Source of the DNA: Perna viridis
Lineage: Eukaryota
Direction of reading: 5' to 3'
Assembly (NCBI GenBank): GCA_037379345.1
Contig: CM074515.1
Coordinates: forward strand, 21,514,001 to 21,578,000
DNA: 64,000 nucleotides
Shown: in pieces, positions 1 to 64,000 of the stretch
Numbering within the stretch: the first letter of the stretch is position 1
Layout: the number at the start of each line of letters is the position of its first letter
Program-made: the position numbers and the translations under genes
The notes under the pieces: model-generated
The model's input: the letters and a program-made list of their open reading frames with translations, nothing else
Told to the model about the DNA's origin: nothing
The model's database searches: none

Positions 1-330
1 CCAAAAGCCAAGCAATAAACAAGTCAACTTTAACATGTTACCACATGGTCTTCAATGATGGGCAAAACCCATAGCATAACGCAAGCTGTAAAAGGCCTCA
101 AAATAAATGAAGTGTAACTGTTCATAAAAACGAAAATTGACCTAATCTATAGTAAAAATGTAAAATGAGTAACAATGTACATAATAACAACAACAACCAC
201 TGGACTACAGGTTCCTGGCTTGGGACAGGCACATAAAGTATGTGGAAAGGTTAAACATGTTTGTGAGCACTCAACCTTTCCCTTAACCCGGATCAGTGGT
301 GGGAAAATACAACAATAAAAAAAACTATAA
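1..330 (+). repeat. Abundant bivalve (Mytilus-type) interspersed repeat, truncated by the window edge
   Basis: caaccactggactacaggttcctggcttgggacaggcacata...ggttaaacatgtt is recognised from memory as a high-copy mussel repeat. Class not determined. Confidence 0.45.
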
Positions 331-2203
331 AAACCTGGATTTAACTCTTGAGATCAATACAGAAAAAAAACTAATAAATAGGGCAAAAGACAACAAGCTA
401 TATCTACCTTGAAAGAGTTCTCACTTTTTATGTTAGCCAGTTCAAAATCCAAAAGCAACTGATAAGCACACCACATTTACTCAAACAAAAATATCAATAA
501 AACACGTCCAAAAAATTTAATGAAACTATATCATAAAATGTCTGAGTAAAGCAAGGTTTTCATGATAATGCCAAGATAGAAAGCACTGATGTGTTGATGC
601 ACATTAACATAATAATGTGACGTGGGATTTGTTAAATTTGAACTTTGTAAAAGAACTATTAAACGCCACAGGTATACTTAAAAACATGGAAAAGAGTACC
701 TAGGTAAAAAATTAATTCAATTCAGTTGTCTGTAAGTTAAACAACAGGATTAATTGAAACATAAAATAAAATATCGAAGTAAAACAAGATCTTCATGCAA
801 ATGCCAAGATATAAAGTATCTTCTATACATGTTTTAGTCTGTGTGTTCTGATCATGAATACCTTGTTCCTTGTTCTAATCATGGTCGACTTGCTTTTACT
901 CTCGGTCATGAAACTGGTATTTATGGCAAATTAATTTCTGCCTTCAAATGATATTTTAACATGTCTCTCTCATTGGGAGCCTCTGATAATCAAAATAATG
1001 AAGGTTTTTTTTTAGGAAAGTATTTTGAAGGATTTCATATGATCTGATGATGTGTTATAATAACAGTTTATATAAATATCTGTACATGTTTATTTCATAT
1101 CTGATTCAGATCATGCAATCATATTTTATATCCCTCAACTGCAAATCTATATTTAATTGTGGCATAAATAGATTATAATATATGTCAGTTCATAATAATT
1201 CTGATTCAGGGTTTCTATGGATGAGGAATATTATGTCTCACTGTAGAGTAAGTCACTTAAATACAAGTTATACAACCACAAACAAACAGGCTATGATTTC
1301 ATTGGAAAATTGGGGTTAGACTGTATATGATTCACCTTGTCCATTCTTCAAAATCTCTTGTTGGCATAACTCCTCTTAAATCATTCAATAAATTGCAATA
1401 AAACTTTATAAGAAGTTTAGACATCATATATAGAAGTGCTTCAAGCTAGATAAATAGATGGTTGCTGAGGGAGCTAAAATCCAATTTAAGTTTTTTTCAT
1501 GTTGCAAAAAGATCAGGGATCATTTCTATAAAAATTTCACCTAACCTCCATCAGAAATGTGTAACATGGCAGCAGGCTAATGTAATATCTGAACTAGATT
1601 TTGTTTATTATGAAAAGAACAAGGTATGTTTTGAGGAATGTTATGGTATAAGATATACCATTGATGTGGTAATAGGGTAAACAATCTGTTGTAGAATAAA
1701 TACACATGTCAAAAAGCTGGAATTAGAAATATTTAAAGGGTTAATAGACTTGTTAACTTTTTGGATAATCTGATACAGAAAAACAGCTAATCCTTAATTA
1801 AGGAAGTGTCAAATTAATCAAGTGATTCATTAAATGGTGCCAGTAAAAATGATATATATCTAAGAGTACTGTGGTGTTATTTTCATGAGACAGAATCTTT
1901 CAAAGCTAATAGTTTTGACCAGATCAACTCACTTTTCAAGACCTGAGAATGACCTACAGATGATGAATATGTTCTTAATTTATTAGATGTTCCCTCAATT
2001 TGTATCTTGTTAAGGTCATATTACATCAGAAAATACAGTAGTCATTTTCTTAAACAAAAAAACTTGTCTCTGCAAATCTGTTTCCAGAAAGCAACAATGC
2101 GTTTGTTCTAATTGATTAGGACAGTTTTAAAAAATAGAAAAGCAAATGCATAATTTCCTTCCTGCGCCACACGAAAATTGTAATATTATACCCAGATACT
2201 TTA

Positions 2204-2382
2204 TAGTGCACCCCCCACTTCTGATATATTGCCACCTTTGGGACTAGGCCATATTTTGGTGATATGTGAGGGTGGCGATAGATCGAGGAAACATTTATAT
2301 AGAAACTATAGTAATTTTGGAAATGTGTGGCGATATAAGAGGGACAGCCATTAAAGAGATGTGGTATAGCGAGGGTGCACTG
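2204..2382. mobile_element. TA-flanked Tc1/mariner-type MITE
   Basis: TA|TAGTGCACCC ... GAGGGTGCACTG|TA, with internal GGCGATA repeats. It overlaps and explains the spurious ORF 2116-2481. Confidence 0.7.
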
Positions 2383-5300
2383 TATATGCCTGTACTTGTA
2401 GACAGGATACATCATGGTGTACTGTGAATTTGCCATGATAGACATATATGCACAAAAAAAAATAGTAACTGCTGGCTGCAAGATAATATTTCATATAGTC
2501 TCTTCTGCTCTAGTATCTTAAACAGTTATTGTCATTTATTAAGCCACTGTCTTTTGATAGACACATGGTATCATGCTGGAAATAAAAAAAAATACTATGA
2601 AAACTGAAAGGAACTATTAACCTACACCCTACAGGGATTATATTTAAGAATTTTTTCAACTAGCTAAATTTAGCCAGTACTGAAAGTTTACAATAGCCAA
2701 ATCTAAGTTTTTTTTGGGGGTTATTTATGAAGGTATAGAATTCCACAAAGAAATTTTAGCAAGGGAAAATAAATTCAATTTTACTTGCATTTAGCAAGTA
2801 TTTCCCCTTTATCCAATAACTGCCCAACTACAGCACATGGATTGCGGCTTTTGTGCATTTTTCTATATGATTACAGCTATATAGTCAGACTGTATTCACA
2901 AATGAAGTTAAAAAAAAGTATGCTAATTAATTTGAATATTTCAGATAGTGTATGATGACATCTCCTGGTATGGATGAACGATTATATATATGCAGATAGT
3001 AATGAGGATTAATCCATGCTTGACTGAAACCACAAGAACATAGTAAGTATGCTACCTAATATTTAATTAAACATTTTAGAAATGATGTGAATCTCCTGTC
3101 TATCAGTTTCTACTCCTGGTTTCTTCAAACCATCTATCTATAGGAAGCCATATGTTTTATTTACTGCCTGTTTCTCATTTGATAAATGATGCCAGTATTT
3201 CACCATTAATTTATTAAATGGTCAGCATAAAGGAGATTTTCTGGCAATTATTGGTAATTGATGAACACATTCTACTTTCTACCTCATCAAAATGTATTTA
3301 GGATGTGGGGCTTCTTAATTGTGTTTTATGCGTTAAGCATGTTGTATTCACAGTCATACTGAAATATATCAGTTCATATATATATATATACTCAGATTGG
3401 TATATCTACCTTCTGAAGGAGCGGTAATTCTGCTTCACCCTTGACTGTCGGTCCATCTGTCTGTCATACTTTTTTCATGACTTTTTTTACTGTAACCACT
3501 TGTTACAGCCACATGATATTTTGACACAAGCTTTATGTTTCACAACTAGAATTTGACTATGAGTAAGTTTGATGTAGTTGTATAACTAATAGCCATGGGC
3601 TCATAGATACATGTATCTTGTTTCATGCTTTGTGGGTTTTATTTTAAACAAATTGTGTGTGTTCTGTGCATTTCATTTTATTACTGGTAATTTTACTGTG
3701 CCTTTATTTATTTATTAATTTTTCTAAAAAATAAGTGCAAAAAAATGTAAAATGGTATAATCTAAGGTATTGTATAGGTTTTATTATAATGTCAAAGATA
3801 AAAAAGGATGGATTTGATTACTGTTATAACCTTGGTTCCCTTGATTACTCTTCAAGAGGCACTATGCCGAAGGATTTGTATCTACTGTAAAAACTTAGTC
3901 TTAAGTAGTAGTCTTTGTAAGAATCATGCAAAATCTGTAAAATGTGATACACCCTAAAAAAGGCTACACATTTTTATTTTTGTAATTAAGTTGTTTTATG
4001 CATCTTTATTATGAAATGTGTAATTTTTCATTCCAATTTGTCTGCTCTTAGAAGATAATCAACATGGAAAATCCAATAGATTCTATTGTATTCGAGTGTC
4101 ATTTACAGAGTTATCTCCTTTAATTTTGAAATCTACAGTGTATTCTATATAATTTTTATCTCCGAAGAACATGGATTATATGAAAAACTGAATGTTAATT
4201 TCTGTTCACTATGGCAAAATATCAAAAATAATGTAGGCTTTTTACTCATGAATCACATTTTGCATGATTCTTGCATGATTCTTAGCTGGAGTGCTACTTA
4301 ACTATTCCAAATTTAGATCTTTGAAACTTGATGTTTCTGTACCTTGTTTCATAGAAAATCTCTAATTGGAATTTCAACCATTCTGAATATATGAAATTGA
4401 AGATTTAAGGAAAAATTCTCAACTTCAGATTTTTTATTTTAAGAAACCCATGCCATATATTTTAATCAGCATGAACTTGGGAACTATACATCGGAGGAAT
4501 ATGAAATTTAATATATACATGTAGCTTTCGCAGGATGGGTTGAGTGTCATGTATATTTTTTTGTTTCCTGCACCTATAAACTTCCTGTTTACCTGATTTT
4601 TGGTGTTGCAGGAGCATTCATTTCTATGGACTTATTTCTAAAAGTTTTTATCAATAGGTAAACATTCATGCAATGTTGTGATATAGTATTATTATCATTG
4701 AACTAAACCTTAGATTTATTTAAAAATACATTAAAACCTGTGTAAACAGAACTTTTTGTTCCGTTTAGATAGGTGTTTGGTTTATACAGGTTTAAATTGT
4801 ATAGATATTAAAAGGAAAGACCATCCATTCCAGTTTGATTCAGTTTAGGCAGGTTTCACTTAATAGAACAAATTAAAGTTGCTTTAAAATGACAGCTTTT
4901 ATTTAAAGGCTGAAGACTGTTTTGCTGTCATATTTCATATCATCGTTATCAATTTCTTTTCAAATTCTTTTCACCACTTTTTATTCTGTATTTTCACTTT
5001 ATCAGGCTTATGTAACATACATGTTTACATGTATACAGATTTCTGTCTGAAGATACAACAGATCTCTCTCTTGTAACATTGTGCACCACCTTATGTATTG
5101 TTTTTTCTAAGTTTCATGCAAAAGTTGAATTCATGGTGATGCTTTGTTATACATAAGTTTGAATATAGTTGCTGAAGAGTCTAGAATTTATAGTTAAATA
5201 TTTGACAACAGTTTTCTTATTACTGGTTGAAAATGCATAACTTCAGCATTCATTGTTACCAACAGGATGTGGAAAACATTTTTAGGGAGATATGAGATTT

Positions 5301-6086
5301 GACTTCTGTTTTCCTAAATGGTTACATTAACCAAAAATTGTTAAATTGTTATAATCTTCTTTGTGTCCTATTTTGTCCTCAATATCCTCAGGAGATTGAC
5401 AAAAATTGGTCCCCAGACTGTGATTTGCACTGGTATAAATGAAAAATTCAAGGTTACTGTCATCACATATTACCACTGTTTAAAAGCATTGGGAAAAATT
5501 GTAGAGACCTGTCACTTGATTTAAAAAAAGTCTAAGGACACCATAAGATCTTCAGAAAATCTGAAATAGCCACCCTTCGAAGATGACCTCCCATTTTAAT
5601 ATAAGAAAAAACTATTCCAACAATATCATTGAGCTGTTCTTGGTGACAATGGAAAATTGTGAACATATGGGAAACACTTGTGTTTGTTCAGTTCACTTAC
5701 TATTCATTTAAATTGTTTTGAAATCAACAAACTTAAAATTCTGTGAACCTATGAATAGAAGTATGAATAATGAATCCACATAATATTTAGATATGATGGT
5801 ACTCAATATGTAATTTATTCCCCAAATCACCTTAATCTGATTCATCCAAACGTTTTGTGTTTTGAACCTTTTGATGCAAGAGTAAAGGTAATCTTTTAAC
5901 GAGATAATACTAAACATCAAAGAAATGCACCTGCCTAAAACCAATATCGTTACATGACTTTCAACTTTAAAGAAAGTATATTTTCAAGTTTTTTGTGCAG
6001 TTCCTGTTGTTTTACAACTTGTACTATTTTGAATTTTAAGTGTTTACTTATAATTTATCCATACATTTACAATACATACATTTTTA

Positions 6087-6390
6087 GATTGATTGATTGA
6101 ATTTAGTATGTTGTCCAATGTTAGATATTTCATACATTTATGGCAAGAATCTTTGATTAATGGAGTAGACTTTGTCTTATATTAGTCTGACGTTTCTTAC
6201 TAGATTATTGACATACTAACTTAAAGGGGCATACACGTCACTCAATCTGACTTGGTACCAAAAGTTCTGAGCTTATGTATCAGCTTCACAAACTGGTAAG
6301 TCATACTGAAATGAGATTGAATCATTAAAAAATTCTGACACCAAGGGGTTGACGTCAACGGTAGCTGAAAGCCAGTGCCCACACATACTT
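6087..6390 (-). mobile_element. Highly decayed SINE, reverse orientation
   Basis: (GATT)n tail at 6087-6100 followed by weak reverse-complement similarity to the SINE at 62830. Confidence 0.35.
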
Positions 6391-9300
6391 TTCATATACA
6401 AAAAAATGTTTCTATGCATATTTTAGAACTTTCTGGATAGAGTCACTTTGTATCTTTTGAGTTTCTGTCATTTCTTGAGCTCTCTTAAACAGATTGCAAA
6501 ATTTGTTCCTTTATATATTTAACTTGTGAGAAATAGTTGGTTCATAACAAATTGTCAGGAAGTATCATATTTGTCCTTCAAAAGTTGTCTAATTAGTGTG
6601 TACCCAGCCAGGACCAAATAAATAGTTAGAGGCGACCCATGGAACTTCAATGGAGGGCAAGTTCACCATAACGTTGAGGTAATGGTACAGAGCCCTAACA
6701 AAAATATTCTGTATTCTGGCTTTAATCTCAATTTTCTTTTGAAATTTTGGACTAGGGTAAAACCAGTGAATTGAAAGATTCTCTCAAGTCTGAATCAATA
6801 TAAAGATATAACAGCTATCTTATGGTGTTTCAAAATATATTCACCATATCCATTCTCGTTATATTAAATCAGTTTTTCAGCCAGGGAGCTTTGTCCCCCC
6901 TGAATCCTTACCAGGGCTCTGCACTGACCCACTCACGGTCCAGTCCCCAGACCCCATGATGCTTGATGCCTACAGTTCCATTTATCATTTGTTACATCCT
7001 GAAAACTTAAGCAACTATGGCAACACCCCTTACAGCACCCGTGAGAAGTTATGCATGCTTGAATTAGGATTAACATTTTGTTTTTGAAATTTAAATTTTC
7101 ATATGAGGAATCATGCTTAAACTATTATACCTTATATAACTAGATTAAATTAAATTATACTTCTTATTATCTGCTACCATGTGTGAAAAACTTGTTGTGA
7201 CATACATATTACAGTATCTAAGTGAAAAAATTTATGGTAGCATTTCTGTGCATTATGAACTTAAATGGTTAAACAAGATTAAATGATATTAAAATTGTAA
7301 CATTCCTAAGTAAATTGAGTAGTGGTAAGTCCATATAGGTAGTGTATAAATGGTACACGAAACATTGATTGAAGTTTGGCTGGTGTTGGTTTGTATCTAA
7401 CGTGAGTACTTGAATTTAATATACAGTTTTACACAAATTGTAACACTGTGACTGAAATAAAAATTTCAAGACACGAGTTCCTGCGTGACCTAATTTAGTC
7501 TGTGCAACTGTAGGTGCTTTCTGTTTTCTTGTAAGTTTTAAATCCTACTCTAAAGTCCAATATGTCATTTAAAACAAAGCAATGTTCATCTGACTTTTCT
7601 AACCATATAAAATAATGGTAATGATGATCCTCAAAGGTCTTAGAAAGAATAACCTGTATTTGGTATGACTCATTTAGATTTGGATTCTGTCTGAACATTT
7701 TACTTATGGATAGGTCACTCCCCTTTTCACCCTCATTATGTTTGGAACCTTGAACCTTCTTATCTTATTGAATGCTTAACAGCACATTCTGTTGCATTAC
7801 AATCAAGAAGTTTACCTAATTTTTGCCTTTCGATGTATTATCTCTCCTGTCCAATAGTTACTAGTATCCCACTTTTCGCATGCCCTCTTTTGTTAAAATG
7901 TCTATAAATTCTCACTAACATCTCCACATCAACAACAGTAGGTGAAACTTTTTCCAATTCCTGACATGTTTATGGATATTTTTACTCTTTAATGCTCAAT
8001 ACTTTGATAAAATGTCTATAAAAGATAATTTACTATCTTGTGCTTTTAATCTTGTCTCCCCTTCTACCTATTGATAAGTGATACTGGTAATACCCATTTC
8101 TAATTTTCTACTTTTTTATGCACTCCAATTTAGATGGTTTCCTTTTGGACGTGCTCCTCAAATTTTCCTGGATATTTCACCATTTCTCCTTTTGACTTTC
8201 CAACTCCTGATAATTTTCCTACAGGTGCACCTGATCTTTGCTCCCAGTTTTTAGTGGAATCTGAGTTGCTCATTCATTTTTTTTTATCTGTGTGTGATTT
8301 AAGTTATTTCATGTTCTTTGTTGTGCGTGTGTAATTTACTTGTCTAGTCATTAAACCTAAACCTGTATTATCACCATTCCAGTCTGGTTTCCCCTTTGCC
8401 CTTTGCCCTTTGACATTCATATTCCTTTTTACTGGGATATACATCTTTTATTTTAAAATACCTTCCACACATATATTTCCTGGAATGATGTAAGAAGAGA
8501 CCTCCATAAATGATTTAGTTTTTGTTCCCTTTTAAGAAATTATATTGACTTTCCAGTTGAGTGATTCAGACTTTTGTATAGGGTATATGGTAATCATGAT
8601 GTTTGCCTTTTGCCCTGACCACGTGCCATGTAAGTGTAACTCCACTTGCACTGTTTAATAGATTTTTGACAATACTCAATACAAAGGGTATATATCATAT
8701 GAAGATGTGTAAGAAGGGTAATTATGTTGAATGCTTAAAAGGGAGATAATCCAACTTAAGATTTAACATGTTCAAAGTCCAAGTACATGGCACCTATGTT
8801 TTGAGTTCTGTAGGTTTTAAGTTTTTTTCACTCTACATGGTTTCATTTGATACCCTCTTTTTTCTGTCTAGTTTGATAACTTTTCCTTTTTACATGCTGA
8901 ATTTAATATATCCACTTATTTTCTGTTTGGTATGATAGTTTTTCCCTCCTACATGCCCTCATTTGATAAGATGTCTATAAAAAATAATTAGACTGTCTCT
9001 ACCTATCTCCTCTCCTATGGCAGGATGCAGAGGTTTGATAGTAAACCAATTATCATCAATTAATAAACTCTCTACTGGATGTGTATTGCTTTTAGTGATG
9101 AAGATGGACATATTGTTTAATGAGATGGACAAGCACTTAGATTAGTCAGTAGAATGGTCAGTTGATTTCAGGAATGATTGACAAATCTGACAGTGAAATG
9201 GACGTGTATTATGACAAATTTTAAGGCTGAAAGACTTACTGGTAGAGAAGAGGGAATTATTTGATAAAGGAATTATTTGATAAAATTTCAGTATTCTTGA

Positions 9301-10929
9301 ACTTACTTCGTTACTTGGAAAACTTTTTCATATTTATAAGTGTTTTGTAGTGAAATTCCTTCAATTTTGTGAGAACGAAATATTGATTTTATACAGGAAA
9401 ACAGTTTAGAAATATTTTTGCAACCTTAATCTCAGGTGGTTTTTAATGTTTAATAAAACTGTTATCGTTGTGGTAGATAAGAAATTTCTTGTGTGACAGG
9501 ATTTGTATCTTTTGTTTGATTAAAGTGGGTAAGTGAAAGTTTTGAATATTTTAGAAGTTAGGAGATAGAAAAAGTTTTACACATATTTGGGGATTTTTAG
9601 TTTCCAATATTTGATAAAAACCTAAGCGTTCACAATTGATTTTGGGCTTGTAATAAATACCAACTATTTGTCTGTAGTTGAAAATGTCGTGAGAAAGTTA
9701 ATGAAATATTTGAGCATATTAGACAAGCTTAGTATGACAACAATAATTGTTACTATGACTCAATAGTATAATAACTGTATTGTTTTTAAATCTAATGTAA
9801 TTCTACAAGTACTTTAGAATCTTAAAATCACTAAACATATAAAATTTAAGTTCTTAAGAAGTCACGATAAAACTGAGGTTAACCTCTTCTTTGATATATT
9901 GATGTACATTTGTTTTGGGTTGTTAGTGGGATTATTATATTTGCTTTATGATACAAGGTAAATTTATGCACATAAGCTAACAATGATATGAATAATGATA
10001 CCTGTACTTACGATTTGGATTTAAAAAAGTAAAGCAGAAGAATAAATTTAGATATTCTGCTTAAAGTATTGGTTATCAAAACTATTGGTATCTGAGAGGC
10101 ATACAATGTATTAACAATGAATTTTTCATCTTAATTTCTGTCAGTCTGTCTGTCTCTTAAACCTATCCATACTCTATGAAAGTTAGATCATATTTTTTTT
10201 TAACATGGAATACATGTATGGTATGTTATTGACCTTCTAGAAGGCATACTATTTCATAGTTTTTAATAAGCAAGGCATCATTGATATTTTGTAAAATTTC
10301 TCGTCTCCCAATCAGTCATTTCACACCAGATTCTTGTGAAGTTGGTTTGTAAATGTTTCTTCAGTTTTTCAAATAAATAATAAAATGTAAACCTGTTGTG
10401 TGAGGGTATTGTAGCACTTTCCCCCATTTTAAAAATAAGTCCCCCGAAGCAATTTTGAATAAGACAGAACGTGTAAGTAGTTCTAGCAATTACCGGTAAT
10501 TAACTTTCCCAAAAACTTATTTTATAATTTTTTGAGTCAAGATAAGTGCACATGGATTCACCAGAAAATCCTAAAAGAAATCAGTGCTGGAGAAGAAAAA
10601 TTTTTTGGCAAGACTTTATTATGAAAAAAGAGAGAATATTGACATAACAACAACAAAATAATGACTTTTTTATGTACAAAATGATTTTTCCATAAAAAGA
10701 TTTTTATGTTGAAAGGGTCATAGGGTGTATGGGTTCATGGATTTAATCCACTTGATTTCTTAAAATTCAGAATATATTGCGAAAAATGTGAGTGACTTAA
10801 AATCGCAATGATAACATTAACATCATGGAACTTTTTACTCTTCATTTTCTTCAAATTTGCAAAAACTAAAATCACAATTTTTAACTCATATGTCAAAATC
10901 TCTATGATTACAGTATTTACAGTATTCAT

Positions 10930-11075
10930 TGCCAAGACATTGAAATTGATAGTCTCTGCTCCTCTACAGATGCATGCTACAGCATAAAATCAGAAAGACT
11001 GGGTCAGTGTAGGATGATCTGCCATCATATAAGCCATTCTTCTATTAGCTAGCACCTTAGAAATCTGGCTAAAAT
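10930..11075 (+). mobile_element. Fragment of the same SINE family
   Basis: aagacattgaaattgata..tgct...aaagactgg...ttagctagcaccttagaaatctgg aligns by eye with 62900-63065. Confidence 0.45.
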
Positions 11076-14069
11076 TAATCAACGGCTTAAACTGCCTATC
11101 AAACAGACATGGAGGTGTTTGTTGTACATTTGCTGTTAGTTTACTAAACATCACTTCACATCATTTACTCTTTTTATCAATATTTAAGATAAAACAGCAT
11201 TAATGGTAAACAAAAAAACTTTTATATAAAAAATCTTTATCTACAATTTCATTAATAATTCTGCCAAGATAAAACATTGCAGTACTTTTAATTTCAGGCA
11301 TGCATCAATCAAAAATAAGCTACAATTTATTTTAGAAGTAGTTTTCCCACCACTGCTTCAATCAACCTGCACTGACCCACAGCATTCTCTGTGTCTGTGT
11401 AACACTATATACTCCCATTATTATATTATTTTAATGGGATTGTGAAGTTGGAGCACTATTCTCTATTGTAATAGGACTAAATATGCTTTGGATTGTATGC
11501 TACATTTAACTGGAAAAATGCAATAGCAGGTATGTAGTACCTTCATCTTTATTATTTGTTTGGACCAAAGTAATTGGAAAATTTACCACCAAGTTTGTCC
11601 GATATAAAAGGGATACATATCTTTATCTCATGGTAATTTAGGTGGTTGGATATTGATAAAAAATGTTTTAAGGCAGAGCTGTACTTAAAAATAAAACATT
11701 TGTGCCCTGCTTTGTATTATCAGAGTAGGCCCATGAAAGTATTATGTTACTGTATAGGGGTTAATTTTGTGATATTTAGGCAAGAAAGTGCCAAAAATTG
11801 TGCTGATTTTTATTTTAGTAGATTATAAGTGGTGGGCTAGTTACCTGAGCTCAGAGTATTTATTTTGCAGAATTTATTTTGGCAATATTAGACAGACTGT
11901 TAAATTATGTGAAGATTATCTGCTATATGTTTATATTTTAGGAAGTGATAATTATTTTGTTCACATGCATCAAGCTTCATGATCATTTGAGTCTTGTATG
12001 CTTATAGTCCAAGGTTTTGCAAAACTTTAAAATTGAATCATGGGATACATACAGACCTAGGTAAATTTGGATTATCATTCACACACAGACTGTAAATCCA
12101 GTTTTGTTGGTATAAAGACAGGCATTGCTCCATAAATATTTTGTAGTGAAATTTAGATTTGGACACCTCAATCTTGAGATGTATTGTAATTTGATGCATT
12201 GATTTAGCACGACTTGTGTCAATACAACAATTTCATGTTAACCTAGTGAGTAGGGGCATTCATGTCCAATCCACATGTTTCCCCGCAAAACTAAGGATAA
12301 TAAATTTTTGCTACTTCATGGCAACCTTTTGGCCCATCATGTCTTCCATAGATCACCATAGTGCTGTTGATGTGGTGAAAACTTGTAGACTTTGAACTGA
12401 TTTTGCAACTGTTATAATTGGTATTGGAAGGGTTTTTGAAAAGAATATATGCATCCAATTTGCATGGGTTGGGCTGTTGTCAACACTTGACCAGACAAGT
12501 ATTATCATTTATTGCCCTGAAATAGAGGTTAGTAGAGAAAGTGTGTTTTCCTGACTGCAGTAATGGGTAGATAAGTAGATCTGTTTATTAGACCTGCCAG
12601 TTCTGTCTTTTTTTTCTGTTGTACAAGTGTCAAAATTTCTCTTATTTTCTATAGGTGCAACTTCTCATTAGCATTGCATCCCTAAAAGTTGAAAAATGTT
12701 GATATTCAATAAATCCTTATCATCAGGTTTACAGTTGTTAAGTATGTTATAGCACAGTTAAATTTCCTAGAATTAAAGTGAGTAAAACAGTTTACTTCAG
12801 GAGAGAAAGTGTTCTTACCTTTACCTGATGAACTGCATTGAAGCATTTAAAATTAAAATCCTCTCAGTTCTTACTTCAAGAACTTCATCAGGTGATTTTC
12901 ATTTCATAAATTCTAACCCCTGAGATTAACTATTTTTCTTGCTGTAACATAAAAAAAGCATTTGTAAAAGTTATAGTTTTTCAATATAATTTTTTTTAAT
13001 TTCAGTGACCTTTAAATACTGTAAGTAAAGGACATTGTAAATTGACCTTGAAACATTGATTAGCTGTCAGTCTCTTAGAAGTAATAAAGCTAAGCTCATA
13101 ACCTTATATTACAGTCTCAAGGTATTGGTTATCAGTGCATGATACATGTTCTACCATTTGAAACAGTAAAACAGGTTCCTAGGTTGGAGGTCTATCTAAC
13201 ATTGTAACATTCACTGGAAATAGATTTGTACTGGATTTTTTTAATTTTCTTATCAACCACCAAATGTTCTTCTGGTATTAGAGAGTGATGAAAGAAGTAA
13301 TGTTGATTAACTAAAGCTACTTCTCCCAGCTGCAACTATTTAAAACATTGGAAGGATTTGAACTTCCTATTTCACACAAATCTCAGGTGTTTTATGTTGT
13401 AATATTCAAACTTCAAACATTTGTTGATTTTCCCTCACTTGAATATGTGTGATTATTTTTTGGGGAAAACCTATTTAAAAGTTTCTCTCAATGTAGTTAT
13501 AATCTGACTGTCTTTTCATCAAAACCACTGACTAGGAACAATAAGTATGATAAGAAAGTTAGGTATGAATTTGCCTAAACTTGGAATTATTGCTAGGTAC
13601 ATGTGTAAGGTGTTCTTGGACATATCGCCCTTCTACGAGTATTTTGGTTCTACAAAGTTCGTATTAGTGATAGAACATTTCTGTTTTTTAAATGCCTAAT
13701 GGTTCATTCAAGCCATAAGATTTGGGGTATTTATTGTTAGTTTTGATATATTTCTTTTTAGTTTTGTATTAGATGAAAATGAAGCTGTTTTCCAGATCAA
13801 AGTGTTTTGTAAAAATACTCTGTCTGCAAGTTTCCAACTTATTGAATTTTAACATCTACAAAGGCAAGTTTGAAGCTGAAATCAATTACAAATGATTTGA
13901 TTTATGAGTCGGAACTATAAAATATCAACTCAATGATCAACTTTGGAAACTAATTATGGAGCATTGTTTGTTGATATCTGCTATTGTTTGGGAAGTTGTT
14001 CACTTAATCAGCTGAATAGAGATATGACAGTATCGCTAATAGTAAGGCTAATGATTTGACTTGTCAATA

Positions 14070-14254
14070 CAGTGGAAACTGTGTAATCCCTCACTAGTTT
14101 TCCATATCCTGTATAAACTGACACATGCTGGTTCTAAAATTGTTTCTATCAATTATGTTCATCTGCAATGCTTTTCATCATGTGTATTCCAACATCATAT
14201 ATAATCCACCATAGTTTTTTGGTTATAATGTGTTGGATTTGACTTGTTCCACTG
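14070..14254. mobile_element. TA-flanked Tc1/mariner-type MITE
   Basis: TA|CAGTGGAAAC ... GTTCCACTG|TA. Confidence 0.65.
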
Positions 14255-14785
14255 TACTACTGTGGATGGTAGAATTTGGGTGAGAACAGTATTGACTTTG
14301 GCTGATGAAGTGCAGTGGTTAGGTCATATAAATTAGGCCAGCTTATAGTATGACCTGTAGTAATTACATGTAGTGGATTAGGCCAATTAGTGTAATGGAT
14401 GTTTTGTTTAGGAATTGATCAGATATACCCTTAATTGCTAAACATATTTAGTAACTATGTTATTTATCCTTTTTTCACTTACTAAATTCTGAAAATGGAT
14501 TTTAGCTACTGGTGGAAGTGACACAATAGGAGGTGGTGAGTCTCTTTGTTAATTGTAAAAGACTTGATGAAGACACTGATAATAAGATCAAAGAATTGTG
14601 TTTTCTTTCATTATTTTGTATTTTATTGAACATTCTTTGGATGTTGAACTGTGAGTTCTTGAGATTATTATCTGATGTGATTTGTGGATTAAATCTAAGA
14701 CTAGAATTTCATATTACCCAATGTTGGTATTGGCAGAGTTCAAAGGAAAATTGTGTTTTTACTGTAAGCATATATGTAGTGTTAT

Positions 14786-14961
14786 CAGTGGCAGTTCCAA
14801 GGGGGGACCAGGGGGTTTGCGTCCTTCCTTTTTTTATTGGATATTTATTATTTACAAGTGAAAAATTGACAATTAATGGTAAATAATGTTCTAGCATTCA
14901 GGCTTTTTTCTGAGGAACCTTGGCTGGCAACCCTCCTTTTCAAAGTGTGGATCCGCCCCTG
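14786..14961. mobile_element. GC-rich MITE with CAGGGGCGGATCCA-type TIRs
   Basis: CAGTGGCAGTTCCA ... TGGATCCGCCCCTG, flanked on both sides by GTTAT. Related single ends occur near 26519, 36093, 37633 and (reverse) 34774. Confidence 0.7.
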
Positions 14962-16843
14962 GTTATTGTATTATAGGATCAACACATTTAAGGAGGGAGA
15001 ACAAAGATTGAAACAAGATGTCTTCCATTTTTTAGATCTGAAATACTTCCTAGTTCAAGGGAGACATTCAGGCCAGAAGAAATAGAGTTTAAAAATCAAA
15101 AACTCAAAGTCTTCAAAGTCACTAATTGTCAAATATTCTATGCCACTGATTTTGGCATGCTTTCATTCAATTCTCCACTAAACTTAATTCTCAATCAATC
15201 AATGATTTTCTCATTTTCATCATAAACCCTGGCATGAATATGTGTATGGACTTGGTTCAGAATTTAAAAAATCACAAATTTTATTGAGCTGAAGCTTGAA
15301 GATTTTAGGTCGATTGATAATATACATTCATGTATACATTTCATTTTTTTCCAATTCACATCTTTTGACACATTGTACACTTGTACATTACTAGCAAAAT
15401 AAGTGTATTCCTTTTTCGAAAATATACTTCACATTTTAGAACATTTCAAAGGTTATGTCAGTTTTAAAAAGCTTGTGCTGTAATGTTTTGAATGTACTGA
15501 TTTTTGAAGTTTGAAATTTGAAATTTGTTTTGTAATTCAACAGTTCATCAATAGGCTAAAATTGGTAAACTTCAAGCTGCGATATGCTCTATTGAAAATT
15601 GGGTAACTTCGGAACTGTAATGACCCAAATTATTCTCAATGACAACAACTTGGAGACAGGGCATTTCTCAGCTATATTTAAGAAAATTCAATGCTAACCG
15701 ATCATTTCATCTTTTAATGTAAACTTCTCACTCGTATACACATAGAACAAACGTACACATATGGTATTTAAGAGGTACATTTTGATCTCGTATGAAGCTA
15801 GAATTGACAGTTCTACGGCACTAATCAGCAGCATAAAGTGGTGTAGTAATATATAATTATCCTTATTATATACTAATGTACGGTACTGAAATTACAAGAA
15901 TTACAACAGTATTAGCAACTTAAAACAAGACTTTGTCATATTTATTGAAACATGTCCAAACCAAAGCTCTTTTAAGATTAAGCAATTCAAACATGTGTTT
16001 GGTAACTTATTGAAACTTGTATAAAGGGACCTCTCTTGGGTTTAGACCACTTTCCAGCTTAATGAAGATTCATTTAAGACGGGTATGATAGTATAGTTGA
16101 TCACATCATAGCTTTTAAAGCCCTAGAGGAGTTCAACTTTTGTTTCATGAGATAAAACCATGATATGACTGTGAGTAGATTTTACTCAATTTACACAGAG
16201 ACAATCATCATCTGTCAAGTGATTTTTGAGACATCTTCTCAGTTCTAAGGAATCATTTTTATTAAGGATAATGGCTTTTAAATGGTAAATATTCTTTGTT
16301 TTTGTGTGTGTGTGTTTTATTCAGTGTAAGTGAGTTCAAGGTCAAGGCCATAACTTCTTGAAATAGAAATAGCTTATGTCTGGTCTTGTATATAGAATTT
16401 ATAACAATATACATGTATGTATAATAAAGTAGAGTTCTTAGAGGTAGATCATATGTAATATGTCTGCTCAATTGGTGTTTTTTTTTTTTAATCTTATTCA
16501 AAAGTTTTTAATGAGCATACTTATAAATTTCAATGTTAAACATAGGTTACCTGTAATTGGTCTAAATGGTGGTGAATTAGTTCCTGTGTCCAATAATTGA
16601 TTTGTGGAAAAAAAATACTTACCGCATATCTTAAATGGCTTCATATTTCTACAAAGACTATTGGGTATTGGGGATCATCAAACATTTTCAGGGTTGTTTG
16701 TAAAAGTTGAAATTCTTTATACATTTCCGTGCAAGCTTTTTTTCTGCCATTTATCCACCTTGACAGCTTTAAGGGGTCTTTTTCAATTATTGTTGTTGTT
16801 ATTGACCATTTTGTGCTAACAGTGGGATAGTTGAATGTGCATG

Positions 16844-16929
16844 GAGCATGCTCAATATACTCTTCTGCGAGGAAAATTCTTTCGTGTTACCCATGCCCTA
16901 CCTTGGGGTTGTATATATTGAGCATGCTC
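16844..16929. repeat. Inverted repeat with ~17-bp arms
   Basis: gagcatgctcaatatac ... gtatatattgagcatgctc. Confidence 0.65.
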
Positions 16930-18363
16930 ATCAGCTTACCACAAACAGATGTATTTTATAAATTTATGTCAAAATTTCTTTTCAAATTAATGCATACATG
17001 TAAAAATGTTAATAGATAAACTACTTGCTTGTAAAAGATATACATGTATTCATACAAACTTGCAAAATGCCTGAGTAAGATGCTCCATGTAATAGATATG
17101 ATGTACTTTTAGAAATAACTTATTTTATATGAAGTAGCCCCATTATTACACAAAAAGAATATGCAGATGAATAAGAAATCAAAACTAATTTCTTTTTACT
17201 TTCACTTTCATATTTGCTCCTTTATAAGCAACAAGAGACTGATCATTATCCCTTTCAAACATAGAAATTATGTAATCAAGCAGGAAAAAAGCTTAAACAT
17301 GCTGAAACTAATTGATAATTTTATGACATTGTTCAGTTCAGCATTCAATACCATGGGAAACTTTAATTTCATTTTAGCCATTGCTCATAGCACTTATGTC
17401 TATGGAAATTTCAGAGTATTTTATCAACAGTCTGCAGTGATAATTAAATCTGTATTCCCAAAACAAGTGGATTAAGGTAGAAGTTATTGTAAAAACTGTC
17501 AAGATTTTTTTACATCATTATGATAGTAGTAGGCCAATAAGGAATTTATAAGTTGCAAATTGTAACATGAAGGTTCCATGTGTATTTTACTATTAAGTAA
17601 TTTAGGGTATAATTTAAAGTAATGGTTGGTAAAAATTGAGATTGTGTCATTCCATTTAACCTTCAGGCAATAAGTTGGCGGAATTTTTAGTGCAGTTGCT
17701 ATGAAAAAACTTAGTAACTGAAGCCAGTTTTCTATTCTTAAACATGTCACCTTTGTAACAGAGAGAAGTCTATGGCTGTTTTCTCTTTTTAGAAACATAC
17801 AACTTGGAGCAAATATGAGGGTATAATTCAAATGATTTAATATTCTTTCAAATGAGTAGAACTTAGTAGAATTTTGGTAACTATAAATTAGATTATCGCT
17901 ATTTTGTTTAAAATCCCTTTGATCTTGCTATACAAAAATTTTCAATCTCATGCCAGTTGAGTGAGAATGAAAATTATAGCTAGTTTCTATGTCCCCGCGT
18001 GACATACAAGCAACAGCGTAGGAATATTTGATGACCCAAATAACCGTCTGTTTGTTTACTGTGTATGACATAATGGCTAATTTGTGGCAATATTTTCTAG
18101 TCAACAATGGAAAATGATTAAATACAGTAACTTACTCGATTAGTATGAATAAATCCCAAAATTATTCCACAAATTTGAAACGCAACTGCCATAGTTAACA
18201 GATTTAAAAAAAAAATGTGTATCACAGCTGCACAACATACGTAACATCACATAGCACATTGCTGAAAAATAGTCCCGAAAGGAAATTTTGCAGCGCTTAT
18301 AAACTTACATGTTTAGGTCAAGAAAACTGAAAATAAAACAAAACTAGCAAAACAGCAATAAAC

Positions 18364-18457
18364 AGGTTATTTAAATATTTTTTCAACTCGCGGGAGTTCC
18401 TCATGCTCATCTTAGCATAAGAAACTCCCTCTTGTTGGAAAAAATATTAAATAATCT
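18364..18457. repeat. Imperfect ~94-bp fold-back inverted repeat
   Basis: ttatttaaatattttttcaac..gggagttcctcatgct / agcataagaaactccc..gttggaaaaaatattaaataa. Confidence 0.75.
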
Positions 18458-18533
18458 AATATGTCAGCATACATGTGCCAAAATTTTCAGAGATCTTCTG
18501 TTATTTTGAAGTTTTACGAATTTTTATGCTCAT

Positions 18534-18710
18534 CCACAGTAATAGGCATGTAGATTCCTTTGTAAACTGTCCATGTATCATCATTCAGTTGCCAAGCCAC
18601 AGTAATGGGCTTGTTGATTCCTTCTGTCTGTCTGTGTATCATCATTCAGTTGCTCAGCTACAGTAATGAGCATTCTGCCTGTCTGTCTGTCTGTCTGTCA
18701 TCATTGAGGT
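18534..18710. repeat. ~62-bp degenerate tandem repeat x2.5 ending in (CTGT)n
   Basis: acagtaat.ggc..gattcc..tgtatcatcattcagttgc recurs. Confidence 0.75.
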
Positions 18711-19139
18711 TTTATGTAGATTTGTATTGCAGATTATTTATACAAAAATTGGTTCAGATCATCATAAAACTTGGTACTGAAGTAAATAATATGAACTTTT
18801 TCAAATTATACTAACCTACTTGTGTTTTTGACTCATTTCGAAAATTTTGCTATCCCCCTTTTTTCACCATTATGTGTGGGGTATCTATCACTTGATGTTC
18901 CTTTAATGCCCTACTTTTATATAGAAACTGTTGATGTTAGATGAATGTTGCTATTCTCATCTGGATTTTGCCCTGGCTAAAATATCTGTAAATTAAAGAT
19001 GCATGGAAGGATTACATTACTCCTGTAAAGGGCTATTATATAGATTTGTATGAATATCAATATGTATTACAGATGAAAAGATGGTAAACACAGTTCAGCC
19101 ACTATTCTATCTCAATAATATGGATGGAAAATTAGAACG

Positions 19140-19187
19140 ATGACAAGCCTAGGGGGACTTCCACGTTACTATAATGGATTTCCTAAT
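19140..19187 (+). CDS. PHLDB1: Probable first coding exon of the PHLDB1-like gene (MTSLGGLPRYYNGFPN); whole exon probably 19073-19187
   Basis: Acceptor ttacAG ends at 19072 and a strong donor AAT|gtaagt starts at 19188. The donor is phase 0, matching the acceptor at 28392, and there is an in-frame stop upstream of the ATG. It gives an N-terminal leader of plausible length. There is no homology support, and the ATG at 28395 is an alternative start. Confidence 0.5.
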
Positions 19188-19192
19188 GTAAG

Positions 19193-19288
19193 TACATGTG
19201 CATTGTATATAGTAGAGTTTTGTCTACATGTGCATTGTATATAGTAGAGTTTTGTGTACATGTGCATTGTATCTAGTACAGTTTTGTC
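19193..19288. repeat. 32-bp tandem repeat x3
   Basis: tacatgtgcattgtatatagtagagttttgtc at 19193, 19225 and 19257. Confidence 0.95.
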
Positions 19289-19724
19289 GGTAAGTAAATG
19301 CATGATTTGATGTACTTCAACAACAAATATTGTTGTAACTCCTTAGTAAAAGCTATATTTTATTTGGTACATTTTCATTCACTAAAGGCAAAAAAAATAT
19401 AGGTAGGCTTGAGTTCTTGTTCATGACCACATATGTACCAAAGTATTGCATTTTTATTATCACCCTTTTTTTATTACAAAATATAAGCATTTTTTCAGTC
19501 TATCTGGTTTGATAAATGGGTCAATAGATGGATAAAAAACCATAGCAATTATTGGTATTTTAAGAACATACTAAGAGCAATTTACATACACATGATTTTT
19601 TTTCTTCAGAAAAATAAAATTATCTTCCCTCCTAATTGCAGGGTATCATTATCTCATGGACAGTTTCACCCTTTTCTTTTAATTTTTCCCTTGATTATCT
19701 TTCTCATGCAGACACCTCTTTCTT

Positions 19725-20193
19725 GGTACCAGTATCGCATTGCATATTACTGAGCAGGTTTATGTCAAAACATGGATGCTATAAAAATATAGTGCATTTT
19801 CTTTTTGCCCCTCTACAAACTAATGTTATGTCAAAAGATATGTACAATGACATATAAAATAGAGCAAACATCACACTATAAGATGACAAACTTTTTTAAA
19901 AGAAAATCTAACGTAATGACATAAAAATGTTCATCTGAAAAGGTTGGTTTGATGAGTGCAAAACAAAAGTGAAAGTAGAGAAAATGGCTATTTATAGTTC
20001 AAGACTACTTTTCTGTCCGATCTTTGTGGACTCACCCTATTTTCTTTGCGGGAAATTATTTTTTCACATGTCCTTAGAAATGCTGCATTAGTGAAAGTTT
20101 TATTGAATCAATTTACATATTTTTTTTTAAAAATCCTTAAAATATGCACTTCACTTTAGAAGTCTATGGGAAAATTAATATGATACTGAGACC
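19725..20193. mobile_element. Solo copy of the 468-bp TIR module (more diverged copy)
   Basis: Same sequence family and same GGTACC...GAGACC termini, with its own 4-bp TSD TCTT (19721-19724 and 20194-20197). Confidence 0.9.
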
Positions 20194-20322
20194 TCTTATC
20201 AGGATATCTCAGGATATACAAGGATTATATCCCCTGCCAGTAAATGGCTTGGTTAATTGTCTCATGGACATCCCCTTTCTTTAAATGCTTCCCTTGATTA
20301 TATACCCAGAAACCTCTCTCCT

Positions 20323-22511
20323 GGTACCAGTATCGTATTGCATATCCCTGAGCAGGTGTACGTCAAAACATGGATGCTATAAAAATATAGTGCATTTTCT
20401 TTTTGCCTCTCTACAAACTAATATTTTGTCAAAAGATATGAACAATGACTTATAAAATAGAGCAAACATCACACTGTAAGATGAAGAACTTTTTTAAAAG
20501 AAAATCTAACATAATATCATAAAAATGTTCCACTGAAAAGGTTGGTTTGATGAGTACAAAACGAAAGTGAAAGTAGGGAAAATGGCTATTTATAGTTCGA
20601 GACTACTTTTCTGTCCGATCTTCGTGGACTCACCCTATTTTCTTTGCGGGAAATTATTTTTTCACATGTCCTTAGAAATGCTTCATAAGTGAAAGTTTTA
20701 TTGAATCAATTTACATATTTTTTAAAAAATCCTAAAAATATGCACTTCACTATAGAAGTCTATGGGAAAATTAATACGATACTGAGACCTAGTAAGCCAG
20801 TTTTTCAAGTAAAGTTGGATATTCAGCAAGTGGTTTTTACCAGCTGAAAAAGTAGTACCCCAATGCAGGTAACACTTTTAAGATGAATTAGCCAACTTTT
20901 GAACCTGATTTTTTATGGTAGCTCTGGTTTTTTGCATTTATGGTTAATCTTTACCATATTTGGAAATGCATTTTGTTTTCATGAATTTGTATAATATCAG
21001 TTCAATAAAATTATTATCTTGACTGTTTATGATGAGCATATCTATATTCATGTAACCTAAAGCAAGTAATACTCCTGCATAAAGGATAGTTTTCAAGTTA
21101 CAACACATTTTAAGTATGTGGTTAGGACTTGAAAATAGTCATTTTCCATACATTGCCTCTTATATATGAAAAAATGAATATTTTTTTTATTTTTTGTTTT
21201 TCTTTCAAATAAATAGCTAAAATGAGTTGCCATATAACTGTGTGGTTGATTTAAACACAGAAATGGCACAAAAGTCAACAGCCAATTTTTTAGTGGACTT
21301 TTTTTAGTGGTTCAAATGGACAGATTCTAATGCGGCAAGAAAAATAAAGGTGTTTTTTCATATAAAAACTGATTTTTTTCAAAAAGTATCTAAAGCAGAC
21401 AGTTGTTATTATAATATTTATACCAATAAACTATTTTTCTTGCATCATAGCTATCTGTTTTAAAGAAAAAGTCCTTTTCCTGTCATATTGAGGTCCTTTT
21501 GTATCTGCCTGGGGTACCAAAATGGCTTAAAATCTGTATTTTCTGCATATGAAAAGCTATATTTTTTTAAAACTATGATATTGGTATAATTTTTTTTGGA
21601 TTTATTATAATTGAAATGACCATATCTATAGTTTAAAACAGTTGGTTGTACCAGTCATTATACTTTACTTTAAACAAGAGGCTCCCTTGAGTTAAAGACA
21701 AAAAAGGAGGTTCGAATATTAATATTTCCATATATGGAAATCACAAGTGGGGATTAAATAATGATTTGGAACTCATAGTACAGCTCATGTATCTACCATG
21801 TCAGAATAAACCACAAATTTGCTTAGCTTGACTAATGCAGCAGCTTTTTATCAAAAGTAATATTTTCTGGCTAACACTGAGATATTAGTCTCATGCCTGG
21901 AATAGGGTACCTGTATAAAAATTTTAATAGAAAACTCATGTTTATAGCAGGGCAATGATGTTCTGAATTTTCAGTATGAAAATGAATAATCTAGCAGAAA
22001 AACAACAACTTTTATGATTATATTTAAATGTTTATTAGTAATAGGTACCAGTATCGTATTGCATATCCCTGAGCAGGTGTACGTCAAAACATGGATGCTA
22101 TAAAAATATAGTGCATTTTCTTTTTGCCTCTCTACAAACTAATATTTTGTCAAAAGATATGAACAATGACTTATAAAATAGAGCAAACATCACACTGTAA
22201 GATGAAGAACTTTTTTTAAAAGAAAATCTAACATAATATCATAAAAATGTTCCACTGAAAAGGTTGGTTTGGTGAGTGCAAAACGAAAGTGAAAGTAGGG
22301 AAAATGGCTATTTATAGTTCGAGACTACTTGTCTGTCCGATCTTCGTGGACTCACCCTATTTTCTTTGCGGGAAATTATTTTTTCACATGTCCTTAGAAA
22401 TGCTACATAAGTGAAAGTTTTATTGAATCAATTTACATATTTTTTTAAAAATCCTAAAAATATGCACTTCACTATAGAAGTCTATGGGAAAATTAATATG
22501 ATACTGAGACC
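20323..22511. mobile_element. Non-autonomous composite DNA transposon: two ~468-bp terminal direct repeats (20323-20789, 22044-22511) flanking a 1254-bp non-coding internal region; KolobokP-like architecture
   Basis: The two repeats are nearly identical and in direct orientation. Each has 17-bp imperfect TIRs (GGTACCAGTATCGTATT...AATAYGATACTGAGACC). A 4-bp TSD TCCT is present only at the outer ends (20319-20322 and 22512-22515); the inner flanks (TAGT, AATA) do not match it. Confidence 0.85.
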
Positions 22512-25004
22512 TCCTATCAGGATATCTCTGGATACAAAGATTATCTCCCCTCCCAGTGGCTTAGGTCATTTTCTCATAGACATCCTTGTCTTTTGATGCC
22601 TACCTTGATTATTATTCCCAGACAGTTCTCTCCTATCAGGATATATCAGTTTGTACAAGATAGATCATTATAAAGGGAGATAAGTGTTATCAATGGACTT
22701 GTTTATTATGATAGATTCTTATTTTATTGTCAAAAAAGCTCAAAATCTGTGTGAAAACATTTCACTGTGTTAATTTAAGAAAGTGGATTGGAAACTTTAC
22801 AAACTTAACTGAATGTTAACTTTTTGCTCGTTACTTACTTTAAATACTTCAAAATTTGTGATATGTTGGTAAGAAATTGGTTTTTCTACAAAAACTGTCA
22901 TCACATCCTAAGTTTAAAAATTTTTTTCTGCATTATATGAATTACAGGCTAAATTTTAGGCATTACATCCTGGTAAAATCCAAAACACACCCCAAATGAC
23001 TGACTTAAGAAATTATTGTTTTCATTGTTTACCCTGAGATATGGGACACAAAACAAAGTGAGATGTGGACTTGCCCTCAGCTTTATTTTTAGAATCTCTG
23101 AAACTTTTTCAGATTAAAATATGTTAAAGAAATCTTTTTGGTCCAAAATAAAAATACAAAATGTAAGGCACACTTCTTCAACAGAAATAAAAAGCTTCAA
23201 GGAGTGCAGCATGGTACGACTGTAGTAATCAAGCTCTGAACAGTTGGGGACCCAATATTAGTTTTCGATTTTTTGGACTGTGGTCCTTCATAACTCAAAA
23301 AACACCAAGTAATATCTGAAATCAGATTGATAAACACAGGCAGGATATTTTCATTAGGAATCCAATTGAAAAAAGTTTTTGAAAGCAGACTTTTTAGTGT
23401 ATTCCCTTTGAACTTTAAAACAATCCATAAGGCATCAAATTTGATAATTTGTTTACCAGAATTAATATGGAACAAAATAAATAGAAAAACAAAAATCAAA
23501 AGAAAAATAAACATTCTACATGGGTTTCAATACAACACCTATTTTAACCCTTTTTGGCGCCTTATTCTAAAACGATGGGGGCCACAAACTCCAAATTATA
23601 TCGTAACCTGCCGATATTGGCAAGTAAAATCGTTTAAAAATTCGTAACAGTTTTGTCTACCACAACAAAAGCTATCACACAAAGACCAAGTGACTATTGA
23701 CTACAAGGAAACCAAGAGCACCATACCAATAAACAGCTGCAATTTTTTTGCAGTGGTATAAATATGTGTATTTAAAAGATTGCATTATCAACAAAAAAAG
23801 TTGAGAATAAGTTTTACTCTGTAAAAATGAATAGACACTACTGTGACATCACAATTTTCATGTGAAAATATTTTAATTTAATTGAAAATGAGGTAGACTC
23901 TTGGTAGTTTTAAAATGCACAATTAAGTTACCTCCACATGCAAGTATGAAAAAGAGACTTCACATGTATCTTTTAAACCTACAAAGAAGCAAATGTTCTG
24001 AAAAATTTCTCCTTGATAAAAGCATGTGGAGATATATAAATCTGCAACTTGCAGTACTGATTCAAATGTCTTTTAAAAAAAAATGTTTTAACTTCTAAAG
24101 AATTTCAATGTAAGAGTGCATGCTAGATTTTATGTCATAATAATCATATCATTGAATGTAAAATTGGATTAATTCCCAGGTATAAAAGTGGGTGTACTTG
24201 AAATTACATCTTCATTTTTCAGATTTAATTTTTGTTCTTCTTCACATTTTAAGGCTTATATCACTTAGCTTGAGTTACTGCAAATTTTGAAATAATCAAT
24301 TTTGGATTTTTATATGAGTGTACAGAGAATTTATCTTGATATGGTAAAAATTGAAATGGCATTTTGGTGAAAATTAACAAACTAGCGATGATTTTCTCAT
24401 TTACAGTAAGTAACAAATTTTCTGCTGTTATATATTTTACATGGAGAGGTTGTGAAACCATTAAATTTTTTATACTCCAACCCAGTTATGTTTTATGATT
24501 ACACCCTCTCCCCACAAAGTTCAGGGAGTGTGTATGATCAATCACCCTGTCTGTCTGTCTGTACATCTATTTGTCCATGACTCTCATAAGTACAACTCCG
24601 CCAGCACTCCACAGTTTAGTTTAGTTTCACACTTTTGGCCAGGGATAAAAAATGACATAAATGGAAACCGGTGGTTGTTATAGTGATTAAAAATGAAGAA
24701 TTTATTGTTGATAAAACATTTTCTGAAAAAGGGGACTTTTAAAAGTATTTTGCAATGTTTTATATATTTTCAATGTTGAAGGGGCTTTTTTTCAATGACA
24801 GTTTGACTTCATTGTGAAAGTGAAAATAAGTCAATTTTTTACCATGTTAAATTTAATAAGTGGATTACAGAGTGAAATAGCTCAAAATCTAACCCGCGAT
24901 GCCCATATGAGGAAGGGGTTTTCGAAGGAAAAAGTTTCAGGGGATGAAATAAAAATTTAAGATATTTTGTGGATAATCTGATATTTTTAAACCTGATTTT
25001 ATTC

Positions 25005-25277
25005 GGCATTCCAATGGGAACAAATTGTGCTCCTTTACTTGCTGACCTATTCCTTCACTCTTATGAGGCTGACTTCATAGCTGATCTGATCAGAAAGAAA
25101 GATGACGTATTATCTTTAAACAATCCTAATTTTGGGTATTCGATACATCGCATCTACCCAAAAGAACTTGAGATAAAGGATACTATGGACACTGTGAAGT
25201 CAGCCTCATATCTTGACCTACACTTAGAAATCAATGGTAAAGGAAAACTATTGACCAAACTTTATGACAAACGTGAT
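25005..25277 (+). mobile_element. Penelope-like retroelement reverse transcriptase fragment (internally deleted)
   Basis: GIPMGTNCAPLLADLFLHSYEADF...DDVLSLNN...IYPKELEIKDT...SASYLDL...TKLYDKRD is a typical PLE RT core. The residues just before the catalytic DD are missing (RKK|DDVLS), and both ends are truncated. Confidence 0.85.
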
Positions 25278-26576
25278 TTACAGATGCGTGACAATTTTTT
25301 AAAGTGATAAATGTTACAAAGCATCAGATTACTAGACCAAAATTAGGCAGTTCTGCAATACTGTGGAGTGCTGGCTTAAAGGGAGCTGCCAATACCCCTA
25401 CACATTTAAAAAATTGCTTTGCATCTTAGAAACTAGTGTTTTTATGCTATGCTTTGATACAAGGGTTAAAAAAATGTAACTTATGGTATGGACCTATATT
25501 GTTGTTAGCTAAGAAGTCCCTAGCAACCAATTATGCTGATTTTTTGCAAAGTTAACAGAACAGTCATTGAACTGATTCATGTGTGAATATGACTCTTGCC
25601 ACCATAAAGAATGGAATATATTTTTAAAGGCTAAATATTTGTGCTGGTTACATGTAAAATAGTTGACCGGGCAACTTTTAAGTGCACAATAAGCAAAGGT
25701 TTAATAACCTAAGACCTAGAGTAGGCTTTTTAGTATTTAGTTTTCAACTCATTCAGATTTCTCCTTTTTCATGCGATGAGCTTCAAATGCACTATTTTAG
25801 CGTAAAACCTCTGTTAAAAGCTTACAAAACCCTAAATTTAGGGTTTATAAGTACATATGGGTTATCATTTTGTATGTTTTAAGTGGCAATTTTCATTTAA
25901 AAGATGATTATAGCAAAACAAGTGAAATTCATATCTGCACTTAGGTATAAGCAAAGTTCTCCACTAATGAAGAGGAGATAGCCTAATATAAGAATGCCTC
26001 TAAAATTGTTATCAATTGTCCATTTATGATAAATTTGGTATCATTTTACTCGTAAGAAGGTAAGCTTTCAAGAAATAACTAGAAAATTACAATATTTAAT
26101 ATTGCATTCTGCTTAATCCTGCTAAATCACTCAATGGATCCTGATGAAAGTTAAGAGATAGGTTATGAATCATTTGTAGATGGGCAGGTAGGAATTTAAT
26201 TTTTGTTGGATCCTGCAAAGGAAAATAATTCAAATCTAAATTTTAACATCTCCTGTTAAATCATCTCCTTAGGAAAATCATTAATGATACATGCCTGCAA
26301 AGGGAGATAATCAAGGTTTTTTTTTACATTTTAGTATCTAAAAAGGTCAACTCCTCCTATACCGCTGAATGGATTTTGGTGAAGCCTTAAATGAAATTTG
26401 TGCATTATATGTAGAAGTGCATGAAATAAGGTAATTTCTGTTTGATGCCTAAAAAAGGAATATACTCAGATATAAGGTTTACTGGGTATATATTCAAAGT
26501 TCAAGTGAAATGGAGGATCAGTGCAGGATCCAGAAATTCTGAAAAGAGGGGGACTGGCTCCAGTTATTTCCATATA

Positions 26577-26860
26577 TTTTTATACCCTGCCACACAAAGT
26601 GGTGAGGTATTAGTGAAAAATACCATGTCTGTCCCTCTGTCCGACAGTTACCAGATGATTTCTCTAGAAGATATAGAGGGATCTTTTTTAAATTTTGTAT
26701 AGTTATTAAGTATCATAAAATACAGATGAAGATAGAATTTTGGTTTGATCGAATTATTTACTAAAAAGTTATAGCTATTTTTAACATTTTTCTACCCCGA
26801 AGTTTTTTTATTGCAACATGGAGGGGTATCATTTAATGTCCCATTAGATGCCCTGTTTTT
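26577..26860 (+). mobile_element. Decayed HINE-like element
   Basis: Starts TTTTTATACCC with a TGTC/TGTCC microsatellite and ends ggggtatc..ttgttttt. Similar heads occur near 29491 and 24490. Confidence 0.4.
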
Positions 26861-27864
26861 TTTCTATATAATCTACCAAACTTTTTGAGCATTAGTGGGG
26901 AAGGTGCCTCTAATGAGGAAAATGGTTTCCTGAGCTTGATGACAGAGTATGTCTAGTAAAAGTGCAGTGGTAAGATTTTTGCACACAGACATCCTCTGTA
27001 TTCAGGGTTATCTCTAGTTGTACATAATGCCTCCTTAACAGAGAGATAAGGTCCATCATTCTGTCTTGTTATAACTGATTGATGTAACTGTCTTATTTAA
27101 AATAGACAAAAGATTTATGATGGGCAAAGAGGTCTGATGTTGCATCTTCTTAAAGATAATAATAATTAATTTAGATAGCAACCAATAGCCAGAGTTAGCT
27201 TATTTTTGTTGTGTAGGATTTGTACTTTCACTGTCATGTTTTGTCTGCACTGTTCATCAGTTAATTTGCTTTGATGTTATGATTCAATTAGAAAGTTATA
27301 ACGGAAATAGACCTATTGATGTTCTTTGTAGTTTTTAGATCAACACATTCAGTATTCAGGCTAAAGTCAGGCTAAATGCTACAATGAAATTAGAACAAAA
27401 AAGTTTCATTTTGATCCACAATCTTCAAAATCAAGGGACACAGAACTTAGTGATGAACTTCTAACAAGACAGTACATGTGATATATGTAATGAATTGCAT
27501 AAAAAAAATTGGACCTAAATGTCAATCTAGATTGTATAAAATTATATACCATAGGTTTCTGTATTTCTTTGTTTTCAATGTGATGTTACAATAAAGGAAA
27601 ACACAGACAACTTGAATATCTATAATTTTACTTTTTGACACACACTTCCTTTTAAAGTCATACATGTATATAACATGTTAACACCAGTTTAATAAACTAT
27701 TGTTATATATGAAGTTTTAAATGACAAATTCTGACACAGTAGACTTTAGCCAAGCAAATATTGAAGTTTCCAGGGACCTGTCATGGCTCAAAGGTTTGAG
27801 AGGTTCTTCCAATGTGGAACTTAAAACTTTCCTGCCTCATTAATCATGGACCTGTTTTGTACTG

Positions 27865-28410
27865 CTACATAATAATTCTATCTTGTAACAGAAAATTTCA
27901 GTGTATATAGGAGGACACCAGGGGCTTCTTTCCCCACAATACCCTGTGACCAATTAGGCTTCCACAGTCAGATAGGGCTACATGTTAATTGTAATTTGTG
28001 AATTTCAGTGTATGCTGGTTGATGTCATGGGCTTCCTTTTCTTAAGAATCCTTGCGACTAATGAGGCCTGTACAGTCAGATAGGGTTACATGACAATTAT
28101 AAGTTGTAAATTTCAGTATATGCTGGAGGATATCTGGGGCTTCCGTTTCCCTAAAATCCTTGTAACCAATGAGGCCTGTACAGTCAAATCTATTTATCTC
28201 TAGTGAGAGTTAAGGCTCAAAAGATCATAAAAGGATACATAATAGTGTTAGTTGTATATTTCAGTGTATGCAGAAAGACATCAGAGACTTCCATCAACCA
28301 TGAATCTTTGCTACCAACGAGGTCCCCTCTCCAGGAATCAGTCTACACTGTCAGACTTGACTACATAACAATTGTGTGTTTTATATTTCAGTGCATGCAG
28401 GAAGATGTCA
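27865..28410 (+). repeat. Degenerate tandem array (5 units, 107-148 bp) whose last unit is the real acceptor and 5' end of the exon at 28392
   Basis: The motif tacat...atttcAG|TRYAT....ga recurs with AG ending at 27901, 28008, 28116, 28264 and 28391. The first four units also share cttc...aat(g/t)aggc...acagtca-like downstream sequence. Confidence 0.85.
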
Positions 28411-28521
28411 GACTGAGTGATCCTGACAGTACAGTGAAGGTACATGCTGATAAACCTCACCTCGTCAGTCTGGGTAGTGGTCGGTTGTCAACAGCAGTCA
28501 CTATTATACCTCTACAAAATG
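28392..28521 (+). CDS. PHLDB1: Coding exon of a pleckstrin homology-like domain family B (PHLDB1/LL5-like) gene; start of FHA domain (CMQEDVRLSDPDSTVKVHADKPHLVSLGSGRLSTAVTIIPLQN-G)
   Basis: Acceptor tttcAG ends at 28391 and donor G|gtaaaa starts at 28522 (phase 0 in, phase 1 out; 130 nt). The peptide KPHLVSLGSGRLSTAVTIIPL matches the PHLDB1 N-terminal motif as I recall it (KPHLVSLGSGRLSTAITLLPL). Orthology to PHLDB1 versus the family ancestor is not resolved. Confidence 0.92.
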
Positions 28522-30374
28522 GTAAAATCATCGGTCATATAGTATAGATACTAATAGTTACCGAGTACTCAAGGATAAATCTCATCCCACCCACCTTGCA
28601 CCAAACATTTTGAAAGTTTTTTTGAATACATGTAATTTTTCATATAATTTTCTTTTCAAAACTTACCAATTGGATTTTTTCTCATTTTGAGCTTTTTTTA
28701 TATTGTTGTTATGATCACTTTACTACTTCTTCATAGAACCTGTTCTAAGGTTGACCTTCCATAATTACGATTTGGCCTGATTTATTGCCAGAAAAATTAA
28801 TAAAGTATTAAATTAATAGAAGATAGCATCAGCAGATGTATGGATTATATTTTTGGCAACTGCAGACCTTCAGGATAAAAAATCTATAAAAAGGCGTGAG
28901 GATAAATTTAGTAAAAAAAACTCCCATTGCTTCCAATGCAAACCCATATTTTAAGTGATGTCCTTTGTGAATAAACCTTTAGAAATCAAGCACTTTTATG
29001 TATCACTTTTTTAGGTTCGTAAGCCAAGTTATCTTTTGCAACTTTCAAAACATAGGGTAATGCGGCATTTTTTGGTCATTTCCATGTCTTTTTTGCATAC
29101 AATGTGAAAATGTGCTAAATTTTGATCCTAGTCCCACCACTGTTTAAAGTGCTGTGAAAAAAAATTAGAACAGCAAAATGAAGAACTGGCATATTCTGAA
29201 GTGCAAAAATGAAAGATCTTTCAAATTATATTAAATTGGAAAAATATTATTTAATCCCATGGCCACTGGCCTGCTCTTCATGATAGATTGTTTTCCCCAA
29301 AAGGGGTAGGTCTTGTGAAGGTCATGAATATTTACTATATTTATACCTTGAGAGAGTATCTGCGTCTATTTACAGAAGAATGTTTTAAACAGTAAAATTA
29401 GAGGAATGATAGTTATAAGGCTGTATAAAAACTAATCAAACTTTGAGAGTCAGTACTTGTAAATGTTGAAAATATGGCATAACTAATAACATTTTATACC
29501 CCTACTCTATGAGCGGGTGGTATATCGGAATCATGTCTGTAAGTCTGTCTTCTACTGGACTGATTGATTTCAAATTTGGTGTATGGCTTTATATGAAAGA
29601 CATTCTTTTATAACATGGATGAGAAAAGTTGCGCAGTGTATGTAAACAAACCATTTCTTCACAGTGAAGGCAGTAGTTGATAGTCCATTCTTATATATTG
29701 CCACCATACTTATTTCAAACACTTAGAATGAAATCGTTTTAATCTGAGCAGCAATACTACTATTCAACCTATAAGTGTCAAAATTTTGCTATGAAAGCAA
29801 ACACAATAATAATGAATTTCAAAATTTTTTTAAGCCTTAGTCTCCTGCCTGTTGCTAAGGCACTATCTGTAACCTCTGCTATTAATCTTTCTGTCAAGTA
29901 ATGGAAATACTATGAAAGTACTTGAATTGGTGGATACCAATTTTTATGGATTAGGAAAGGAACACAAGTTCATGGATTATTGAATTTAAGGTTTGAGGTT
30001 TTTAGTTTACACATCAGTAGAAATCTCCATTTCATTGGGAACATTATTTTGTGGTTTAGTCTACCCATAAAAACCACAAAAATTGGTACCTCACAATAAA
30101 TAGTATTTTCACTGTATACTGTATATGTAATTTGATTGCTGTGTATCAATTTTCTTGGTTTGTTGAAATTTTGAATTTTGGTAGAACTTCTTATAAAACA
30201 TAAACATCTCAGTTTTATGGGAAGTTGAATTGTGGTTTGACATGAGACATTGCTTTGAATAAATGACTTTGTTGCCATCATCTTTGGTCACAATATATCT
30301 TTTCTAAAAGATATACAGCTATTATTGACTTATATGAGTACTAAGACTCATTTGGTTAGATGTTACCACTTGTT

Positions 30375-30527
30375 TCTTTTTTACAGAAAGATACAGTAGA
30401 ACATTTAGAGAAACATACAGCCTCCAACACCAACCATGTATTCAGTTCATGTCTTTTTTATAGAAAGAGACAGTAGAACATATAGAGAAACATACAGCCT
30501 CCAACACCAACCATATAACCAGTTCAT
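30375..30527. repeat. ~77-bp tandem duplication
   Basis: tcttttttaYagaaagaKacagtagaacatWtagagaaacatacagcctccaacaccaaccat occurs twice. Confidence 0.9.
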
Positions 30528-30607
30528 TTTGTACTTGTTGCTCAATATCTCTTTATTAGTGCCATATTGTTTGATGCATCATATTATGTGCTGTTTTTTT
30601 TCCTCAG

Positions 30608-30790
30608 GGAGAACAGACATAGGGACAGTAGATGCTGAGATATTACCAGATGTCATTATTCAGGGTACAGGTGTTGAGGATGAACACTGTTACATAGACA
30701 ACATCCATGGAATTGTCACGTTCTATCCAGTGGCTAAGATGTGCTTTATTGACCAGAGATTGGTTACTGAGCCTACTAGGCTAACACAGG
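30608..30790 (+). CDS. PHLDB1: Coding exon of PHLDB1-like gene; FHA core (GRTDIGTVDAEILPDVIIQGTGVEDEHCYIDNIHGIVTFYPVAKMCFIDQRLVTEPTRLTQG)
   Basis: Polypyrimidine tract plus cctcAG ends at 30607, donor CAGG|gttggt at 30791; 183 nt, phase 1-1, in frame with both neighbouring exons. GRT.IG, EHCYI.N and PTRLTQG are PHLDB1/kinesin-3-type FHA motifs. Confidence 0.93.
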
Positions 30791-31460
30791 GTTGGTACAT
30801 ACAATATTCACTATAAATACATGAATTCATACATGCCCTAGTCAACTTCTGATATTATGGGCTATTTGGTCGTTTTTCCTATGATATTTCTTTTAGGTAT
30901 TATTCATTTGCACGAAGACGAAGTGATACTTGAAAATATCTGTTAATGGTGGAATGATGTGACACAATCTAGGAAAGAACCATTAGTGGAATTTCACACT
31001 TTACTTCATGTTGAGGATATGAGTGTTTTTGAAACATCAGTTAAAGATTTGAGGTCACTTGGTGCAAATCATGATTGAGCATGACAAATCTTTGTATACA
31101 ATACAGTTAGCTCTATTCTTATGCATCTGTCAAATATATCTGATAATTGCAGTTAAATTTCTCAAAAATTATATCTCAAAATGTGTAAAATAATTACAGC
31201 AGTCAATTGTGGAAGTGATACCTTGAATTTTCATCCAATGAAATTTTACATCCTAATGAATTTTGAAGGTGAATTGGAATATTGATTTTTCAAATTCATA
31301 AAAAATTTCAATTGAATTCGGAACTATCAATAGAATTACTTGTACAGGAAAATATGTGTTTTTTAATAAACTGAATCATTGGCATTGAATATTTCAGGGA
31401 TGATTGTTATGTTTTTTTATTGGTCTACTTTTATTACCCTGGCAACTGGCAAAAACTTAA

Positions 31461-31733
31461 GGTGGTACACAACACCTAAAGGAAAGAACTCCATTAAATC
31501 AGCAAAACGTTTTATTTTGTGACATTCTGATGTCAAACTTAAAGCATCTTAGTGATCAAAACTTTTGTTGTTGATGCTGTTATATATTCATTGAATTTAT
31601 TTCCATGAAACATGTGATTAAAATTTCTTGAAATTCATATATTTTGCTTCTTTCATCAAGGTAAAACACTGAATAAAATTTCAAAAATTTTCAAACGAGT
31701 CAAATTAATTTTAGAGAAGATGTAAGGTACACC
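31461..31733. mobile_element. Degenerate TTAA-type MITE
   Basis: TTAA|GGTGGTACACAACACCT ... AGATGTAAGGTACACC|TT: imperfect TIRs with a decayed right TSD. Confidence 0.5.
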
Positions 31734-33189
31734 TTCTGTTAAATTCTGCCACAGTATACAAAATCATTAAGTATAATTTGGACGAACGTATGTATAAGAA
31801 ACGTGTGATACAGAACAGTATACAAGTACAACACCACAATTTGTATGTTTTGGAGGAAATTTTAAATGATTAGAAACAACCGAGAATTTTATTTCTTCTA
31901 GAGAAAAAAAAAACAATACTAGACTATAAAATTTCAAAGACTTGATCCAAAGTTGACTTATTCCCCTTTTCACAGAACATGTTAAATGAATTGATGAGAA
32001 CTGTTTATTGTTTTTGTATTGGAAAACAGTCCTTCACAAATTCTGCATTCCTGTTGTATTATATCATTTATTTGTATAGGATCTGAGAAAAAAACCTTAT
32101 CATGGTATTTCTAAAATCAAAGGTGAAGTCATTTACAAAAGATAGGTGAACAAGTACTTCTCTTCTTATCTTGTAGTCTTTTGTTTGTTAATGTGTCAAA
32201 GGGAAATCAAACATGCCTTTTACTTTAATGGATTAAAAACGATATGAAAATGACACAATAAATAGAAATTGACATGCACAGTAATCCATTTCAACCATGC
32301 CTTATCTCCAGACATTTATTTTTGTTTGCCAAAATATATTTTATCGAATGAATTCTAAATATCTTTTTTTATACTTTATGATGTAATATATCTTTTCACA
32401 AACTATCATTTTCCAATGTAAACATTGTAAAAACTGTGCATTGTGTACCTGCCAGGTATATATCATCTTTATCATTAGTGTGGAATGTACCGATTAAACA
32501 GCTGTACTTATGATAAATCTACGATAGAGCTACGTACGTTATGCAACCGAATGACGTAATCTGTAGACTTTCTTCATAAATGTTATCATTGATGTATCTT
32601 GTCTTGACAAACTCTTCTCTCATGTTGTTCTTATAAGCATTAAACCATCGATTGGAAAAAATTAAATTTAATTGGAAAGGATTTGGGATGTTTAGACTTC
32701 ATTTTTGCCCTTTTCAGATAGTTAACTTTACATTTATAGGTAAAAATTTTTCAACAGGAAAGTCACTATGTTTGAAAAAAAGATTTTTTTCAAGTTCATA
32801 ATTCCAACACAATGCTTTTTTTTTTACATATTGTATGCCATTGTTACAAATATATTGAATGGGGTATGCATGGAAGAGAAGTAGTTGTCGTAGGTCTAAA
32901 ACAGGAAAATTTTTTGAACAAAATAGATAATGAAGCAACTTTTTTGTACAGTACTAGTATGTAGAAATTTTACAGACAGATATAAAGACGATAGCATTGA
33001 AAAATTGCAGTATTCCACATGTAAAAATAATTTCTATTTTTATTATCTAATAAACTTCGTTTAAACGTTAATAAAATATTTAAGTACTCCATGCTAGTAA
33101 TTTTCCAAATTACACCGCAACTGATCCATATATGCCTTAAATACTAATAAATACACTAATACTATGTAGGTTCCATCAGGCACAGTGAC

Positions 33190-33791
33190 CAATTTACGAT
33201 AAAAACCACAGGCATGACACTGGTCGGTAGGTTTTGCCCTGAATCTCTGGGCAACAAAGTGTTGCCCACTCCCGGGAAGGGGCTGGTTATTAGCAGGAAC
33301 ATTAACAGCATTCGTAGGAACTTGTCGTCCTCGGAATCACTGGCGTTGTCATCCGAATGATATTCTTGGACCGTCTTCCAGCCACCTTCACTTTTGTCCA
33401 CAATACGGATCAACTTGTTTCTCTTTTTTATCAACGAGAGGGATTCTTCAAGAATTGACTCTGCTTTCGACAAGCGCTTTTTGTCAATATAACGTAAGGC
33501 CCACTCAATATTATCCAGCAGATCAGAGTTAAATTCAAATTGAATTTGGTGTCCCTTAAAGTTAAAGTTATTTTCAACTTTATTGACTTTCTTAGCAAGT
33601 GAGCTAGTAGTTTCTTGGAAGTTACTTTCTATACAGGCAAATTTAGAGTTCATATATGTTTTCATTATAGATAACAAGTCCGCATTGGTCACCGATTCAA
33701 GGTTTGCAAAAACAGAAGCGTTTACTGTATTATCTTGAGTAACCTCAAGCTCATCTCTAATGTAGAGTTTCAACTTCTCTGAGTCGGACAT
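33190..33791 (-). mobile_element. Truncated gag-like ORF1 of a DIRS/Ngaro-type (tyrosine recombinase) retrotransposon
   Basis: Motifs F.FKGHQIQFEFN and KKRNKLIRIVDKSEGGWKTVQEYHSDDNASDSEDDK are ones I recall from invertebrate DIRS/Ngaro ORF1. After a frameshift near 33320, another minus frame reads RFRAKPTDQCHACGFY, the start of a zinc knuckle (33205-33219). No RT or recombinase follows. Confidence 0.65.
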
Positions 33792-33899
33792 TATACAACC
33801 TTAACTTCAGTAATGGCTTCTTGTTACAACGTATACCTACACAGAACTTGGTCACCAGCCTACTTGATACATTTAAAATCATGCGCACTGCTTTTATAC

Positions 33900-33987
33900 C
33901 TCGTTAGACTAATCACTCATAATTCAACTGTATTCAAATAAAGCTCGTTAGACTAATCACTCATAATTCAACCGTATTGAAATAAAG
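33900..33987. repeat. 44-bp tandem duplication
   Basis: ctcgttagactaatcactcataattcaacYgtattSaaataaag occurs twice. Confidence 0.9.
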
Positions 33988-36163
33988 CTGGAAAATTCCT
34001 CCGTGATCGACCGTACTTAAATATATTTCACTCTAGGACTTCTGCCTGCAAAAATTCACTAATTTTTCTTTTATAATGCTAACTGATGATTTGAAATATT
34101 AATCTGCTGATTAGGTACCAGTACATGTATTTCTGAGACAATTTTCATTGGAGAGAGTAAATAACCTAAATATAATTATTTTTTGTCAGTAATGCTTGGA
34201 GATTTAACTTGTGCTGGGGACAAATTATGCCCTCTAGTAATCATAATTTGTTTTATTCACTCTTTCCAATTAATTATCCTATAAATATCTTAGCAATGAT
34301 AGCAAACTTATAAATTTATTCACCTAGTGGTGCGATTGAGGAGTTTATTACCCCTTGTCCTTTATAGATGTAAGGCTTTGATATAATTAGTTGATTTTGT
34401 TACACTGATAAAAAATATACAATTTGTTTATACATTAAAACTCTGGCAATGTTGCACTAAAAGAGTTTATTTTTTTATTTTTTAGGTTTTTACTAGCATT
34501 GAAATCCTTATCATTTCTCTTTTTTCTGTGATTGATCAGACAATTAGTGAAATTTTTGGCTGAATATTTGATAGAGTGGATTAATTACATTGATATCAGA
34601 TAAAGAAGCTTGGCACTTATATTTTGAAACTTTTTCGGACTTTTTAGTATTATATGCCCATGCTTAGTGGAGTCTCATTTCCAGAAAATGCTTCAAAGGT
34701 TTTTTTTATCATACAGTGCCTCCTCCCATAGACCAGATACATGCTCCATTTTCAGAATTTCTGGACACTCCACTGAATGAAAAGGTGTAGAAGAAGTTTG
34801 TTGGCTTGTTCCGAAGACAGCCATTTTCTTTTGAAATAAAGATCAAAAGTGTGAGAGAAATTCGAAGAAGGGTGCCAAATTAATCAGAATATTTAGTATA
34901 ACATTTGTGATAAGATACCAAGCCATACCATGAGTCACTTTGAAATGATTTGATGATTGTTTTGTGATTTTGAGTCACTGATTATTTACATTTAACTTCA
35001 TGTTATTTTTAGTTGGTATCAGACTGAAACAGTTACCCATTGTTTTAGTTATTGAATTGATTCCTATCCATTACTCAAGATATCTGTGTAATTGAGGGTT
35101 GTTTAAGGTTGTAATCCATAATTCAGTGATAGTCTCTGACCTATTGAATTACTAGTGATTTATTTTGCCATTTTCACTTCGTTTAGCTCCAGAGCAAGCT
35201 TAGTTACTGTAAAAAATAGAGATATAACAAATTGTAAAAATACTTTTAGTTTCTTGGTATCAATTTTCTTGGTTTTGTAAAAAATCTTTTTTCCAAACAT
35301 TTATCGTCTGAAAATTTACTTCTGTGGCTTTTGGCTGTCTCCTGATTTTTTTTTTAAATACCTGGTACTTTGCAGTACAAATCAAGATAGAACAATAGTT
35401 TGATTTCGATACTAGTCAAGGTATTCCACATGATAATTGTAAATAACTGTAATTCTTTTTAATGGTAACCAAATTAATGCATTTTAAATAATGTTATTAA
35501 TGAAAATTAAGTTTTTTGGACTATTTTTACTGTGCAAAAAAAATCTTATAGTGCAACTACACACAGTTGGTGCGTGATGTTCATTCAAAACTCAAAAAAA
35601 GATCGGATGATGTCACAATCACTCCTAATGTTTTGACAGATATTTTCAAATATCTGGTTATGAATGAGAGAAATATCTGTCAACAAGATCAAAGGAAAAA
35701 AGTACTGATTACCAATATTAGAAATTCTAATGTCTCCTTTTTCCATTAACAGTTGACCCAAATTTTTGCTCTTTCATTTTTCTTTTTTCTTTAACATGAC
35801 TGAGACATTGGGTTATTATTTCATGCTAATAAAGCTTAACAAATACATCACTAATAAGGTAAACTCCATATCTATGAATGTAAATGTAAGGGACTTAAAG
35901 ATCTCATTTCATTCATCAAGATATGTTGACAGGTATAAGAAAATTTCTTGTTAAAAGCTCTTGAGACATAAATTGTTTATTTTTGCTGATGATCTTGGAA
36001 ATGTTTTTTGTATTGATTTTCCCTCATTTTTACTGTAGACTTTTTAGATTTTCACCAAAATTTTTTCTCTGACATTTGCAACTATGTGCTTTCAGTGGCA
36101 GATCCAGAAATTTCCGAAAATGTAGGAGGGGGCCTGACATGCCTGAGAGGGCATGCTCAAGTA

Positions 36164-36364
36164 CTGTAAACATATTAATTTTGGTAGTGTACTAGTTTTT
36201 AGTATTTTCACGTTGTACATATAAGCGTGAAAATTAGTACAAGAGCCCAAAATTGATTTTTAACACTATAAAAGGTTAATTATATATTAAAACCACGAAG
36301 ATGATACCCACTGATATGTTCACTCAACAGAATCCAAGAAATTTAGCAACCACAAAAATTACAG
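36164..36364. mobile_element. TA-flanked MITE (CTGTAA...TTACAG termini)
   Basis: TA|CTGTAAAC ... AATTACAG|TA: short TIRs, decayed. Confidence 0.45.
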
Positions 36365-38257
36365 TAATTTCCAGTTTCTGTTATATAATTATCCCGAAAT
36401 CTACAAAATTTTTCAAGCATAAAAGGGAGTTTAGGCCACTTTGGCTACTACCCTTCAACCAGCTTACTGTTTTTAAGCCAAAATCTTCCCCCCAACAGAA
36501 ACCAGTCAAGTTTATTAAACAAAGTATTTTTTTTTACCTGTGTAATTCCATTATTATTTTCAGATGTTCTAATTTTTTCTTGGCCTAATTAACTTTTCTT
36601 TTTGAAGTACTGTTAAGTATACACTGGTAAATGAAAGTTATGTAAAAATCCTGTTTTGTTCCCCCCTTTTTTTCTTTGTTGGTTTCACAAAGTTATCATC
36701 AAAGAAGATTAATGTTATAGTATCTTTTTATACATCATTAGGTATTCTGTCAATTTAAAAAAAATAAAGTAAATGGTTTTTGCACAAAGTGCACCATCAT
36801 TAGAACATTATGACAAGAATTAAGGAGAAACCTTTGAATATTTCATATGAAATTTTTTTGACATGGTGACCCAAAGCTTTATATCAAACAAAATAAAGAT
36901 TTTCTAAAGGCTATCATAAAAACACAGCAACAAATATTTCATCCCTAGGCTCCCATCAAAAACAATCTACTCTTTCATTCACTGTTTGTGAAATGAAAGA
37001 TATATTTTTAGTTGGTATACATACATGTGGATTTGCTATATGATGAAACTATGAAAGAAATATTTTCTGTTGTTGAACATACTGTTAGAGAGATAATTTT
37101 ACTGGATGTTACACAAATCTAAATCTGTTTTTTGTTTATTATATTTTAGCACTAATTAGTTGAGTCATGTGAACTATTGATTATGAGAGATAATTTTCCC
37201 CTCAAGTTACCTCGTTTGAAGATTCATCTTTTGACTAACCCCCCTTAGTTATGATGAGCTGTGCAGATAGTACTTAGTTAAAACAATGTGATATTTCTTT
37301 GCTTTCGTGGATATATTTTTGGCTACTGTCATGGATACTCAATTCCAAGTGACGGCTCAGGCAGAATATTGTCACCAAGGGCCAAACTGTGGTAAGGACC
37401 ATCTCATTTGTTTATTTTGATATTTTAACTTTTTAATTATGGAATCGATTACATTTTATGTAGGTGGATGTTCATATGTTTGGCAGAACTTCATCAATCA
37501 TTTTAAAGTTTTGTTTATATTATAGCTGTAGGGAGTAATGTCTGCTACTAAGTTGTTTAACTCCATATACCAAGCATTAGAATGCCCTGGTTATGTCTTT
37601 ACTAAAATGATGATTTCTTCAATGGATCCATTAGAGGTAGATCCAGGATTTGAATTGAGAGGGGTTTACTGAACTGACAGAGGCAAGAAAAACCAGTATT
37701 CGAGACCAATTATTGATGTATTTTTTCCCTTTATTTCTGAAAACATATGTGTTTATCATGTTTTTTATAATTTAAAGTAGTAATGTTATGCATTGCTTTC
37801 CTGTTAATACTGTTTCAACATTGAAGGAAGGGTGTAAGCCTTCCTTGCCTTGCCTTAATCTGCCCCTTTCCACTGTCTGTGCACGTCCGTTTCTGAAATG
37901 GATAAAGTTGTAAAACATGCTTTTCCTGTCTAAGTTCTAATTTCATTCCTTGTAAATGCTTCATAGAATCCTTAATTAATATCGTAGCTATCCTTCTTGA
38001 CAGCACTGTAAAAAATTCTGATATAAATGGTACATTTTCAACTTGAATGTGACAAATGGGGCATGGCTGCCTCTAATCCCAATCACTGGGTTCCATAGTG
38101 TAGCTGGCTTATCAGTATTAGGTTTTGGGCTTCATTAATCATTGATGCCTATAAAATGCCATCATGAAATACCGGTAGCAGTATTTGGAAGGGTTGAATC
38201 AATACCTGCCTAACTACACTGACACTTTTATAAACCAAACACTTTTGTTTGGTTTAA

Positions 38258-38469
38258 GGATGTAGACCTAGTGTAAGGGATATAACTCTTGAAATCAGTG
38301 ATATGTTTGTATCATACTCAATTTTACAAAAGTCTATCAAGCTTTTGTTTGAAACAGAATGAAATTAATCCAAGTTACTTTGATACTTACTTGAGATTGA
38401 TGTAAAATGTTGAATACAAACATTCCAATGATTTGTAAGAGTTGGGTCCCTTACCTCAGATCTACCTCC
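38258..38469. mobile_element. TTAA-flanked MITE (Kolobok/piggyBac-type), 212 bp
   Basis: TTAA|GGATGTAGACCTAGTGTAAGGGATATAACTCTT ... AAGAGTTGGGTCCCTTACCTCAGATCTACCTCC|TTAA: ~33-bp imperfect TIRs, with a second copy at 39695. Confidence 0.85.
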
Positions 38470-38921
38470 TTAATCAGGAGTTAGTTTATTCAGGCTCATA
38501 AGCACTGTGTGGAAGAAGTTGAAAACAGTTTATACAGGTTTTAAGGTTTTTCTTGGTTAGTTTAGACAGGTTTTACTTGACTTCACATTACCTGAATGGA
38601 TTATATTAATAATGACATATTTTAAGGGCAGTCAGTTTTTTATGATTTTCTACAAGATAGTTTGATATTCAGTTGTGTTAAAAAGAATTTACAGTTAACA
38701 TGAAAAGTGGGACAGTATAGTTTAGGTTGCATTAAACTTGACAAGAAATTGTTTATGTTATAGCATGGAAGGCGTTAGCCAAAATTGACATATACTTGCT
38801 TTCTTCTCATCATTAAATCAGGATTTGGAATGTTATTACCAGTACATGCACCTGTCTCCAATAATTCAGGGCAAAAATCTAAACCATTTTAAGTGTTTCA
38901 TACATCATAAAGGCATTATAA

Positions 38922-39296
38922 GGCCATGTCTAGATATTTTGTAGATTTTTTACGGTTAAGTTTACATTGTTAAAATAGATGTTGTATATGCAACCATTGA
39001 TTGACTTCTCAACTTCCTACACACTTGATGAATAGAAATTCATACTTTATAGCAGAATAATTAAGTTAATTCCCAAATGCTTTCATTGAATACTTAAAGA
39101 GGGGAGGGTTGCAAGAATTTTGTTAAAATTGAAGTAATTTGTCCAGAATGTTCAAAATTATGAAAAAGAAATTTAGGGGATTTTTTTCTCTAAAAAGTTG
39201 GAAATGTGGAGACAATATTAACCAATTTCATGACCCAATGTAGTAGGCAATAAACATAGCTTTGATCTTATGAGAATAAATTGACTTTATGTGGCC
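38922..39296. mobile_element. Possible decayed MITE with GGCCA termini
   Basis: ATAA|GGCCAT ... GTGGCC|TTAT: only the very ends are inverted repeats. Confidence 0.35.
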
Positions 39297-39694
39297 TTAT
39301 TTGGTAGGCAATACAAATAGTTTTATTGGTACAGACAGGTAATATAAACATAACCTGAGTCCTTTGACATGAAATATTTATGGTGTCATAGGCAAGCAAG
39401 GTTACTATGTATAACTCCAACAAATATGTCACACACCAGTGAGATGCAGATTAAATATGGTATTATATAATGGGATGTGGGGAAAGGGCATGAGAATAAG
39501 CTGTAGTGGGGTTCAAAAATTTTGCACTAAAATTGCAGAAAAAAGAAAGGTTCTGAAGGGATACCCTAAAGACTACTGTAACACATAGTAAGCTCCTTGT
39601 ACATGCACAAGCTTTGAATATGCCATTGAATTCTTTTAATCCGTCAAAAGTATTAAGAGTTCTGTGTAGATAGGTTTATTAATGGTTCTGTTAA

Positions 39695-39896
39695 GGAGGT
39701 AGACCTAGGGTAAGTGACATAACTCTTTAAATCAGTGATATGTTTGTATCATATTCAATTTCACCAAAGCCTTTCAAGCTTTCCCTTGTAACAGAATGAA
39801 ATCAGTCCAAGTTACTTTGATGCTTACATGAGATGGTTGTAAAATGGTAAATACAAACGTTCCGATGGTTGGTAAGAGTTGTATCCCTTACCCTCC
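39695..39896. mobile_element. Second copy of the TTAA-flanked MITE
   Basis: TTAA|GGAGGTAGACCTAGGGTAAG ... CCCTTACCCTCC|TTAA. It is colinear with 38258-38469 and has a ~10-bp deletion in the right TIR. Confidence 0.85.
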
Positions 39897-42800
39897 TTAA
39901 GCCATGTTTTACTCTACAGAGCTTGAATGACCAGCTAATGCTACATCAAAGTAATGATAAAACCCCAGGTATGGACAATAACACATACTTACTGTTTAGA
40001 TCTATCTGAATTGTAAAGTAATAAACTTGCTGCTTGTATTGTTTTTGGCTGCATTTTATCAGAAATAAATCGTTTTGCAGAAAACCTAATTAAATTCCTC
40101 ACATGCTGATGGCTGAAGATACATGGTAATACTACATGTAATGGTTTATGTTTTTATTACATCTTCTATGTGATTTGGTTTATGTTAATGTTATTGGTAG
40201 TACATGTTAACAGTATCTTATTTTCTCATCAAGCCAGACAGACAAACTATTCAGGCACAGAGTCAGGAATTTTATTTTGGAAAGGCACAGGGCTAAGTTT
40301 TGGTGCCAGGCACGGGAAATATGTGAATGTTAGAGCTTTCTCTTTTAAATTTTAAATGTTCTGCCAAATTCAGAAATTTTTGTTTAATGATTTGGTTTTT
40401 ATGTTGTGTAGGTGAGCCAAATTTTCCTTCTTTTAGTAACTCTGCCTATGTATTTTCAGAAATGATTTCCCTCCTGTAATTTTAAACTTTGGAATCCAAA
40501 TGACTGAGAATATGAAATAAAATTTTGCTGATGTGTTGTTATTAAGGTGTTACTGCTCTTGAAATTATACATTAGGCATGGTGCCATTTAAAAACAGCTT
40601 TTTTGTTTTTATTTGAATATTTACTTGTTCAGTTATTCTGTACTGAATAACTCCAATGAGGGGGAGGGGGGTTATATGGTCAGGTGGGGCAATCTTGTTT
40701 TTCCTAACATGATTTTCCTTATTCATCTACCTACCGCTAATTTGTTTCAATTTCTTATATATTATCACCACAGTTTTTGATGAAGTACATCTTGTTTTAA
40801 CAGACAAAAAAATTGGCATCTATTCTCAGTGAGGTTTTCTACTTTCTCTATAATGTAAGTTTCAACAAAGCATTTATTAACACCTGGATTGTATATTTCG
40901 TCTTCTTTTTGTATCCAGATGTAGGGATGTATAGAATCTTGCCTGCAGAAAAAAGTAAATATTTATAATACTGTTTTCGATTGCCATGAAAATTACATCT
41001 GTAGATTAGAAAGGCTTTCAATGTGATTAGTCTATATCTAGTTTGTTCAGTCACTGGAAACACTAATATTATGGTAGGGTATTGTCAGAAACTAGGCGCG
41101 AGTGACTAGTCACATGACTGACCTGTACACATAAATGTATGTGCTTTTGGTTGAAAATGAGGAGTATGTGGTTGAGCATACTACCACAAGACCAGCATGT
41201 TGGTCAGCAGTATATGAATCAACCGTTTATTTGTCAGATATCTAGAAACTATACATTGTATATCCCCTTTTCGATGTGGTTGAAATATGGGTATTGTAAT
41301 ACTGCCATCTGTCCTTATTTATACATTCTTTCGAAGGCTTGCATCGAGAAAAAACCTTGACCATCATGATTTAAAAAAAAATTATGGAAATAATTTCCAA
41401 GTATATGGAGTATGTAGAAGTGTACATATGCCTGTACATTTAATCAACTAGACTGTTGGTAGATTGGTTAATAGGATGTTCATTTCTCTCAGTGATTGGG
41501 TCTTTATTGTTTGAGAGAGAATCATTCTCATGTTTTTCCTCAGACATGATTGTTGTATTATGGCCAGGTTTGTAAGTCTTGTCCTAGTTTCATATTCCTT
41601 ACCAGAATTTTTGATGTTGATCATATTGAAATTTGAAGAACGTTCTGCATTTCATTGTTTACTTCAAGGATCTAAGAACACTGCATTACAATGTAAAATC
41701 TTCTACTTATTGCTTTTTTTAACACTTTTATAATTTAGAAGTATATTTTTGACATTTTTGTCAGTATTTATACACAAAAAGATGTTTTACTTTTAGTTCT
41801 GAACTCAATGCTTTATAAATAACAAAGTTTCTGTGCATTTGAATCAATTTAGATCAATTAGGACTCATTCTAGTAAAACAACAGAGTCATTTGCAAGACT
41901 TACATACCCTATAATCTATTTTGTAAAATAAGAAACAGCATAACCTCCATCTTTCCATCTACAGATAAAATAACAGTAAATGTTATAACAATTCGAAAAG
42001 TCATAATCATTTCCTTTCATAATTATTGTAGTATTTTATTATTAATTGACACCATTTGGTAGCAGTCATCAGAGTAAGATATATAGTCTCATAATACCTT
42101 TGGCACATATCTTGAAGACTTTGACAGATAGGGGAGTTGTTGTTGATTGTTGTTTCTTCCTTGTGGGTTGGCATTTAGTCAGATCCCTGTTTACTCTGGT
42201 GAATGGTAATTGTTCTACAATTTGATGTTAATGAGAACTCTTTAAGCATCAAATGGGTTTTGTTTATGTAGATTTTAGTTTTTGGTTAAAACATCTGTGT
42301 GGAACTATCCTAGATCTTGATTTTCTTCCATTGAACTTCGTTTTTGTTTACTTTGCATCTGCTTCCCCTTTGAATTGAGGTCTTTGATCTTTTAATAGGT
42401 CATGAACTTTTTGTCTCAATCTTACCTATATAATGTAAAAAGATTTATGAATGTATGCAATATTTTTGTATAAAAATAATCATAAAATTGCATGCTTAAA
42501 GGATGAACTAGTTTGGGGCATATTGGAATGAGGCGTCACATTATGATCAGTAAAAATATTGCTTATTGCCTGCGCTCTAGATCATACAGGGTTTTTTACT
42601 TATAACAGTGTATGGTCTAAACTATATGCATACTTACAAAAATATCTCATTGGTTTTAAAAGTATGTCTCAACTTATGGTGGAATTCTGCTTAAAATTGT
42701 GCAAAACATGAACCATTTTCCATTACTAGTATTAAAACATACTAATTTCTGTAGAAAATAACTGGTAGGGAATCAAGTGAGATTTTTAAGATACGTTTTT

Positions 42801-43654
42801 AAAAAATGTTTTAAAAATACAAGCATATTTAATTCTTTTTTTTTTTCAGATCAGTTTGTGTTCATAAAATATTTTTGCTATCAACCCTTTCAACAACTGT
42901 TTGAGTCATTTTACAGGTCTTATCAAATGTAGGTACAAGAACACAATTAATTCCCCTTGGTTTTCGTTGTATACGAATATAGTTCCAACTTTGGTAGTAG
43001 GTACCTTCCACATTTATTCATATTTTTACTGGAAACTTATTTGCTGAAGTTTTGCCTCTAATTGGTAGAAAATAGGTTAAATTTTACATGGGATTTTTTT
43101 TCATTAATCAATTCTGACTAAAAGTTGTGATTTGGTTCAGTGGAAGAAGGTTAAAATTTAGGACTTTTAACTCAGTTCATTTGTCATGTTTACCCCATCT
43201 CCAAATTAGATGTATTAATTTCAGAAAATGATGGTAAAATTTTCTACAATTTATATATAAAATCCTGTTTGTACATATCTTTAAGCCAGAGAAGTTTAAT
43301 TCAGTTTGCGCGGGTGGAATTTTTTTAATCTGCTCAAATGTGTATATTGAAATGCACTTGAAAATAAATTACGGTCTCGTGCCTGTAAGCAAATTATTTA
43401 GATACTGGTAAGGTCAAGGTCATTGTCCTATGACCCTATGCTTATGGTTTGAATGTACATATAATCAGAACATTTAGATATGTACATAAGATCTAGACAT
43501 TGCATGTATGGTCCAAATGCCTGTTTGATCGAAACCTATATATTGGAGTACTGTTGCCCTTGCTTGAATTGCCATATTAAATATTTTTTTGCTTCTGTTT
43601 TGAACGCATGAACAAATTTTCTTACTATCGGTTGAGCATTTTTTTGATATTATG

Positions 43655-44040
43655 CATATGTATGGTTTATTTTCTCATTTTGTACCATGCTTACATATGG
43701 TTAGATGTTTTCCCATTTTGATACCATGCTTACGCATGGTTTAATGTTTTCCTTTTTGATACCATGCTTACGTATGGTTAAATGTTTTCATTTTAATATC
43801 ATGCTTACGTATGGTTAAATGTTTTCCTGTTTTGATACCATGCTTACGTATGGTTTAATGTTTTCATTTTTGATACCATGCTTACGTATGGTTAAATGTT
43901 TTCCTGTTTTGATACCATGCTTACGTATGGTTTAATGTTTCCTTTTTGATACAATGCTTACATATGGTTAATTTTTTTCCCTGTTTTTATACCATGCTTA
44001 CATATGTTTTAATGCCTTCCTATTTTATTACCATTCTTGC
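43655..44040. repeat. ~38-bp minisatellite, about 10 copies, with a palindromic core
   Basis: tttgataccatgcttacgtatggttWaatgttttc repeated; the core is ACCATGC-TTAC-GYATGGT. Confidence 0.95.
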
Positions 44041-46709
44041 TTTGTTATTTTTAACATGCTTCAATATATTAGTTTGGCTATGTTGATTCAAAATTATTAA
44101 AAAAAATTTTCTCTCATTTCCAAGTTTCATAGTTAGTTGAGTAGTCTCCCTTTCAAGAGAAACATTATATACATTGTATTTTCAGCTGCAAAATGTAAAT
44201 TTTGTAAATAAATAGTTTAGTTTTATCTGGTTTGTTATTCTATAAGTATAGTGTCATGAATTTCATTGAATATAAAGGTTTATACATGTACATGAGAAAA
44301 GTTATGGGCTTGGTTTAGTTTCAGGTATTATGTTGAAGGTACGCTGTGTTTGGTAATTTATTTACTACAAAACAAAGAGCATTGTTGAAAAACATAAGTT
44401 TGTTTACCATGGCGATATACAGTATTTGAAACTTTAGGTGCTTTGTGTGTTCATATTTATATATGCACATGTTGTACATGTAAATATGAAATTTGGGTGA
44501 AATATGGTATGGCAATGTTGTTTGTTCTTAACACAGAAATAGAGTAATAAATTGAGCATTTATTGTCCTTGAAAGGTCACTTTTTTTTTGCTCTTTTTTG
44601 TTTCTGTGAGTTATGTCCTTATTGTCAAGTTGGCATGGTGAAAAACCCTTGTAATTGTTAATTGTAATTGTTAAGTACAATTTAAATTTCTGGAGCCTCT
44701 GTTTGTTTTCTTGCTCTTTAGACATTTCTATAGATAATGACAGATTGGTGTCTTAAACTTATTTTTCAGTAGCTATCAGATTTAATCAGTAGATTAGAAT
44801 TATGAAGATTTGCAGGCCTCTGTTATGACATGCCATTTGTCATTTCAAATATCACCTTACTCAATCAGCTGTTATCACTAATTTGTGTTATCTCCCCTAA
44901 TTATGGCTGGAAATATATCAAAGTACCTGTATAGCCTTACAAAAAAATGCTGTTTCTTTCATCAGACTTCACACCCCAGATCGTTGAAGTATCATGGAAA
45001 TAGCTTAGAATGTAAGGCAATAATTTTCTGTAATGCATCCTAGATTGGAAATCCAGGTGAGGAAATAAAAGCGGATATTGAGCTTAACTCCTTGTAAAGT
45101 TCATGCTTGGAATACAGTCATCTTAAAGCTAGGATTTTGTTTTTATTATTCATCATTTTATATATGGGGCCTTTACCCTGATGTTTATTATTTATTGATG
45201 GAAAACAACTCCCATGCAAAAACGTGAAATTTGAAATTTTTAGATTTTGATGTATTACTTCAATTTTTGCAACATATTTAAAAATCTCTCTTCTGACAGT
45301 AGAATATGATTATTCATATTCATATTCATGTACATATGATACTACATTGTTCAGAAAATCTTTTTTTGAATGAATTGATTTATATGTACATGTATATTTA
45401 TAGCATATGAAATTCTTCATACCCCCACATATAGTAATAATGATATCTGAATTAAACTTAGATGGAGGAGTACTTCATGACATGGTTTACACCTGGATCA
45501 TAAGATGAATTTTCTGTTTCAGTAATTGCCGAAACACCCTCACAAGTGTTTTTCACATTAATATGGAGATGCATCTAAAAAATGCAGGAATTAGACTGTT
45601 CTTGATTTATCTTGTCAATTAGTTTCTTAATGAGTTGTAAAATTACTTTCCTGTGTTGCCATACCAACATGATTTCACTCTTTAATATTTTCAATGATTA
45701 CAGTGTTATCTCCCTTGTCATTTTTTTTGATAATATATATTTCTTCACTAGATATTCAGAATCAATACTTGATAGCCTTGCTGAAGCTAAAAGTTCAACC
45801 TGTCCAGTAATAAGTATCTTGTGGGTAGTTTTGAAGATGTACCTGGCTCTGCTGAGTTTGGAATGTTTTAAGTCCAAGTGTCTGTATATCTGTTTGTCAA
45901 TCAATCTGGTTTCAAGCACTCTAATTTGTTGAGGAGGGAAAAAAATAACACTACAGATCAATCTCCTGCCAATACTTCATCCCTACATCCAACCAATTAT
46001 AGCATCCTGTTAATGATACACCATTGATATTCCTCGATTTCATATTGGCCAAATTTGTTAAACAGTCTGCCCTGTGATGTGAAGGTGTACTTGTTGTTCA
46101 TTGAAGACCCAGGGATGGCCTTGAGTTGACCTTTTTTCATCCCTGTAGGGTCCTTGTCTGTTTAACTTGCTCACAATATCAATTCTTGTTATATAGGACC
46201 TTATGGAACTATATAACCCTATTTTCCTCTAATCTCATGATAGCACTATTGGTATATTCTCATCTTTCTGTCTGTCTGTCATAACAAAATGTACTAAATG
46301 GCTTGAGATTTGCCATCATTCGGTATTTTGTGTGGCATGGTGGCTTGTACTGTTTCTCCTCTCCAACTACATGTACTTGGTTTGCCAATGAAAGACTTAG
46401 CACACATTTATCAGCTGCGACTAGACCAAATGGTTTTATATTTGGTATAGGACTTTGGTTTTGTGACTTGCACTGTCACTCATCTTTCAAGGTTTCCAAC
46501 ACATCCATTTCTAGTTTACAGAGCAATTTTATTTTTTTATTTTTTGTTGATGACAAGGGGGATATGTTATGCAACATGATATGTTCAACCAAATGTTGAT
46601 CAAGGTCAAAGTCACAAGTTTAATTTCTTTATGAAATCTGGCAGAATTTGGTACTTAATTTCAGGCTAAGTTCTTTAAAAAGTCTGAAATCTTGAAGTGT
46701 TACATTTTA

Positions 46710-46769
46710 TATAAAATCAGATGGGGCAAGTAATATATATATATATTACTTGCCCCATCTGATTTTATA
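46710..46769. repeat. Perfect 60-bp palindrome
   Basis: TATAAAATCAGATGGGGCAAGTAATATATA|TATATATTACTTGCCCCATCTGATTTTATA, checked base by base. Confidence 0.97.
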
Positions 46770-46870
46770 GTAAACCTTAAATTTTTTTAAATGTTTTTTT
46801 ATTTTTTTTTAGACAATGAGTTACAATCAAGATTTTGACCATGTTATGCCTAAAATCCTTTTAAGTCAGT

Positions 46871-46929
46871 TGTAGAAAAAAAAGGCATGAACTTTGGTAC
46901 TGTAGAAAAAAAGGCTTGAACTTTGGTAC
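46871..46929. repeat. ~30-bp tandem duplication
   Basis: tgtagaaaaaaa(a)ggcWtgaactttggtac occurs twice. Confidence 0.9.
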
Positions 46930-49869
46930 ACCAGGACAGGTCAAACTAATAATAGACTTTTCTACTTTCATTTTAATTTTGAGGTCATAAAATAGACCCC
47001 TTTTCTGAAGCATTATTTTTCATGAAAGTACTGTTTTTTTCTCAAAACATGTTTTTAGTGTCAAAGCTTAATATTTACTCTGTGCTTTGGATGAAAAACA
47101 ATAATCAGTTGCAAAAAAAACAAAAACAGGAAAAGGCAAAAAGAAAGCACTATATTTTTTAGCCTGTGTGCAATACAAGACTGATAACTATATAAGCCAT
47201 GTGATACCAAGCTCTTTATTGTACCTGTTTATACATTTATTATATATATGAACATATCAGATCCATGAACTGACACCATATAACAGTAGCAGAAATTTGA
47301 TGATTTCCATATTTAGGTGTCTATAGACATGACAAATGTACTTCTGTCAAATTGATAAATGTTACATAACATTCCAATCCTCCTCAGTAATGATAGTTGT
47401 AAGTGTCAGTATAGCACTGAGATATTTAGTCTCATAGAAGCTTTCCTTCAAAGTCTTGTTATTGGAAGTCTACAAATGGAATATGAATGTCATTTTGGTA
47501 AAGCTTTCTAAATCCCAAGTGTCAACTTCAGTCATTGAAGATCTTGTAGAGTGTTGGAATCAATGCTATTTCTGTATATACCATCTGCTCTGTATCCATT
47601 GACAAGGAAGTTAGAAAAGATTAACAGTTCTCTTGTCTTGTCTTTTAATATATTTTACTCCTTTTTAGGCAAAGTTAATTTTATGTTTTTATTGCTGTTT
47701 GTGGTTTAAGTAAATATTGATGTGTTTTTCTTATTGTTTGTATGTTTTATGTTATAAATTTTTACTATTGTAGTAAAATTTGGCAATTTCATTAGCGTTA
47801 GTTTTATGTATGCCCTTTTTATGTTGAAGGAGGTTGTCATAAATATACATAAAGTGATACAGAAATTAAATATTAAATTGAATTTTCAGGTAGAGTTACA
47901 ATAATCTCAGTTTTTTTTCATTTTTTATGCCTTAGACTGTTACAAAAAGAGTAAAACATTTTGAAATTTAAAATAAAGTTTTGTTCTTTGAAAACTTCAG
48001 AATCAGTACAATTCCATAGTTTCTATAAATTTGATTATATATGCTTTAAGATTTGTCAGGGCTTGACTTGCTCATATCATATTGTATTGCAGGAACTTTT
48101 ATAAAATCTAAGACAAGGTTCAGTTATCTTTGAAATAAATGCAAGCATCTAAACATGCCTGGACCTAATATAGAGTTAATGAATGTGCTTACCTCAGGTT
48201 TCTACAGTCAATAAGGAATAGAAATGCAAGTATTTGTAACTCCTATGGAAAGCCACCTATCAGTGTTTGAAATGTTTTCTCTTTTGTAATCAATGTAAAT
48301 GCCCAATTAATATCTTATGAAGAAAATAATAAGGAAGCACATGACAGTAACAGTGATTCAAATGAAACTCCCAAAAATGTGAGGTGTTGAACCATTTGAA
48401 ATATTAGGTAAAAGCTACATCACAAATTTTGTCCAAAAAACACAAAGTCACAAAATGTTCATTTATAAGAATATGTAATAAAGCTAATAACAAAATTACC
48501 AAACTCTTTATGGTAAATTAGGAAGGGAGATATTTTAAATAATACATGAACTGGCAAAATCAATGACACATGGAAAAAATGAAATTAGCCATAATGTTCC
48601 TGACTTATACAGGCATTTCAGAGTGAAATAGATGGTCAAACCAGGTTTTAGGGCTATCCAAACCTCCTGCTTTCATAGTGGCCAAACAAGTTCGAATGAG
48701 AGTTTCTTTTGTGCACTAGAGTGAAAATGGGTAGAACAGTAAGCTCAGACTTGTGAAATGAAATGTACATCTGTAATAATTAGTTCAGTTATTACAGACT
48801 AATCTACCATAAGATATTGAAGTGTCATCTTTTCGCTTCCACTTCTAGATTGCATTATTTTAGCTGCAACCAGAAACTTTGAAACTCTTGTGATAAATCC
48901 CCACCATTGATTTCCACTTCATCAAGTTCTGTCTTCTATCAATTATCAGAAATTTGCTGAAGACAAATAACAATTGTATTGAACAACTCTCAGTAATTCT
49001 GTTGTGTTCTAGTTAATTGAGTCCTCAAAATACGGTTTTGATGACTATTTGTTATACAGTTCTTTAGTGTGTTTTTGTAATTAAATTGATGTTTTTCTTC
49101 TCCAACTTCTGTTGTGTATTGGTTATTTTTCTGTAAGAATATAACTTTACCCAAGTTTCAGGTAGTCTTTAAAAAAAATTGTGTCTTTGCAATTTCATGC
49201 TGTTACTATAAATCACGATTGTGTATGTACTACATAAAACATCTTTTTCGCTATACAGGATAAAATGCTTATGTATACATTATTATTTATTAATCTATAA
49301 AAAAAAATCAATTAATTCCATGTGGATTTTTTCTGCCATTTAACTTTTGATGCATGATACATTAACAAATAGTATGAAAACTCTTTGATTCTCAGAATGG
49401 AATCATCCTTTAGACACTAATAGTGATAATCTCCCTTTAATGGACCTCATAAACTTCACCACACTCCTGTGGAGAGTATTATTTTCTTCTAAGATAAGTT
49501 GATAAGAATTGTTGAATGTTTTTATAGATTTTCATCATAACAATAGCTTCCGCAACAGTTTTAGCACCTTCCAAATCTTATCGTCTAATTGCAGTTACAT
49601 CAAATTGGAATAAATTTGCCTAATTTGAGAATCAGATAGGAGAATAATTGATACAGAATAAAATTGAAGTGGAAATATTTTGTTCAGTAACAGATGTCTG
49701 TCATATTTATATGGATTGTGATGTTATTAGTTCACACAAGAATGTAAAACCAGAAAATTAAAACAAGTGTAGATATGGAGTTCATTTTTTGTGTGCATGT
49801 TGATGTAAACTTAACGTGTATGTATGGAATAAACAAACATTGATTTTCTTACATGAACTTATTCAGTAA

Positions 49870-49894
49870 ATGGAAAAAAGCAAAAAGAAATCTG
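49870..49894 (+). CDS. Candidate alternative first coding mini-exon (MEKSKKKS-) of the PHLDB1-like gene
   Basis: ATG GAA AAA AGC AAA AAG AAA TCT G|gtgagt: consensus donor, phase 1 like the host intron, with a stop immediately upstream. Splice-signal evidence only. Confidence 0.35.
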
Positions 49895-51485
49895 GTGAGT
49901 TCTCCTAACTATATCTTTTTTCTCTTGTTTTCATGTGCTTGTGATGACTTTAATCTGTATAATTGGTTAAAACCTTTTTTTCTTATGATGCAAATTCTGA
50001 TGTTTTCCTCACTTGAGGAATTTAATTAAAAAAAAATTAATTGACCTAAATTGGTAAAAATGATATATAATACAAATTGTCATATTTGAAAGGGATCCAG
50101 GAAATTTTGTACTCCCTGAAGTCAACCAAAACACGAATCCTTAAGTGTCAGTCCCTGTAAATATCAGGCAGTAGGTACGAAAAATACCCATCATTTTGAT
50201 AGTGTAATTTGACTATTTGCACCATCAGAATCAAGGAAAACAGACAAGATTTTCCATATCATGCTGGACCATTGAGTTACAATTTCATTGAAATGCACTG
50301 AAAATGAACATTTCAAGGGCAGATAACTCTGTCAAAAACCTCATTTTTCTAAGATTCTATTGAAAAATTTCTGAGCAAAGCCAGTGATGCAGAGATCAAA
50401 TAATGGTCTTTTCAGAAGGAGAAAGTATCCTTGAGTAATATTACATTGTCAGATTGGTGGGTTTTTGACATGATGTTTCTGATTTTCCCCATTTGCCTGA
50501 TTCTTACAAATACTTACACTTAAAGGGCATACAATTCTCACATGGTGCAAACTTTATTTTTATCTTTTATCAAAAAATGGTGTATTGTGTGTGGTGAATA
50601 TGAAATGACTTTGTCATTAGTGGAATTGTATACCATAATTTTATTCACTTTCTTGAGTCCTAATATTTGCAGTATCAGTAAAATGGCTATATTGCGGCTA
50701 CTGTTTTTCATTGTTAAGATGGCATGTTTTATTAAAGGATGAGAAATAAATTTTGCATTTTGTATTTTTCACACTACAAACTTTAAACATAGTATAAAAT
50801 ATGTGTATTACAAAAAGTACTATTTTTTAGTATTTTACAGGGAAACAATATATATTGTGACTAGAAAGTAATGAACATTTATAAAAATCAAAATCCTAAA
50901 TAGACATTTCTATTCCAGATTAGTAAATAGAGCATTGCGTTTCAGGTCATTATTTTTTCTGAGTTACAAATTTAGGAAAGATTGGTGAACAAACCAAAAT
51001 ATTGCATTGTAAATCTCAAAACTTGTTTAGGTAAAATACCTTTTTATCGTCCAAACTACTGGTGTGCTTTCATTGTTATTAATCCAAAATATTTTTGTGA
51101 CACTTGTTTCTATCAATGGCTGGTTACTATCAAATATAAGAACCACTATACTCATATTTTATAGTAACTGGCCATTGATAGAAACAAGTGCTACATGGGC
51201 CAACCTAATAATGACTTTCTTATTGTATTGCATTGATGTGCATAGTTTTAATTTGATCAGAGTTAAGGTCAGTCAAAAGTCAAAAGCTTTATTTAAAGTC
51301 AGTACTCTTAAAACAAAAACCAAAGATCAACTTCTGTTATTGTATGCTTGTTTTTGTATTTAACTACATGTTTCCATCCATCTTAATGTTTCAAAGGCAC
51401 ACTTCCCTGAAAATAATTTGAGTTATCTTCCTTTACACAAAGCGCATTGTTTCTACTAGAGTTGTCTCCCTTGGTTTATTGATAA

Positions 51486-51953
51486 GGTACCAGTATCGTA
51501 TTGCATATCCCTGAGCGGGTGTACGTCAAAACATGGATGCCATAAAAATATAGTGCATTTTCTTTTTGCCTCTCTACAAACTAATGTTTTGTCAAAAGAC
51601 ATGAACAATGACTTAAAAAATAGAGCAAACATCACACTGTAAGATGAAGAACTTTTTTAAAAGAAAATCTAACATAATATCATAAAAATGTTCCACTGAA
51701 AAGGTTGGTTTGGTGAGTGCAAAACGAAAGTGAAAGTAGGGAAAATGGCTATTTATAGTTCAAGACTACTTTTCTGTCCAATCTTCGTGGACTCACCCTA
51801 TTTTCTTTGCGGGAAATTATTTTTTCACATGTCCTTAGAAATGCTACATAAGTGAAAGTTTTATTGAATCAATTTACATATTTTTTTTAAAAATCCTAAA
51901 AATATGCACTTCACTATAGAAGTCTATGGGAAAATTAATACGATACTGAGACC
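51486..51953. mobile_element. Solo copy of the 468-bp TIR module
   Basis: Near-identical to 22044-22511, with its own 4-bp TSD ATAA (51482-51485 and 51954-51957). Confidence 0.92.
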
Positions 51954-53047
51954 ATAACTGTTACCTAGATCAATTTGCTACCTTTTAACAAGTAATCCAA
52001 GACAAATATTTGGTACATTTGTATTACCATTACTTATCAGCCATCACTAAATTGTAAATAAACAACCTGCTAATCCCTTGGTAGATCAGTGGTCATTTAA
52101 AAACCAATCAAGCAAAAATTATTAGATCGGGTCCTGATAGGATATTGGGGAAGAGAAAGTCATTTCACCCTGCTGATTAATTTTAAATATGTGAGGGGTT
52201 GTTGGAGGGTCAGGAAGGGAGGGGATATTTCCATTTACAGAAGTCATTTTAGAGTATCTTATATGACCTATATATTGTTTATCACATTTTAGCTCCACAA
52301 AATACAACTTAATTTCCATATTTCCTTTTGATTCTTTCAAAGCCCAGTTAACAAGTTTTCTTGAAGCTTGAAGGAGTGAACTGTAAAAAGATGGTAACAA
52401 TAGGTCTTTTGAAAATTATATGCTGCAGAAGGTAGAGATATTAGTGCATATTTATCTTAAGATCTTAATTTAAAAGGTCATAGAATGTAGTTCAGAATAA
52501 ATTGAAGTGAATGATGCTGTTTATAATTTGAGAAGTTGTACTTCCGTAGGTTTGCAGAGTTAATGGGCAAGCTGTTTCCAATCAAGAATCTTGAAGACCT
52601 TAATTGTTTGCAAAGAAATGCATCTTTTTTTTAATTTCATGCAGCTTGCTCAGTCAGAAAAATTGTAATTAAAAAGGGGAGGTTAATTGAAATAATACTT
52701 GAATTAGCTGTTAATCTGTGATGTTACTACGATGAGTTTGAGTGTCTGGTAGAGAGAGAGGGTCTGTAAAAGAGGTTAATTATATATTAATTATAGGGAG
52801 ATCAAACTTAAACAGACTTTCTCTTCTTGTTTATGTAACATAAATATAATGGCTTCCTAAAGAACAAGTAGAGCTGTGATGTATAACAGATTATTTTAAT
52901 GTGTCAGAAGCTGGAATTAAGGTTGTTTGAATCCAATACATCATAATCTGCAGTGGCAAAAAAGTTTTTGTTTTCTCTAATACTCTGATTTGGCCTTGCC
53001 TGGAAAATTTGATGGCTTGGTTTGGCCTGAACAATTTTTTCTCTTCA

Positions 53048-53680
53048 TTTTTAGCTCACCTGGCCAATGGCCATGTGAACTACTGCCATCAATTGGCATC
53101 TGTCGTCGTCGTTGTTAACAATTATACAAAACTCTTCTCCTCTGAAACTACTTGACTGATCAGAACCAAACTTGGCTTAAATGTTCCTTGGGGTATCTTG
53201 CATAGAACTGATATGGGGATTTTTGTTTCATCGAAAAACATGGCTGCCATTACTAAAAATTGAACATAGGGGCCAGACAGTAGTTTTTCACATATATCTC
53301 AAAAACTGTTAGGTTTAACTAAATTCTGACTTGGGTAAAAGTGTTCAGCATGATAAGATTTATCTCTGGTCAAATTCTGGTTTTAATTTGTTAAGCCCTG
53401 TTGGAGTTATTGCTCTTTTTCAATGATTTTTGCTATTTTTAATGTTATTTCTTTCAAAAATCTTCTCCTCTGACATTATTTTATCAATTGGAACCAAACT
53501 TGGTACGAATGTTCCTTGGGATATTTTGCATAGAACTGTTGTGGGGATTTTTGATCCGTCAAAAAACATGGCAGCCATTACTAAAAACAGAACATACAGT
53601 GTAGGGGTCAGACAGGTGTTTTTCGCATTTATCTCCAAAACTGTTAGGTTTATTCAAATTCTTTCAATAGCTGAAATGAT
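53048..53680 (+). mobile_element. Non-autonomous Helentron/HINE-like bivalve element with internal tandem repeats
   Basis: Begins TTTTTAGCTCACCTGGCC, followed by a short palindrome and a (GTC)n microsatellite. Two ~330-bp internal units (about 53131 and 53461) share tcttctcctctga..aaccaaacttgg..gttccttggg..aaaaacatggc.gccattactaaaaa. Confidence 0.7.
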
Positions 53681-55154
53681 CCTTATTATTAGGACTACAA
53701 AAGTCTTCAGGGATAAAAGTTGTCAGATGAGGTCTTACAAACCACTTCTAAAGTTCTATTACTTCACATGTTAAACAAGTAATTTTCAATGTTTCACTGT
53801 GAAGTCTCAGGACAAATGATACCTGAAAGTTGCATTCCATTGCGAACTTGGAAAACAAGGCTTTAAAAATCATTATTCTAATGGTACAATGACCATAGAA
53901 ATTCTTCACAAAATTTACTTGAATAAAAAATACTTTGTTGACAGGACGCCTAACAAAATAAGCGGTGCTCGCCTTAAGTCTCTAGCCCAAAGCCTGGGAT
54001 AGTAAAAATTGATTCAGGATAGTGAAATGATGTATACTTTTATTTCGGCTAGTTGAATCCTATACAGTCCTCAATTATTAGGGCTAGTTGTTGAGAATTT
54101 TTAATATAGACATCAAATCTTAACTACATTCATATAGTTTACATCTACAGTGTACATGTACTTGTATGTAAAAAGTGATGTGTTAACTGTAATTACTTTG
54201 TAATGTAGATGTACACTCATGTACCATTTGTAGAAAAAATTTAAGAAATGACATTGTTTGTTTCCCTTACTGATTCAAAGATTCCATCAGCAAACTAACT
54301 TTTGGAAAAGAAGCTCTATAAGGAAATGTGAAGACTTTCAAAAATAACTAAACACACAGCATTTTCTACCAGGCTCCATGTAAGTTTTTCATGATTTTTT
54401 TTATTGAAATAAAGATGTGGGGAAACTGCCAATAAAACAAACACCAAAGATGACATAAAAGGAGACAACATGAAGGCATTGTCTGTCATACACAACAGAG
54501 TATAACTAGTTGATTAAAAAAGAACTCAAGAAGGAACATGGTTAAAATGATATCTCTAAACACAAAAACAAAAACAAAAAACAACAAAATAAAAATACAC
54601 TTTAAACTAGAATTAAATGAGCAATACAGACTCCTCCAAAAGCTGGATGCATGGACCTTGAGATATCGACAACACCTAGCAAAATGGAGGGTATGAGAGA
54701 AGGAAGGGAGTAAGAAAAAGTAGTGTCTAGGAAATATTGGGGATGTGAGTGAAAGGATAATGAAGAAGTGGAGAATAGGAAAAATGTTGGATGTGAGAGG
54801 AGCAGAGACCAGGGAAAATGGGGGTTGTGAGATGGATGGAAATCTAAAAACTAATGTAATGTTGACTAACACTGAAATAATATGAACATTTATACATGGA
54901 TGACAATAGGGTACATGAATTTTAAGGATTGAAATAAGGAGAAATTGCTAAGCATATTGAATATTCATAGTGTTACCATCAAGGTCAGCCTATTAACATA
55001 AAACATGCAGTTCCTTGTACATACTGGTGTAAAGTTAACATTGCATTACCAAATTACAGCCCAGTAGATCCACAAAACAGCACATGTTCATGTTAATTAT
55101 ATGGTAGATAATGTAATTACTGTATACAGTAGGTATATAATTCATTACTTTCAG

Positions 55155-55277
55155 GATGTATGCTGTGTTTAGGGCGTTCTAACTACTTTAGATTTAACCA
55201 TCCACAAGAAGCCAAAAAGATCAAAGATGCCTTGCCTAACTGTAGAATATCCTGTGCTCCTATAGATTTCATACAAG
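55155..55277 (+). CDS. PHLDB1: Coding exon of PHLDB1-like gene; end of FHA domain (GCMLCLGRSNYFRFNHPQEAKKIKDALPNCRISCAPIDFIQ)
   Basis: Acceptor ctttcAG ends at 55154, donor AAG|gtaaga at 55278; 123 nt, phase 1-1. It continues LTQ-GCMLCLG..FRFNHP.EA as in PHLDB1. The preceding intron is 30791-55154 (about 24.4 kb). Confidence 0.93.
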
Positions 55278-56463
55278 GTAAGATATATTCAAAAGATTCA
55301 CTTCGTTTGACCACTGGCTCTTATAAGTTATGGTACCTTACAATAGTCACACTGTCGTACTAAAAGATTTAATCAATTTTCTCTGCTTATTTAAAAGATC
55401 ACTTTGAAAAAGAAGACAGCCTTTTTGGTTTGGATCTGATATGATTTTGAAGGACGGAAATTTTTAATGCCTTGTAATTTTTCTTGCCTAATTCAGAATG
55501 AGAACCTTGCTGATATCTTCTATCACTTTTAAGGAAATGCTTAGTCTGTATGCCAAAAATTTGAAATATCTTTCTGATTTGAGGAGTTACAAATCAATAT
55601 CCTATCTTGTTTATCATATAAACTTAAGTCTGGTACCCTTTACCAGAAAGTAAGGAAAGGAACACAAGTAACTGTTTGATTGAAAGAACAACTTGCCCAA
55701 TTAAATAGCCATTGCATACATACATACATCAGTCTGCCATACATGTAAATATACATGTATTGATTAATATAATGTTGTAACAGTCCTCTGTTTGACATTT
55801 GAAACATGTTGAATATAAATCTACCAGAAATAATGGGCTCATTTGGATCACAATACTCTTATACAAGTCTTATTATAAACTTTGTTTTGTAAGGGTAAAT
55901 TCGATACACGATTTATCTTATTTGGATAAGCTATGGTAGAATTTTTATATGATAGATAATGCATTTTATTTTGAGATAAAATTTGTCACTTAATGCACAT
56001 GAAAATATGTAATTACAACATAACACCTTGGTTTATAGAAGTGGGTAAACTAACATTATCTTTGTAAGAATGCTGCAATTTACATTTCAAAAGGGAGGTT
56101 TTTAAATTGATTAAAAAGTTAAATTTCCTCTTTATCAAATGTTTACCCATTCACAACATGTGAGATTACAAGTATATTTGAAAGTATTATTTGTTTTTAA
56201 ATACTGAAATTTGTTACTGTGGTTTTCTGTGATAGACTTATATAGAGTTTTGTATTCTAATGTATAAAAATTAATTAATTCCAAAGCTGATATAATGACA
56301 TAGTGACAACTTTTGGTTATTCCCCTTGGTGAACCTCAGGTGTACTGAAGTGGATCCTAAACATTACCTGATATTTACCTGTAGATACCTGCTATAACTC
56401 ATGGAGTTTATTACCTAGTTTTGCATCTTTTTAAATTATTATTTTGGATTTAATTTTTGAAAC

Positions 56464-56482
56464 ATGGAACCTTCTAAACCTG
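56464..56482 (+). CDS. Candidate alternative first coding mini-exon (MEPSKP-) giving an FHA-less isoform
   Basis: aaacATGG Kozak context, then ATG GAA CCT TCT AAA CCT G|gtaagt: consensus donor, phase 1 like the intron that follows exon 55155-55277. Splice-signal evidence only. Confidence 0.42.
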
Positions 56483-59400
56483 GTAAGTTTTTTTCATAAT
56501 TTTTCTGTCATTTTCCCTTTAAAAATCATGAAGTTTTACAGGTGTGTTGGAATGTACCTCATAAACTTGTCTCAGTATTGTGCATGAAATATCAAAATAC
56601 TATCAGCTGTTAAAAACAATCAATTTAATACTTGCAAACTTGTGAAGCATAAAAAATTTGAAAGTGATTTTATTTATTACTAATTGAAATTTATGTTCTA
56701 TATACTTTTGTTAAAATGTCAGGTTTACAAGTATTAAGGTTGCTTCATTTAATTTTCACATGCCTATGTTAAATCACTAAATATTTGGGGATTAAAATGT
56801 ATTTAAGAACCTTAAGATTTCAAGGGTATCAGACTCATTACGGCCATGTCACAAGGGTATCGATAGGGTTTTCAACAATTGTTCCCTCACACACTCCAAC
56901 AATTAAAGAATGTTTAATTACAAAGAATAACTACTGTGATCAGTTACATATATATTGACTTTTATCTTGATTTGGTTTCAAAGGATCATGTGTGTGGTAT
57001 ACTATATTTACAAATGACTGGGCTTGATTTGACAGCATTAAGGGTGACGATAGGGTAACTCTATTAGGAATCTTTGGAGCATTTTGTCTTTTGTGGCTTT
57101 TAAGGGAAATTGACATCTTTTTGATCCCTCTTCAATGGCTATAGTTTAAAATGAGGGATTATTGAAATTCTGTCATAGAAAACTCTTAATGAGCCAGCTG
57201 CTTGGTCTTGTGAGAAAACTTTTTAAAATTCTTGAGTTTAAACTTTTCTTTATTTGGATTGTGGCCTATATAGTGTAACTGGTAATAGTAAAAACTGTGA
57301 AGCTTTTTAAGTTTCCCTGTAAATTGAGATATTAGCTATATATATGTAGCTTTGGGAACTAATTTAAAGAAGGCGATCTGAGAGAGACACTCAAATTTTA
57401 TCATGACCAAAATGTAACTTTTCTGCAACTTTTTGGGTTCACCAAATGAGCTGATTGTTCCATTAAAGTTTACTTCTGAGTGTACATTTTTTAAGTGAAT
57501 ATTATTGATATCTAAGATAAATGTAGAACTTATTTACATTTTTTCAGCCATGTATTGTCAGCCATTGACCTTCTTAATCCACTATAGTGATGGTTGACTT
57601 CTTCATTTTGTTAACAGATGTTCTGTACCTTTACTTTCTTGTGCCAAAGTAGTCTTAAAAAGATAGTAAAATCCTTTGACAAGTCAAGTCACCATAGGAT
57701 TAAAAAGTCTTATATAAACAGTCCAGTTTGAATGACTAGCACAAAAACAATTTGTACATTGTTAGTCCAATTTTATGAGCAGATCATAATCATAAACAAC
57801 AGTTAACAAGGGTCCCTAAGGTCCTTAATAACCATCAAAAATGTGTATTTAAAATAAATAGCTTTGGGGAGGAATGTAAGATCAAATATTGGAGGGTGTG
57901 ACAATATTATTGTTCAATATTGACTTTTAATTACAGTCCCCTGAACGAACGGAACTGTTGATTGATTAAGCCACTTTGTTTGTAATTTGTTCATAATTAT
58001 TAATGTAAATTTGACACCTTTAACATAAATTGTTTAAGGGGCTTCTTTGTTATTAATTCAATGTACAAAGTACATTGTACATCAATTTTAATTATTGGTG
58101 AAAGACATCATGTGTTCTAATGAATCAAATAATGCCTTGAAGGACATTTTAATTTTTTTTTTTTTTTTTTTCTTGGGGGGTTGGGGGGGGGGTAATAATA
58201 TAAAATACTTTAAATTTCATTTATTACAACTTACTTGTCTTAAGCCTTAATTACTCCCATGTAGAGCATAGGCCTCTGACAATTTATCTTACTATTTTCA
58301 AAATGTAATGGATTTTTTAAGTATTAAATAATTTTTGGATAGTACCATATTTCTATTGGTTTAAGATGTTTGGAGAAAAAAAACATATCTTCCTTCTTTA
58401 AAAAAGATGATTTTAAAAGAATGATATTCCTATAGACAGTTATAATTTAAACTTCCTTGAAATAAAAAAGCATTTTAATCATTGCATTTATGGGATGGAA
58501 TGTGGTTTTAGGAGAAGTAATTTTGAAATTAAATCTTGGAATAGAAACCTTTTTCTACCACTGATGAATCAGGGGTTCATCTGTTATCACATTTTAAACA
58601 GTGTTATATTCTTGGTCCACAGTGAAATGTTATTCAAAACTGTCCTATGACATTTGTTTTATACTTAAATAGACATCTATGAAATACTAATCCTGAAGTA
58701 AATTGACTGTGGACAAAATTAAGCTCTAGTTTTCCAATTAAACTATCACACATTACAATCATATAAGATAACACTGGTTCTATTGAGTTTCTTTAAATCC
58801 CATTCTGAGCCATTATATCGTGACAGCAACCTGTTTTTGTCTAATTTTATTTTACTATCAGTATAGGTATTACCAAGTAAGGGTTGGATGTCCTACTGAT
58901 GTATACATAGAGATTATTGTGTGGGGCACATCACAGCCTGAGTTGTTTTGTTCCTGAAATGTATTATATAATCAAGGAGATAATGTATCACCCTGTCTCA
59001 TTCCTTCAATTATGTCAAATCTGTTGATAGGGATCATTAAATAACATGCTGTCACAAAAATTGAATGAGTCTCATACAATAGGTCGACAGTACTTCTAAG
59101 TGATTATTGAAAGTTATACTTCGATACTTGTATTAGTTTAAATCCATTCTGTTTTTAACACTATTCAAATTGTCAATGGATAATTTTTTAATACATGTAA
59201 TAATGAGATTAGGTACTTCATGTAAATGTACGTAGCCTTTCATAAGAAATAAATTGTTTTTCACAGATTAAGTAGTGACAATCATTATAATACATGTACT
59301 GTTTTAAAAGAATAAAATCATAGTAATTATAGCATAGTCTTGTTTGACTCTATAATGACACACTACCAACAAGTTTTCCCAGGAGTTGACTTGCACTGGA

Positions 59401-60408
59401 TAAAATGAAAATTCTCCTTTTTAATTCAGGTAGGAGAAAATGATTTGAGCTGAAGACTTTAAGTAGAAGCAGATCTAAAATGACCATGACCATAAAGTTC
59501 TTCCTGATTTAGCCTAATCTTGTAAAACTCCCTTAAGGTACCTCTTTGTATTGCCTATGGAAAAGAGGATTTCTAAAATATGATCCCTATGTCAATGGAG
59601 TAGCAGACCCATAAATTTCCATCTCATTTAAAAGGTTAAATCGGGACAAGACTAGGATCATTTTTATGAAGTTGAGCATGAGAACCATTGACTTCAGGCA
59701 AAGAGAAGTAAATGATCAATTACTGGAAAGCTCATCCTTCAGTCCAATGAACAAAGGCCAACTTATCTTGTCCACTTCTCTGTCATAGCTTTCAATAATG
59801 ATCAAACCATTTTTGTCTAGTTTGCTCCTGGCTCTTGTCAGTGTGAAATATTCTTTGAAAAGAAATTGAATGAAATTGGATTGAAAGGTATCATTTAGGT
59901 ATTCATTTTGTACAAATAGGCTGAGTGGTGACTTTAACAGTAGCTCTTTTATTGAAAATTCAATCTTGGGGGTTATGTGTAGTTATAGGAAATGTGAGAA
60001 AAACTCATGTTTAGATTAATGTTTTAATAAGGGCATGTGGAATGTTGCTTATCCTTTGAGGTGTTGCAAATCTGAAATTGAAAACTTTTTAAAGATCAAA
60101 AGTCAAGATTTAGAAATAACATTTTAGCTTCTGATCTGATTTCATCCCTTTGGGAGGTAGGTATTTTGATTATTGCTGAGGACAAGTTTTTTTTAATTGT
60201 GACAATAGGTGTTAAATATCATCTGTTTTCTTTCTGTGTATGGTATGGCTGGTATGTTAATAACTTTGTGCATTTGTACGGCCATTTTAGTTAGGTTTTG
60301 AATTGAACTTAATTTGTTTGCCTTTGTACTTACATTTGCCATGCTCCACTCAGTGAAAATTACAACTTGATACTAAGAATTTTTTGGCTACTTTTGACTT
60401 GTGTTAAA

Positions 60409-60695
60409 TGTGCTCTGCCCTTTTCAGCTGGGTTAAACCAGCTTACATTTGCCCTGCTCCAATCAGAGGAAACATGCTCTGTCCTTTTCTGCTGGGCTGA
60501 ATAAGCATACATTTGCCTTGCTCCAGTCAATGGAAATATGCTCTGTCCTTTTCAGCTGGGTTAAATAAGCTAACATTTGCCCTGCTCCAGTCAGAGGAAA
60601 CATGCTCTGCCCTTTTCAGCTGGGCTGAATCAGCTTACATTTGCCCTGTTCCAATCAGAGGATATATGCTTTGACCTTTTTGGCTTACATTTGCT
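60409..60695. repeat. 64-bp minisatellite (about 4.5 copies) with alternating unit types
   Basis: acatttgcc recurs at 60445, 60509, 60573 and 60637; units alternate gggttaaa / gggctgaa. Confidence 0.9.
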
Positions 60696-61571
60696 CTACT
60701 CCTTTCAAAGGATTTGCCACTACAACATTTACCGGTAGAAATTTTTGGGATCTTTCTTTTGTGTTCAGACCTGCCCTTCATTTTTGTTAGTGGGATAAGA
60801 AAAGCCTATTAATTGCCCTTTTTCACTGTATTGGTCCCTTTGATGGTCCTTCCTTTTGCAGCATTGTTTTGTTATCTTCAAGATCTGTTTATATGCAGGC
60901 AGTGATACATGGGTCATCCTTGGTTTTTGGCTGTGTCACCTGGTTGTTCTGTCATGGGAATTCTCTACTTTATTACCCCCAGTTTAATAAAATTGTAAGT
61001 TATGACATCATAAAATTAGGTTGCATTGTTGTTTTGAAAATTATGGCTGATTTAGTTGGGAAAAACTTATAAGATCTTGATTTTAGATAAGTTATCTTAT
61101 GAAACTAGTCCCCACCCAGTTTTTGAATTGTTCACCTCAGCAGCAGTAGATCATAGTGGACTCACTTATTATTGTTCCTTATTGGTTAGTGTATGCATGT
61201 AAATACTTAGGTGTATTTAGTTGGTCTGAGGAAAGCCTAGCTTTTGTTGTATCTTCAATCTTGGTAAATCTGTAAATACCTTTTACTGTAAAGTGTCCCT
61301 TTTAAAATATTTATACCTGTAAACTGAGTTTCATTTCAGACATTAAAAAATCATTGTTAATTTTGTCAAAGTTTTTTTTCTCACATATATTATTGAAATA
61401 TTGTGAATGGTGTAACTAGTACTAAACTATGCAGAATTGACCTACTTAACCGAGAAAAAACTTTTTATTTGCTCTTCAAAGCATTGAAGATAATGAGTAG
61501 AGAACCATCTAAGTCTTTAATTTACTAACAGAATACCTATATTGTCAAACCGTACATAGACCACAAGCTAA

Positions 61572-61811
61572 GGCCAGAGAAAATTACTTGTCTGTTTAAG
61601 GGTACCTACCTACGCCTTTTTCTACCTACCTTAGGATATTTTGTTGGTCATGATGAAATGTCACAAAAATATCATTATGGAAGAGCACTATTAAAGTCAA
61701 GAAAATTGCCCCTTGAGTGTCTTTTTTTTTAATCATTGAATGATTTTACCTACTTACCTGCCCTTTTTTCATCCAATGTATTATTAAACAGACATATACA
61801 TAATCTTGGCC
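61572..61811. mobile_element. MITE with GGCCA termini (PIF/Harbinger-like)
   Basis: TAA|GGCCAGAGAAAATTACTTGTCTGTTT ... AAACAGACATATACATAATCTTGGCC|TGA, with internal CCTA repeats. Confidence 0.6.
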
Positions 61812-61860
61812 TGAGTACTAAGTGCCCAGACAATAGATTGTATTTCAATTAACTCACACT

Positions 61861-61934
61861 GTCTTCAGACCAGTAGTAGTGAGACAGTCCAGACCAGTGG
61901 TAGTAAAAGTCTTCAGACCAGTGGTAGTGAGACA
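61861..61934. repeat. ~24-bp tandem repeat x3
   Basis: cagaccagtRgtagt repeated three times. Confidence 0.85.
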
Positions 61935-62829
61935 AATATTTTTGTCACTCATTTTGTAAGTACTAGAGAAGCAAATATTTACTTAGAGTATTAAACATTT
62001 ACAAAGGTGAAATACACACCTGTTGAAATAGAAAATTCTGTCAGGAGTTTTAATGAGAATTTGGAATCGTGGAAATTATGGTATAATATGACATTGCCTA
62101 TAGCTCTGTCCTGTCGTTAATAGCATGAAAAAGATTGAATTGTTTACTTTTTGAAATTTGGAATCTTTTTAAATTATGATTCTATTTAGAGAATGACAAA
62201 TATTTATGAGTGCTTTGTTATATATCAATAGAGAAAGACAGGATGTTTATCAAACAAAATATGGTTATCTGTATGTAAAATAGGACTTAACATTTGTCAC
62301 CTTACAAGGAAAAAAATTTGTTTGAAAGAAATTTGTCGTTTGTCTGATTATGACTGTTTAAGTATACATAATAATCAGATAAGGAAACATGACATCAAAT
62401 TAATTATTATTTTGCCAGGCATTGGTCAGATTTTCAACAAACTATAATTGATTAAGGAAGGGTCATGTAATTTACACTTAATTGATGCAAGATAGGATAT
62501 TTGACATCTCAAACGTTTATCTCCTTCATATGTATTAACAAGCCTTTTCAATATTTTGGGAAAAAACTCTGTGCATATGTTAATACTTGTATGTGGATAG
62601 TTGTTCCACTCTGGTTGAAATTCATTTTCAGATAAGAGTTTGTTTATCCAGTTCAGCCTGATTTGAAGCTTTTTTTTTGCCTGGAAACCAGATCCCATCG
62701 TAATAAAACTGTATAATTTTATAAACTTTTTGATATAAAGGTTTATGATTATTTTTCTGACTTTAAAGGATGTAGGGGTCATAACCATTCCATATACTGG
62801 TACATTACCATGTTTCATATGGATACTTT

Positions 62830-63177
62830 ACTGGTGGTCTTGTGGTAGCATGCTCAACCCAATGGTGGTGATGTAGGGTTTTATTCCTGACAGAGTCACA
62901 CAGAAGACTTTAAAATTGATAATCACTGCTTCTTGGCCAAGCATGCCACATGTAGGAGAAAGTGTGCCATCTATTTGGGTCAGAGTCAAATTTAGTGTCA
63001 GAGTGGGATTACATATCTATTCTTGAGCATTTGCCTCTGTGAGCTAGCACAATAAAAATCTGGTTCAGTGTGTGGACTAGTACAAAGCAGGGTTTCTTTG
63101 GATTGGTCAAATATTCTTGTCATGAAATGCATGACTTGTCTGCCATAGAACGTAAAACCAAAATCTCAATCAATCAT
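62830..63177 (+). mobile_element. tRNA-derived SINE, Meta-domain type (decayed)
   Basis: tRNA-like head with degenerate A/B boxes, central aagactttaaaattgataatcactgcttct...gtgagctagcacaataaaaatc resembling the MetaSINE core as I recall it, and an (AATC)n tail. Confidence 0.7.
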
Positions 63178-64000
63178 TCAGATTATTCTTTTTTGTTTTA
63201 ATTTTGTGAAATAAACTTGAGGAGTCTGAATTTGATTCCATAACCATATATTTTTTTTTCATTCTATGCAATATCCCTCACTATAAAGTTATTCTGAAAA
63301 AAAATGTCTATATTTGATAACTGCATGATATCACTACTATATTTGATATCCTTAGTACTTTCATGGTAGTTGTATAAACTCGCATGAAATAAAAAGGTGA
63401 ACTTTCAGCGAGTCTACAAGCTTTTTTTGTGTATGTTTGATGACTTTTGGAACATCACTGCAACATAAATATTGTTCCAGTCAGTTTTTGTGGCTGGCTG
63501 AAGTTTTCCACCTTTAAAGTTACACATGTCATGTTTGAAATGTACAAGATAATAGGTGCCATGTAGATTACTATCACTGTTAAAATACTTAAAAAGTAAT
63601 TTGCATTAATTGTAATGTACATTCTTTACCCTCAAGGGTCAAATTTGTAGTCAATTTTCTGAATTATGACAAAGAAAATTAATTGCTGAAATTAAAAAAA
63701 TATGTGTCCATTAAGCCAATTGTTTGTGACATACTTTTGATGCCAAATAGATCATGCAGTTAGAAATTCTCTATTTGTGGAGGTGGATATCATCTTTTAA
63801 TGTTTCAGGGGTTCAGATTAGCAGTAGTCCAAGGTCTTAGTCTCACTATTTCAGAATCAGGACTTTTGAATTCCTTTTCCCTATTGCCTGGACCTTCAAT
63901 CTCTTACACTGACATTTAATGAAGTCCTTTCATTTTCGTCCAGACCTTCGTCCAAACCTATCACTCTTGAAAGCTTATTATAACTCAAGTAAATTAACAA

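Follow-up and report, generated by a model that had tools for sequence, protein, structure and literature searches.

Likely reuse of one position in a short host tandem repeat by a gene-less KolobokP-type transposon in Perna viridis

Structure of the locus

The window analysed here comprises 64,000 nucleotides of Perna viridis (assembly GCA_037379345.1, contig CM074515.1, positions 21,514,001 to 21,578,000 of the forward strand), and all coordinates refer to it. Three adjacent units of a host repeat hold a solo copy, a full composite and an empty site, in that order, and a further solo copy of the same family lies elsewhere in the window:

19606..19724, no strand: host repeat unit 1 (partial, about 119 bp), its 3' end forming the left TSD of site 1; from Tandem Repeats Finder on the in-silico empty locus
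19725..20193, minus strand: M1, solo LTDR, 469 bp, older copy (orientation set as in published KolobokP LTDRs)
20194..20322, no strand: right TSD of site 1 (TCTT, 20194-20197), host unit 2 (125 bp) and left TSD of site 2 (TCCT, 20319-20322)
20323..20789, minus strand: M2, LTDR of the composite, 467 bp, GG..CC ends, TIR matched at 14/16 positions
20790..22043, no strand: INT, the interior, 1254 bp, TA at both ends, non-autonomous
22044..22511, minus strand: M3, second LTDR of the composite, 468 bp
22512..22634, no strand: right TSD of site 2 (TCCT, 22512-22515) and host unit 3 (119 bp), its 3' end being empty site 3 (single TCCT, 22631-22634)
22635..22649, no strand: stub of a fourth host unit
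51486..51953, minus strand: M4, solo LTDR of the same family as M1 to M3, 468 bp, TSD ATAA, unrelated target

The solo, full and empty states described in the initial annotation were verified at every coordinate and letter, as was the placement of M4 in a different target with unrelated flanks. M1 is bounded on both sides by TCTT (the left copy at 19721-19724), and the composite M2-INT-M3 on both sides by TCCT. M1 and M2 share orientation and register, with a period of 598 bp that corresponds to one module plus one host unit.

The elements and one TSD each were deleted in silico before the host sequence was searched with Tandem Repeats Finder. In this empty locus, default weights gave a 119-bp period with 2.3 copies and 79% matches, and relaxed weights gave 3.0 copies with 73% matches. 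The three sites are in register at spacings of 125 and 119 bp. The proposed host tandem unit of about 120 bp stands, although it forms only a short, decayed array in which the first ~25 bases of the unit are missing from unit 1. Conservation is concentrated at the site, where 15 of 20 alignment columns are identical across the three units, compared with 6-13 of 20 upstream. The host motif TCYTATCAG occurs four times in the 64 kb, at the three array sites and at an unoccupied copy on the minus strand (52142). Where readable (bin 22575-22721), the depth of the host unit is single-copy at 85% likeness. A search of the host target against Rfam returned no match at E<=0.1, and an RNA gene as the target was rejected.

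Identity of the element

The modules are LTDRs, or long terminal direct repeats, of a DNA transposon of the KolobokP type that carries no gene, their kinship with published LTDRs being judged by eye; the initial annotation had not identified the element as KolobokP. KolobokP LTDRs measure ~450 or ~660 bp (about 430-480 bp for the short class in Table S1), have 5'-RR and YY-3' termini with perfect or imperfect TIRs of 11-18 bp, produce variable TSDs of 3-5 bp, and occur as solo LTDRs beside LTDR-INT-LTDR copies (Kojima and Bao 2022, PMC9587614). The Perna copies fit this description in their direct-repeat layout (M2-INT-M3 plus solos M1 and M4), LTDR length (467-469 bp, within the ~450-bp class), GG..CC ends (four of four modules), imperfect 16-bp TIR and 4-bp variable TSDs (TCTT, TCCT and ATAA, in all three insertions); the total composite length of 2189 bp is inside the published non-autonomous range. 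By eye, with no alignment run, a 22-nt stretch is identical to positions 20-41 of KolobokP-2_HaRuf-LTDR at the same offset, and a far-end LTDR motif is in common with the KolobokP-8_CGi and N5_CGi LTDRs.

The closest known elements are non-autonomous KolobokP of the ~450-bp LTDR class, such as KolobokP-4N1_CorFlu and KolobokP-N5_CGi (PMC9587614), which also have the TA-bounded INT and A or T at the TSD edges. The Perna element encodes neither a transposase nor a His-Me nuclease at this locus; INT holds no stop-to-stop frame longer than 72 aa and no coding remnant. No (LTDR-INT)n-LTDR multimer is present within the window. The Perna family was absent from the part of the published LTDR list compared by exact words, which yielded only short motifs or chance interior matches. 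A module-end pattern scanned against metagenome, genome and viral contigs gave no hits, and the four hits of a second such pattern were all chance matches of 19-24 nt in GC-richer DNA. In four public runs, INT depth was about 2,900-8,400 times flank depth, a figure that indicates an order of magnitude only and not a copy number.

LTR retrotransposons and TRIMs have TG..CA termini and leave solo LTRs. The Perna element resembles them in having direct repeats at its termini, a short TSD, and sites in the solo, the full and the empty state, but differs in its GG..CC ends with TIRs, its KolobokP LTDR motifs and the lack of any coding remnant. This identity was rejected on the termini.

One insertion or two

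The solo copy was confirmed to be more diverged than the other three. M1 differs from M2, M3 and M4 at 29/467, 28/467 and 31/468 aligned bases, respectively, compared with 6, 11 and 9 of 467 in the pairwise comparisons among M2, M3 and M4 (6/467 for M2 and M3). Private substitutions number 23 in M1, 2 in M2, 1 in M3 and 5 in M4, and relative-rate comparisons show an excess in M1 (24 versus 4 and 25 versus 3, p<2e-4).

Equal divergence of modules and host units, coupled with random flanks genome-wide, would, according to the initial annotation, mean duplication of one insertion. The divergences are unequal: host-unit pairs differ at 22/98 (units 1 and 2), 21/96 and 19/118 (units 2 and 3) positions, each with 4 internal gaps, so that the host units are 16-22% diverged plus indels, 3-4 times the 6% (29/467) of the modules (Fisher p 5e-6 to 1e-3). 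The TSDs, as had been noted, differ concordantly (TCTT/TCTT versus TCCT/TCCT), and the chance of a concordant change at both sides at M1's rate is about 0.004. Because of the divergence mismatch, the private changes of M1 and the concordant TSD difference, it is likely that two neighbouring host units each took an insertion at the matching base, and at different times, in keeping with the original inference of two independent events.

Target choice

The initial annotation went on to propose sequence- or structure-directed targeting. Family flanks were sampled as loose-end consensuses from four public runs (X1, X2, X4 and X16); 18 module-end rows were among the 24 rows listed of 1,589, each module-end consensus being built from 20-41 contigs. 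All 18 listed flank consensuses had an agreement of 0.39-0.44, equal to that of random or W-rich-TSD simulations (0.39-0.44). None of them contained the host motif, and ATCAGG was absent from all 11 listed right-flank rows. The listed TSD consensuses were ATAA, TTTA, TATA, TTAT, TAAT, TTAA and TAAA, and TCTT and TCCT are not of the commonest type; the family preference appears to be only for A or T at the two outer TSD bases. Targeting as a family property, whether by sequence or by structure, finds no support here: the sampled flanks are random-like, M4 has a different target, and folding of the empty sites does not exceed that of random DNA. A hairpin or cruciform at the site was rejected at -1.9 to -2.6 kcal/mol, versus -3.3 +/- 1.9 for random 64-mers. 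Also rejected was a TIR-like host sequence as a lure for the transposase (best match 9-10/16, a level that 17-64% of background windows attain).

Dada is a target-specific DNA transposon residing in tRNA, rRNA or snRNA genes (PMC13565253). The Perna locus is similar in that one position was used more than once across the copies of a host repeat. It is unlike Dada in that the specificity is not family-wide, the sampled flanks being random-like and the M4 target unrelated, and in that insertion was into a local repeat of three decayed units, of single-copy depth and with no Rfam match, rather than into a functional multicopy RNA gene. A literature search found no direct precedent for a DNA transposon using the same base of a tandem repeat more than once. 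A passage of PMC5139131 mentions, in general terms, that satellite DNA can receive multiple insertions, and the available part of the main text of PMC9587614 does not describe paired KolobokP insertions in register within a host tandem repeat.

Under an assumed genome of 1.2 Gb with 10,000 insertions and only a two-fold site preference, the expected number of in-register pairs per genome is 0.003-0.008; approaching 0.1-1 pairs in the same assumed model takes a 100-fold hotspot or 30,000 insertions. Pure chance, at about 0.003-0.01 such pairs per genome for assumed inputs, is a stretch as the cause of the pair, which makes a site that is favoured locally, and that was multiplied along with the host repeat, the most likely cause. 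The site is probably a local favourite spot, a small hotspot and not true targeting. No empty-allele joint indicative of polymorphism was seen among the 15 joints listed of 158.

Origin of the paired insertions

The account that we favour, and consider probable, is that two separate insertions, an older one now solo and a younger full one, entered a duplicated and likely favourable host site. The host repeat would have duplicated the site before either insertion; the older element would then have landed in site 1, where it is now seen as M1, and the younger full copy in site 2. M1 may have come in as a solo, or recombination may have removed its interior. As no autonomous partner was found, the enzyme is one that we infer: a DDD/E transposase supplied in trans by such a partner would act on the 16-bp TIRs, and the 4-bp TSD would come from strand transfer with a 4-base stagger. 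Candidate attractions at the site include local DNA shape and chromatin. The attractive feature would be present three times in the array, since no part of the host unit is better preserved than the ~30 bases at the site, and site 3 would most simply never have been used. With 0.003-0.008 pairs expected, this account needs either some preference acting locally or a look-elsewhere effect arising from the size of the scan.

A minority of insertions might instead be sequence-directed to a semi-palindrome (CCT-N3, a 4-bp centre, N3-AGG), which the transposase would recognise or the family's His-Me finger homing-type nuclease would cut, with capture of the element at that point. KolobokP would then have a second site-choice mode, CCT-N10-AGG with I-PpoI-like geometry, in which the two matching sites were filled and the mismatched one stayed empty. 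We regard both the directed minority and this second mode as unlikely. Symmetry between -6..-4 and +4..+6 (CCT/AGG) is seen at sites 1 and 2 and is absent from empty site 3, but the pattern was chosen post hoc, the two sites that suggested it are related, and 11% of positions show some 3-base symmetry; CCT-N10-AGG itself occurs six times in the window as assembled. The weakness of chance alone speaks for direction. So does site 2, which agrees with the I-PpoI site (PMC3597653) at 7/11 flank bases when the 4-bp centres are in register, a level attained at 0.6% of window positions; occupied site 1 and empty site 3, however, both score 6/11, and M4 scores 1/11. Neither AGG at +4..+6 nor ATCAGG appears in the 11 listed right-flank consensus rows; in simulation, a 30% share of such sites would be visible in about 68% of rows and a 10% share in only 4%. 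Three KolobokP-1_MeMe solo entries have near-identical 10-nt flanks (Figure S3, PMC9587614), which may equally be duplicated loci. The authors of that paper report that KolobokP lacks a strong target preference, and in their conclusion the choice of integration site does not seem to be made by the nuclease.

Explanations by duplication or assembly fare worse. It is quite improbable that an old solo copy was duplicated by unequal crossover near the site and the second copy overwritten by a young full element through ectopic repair or gene conversion, even though a repair-driven conversion of solo to full copies has been proposed for KolobokP (PMC9587614). The 30 bases to the right of M1 and M3 show just 2/28 differences and one gap, two bases just upstream of the site are shared by units 1 and 2 but differ in unit 3, and the 19/118 differences between units 2 and 3 exceed an expectation of 10-11% only marginally (p 0.025-0.058). 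The crossover must nevertheless fall within about 17 bases of the element, because the upstream flanks of units 1 and 2 differ at 22/98 positions plus gaps. Overwriting would, moreover, require nine M1 junction bases to have taken three changes, including a parallel pair (about 0.004). Both repeats would also have to be replaced completely; none of the quarters of M2 or M3 is M1-like. One base near the outer end of M3 is common to M1, but it is a CpG, and a contig break there in two runs would fit polymorphism. That solo and full haplotypes were joined in tandem during assembly is very improbable. None of the contigs listed spans the locus and the inner junctions of unit 2 are not among the pieces listed, yet the host units differ by more than is expected between alleles, and the outer-junction contigs have similar single-copy depths (X16 96/90, X1 69/70, X2 7.7/8.6; 9.4 and 5.2 in the low-depth run X4). 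Least credible of all is the alternative raised in the initial annotation, in which one composite was duplicated, recombined to a solo in unit 1 and precisely excised from unit 3: the shared orientation, register and period would follow, but the divergence mismatch refutes it, and the different age of M1 and the concordant TSD difference contradict it. Site 3 is also clean, whereas KolobokP excision is reported to leave its flanks unchanged only rarely (PMC9587614).

Implications

The locus adds one very abundant non-autonomous KolobokP family. On the favoured reading of two separate insertions, it offers a clear example of same-site reuse, which advises caution both in using such insertions as homoplasy-free markers and in taking in-register copies for duplications. 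The proposed role of the KolobokP nuclease awaits experimental confirmation (2026 review, PMC13565253); a hidden site preference, if true, would give a first handle on the cut site of this homing-type enzyme. If the second site-choice mode is true, the locus would be a natural experiment in which matching sites were filled at different times.

A solo and a full element in adjacent repeat units

The ~468-bp module, the long terminal direct repeat (LTDR) of a KolobokP-type element, occurs four times in the window in one shared orientation, and the 1254-bp interior between M2 and M3 occurs there once:

19725-20193, M1, solo module in host repeat unit 1 (site 1), target-site duplication (TSD) TCTT
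20323-20789, M2, left repeat of the composite in unit 2 (site 2), composite TSD TCCT
22044-22511, M3, right repeat of the composite, composite TSD TCCT
22631-22634, empty site in unit 3 (site 3)
51486-51953, M4, solo module, TSD ATAA

In silico removal of the elements, each with one of its TSDs, leaves a host tandem array with a period of 119 (2.3 copies, 79% matches; 3.0 copies, 73% matches under relaxed weights), in which the empty site is in register with both filled sites (spacings 125 and 119 bp). The coordinates, the TSDs and the host period thus bear out the solo, full and empty states in register described in the initial annotation. Other short decayed tandem arrays lie at 18534-18705 (period 61), 19193-19288 (32), 27893-28186 (108), 43641-44038 (39/77/114) and 60406-60680 (64/128), which makes small local arrays of the host-unit kind a common feature here. 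The window also holds two direct-repeat pairs of ~200 bp, at 38254-38455/39691-39892 (86% identical) and 53127-53327/53455-53662 (80% identical).

Identity of the element

Each module starts with GG, ends with CC and carries a 16-bp imperfect terminal inverted repeat (TIR; 14/16 matched in M2), while the interior has TA at both ends and no frame longer than 72 amino acids. Non-autonomous KolobokP DNA transposons have this layout: the portion of PMC9587614 consulted describes RR..YY ends, LTDR lengths of about 450 or 660 bp, TIRs of 11-18 bp, TSDs of 3-5 bp and frequent solo LTDRs. By eye, the module read on the minus strand agrees at every one of its bases 20-41 with the same positions of KolobokP-2_HaRuf-LTDR, and two oyster KolobokP LTDRs carry a motif that lies close to the module's far end (both in that portion of PMC9587614). 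No published LTDR matched this family in the part of that paper's list compared, the rest of which may hold a closer one, and pattern scans found no relatives. The element is probably a further family of an already described kind. The published range of such elements, together with the repeat motifs, suggests a bivalve or similar invertebrate as host. In four public runs, interior depth is about 2,900-8,400 times the summed flank depth, a ratio that differs from copy number and gives its order of magnitude only, which is probably thousands.

Two insertions of different age

M1 differs from M2, M3 and M4 by 29/467, 28/467 and 31/468 substitutions, compared with 6, 11 and 9 of 467 among the latter three; private substitutions number 23 in M1, 2 in M2, 1 in M3 and 5 in M4. 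Relative-rate tests against M4 (24 vs 4 and 25 vs 3, p<2e-4) put the age of M1 at several times that of the composite. Host DNA upstream of the sites is more diverged still (22/98 between units 1 and 2, 21/96 between 1 and 3, 18/100 between 2 and 3, with 19/118 for whole units 2 and 3, and 3-4 internal gaps in each comparison). This excess over module divergence (Fisher p 5e-6 to 1e-3) implies that the host units split well before either element arrived. At M1's rate, the two sides of a TSD would change concordantly with a chance of ~0.004. Simple duplication of one insertion, the alternative raised in the initial annotation, is thus rejected on the mismatch between host-unit and module divergence, the relative rates and the concordant TSD change, and on the same grounds its favored reading of two independent insertions is likely.

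A more elaborate route, in which an unequal crossover within ~17 bases of the old solo was followed by a young full element overwriting the second copy, appears improbable. Between M1 and M3, the right flanks differ little (2/28 plus one gap), units 1 and 2 have two bases near the site in common, and the differences between whole units 2 and 3 are only marginally excessive if 10-11% is expected (p 0.025-0.058). However, the informative columns nearest the element are in the wrong order, unit 2 agreeing there with unit 3; three junction changes are required; and neither M2 nor M3 contains an M1-like quarter.

Choice of site

Assuming a 1.2-Gb genome and 3,000-30,000 insertions, 3-10% of them in decayed tandem repeats, a two-fold site preference yields 0.0002-0.075 expected in-register same-orientation pairs per genome, and a hundred-fold one 0.01-3.8. 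These counts suggest either a local hotspot or a rare coincidence caught by the breadth of the scan. Around the site, 15/20 columns are identical in all three units, compared with 6-13/20 upstream; this region is the best kept within the unit, and a favorable site would therefore have existed three times.

Two hints, both post hoc, suggest a more specific choice. The filled sites share CCT..AGG symmetry at -6..-4 and +4..+6, which the empty one lacks, and site 2 matches 7/11 flank bases of the I-PpoI site as printed in the part of PMC3597653 consulted, a score reached at 0.6% of positions. However, 11% of positions show some 3-base symmetry, sites 1 (filled) and 3 (empty) score equally for the I-PpoI motif, M4 matches it at 1/11, and neither pattern is visible in the family consensus. 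The motif CCCTTGRTTW, with six occurrences in the window, lies in the left flank of M4 (51460-51485) and 25-35 bases upstream of sites 1 and 2; its distance from the insertion differs at M4.

Family-wide evidence comes from loose contig ends, of which 24 of 1,589 rows were displayed. The 18 rows at module ends, each a consensus of 20-41 contigs (with loci overlapping between runs), agree at 0.39-0.44, compared with 0.39-0.42 for random window 30-mers and 0.41-0.44 for those whose first four bases are W-edged or all W. From row offsets, the right-hand consensus TSDs are ATAA, TTTA and TATA, and the left-hand ones TAAT, TTAT, TTAA and TAAA. ATCAGG occurs in 0/11 right-flank rows displayed; as simulated visibility is 98% at a 50% motif share, 68% at 30%, 28% at 20% and 4% at 10%, such a motif cannot hold a major share, though it may hold a minor one. 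The empty sites showed no unusual hairpin, TIR-like host sequence or matching Rfam family. Sequence- or structure-directed targeting, initially proposed from this locus, is thus not supported as a property of the family. In the portion of PMC9587614 consulted, the authors report no strong target preference, and published junctions (by eye) have TSD edges that are mostly A or T and varied flanks. Three KolobokP-1_MeMe solo entries in its Figure S3 have near-identical flanks, which may reflect site reuse or duplicated loci; the literature searched, mostly outside subscription journals, yielded no description of same-base reuse by KolobokP.

Most likely, a putative transposase acting in trans first filled site 1, at a remote time, either as a solo LTDR from the start or as one that became solo later, and a full copy entered site 2 much more recently, each through a putative 4-base staggered cut. 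Site choice would most likely combine a short A/T-edge preference with a putative local feature already copied by the host repeat.

Other individuals

Four of 21 listed runs were analyzed (four samples from three studies, one possibly the source of the assembly). Single-copy left-flank contigs enter M1 by 31 (X1), 85 (X16), 23 (X2) and 23 (X4) bases, and right-side ones begin 26, 12, 27 and 12 bases within the M3 end, a reach probably close to the limit for a unique contig entering a high-copy repeat. Under a 31-letter bridging rule, the left junction is bridged in 2/4 runs and the right in 0/4; module letters are present at both outer junctions in 4/4, with no break at the junction itself. 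No empty allele appeared among the rows displayed for these runs, which cover the outer junctions only. The right-flank contig in X16 and X4 starts exactly at 22500, which would fit two alleles at the CpG position 22499 in the end of M3. In X16 and X1, contigs of single-copy depth join the LTDR end plus a few bases to the LTDR start, skipping the interior (joint from 20794 to 22043). This joint may come from two LTDRs placed head to tail at another genomic locus, much as TIRs are proposed to abut in a circular intermediate, or may be false, since its shorter side is only 24-25 letters.

Neighboring features

Open frames at 33162-33800 (-) and 24948-25307 (+), without a Pfam match above the cut-off, resemble, respectively, the remnant of a DIRS/Ngaro-type ORF1 and a fragment of a reverse transcriptase. 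The segments 30622-30795 and ~28440-28530 (+) probably belong to the exons of a host gene whose product has an FHA-like domain (E=0.068 for Pfam FHA, weaker than the cut-off; atlas matches <0.9 all FHA) and may resemble the N-terminus of PHLDB/LL5 proteins. The insertion locus lies ~6 kb upstream of these putative exons.

What the first reader, a model, noticed from the sequence alone, without database searches (positions are those of the whole stretch)
20319..22515. Composite (bacterial Tn / LTR-like) DNA transposon built from two TIR-bounded 468-bp direct repeats
Seen: two near-identical 468-bp modules in direct orientation, each with its own 17-bp TIRs, enclose 1254 bp. A single 4-bp TSD (TCCT) lies at the outer ends only, so the whole 2.19 kb appears to have inserted as one unit. 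Solo modules at 19725 and 51486 carry their own TSDs (TCTT, ATAA). The termini are GG..CC rather than TG..CA, and I see no PBS or PPT, which argues against an LTR retroelement. Known: the KolobokP lineage of bivalves has this layout (long terminal direct repeats of roughly 450 bp with short TIRs, plus solo copies). Inference: this is a non-autonomous member of KolobokP or of a parallel lineage. The three different non-TTAA TSDs are atypical for Kolobok, so it may be an undescribed family, or a MITE pair that mobilises captured host DNA.
Basis: partly seen in the sequence, partly recalled or inferred. Interest (0 to 1): 0.85.

Follow-up and report, generated by a model that had tools for sequence, protein, structure and literature searches.

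The report
Non-autonomous KolobokP transposon copy
This is an ordinary, non-coding copy of a KolobokP-type jumping gene, a kind of DNA transposon described in bivalves in 2022. It belongs to a very abundant family (about 2,000 end-repeats in this mussel-type genome) that is not among the 228 families listed in that paper.

Summary
Two direct repeats (20323-20789 and 22044-22511, 98.5% alike) each have 17-bp inverted ends. They enclose 1,254 bp and share one outer 4-bp duplication, TCCT. Solo repeats at 19725 and 51486 have their own duplications.

Genome-wide there are 1,970 repeat termini, 791 repeat-to-internal junctions and 279 internal-to-internal junctions. Of 28 insertion sites sampled, 25 have perfect 4-bp duplications. 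These include 9 of 10 monomers and a 27-kb array.

Every structural feature matches KolobokP (Kojima & Bao 2022, PMC9587614):
- terminal repeats of about 450 bp, GG..CC ends and 4-bp non-TTAA duplications
- solo repeats, multimers and excision footprints
- a subterminal motif at the same offset as in published oyster families

The same genome holds coding KolobokP units. One transposase is nearly identical to a published Perna viridis KolobokP protein.

Not shown: I did not find a coding partner with this family's end-repeat. The family matches none of the paper's 228 consensus termini, so I call it a new member of a known kind.

Unchecked first-reader notes from other pieces of this genome (s1-774356, s1-774364) describe a similar layout.

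The parts
20319..20322 (.). left copy of the 4-bp target-site duplication (TCCT) of the monomer
20323..20789 (-). LTDR B (467 bp). The minus strand is the published KolobokP orientation, inferred from the subterminal motif. Inverted ends lie at 20323-20339 and 20773-20789 (15/17).
   Evidence: 99.2% mean identity to 29 dispersed copies
20760..20770 (-). subterminal motif TTTTCCCATAG, nt 20-30 from the LTDR end. Published KolobokP-9, -11DR and -N1_CGi LTDRs carry it at the same offset.
20790..22043 (-). internal region INT (1,254 bp, 29% G+C, non-coding)
22044..22511 (-). LTDR C (468 bp). Inverted ends lie at 22044-22060 and 22495-22511 (14/17). The motif lies at 22482-22492.
22512..22515 (.). 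right copy of the 4-bp target-site duplication (TCCT)
19725..20193 (-). older solo LTDR A (469 bp, 93% to the young copies). Its duplication TCTT lies at 19721-19724 and 20194-20197.
51486..51953 (-). solo LTDR D (468 bp, about 98% to the young copies). Its duplication ATAA lies at 51482-51485 and 51954-51957.
22631..22634 (.). unoccupied homologous target (TCCT followed by ATCAGG) at the next local repeat-unit junction

Best explanation
Window 20319-22515 is one monomer (LTDR-INT-LTDR, 2,189 bp plus a 4-bp duplication) of a young, very abundant, non-coding family of KolobokP-type DNA transposons.

Inferred mechanism, following Kojima & Bao 2022:
- A KolobokP DDD/E transposase supplied in trans recognises the 17-bp inverted ends and the subterminal motif that each LTDR carries.
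- Pairing the two ends of one LTDR moves a solo LTDR. Pairing the outermost ends moves the whole monomer.
- Integration makes a 4-bp staggered cut at a loosely defined W-N-N-W target.
- Unequal crossover between LTDRs, possibly provoked by the family's His-Me nuclease acting in trans, then expands monomers in place into (LTDR-INT)n arrays.
- Excision of an inner LTDR leaves INT-INT joints that lack 5 nt.

Shown here: the anatomy, the copy forms, the duplications, the footprints, and the presence of coding KolobokP units in this genome.

Inferred, not shown: which transposase moves this family, and the role of the nuclease.
For: Anatomy.

Family size (pattern counts, reversed-pattern controls all 0):
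- 1,970 LTDR termini
- 791 LTDR-to-INT junctions
- 279 INT-INT junctions

Copy forms in fetched loci: solo LTDRs, monomers, arrays of period 1,721 and INT-INT of period 1,249.

Target duplications:
- 25 of 28 sites have a perfect 4-bp duplication. These include 9 of 10 monomers and the two ends of a 27.5-kb array on C10.
- Positions 1 and 4 of the duplication are always A or T (P about 6e-9 at 68% A+T).

Excision footprints: L019 is LTDR-INT with the second LTDR gone. It lacks the same 5 nt as the INT-INT joints.

Literature match (PMC9587614):
- LTDR about 450 bp with inverted ends of 11-18 bp (up to 25 in Table S1)
- 5'-RR..YY-3' termini and 4-bp duplications
- solo LTDRs and (LTDR-INT)n multimers flanked by duplications
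- micro-deletions at INT-INT joints

Sequence link: TTTTCCCATAG occurs 11 times in one orientation and 0 times in the other in the paper's sequence file. In three oyster LTDRs it lies at nt 20-30 from the end, exactly as here.

Coding KolobokP in the same genome:
- PF05551 gives at least 574 candidates, many in arrays of 3.97-4.43 kb period.
- L061 has a 680-aa transposase (PF20700, 3e-59) and, on the opposite strand, a His-Me ORF (PF05551; I-PpoI, E about 1e-3).
- That transposase is nearly identical to 'KolobokP-101_PeVi_1p' in the paper's alignment.
Against: - I did not find a coding element bounded by this family's LTDR. On C1, none of the 100 exact termini listed is paired at 3.5-5 kb. 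None of the roughly 175 LTDR positions I had lies within a few kb of a listed His-Me hit in the expected orientation.
- INT shows no trace of transposase or nuclease coding sequence.
- L061's own LTDR has no DNA similarity to this one and lacks the motif.
- The family's termini match none of the 228 published consensus sequences.
- Superfamily membership therefore rests on architecture plus one short conserved motif, not on a transposase.
Confidence: 0.88

Rival explanations
1. The family is KolobokP, but this particular monomer did not insert as one unit. A circular LTDR-INT molecule, or repair templated on another copy, converted a resident solo LTDR at this site into LTDR-INT-LTDR. This is model 5b1 of Kojima & Bao, and it leaves the old 4-bp duplication in place.
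For: The published model predicts unchanged duplications. B and C each carry private differences from the family core, 2-3 in B and 4 in C. An older solo LTDR (A) sits at the same nucleotide of the neighbouring repeat unit, so LTDR insertions at this kind of site did occur.
Against: Nine of ten other monomers at unrelated sites have their own perfect duplications. Unit transposition explains that most simply. Both B and C are about 99% identical to the young core, so neither looks like an old resident copy. The sequence alone cannot separate the two routes.
Confidence: 0.15
2. This is an independent, convergent composite element: a 468-bp MITE of some other DNA-transposon superfamily that happens to bracket a repeated 1.25-kb segment. 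It would be unrelated to Kolobok.
For: No coding partner was found, and no similarity to any published KolobokP consensus terminus. Several superfamilies make 4-bp duplications (my own knowledge).
Against: It would have to reproduce by chance the LTDR length class, the RR..YY termini, the multimers flanked by duplications and the one-sided excision footprints. It would also have to carry the TTTTCCCATAG motif at nt 20-30, as published KolobokP LTDRs do. The genome is full of coding KolobokP units.
Confidence: 0.06
3. This is a non-autonomous LTR retrotransposon (TRIM/LARD-like). Solo LTRs would arise by LTR-LTR recombination and tandem arrays by unequal crossover or template switching.
For: Direct terminal repeats, solo copies, tandem arrays that share a repeat, and 4-bp duplications all occur in LTR elements. 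The paper itself draws the TRIM analogy.
Against: The termini are GG..CC with 17-bp inverted ends, not TG..CA. There is no primer-binding-site-like TGG and no polypurine tract next to the repeats in either orientation. Rfam gives no tRNA-like or other RNA match. LTDR-INT and INT-INT forms with a fixed 5-nt loss indicate DNA-level excision of one repeat, which retroelements do not do. The two repeats of this monomer are each closer to copies at other loci than to each other.
Confidence: 0.02

Closest known systems
Non-autonomous KolobokP families (for example KolobokP-N5_CGi at 1,738 bp, KolobokP-4N1_OwFu at 1,729 bp with a 469-bp LTDR, KolobokP-4N1_CorFlu); Kojima & Bao 2022, PMC9587614
   Same: LTDR-INT-LTDR layout, LTDR in the ~450-bp class, inverted ends of about 17 bp, GG..CC termini and 4-bp duplications. 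Solo LTDRs outnumber monomers. There are multimers flanked by duplications, INT-INT joints with micro-deletion and LTDR-INT forms. On C1 the ratio of solo to monomer to multimer is about 56:16:4, against 290:90:24 for KolobokP-4N1_CorFlu.
   Different: The sequence is new. 10-mers from this family's inverted ends and 17 nt of the INT start have no exact match in the paper's sequence file of 228 consensus families. The paper lists only three families, all autonomous, for Perna viridis. The joint loses 5 nt, where the paper reports mostly 3-4 nt. The arrays are very large: runs of junction hits span about 110 kb on C3 and over 80 kb on C2.
Autonomous KolobokP (for example KolobokP-1 to -3_PeVi; L061 in this genome)
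   Same: Same genome, same architecture class and the same tendency to form arrays.
   Different: [quoted passage not shown] L061 has no DNA similarity to this LTDR or INT.
Canonical Kolobok transposons
   Same: 5'-RR..YY-3' termini and a 4-bp duplication.
   Different: Canonical Kolobok duplicates TTAA specifically and has plain inverted ends. Here the target is only W-N-N-W (one TTAA among 25), and the ends are long direct repeats.
TRIM/LARD non-autonomous LTR retrotransposons
   Same: Direct terminal repeats, solo repeats and tandem arrays that share a repeat.
   Different: No PBS or PPT, long inverted ends on each repeat, DNA excision footprints, and no TG..CA termini.
Bacterial composite transposons with direct-repeat IS elements (IS26-type pseudo-compound transposons)
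   Same: Two independently mobile end modules bracket a passenger segment, and the whole unit moves with one duplication.
   Different: These end modules encode no transposase. This is a eukaryotic element whose enzyme is supplied in trans.

Membership tests
KolobokP (Kolobok superfamily) | LTDR-INT-LTDR: an internal region between two long terminal direct repeats | tested here: met
   467/468-bp repeats at 98.5% identity around 1,254 bp
KolobokP (Kolobok superfamily) | LTDR length in the ~450-bp or ~660-bp class | tested here: met
   467-469 bp here; published ~450-class families range from 445 to 480 bp
KolobokP (Kolobok superfamily) | Each LTDR has its own short inverted ends, and the termini are 5'-RR..YY-3' | tested here: met
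   17-bp ends at 15/17, GG..CC termini; criterion
KolobokP (Kolobok superfamily) | Target-site duplication of 3-5 bp (4 bp in most ~450-bp families) without strict sequence | tested here: met
   25 of 28 sites have a perfect 4-bp duplication of varied sequence, W at positions 1 and 4; Table S1
KolobokP (Kolobok superfamily) | Solo LTDRs and (LTDR-INT)n-LTDR multimers, both flanked by duplications | tested here: met
   14 of 16 distinct solo LTDR sites have a perfect 4-bp duplication. The 27.5-kb C10 array is flanked by TTTA.
KolobokP (Kolobok superfamily) | Signs of LTDR excision: INT-INT joints and LTDR-INT forms with loss of a few flanking bases | tested here: met
   279 INT-INT joints and one LTDR-INT copy (L019), all lacking 5 nt
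KolobokP (Kolobok superfamily) | Sequence relationship of the LTDR to LTDRs of established KolobokP families | tested here: inconclusive
   Only a short link: TTTTCCCATAG at nt 20-30 from the end, as in KolobokP-9, -11DR and -N1_CGi, and a similar motif further in on KolobokP-1_PeVi. No long alignment was possible without typing the published sequences.
KolobokP (Kolobok superfamily) | [quoted passage not shown] | tested here: inconclusive
   Coding KolobokP units exist in this genome, but I found none bounded by this LTDR. The search was limited to top-scoring hits and the first 100 pattern rows.
LTR retrotransposon (TRIM/LARD) | TG..CA termini, a primer-binding site after the 5' LTR and a polypurine tract before the 3' LTR | tested here: not met
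   GG..CC termini. INT starts TAGTAAGCC and ends TTAGTAATA, with no TGG or purine run in either orientation. No RNA family match.
Canonical Kolobok | TTAA-specific duplication | tested here: not met
   1 of 25 duplications is TTAA

The most novel reading that the evidence does not exclude
The same 5-nt loss appears at all 279 INT-INT joints and at an independent LTDR-INT copy. This would mean KolobokP excision cuts at a fixed offset outside one particular LTDR end, an asymmetric copy-out or cut-out step. A family with no nuclease gene still builds arrays of about 100 kb, so the His-Me nuclease either acts in trans on a site kept in this 1.7-kb unit or is not needed for multimerisation. Two insertions of different age at the same nucleotide of adjacent diverged local repeats would further suggest that target choice reads more than the 4-bp W-N-N-W.
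Probability: 0.25. Interest if true: 0.45.

Novelty: new member of a known kind. Interest (0 to 1): 0.27.

Why it matters
The finding mostly confirms a published picture. KolobokP elements behave as eukaryotic composite-like transposons whose end-repeats move alone, whose monomers move as units, and which expand into satellites.

The family adds a large, young, well-assembled data set: about 2.3 Mb, or 0.3% of the genome. It has about 1,970 LTDRs, about 1,070 INTs and arrays of 27-110 kb. With it one could test the published models of LTDR excision and of nuclease-induced unequal crossover. It also shows how a 1.25-kb transposon interior turns into a satellite.

For annotation, this family should be masked as KolobokP-N rather than as an LTR element or a satellite.

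Tried and rejected
- **Coding partner with this LTDR, not found.**
  - DNA searches with LTDR B and the older LTDR A scored only the best 40 of about 1,400-1,500 candidates.
  - A pair 2,835 bp apart (L062) proved to be a segmental duplication of a solo LTDR with its flanks.
  - A motif-anchored pattern that excludes this family found 36 sites. Most are a GGTTTC-terminus variant of this same family. One relative (L073) is an old 410-bp solo LTDR, 73% identical, with duplication TCAT.
  - A 41-aa LTDR ORF is not on record in the public gene index.
- **Coding remnants in INT.** tblastn of the L061 proteins against INT found nothing (best E 0.2).
- **Match to published consensus sequences.** 10-13-mers of the inverted ends and the INT start gave no hit in the paper's supplements. 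I did not align published LTDRs in full, because that would have meant typing long sequence.
- **L061's LTDR.** It is not that of KolobokP-1 or -2_PeVi.
- **Empty allele.** Contigs of four public runs (three studies) carry the outer junctions (left flank into A, and C into the right flank), and one run (X11) spans A, unit U2 and the start of B. No listed contig skips the element. Contigs cannot show absence, so polymorphism remains untested.
- **Local 125-bp repeat as a genome-wide target.** Rejected: it is locus-specific, and only the two junctions in this window exist.
- **Earlier findings.** The search by sequence was blank.
- I recomputed the duplication table from references instead.
- **Genome-letter allowance.** Only small fetches were possible afterwards.
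Full report
**1. The observation**

- LTDR B is 20323-20789 (467 bp), INT is 20790-22043 (1,254 bp) and LTDR C is 22044-22511 (468 bp).
- B and C are 98.5% identical: six substitutions and one extra T.
- Each repeat starts GGTACCAGTATCGTATT and ends with its near reverse complement (15/17 in B, 14/17 in C).
- TCCT flanks the whole unit at 20319-20322 and 22512-22515. The inner flanks, AATA and TAGT, are not a duplication.
- Solo copies lie at 19725-20193 (TCTT on both sides) and 51486-51953 (ATAA on both sides).
- The 23-nt terminus occurs four times in the window against zero expected.
- The unit has no ORF above 61 aa and no Rfam match.

**2. It is a family, not a local accident**

In the window's genome (723 Mb; window = C5:21,514,001-21,578,000) I counted three junction types by pattern. 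All reversed-pattern controls were 0.
- LTDR terminus: 1,970 occurrences.
- LTDR-to-INT junction: 791.
- INT-to-INT junction: 279.

That makes about 1,070 INT copies and roughly 2.3 Mb of DNA.

The 60 loci first fetched show every form:
- solo LTDRs
- LTDR-INT-LTDR monomers
- (LTDR-INT)n arrays of period 1,721, for example 16 INT units (17 LTDRs) over 27.5 kb on C10 and at least 20 on C4
- INT-INT repeats of period 1,249

Later pattern lists show junction hits running over about 110 kb on C3, over 80 kb on C2, and a 60-kb array on C4 made mostly of INT alone.

On C1, where the list of exact termini covers the chromosome, about 56 solo LTDRs, 16 monomers and 4 dimers can be read off.

The sampled dispersed LTDRs are about 99.5% identical to each other. 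That sample is biased towards the best hits. B and C are about 99% identical to them, D about 98% and A about 93%.

**3. Target duplications**

I computed flanks from the loci and from nine 46-nt fetches at the far ends of monomers.
- 25 of 28 distinct sites have a perfect 4-bp duplication.
- These include 9 of 10 monomers, the two ends of the 27.5-kb C10 array (TTTA) and a rearranged dimer on C1 (TTAT).
- One site has a 3-bp duplication and two have none.
- The duplicated sequence varies, but positions 1 and 4 are always A or T (T19/A6 and A16/T9; P about 6e-9 at 68% A+T). This looks like a relaxed shadow of the TTAA of canonical Kolobok.
- I saw no wider consensus around the sites.

**4. Excision footprints**

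All INT-INT joints read alike and lack 5 nt compared with INT-end plus INT-start. The loss can be placed entirely on the INT side next to the GGTACC end of the missing LTDR. A shared TA allows 5+0, 4+1 or 3+2 placements.

L019 is an LTDR-INT copy whose second LTDR is gone. It shows the same 5-nt loss, with its duplication (TACT) still readable.

Contigs from four public runs break into many different sequences exactly at 20789/20790 and 22043/22044. These are the LTDR ends, as expected if the LTDR is itself the mobile unit (table 7).

**5. What it is**

Kojima & Bao (Mob DNA 2022, PMC9587614) describe KolobokP. Its published features are:
- an INT between two long terminal direct repeats of about 450 or about 660 bp
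- each repeat with short inverted ends (11-18 bp in the text, up to 25 in Table S1) and 5'-RR..YY-3' termini
- duplications of 3-5 bp, 4 bp in most ~450-bp families, with 'no strong target sequence specificity'
- abundant solo LTDRs
- (LTDR-INT)n-LTDR multimers flanked by duplications
- INT-INT joints with micro-deletions, and LTDR-INT forms in which 1-5 flanking bases are lost on one side

Non-autonomous families of 1.5-3.7 kb are common in that paper. Every one of these features is met here.

There is also a sequence link. The 11-mer TTTTCCCATAG occurs 11 times in the paper's sequence file, always in one orientation. In KolobokP-9, -11DR and -N1_CGi it lies at nt 20-30 of the LTDR. In all four LTDRs of this window it lies at nt 20-30 from the right-hand end on the minus strand. 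The element is therefore on the minus strand relative to the published orientation.

**6. The genome carries coding KolobokP**

The His-Me finger family PF05551 has at least 574 candidates, many in arrays of 3.97-4.43-kb period.
- One unit (L061) has a 680-aa ORF (PF20700, E 3e-59).
- On the opposite strand it has a 160-aa His-Me ORF (PF05551; I-PpoI in the PDB at E about 1e-3).
- Short peptides of the 680-aa protein hit the paper's transposase alignment. The passages returned for 'KolobokP-101_PeVi_1p' match the L061 translation almost residue for residue over several hundred positions.

The genome is therefore Perna viridis or a close relative. Other agents' unchecked notes call it mussel-type.

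The paper lists only three P. viridis families, all autonomous and with LTDRs of 452-461 bp. None of its 228 consensus sequences contains 10-mers of this family's ends.

**7. What is not shown**

I did not find a coding element bounded by this LTDR.
- The searches score only the best hits and list only the first 100 pattern rows.
- INT has no detectable coding remnant, and L061's LTDR is unrelated in sequence.

The enzyme that moves this family, and any role of the nuclease, are therefore inferred from the published model.

**8. Rivals**

- An LTR retroelement is very unlikely. It has the wrong termini, no PBS or PPT, long inverted ends and DNA-level excision footprints.
- A convergent, non-Kolobok composite is possible only if the shared motif and all the architectural details are coincidence.
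- A real open point is how this copy arose: unit transposition, or conversion of a resident solo LTDR by an LTDR-INT circle (the paper's model 5b1). The sequence cannot separate these two routes.

**9. Local context**

The element sits in a short local array of diverged ~125-bp units (U1-U3 are 70-78% identical; the next unit, U4, matches only over its first ~30 bp).
- The old solo LTDR A and the young monomer occupy the same nucleotide of two adjacent unit junctions. The third junction (22631-22634) is empty.
- The units are far more diverged than A is from B, so the insertions are independent and of different age.
- The unit is locus-specific, and no other LTDR in the genome has this flank.
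- Contigs of four runs carry the outer junctions, and none of those listed shows an empty allele.

**10. Verdict**

This is a clean, correctly read example of a lineage described in 2022. It is a new, very abundant non-autonomous family: a new member of a known kind, of modest interest.

Noticed in passing
window 19620-22650: An old solo LTDR (A) and the young monomer sit at exactly the same nucleotide of two adjacent, 70-78% diverged local ~125-bp repeat units. The third junction (TCCT at 22631-22634) is empty. The unit is locus-specific, and no other LTDR in the genome has this flank. This is either a local hot spot or a coincidence that is unlikely genome-wide.
   Followed up: partly
L072 (G000:C2:60516300-60518200); region C2:60.46-60.57 Mb: A 923-bp tandem repeat, 96% identical to the part of the L061 KolobokP unit that holds the His-Me nuclease gene. 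In the search table these units show open frames of 163 aa with no stops. The surrounding 105 kb mixes periods of about 920, 1,838 and 4,417 bp. It looks like a satellite that keeps only the nuclease gene.
   Followed up: partly
G000:C4:46.327-46.388 Mb; C3:9.935-10.045 Mb; C2:36.056-36.137 Mb: Very large arrays of this family. The C4 array is mostly INT-INT (period 1,249-1,253), so the transposon interior has become a 1.25-kb satellite there.
   Followed up: partly
L073 (G000:C1:45953900-45955450): An old 410-bp solo LTDR, 73% identical to this family. It has the same subterminal motif, terminus GGTATCAGT and its own 4-bp duplication TCAT. It is a singleton relative of the family.
   Followed up: yes
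G000:C7:1455033-1455063 and C9:10768791-10768820: Two places where one LTDR end abuts the next LTDR start, with only 8-9 nt between. Both spacers start with the first 4-5 nt of INT (TAGT/TAGTA). They may be products of INT loss or of excision. The C7 joint is also seen in contigs of two public runs.
   Followed up: partly
G000:C6:7.763-7.790 Mb: An array of a subfamily whose right-hand terminus reads GGTTTC instead of GGTCTC. Its periods alternate between about 1,720 and about 1,795 bp, which points to an INT variant about 73 bp longer.
   Followed up: no
L062 (G000:C13:16581900-16585450); L006/L007 (C9:12.931 and 12.940 Mb): Solo LTDRs duplicated together with their flanks (periods 2,835 bp and about 8.7 kb). 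These are segmental duplications, not transposition.
   Followed up: yes
L010/L065 (G000:C15:2635881-2638099): A monomer without a matching duplication (TATA against TAGT). The right flank again begins with the first 4 nt of INT, which suggests a multimer truncated by deletion.
   Followed up: no
window 18534-18705 and 19193-19288: Two small tandem repeats just upstream of the element: a 61-bp unit in 2.8 copies and a 32-bp unit in 3 copies.
   Followed up: no

Follow-up and report, generated by a model that had tools for sequence, protein, structure and literature searches.

Four copies of a splice acceptor stand head to tail upstream of coding exon 2 in a gene of the mussel Perna viridis. 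The array that they form with the authentic acceptor is best read, with considerable confidence, as a neutral, decaying repeat of the mirage type, and it is probably ordinary. Mirages are repeats that span an exon-intron boundary; the name was coined in amphioxus, and the papers cited here describe them in Adh3, BflGb6/BflGb9, PGBD5 and troponin C (PMC3087553, PMC3902484). The sequence-only reading of the locus had offered three explanations: a neutral 'exon echo' that the spliceosome ignores, a poison-acceptor switch acting through NMD, and a set of uORFs. The first is the best supported of the three. Its published name is mirage; the term 'exon echo' was not found in the papers listed by the search. 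All positions below refer to the window, that is, the whole stretch of 64,000 nucleotides that was analyzed.

The array and its host gene

The array consists of five head-to-tail units with a core period of 107-108 bp, each made up of about 88 nt from the end of intron 1 and the first 20 nt of exon 2. Unit boundaries were set so that each unit stops 20 nt past its AG, which gives a total span of 27815-28411. Tandem Repeats Finder reports the array with a period of 108 and a score of 325, and the units match each other in blastn at an E value of 3.5e-35, far above chance. When a profile of the five units was searched against the 64-kb window, the self-matches had E values of 7e-30 to 9e-14 and the next match had an E value of 1.5. 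A dispersed repeat or transposon was rejected as the source of the unit, as neither the profile search nor blastn found an extra copy in the window. Pairwise unit identities range from 0.53 to 0.79, with units 3 and 4 forming the most similar pair and unit 1 at the bottom of the range.

Every unit carries the motif ATTTCAG followed by 20 exon-like bases, of which 13-16 match the exon start. The motif ends at 27901, 28008, 28116 and 28264 in the upstream copies and at 28391 in the true acceptor. This confirms all the positions that had been given for four intact upstream motifs, with the last unit of the array as the real 3' splice site. Unit 1 (27815..27921, + strand; pseudo-acceptor AG ending at 27901) is the most diverged edge copy, with identities of 0.53-0.60 to the others; its 5' half is weakly homologous, and the profile match begins at 27819. 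The array had previously been placed at 27865..28410; weak homology already starts near 27819, and it extends to 28411. Unit 2 (27922..28028, +; pseudo-acceptor AG ending at 28008) is the best-looking decoy, with an AG-free zone of 31 nt. It is followed by unit 3 (28029..28136, +; pseudo-acceptor AG ending at 28116) and by unit 4 (28137..28284, +; pseudo-acceptor AG ending at 28264), which has a 41-nt insertion holding the sole donor-like site of the array, GTGAGA at 28203. Unit 5 (28285..28411, +) has a 19-nt insertion, the authentic acceptor with its AG ending at 28391, and the first 20 bases of exon 2. Because unit 5 alone runs on into a protein-conserved exon, the authentic junction lies at the exon end of the array. 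A recursive splice site has an AG directly before a GT; this feature is absent, the copies reading AG followed by TG or TA.

The gene behind the array is, judged by its protein matches, a mussel (mytilid) ortholog of PHLDB/LL5. Over its full length, the 43-residue translation of exon 2 shares 95% identity with four named Mytilus proteins, and among the best 120 of 2502 matches it also finds oyster proteins (75-80%) and vertebrate PHLDB1. Used as tblastn queries, the named Mytilus proteins matched four coding exons, all on the + strand and with identities of 84-93%. In exon 1 the coding part (19140..19187, +) comprises an ATG and 16 codons in all, and ends at a phase-0 donor, GTAAGT at 19188; it is identical to the Mytilus N-terminus at 14 of 16 residues (87.5%, tblastn E value 2e-4), and an in-frame stop at 19116-19118 precedes its ATG. 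A 7-codon upstream ORF at 19120-19142, whose stop overlaps the main ATG at 19140, is a uORF candidate, unlike the ATGs of the array. Coding exon 2 (28392..28521, +; 130 nt, phase 0 in and phase 1 out) encodes the N-terminal FHA-like region, and coding exon 3 (30608..30790, +; 84% to Mytilus in tblastn) the core of the FHA-like domain. Coding exon 4 (55155..55277, +) is 89-91% identical to Mytilus in tblastn, and the remaining gene lies outside the window.

Exon 2 had been called the first FHA exon. It does cover the stretch just before and at the start of the FHA-like domain, but it is coding exon 2 and not the first exon. The FHA-like domain scores below the Pfam cut-off both in exon 3 (E value 0.08) and in the oyster ortholog (E value 0.0011; 19.8 of 20.7 bits), which also carries a C-terminal PH domain. 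In sequence matches, the N-terminal FHA-like region is similar to structure entries of KIF1/KIF13-type kinesins and afadin. At codon 2 of exon 2 (28395-28400) this species has Met where Mytilus has Arg, a possible downstream in-frame start, and a CAG that lies in frame 9 nt inside the exon (ending at 28400) might serve as a minor acceptor.

No spliced transcript or protein of this species was found among the best 120 of 2502 matches, nor among the three matches of a second search. The single 100% match to exon 2 among the matches listed is an unspliced ORF. A second record, identical at 97 of 100 residues, spans the end of unit 4 and unit 5 into exon 2, and its three differences are a start codon read as Met and two intronic residues. 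At least the part of the array that this record covers is therefore real and not produced by the assembly.

Four structural features of mirages are found in the array: it is tandem, it spans the boundary, it has its authentic junction at the exon end, and its units are of suitable length. As in the amphioxus mirages, the splice signal is duplicated along with the boundary, and 107-108 bp falls within the reported range of 10-160 bp (PMC3087553). As described in the sections cited, the amphioxus BflGb6 mirage has three to six units of 150-160 bp, 81-100% identical, that combine the 3' end of an intron with the 5' part of an exon; its edge units are the most diverged and lie outside homogenisation, the splice signal is kept in 'many, but not all' repeats, and RT-PCR suggested no interference with splicing (PMC3087553). 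The Perna array has the same polarity and likewise has its most diverged unit at the edge. It differs in its mollusc host, in its more decayed units (53-79% versus 81-100%) and in the survival of all four copy AGs, which we counted against the neutral reading. Lancelet PGBD5 is described, in the part of the source used, as having imperfect 60- and 108-bp repeats over splice sites (PMC3902484). Whereas copy-number instability and correct splicing were shown for the amphioxus mirages, the Perna array is known from sequence alone. No report of a molluscan mirage was found in the literature searched, which is weak evidence because most subscription papers lie outside it.

Two human loci offer further comparisons, again from sections of the sources. 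In CBS 844ins68, where an intron end and exon start are duplicated, the distal site is strongly favoured and the mRNA is normal, a choice attributed to G runs between the sites (PMC2630376, PMC1802585). The same kind of junction is duplicated in Perna, although CBS 844ins68 is one recent 68-bp duplication and Perna has four old copies. In the 37-bp VNTR of F7 intron 7, duplicated donor sites that are potentially functional stay silent, which was explained by 5'-to-3' scanning (PMC1557585). As in Perna, the end unit of this minisatellite forms the real exon junction, but F7 concerns the donor side and identical copies, and the scanning rule is not transferable to acceptors, as the real site comes last here.

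Conservation and strength of the copied acceptors

The main result against the neutral reading is an apparent over-conservation of the motif. The locus was selected by a scan for its intact motif, and all conservation P values are therefore given as nominal. All seven motif columns are invariant in the four copies, compared with 33 of 92 other columns (nominal Fisher P = 0.001) or, in the half where unit 1 aligns well, 22 of 47 (P = 0.009). With six motif columns the corresponding values are 0.003 and 0.016, and with AG alone they are 0.14 and 0.23. With base-specific rates the 7-mer has P values of 0.004-0.012, TTTCAG of 0.011-0.029 and AG of 0.15-0.17; in a simulation of site-rate variation (star tree, without re-alignment) the 7-mer has values of 0.007-0.047 and AG of 0.24-0.42. 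The excess persists when any single copy is left out (motif P = 0.012-0.021). CpG decay was rejected as its source, since removing CpG-like columns barely changed the result (P ~0.007). Treated post hoc as the longest invariant run, the block has a P of 0.027-0.11 in the four copies and 0.34-0.69 in units 2-4. Excess conservation of TTTCAG within the array, as the sequence-only reading anticipated, is thus found nominally for the motif (P = 0.001-0.05) but not for AG alone, which is not significant by any method (0.13-0.42 together). The further statement that the surrounding bases drift is right on average, given the 33 of 92 invariant columns, but other blocks are invariant too: TACAT in 5/5 units and two 7-base runs across units 2-4.

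We regard the motif excess as nominal and weak, because the locus was chosen for its intact motif, because of the longest-run values and the other 7-base runs, and because the rest of the acceptor is less well kept. It is weakened further by a Mytilus-like genomic ORF, whose residues before the exon imply a working acceptor with at least two departures from ATTTCAG. We take the intact ATTTCAGT block to be, most likely, a survivor by chance that the scan singled out, aided by slow change at T positions, and short conversion tracts possibly also helped it to survive.

The acceptor context is poorer in the copies than at the true site. Units 1-4 have 9, 10, 9 and 10 pyrimidines per 19 and the true acceptor has 12; the AG-free zones are 8, 31, 11 and 11 nt, against 35 nt at the true acceptor, and another AG lies 8-11 nt upstream in three of the four copies. 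Apart from the true one, 515 AGs occur in intron 1 (9204 nt), along with 5 TTTCAG that are not part of the array; intron 3 (24364 nt) contains 18 TTTCAG. On a crude, home-made acceptor score of two features, 61, 12, 49 and 40 CAG sites in intron 1 equal or better units 1-4, respectively, and the true acceptor is itself equalled or surpassed by 5 other sites in this intron. Because so many sites in intron 1 match the decoys, the spliceosome must already ignore many such sites.

Read in phase 0, units 1-4 reach a stop after 2, 24, 28 and 12 residues, in agreement with the earlier claim that every decoy stops within 30 codons. A stop within 30 codons is found at 87% of random window positions, which gives 0.57 for all four. 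The stops are expected by chance and so say nothing on design, as evidence of which they were rejected. Joined to the exon-2 donor, the decoy AGs would give exons of 620, 513, 405 and 257 nt, compared with the normal 130 nt.

Explanations for the array

In the neutral explanation, a segment of about 108 bp, comprising the end of intron 1 and the start of exon 2, was copied in tandem more than once, with unequal crossing-over or slippage as the probable mechanism. The last copy alone has remained joined to the full exon and its donor, and the spliceosome would define the 130-nt exon and take the last AG. As for the four upstream copies, decay has brought them down to 53-79% identity, and they are carried along in the intron as passengers. 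Their use is presumably negligible, and a rare leak to a decoy would give a prematurely stopped transcript, which would be splicing noise and not regulation.

The array copied the junction and not the reverse, because the start of exon 2 is conserved in the four named Mytilus proteins and because an unspliced Mytilus-like ORF has a Gln directly before the same exon residues, which fits the same acceptor position. Exon positions +15/+16 read CA, TG, TA, CA and TG in units 1-5, a pattern that we interpret as independent decay of an ancestral CpG and that marks the copies as old; the CpG o/e of the window is 0.23. The A-T at +4/+5 is common to all copies and belongs to the Met codon of this species, where Mytilus has Arg. 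Unless Met was there ancestrally, this suggests that the duplications arose within this lineage. A tree of the five units has no supported node (bootstrap 37-59 under four models), and the order of duplication was not recovered from it.

The retained motif could also reflect selection on the copies or conversion by the true acceptor. Regulated use of at least one copy as a selected poison acceptor would add 127-490 nt and an early stop, and NMD would lower the FHA-containing isoform. The nominal excess of ATTTCAG conservation counts for this explanation, as do the AG-free zone retained by unit 2 and the Ser that the second record keeps over the unit-4 AG codon, which is compatible with a kept AG. 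Use of any of the four copies would shift the frame and place a stop 218-611 nt before the next junction, and in this the decoys resemble AS-NMD switches, with a premature stop upstream of an exon junction. Poison exons and AS-NMD switches are typically conserved across species and seen in RNA. We nevertheless consider selected poison acceptors quite unlikely here, given the non-significant AG, the longest-run values, the stops expected by chance, the close upstream AG in three copies and the lower pyrimidine content of all four. Moreover, the invariant block takes in positions -7 and +1, where acceptors are under little constraint, and the stops would fall 18-44 codons from the start codon, a distance at which NMD is often inefficient in mammals. 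Known mirages, according to the sections cited, yield no aberrant mRNA (PMC3087553, PMC3902484). There is, likewise, a small chance that an old mirage was co-opted, its TTTCAG cores being selected as weak regulated acceptors that lead to early stops and its unit number tuning PHLDB output. Passive homogenisation, in which short gene-conversion tracts from the selected true acceptor rewrite ATTTCAGT in silent copies and no function is involved, would account for a block that holds non-critical positions. Identity to unit 5 also drops with distance (0.70, 0.69, 0.65 and 0.53), and concerted evolution within mirage clusters is reported in the part of the source used (PMC3087553). However, T is found at exon +3 in all four copies and C in the true exon, so that a conversion tract must stop within 2 nt of the junction, and the tree again shows no supported node. 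Since gene conversion should be rare at the divergence of 25-45% seen here, we think this process doubtful as an explanation for the intact block.

An alternative first exon in intron 1 could make uORFs of the copy ATGs, or an in-frame alternative acceptor of unit 4, but we hold both to be highly improbable. An ATG at +4 is kept in units 2-4. Upstream of exon 2 its frame stays open for 73 codons, a stretch that runs through unit 4 (P ~0.01 for a random position); paired with a phase-2 donor, unit 4 would thus be no poison acceptor and would contribute 42 in-frame residues. In one predicted Mytilus protein a different N-terminus precedes the exon-2 equivalent, but this N-terminus has no match in the window (best upstream E value 3). 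The open frame upstream of exon 2 has no ATG before the exon, no upstream exon with a phase-2 donor for unit 4 was found in the window, and the second record differs at 2/49 intronic residues versus 0/43 exonic ones. The sequence-only reading had proposed uORFs for the case that the upstream exons are non-coding, which fails for the main isoform, as the conserved exon 1 at 19140-19187 is coding and in phase 0. With the main start at 19140 in this upstream coding exon, the copy ATGs are intronic in the main isoform and are not uORFs.

Other repeats in the window and in bivalves

Local tandem duplication is frequent in the window. Among its seven splice junctions, copies of the junction sequence were found at the exon-2 acceptor only, with 32, 29 and 29 matches out of 40, compared with at most 23 under the null; unit 1 reaches 22/40 in this ungapped score because of its 6-nt insertion. 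Degenerate echoes above random background were found at none of the six other window junctions. Arrays with a period of at least 24 cover 1870 of 64000 nt, and the probability that at least one of seven random sites falls inside one is 0.19. For three of the seven splice sites an array is no more than 100 nt away (P = 0.005, for a distance that was set post hoc).

One such array is a 32-bp repeat in three copies (19188-19295). It starts 5 nt past the exon-1 donor, and its end coincides with another perfect GTAAGT (19290), which lies 102 nt beyond that donor with an in-frame stop between the two; the exon-1 part is not duplicated. A 77-bp duplication in two copies (30375-30527) lies 80-230 nt upstream of exon 3. 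Its units start with strong acceptor-like tracts (AGs ending at 30386 and 30463) that have 16 and 15 pyrimidines per 19, at least as many as the true exon-3 acceptor, and the exon-3 frame is open for 66 codons upstream. Further intronic minisatellites were seen at 43641-44038 (38-39 bp), 60406-60680 (64 bp) and 18534-18705 (61 bp). A dispersed element of at least ~460 bp occurs in four copies, at 19725, 20323, 22044 and 51486 (72-98% identical in 300-nt blocks), and is probably a non-autonomous transposon. Two open frames resemble remnants of mobile elements, one of 212 residues (33800-33165, - strand) and one of 119 residues (24948-25304, +), the latter of which we take by eye to be reverse-transcriptase-like; neither has a Pfam match above the cut-off.

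Outside the window, the end of the exon-2 equivalent is repeated on the donor side in 4 of 6 oyster-like unspliced ORFs, one of them with four copies at a 14-residue period; the evidence for these repeats (P0006-P0009) is at the protein level, and the records may not be independent. No exon-end repeats were found in two mussel ORFs. The oyster repeats are apparently an independent mirage at the same PHLDB exon, which would point to repeated duplication of junctions in bivalves, including at this single exon. Duplications that span a junction could be a common feature of bivalves and be enriched at exon borders.

If the copies are regulated NMD acceptors after all, a neutral duplication would have been turned into dosage control, and a co-opted mirage would be the first functional one found in the literature searched. 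As the neutral, decaying repeat that we favour, the Perna array extends mirage-type repeats to bivalves. Copies of a junction can mislead both gene prediction and read mapping, and the array offers a natural series for studying how, in an invertebrate, the last of five similar acceptors comes to be chosen by the spliceosome.
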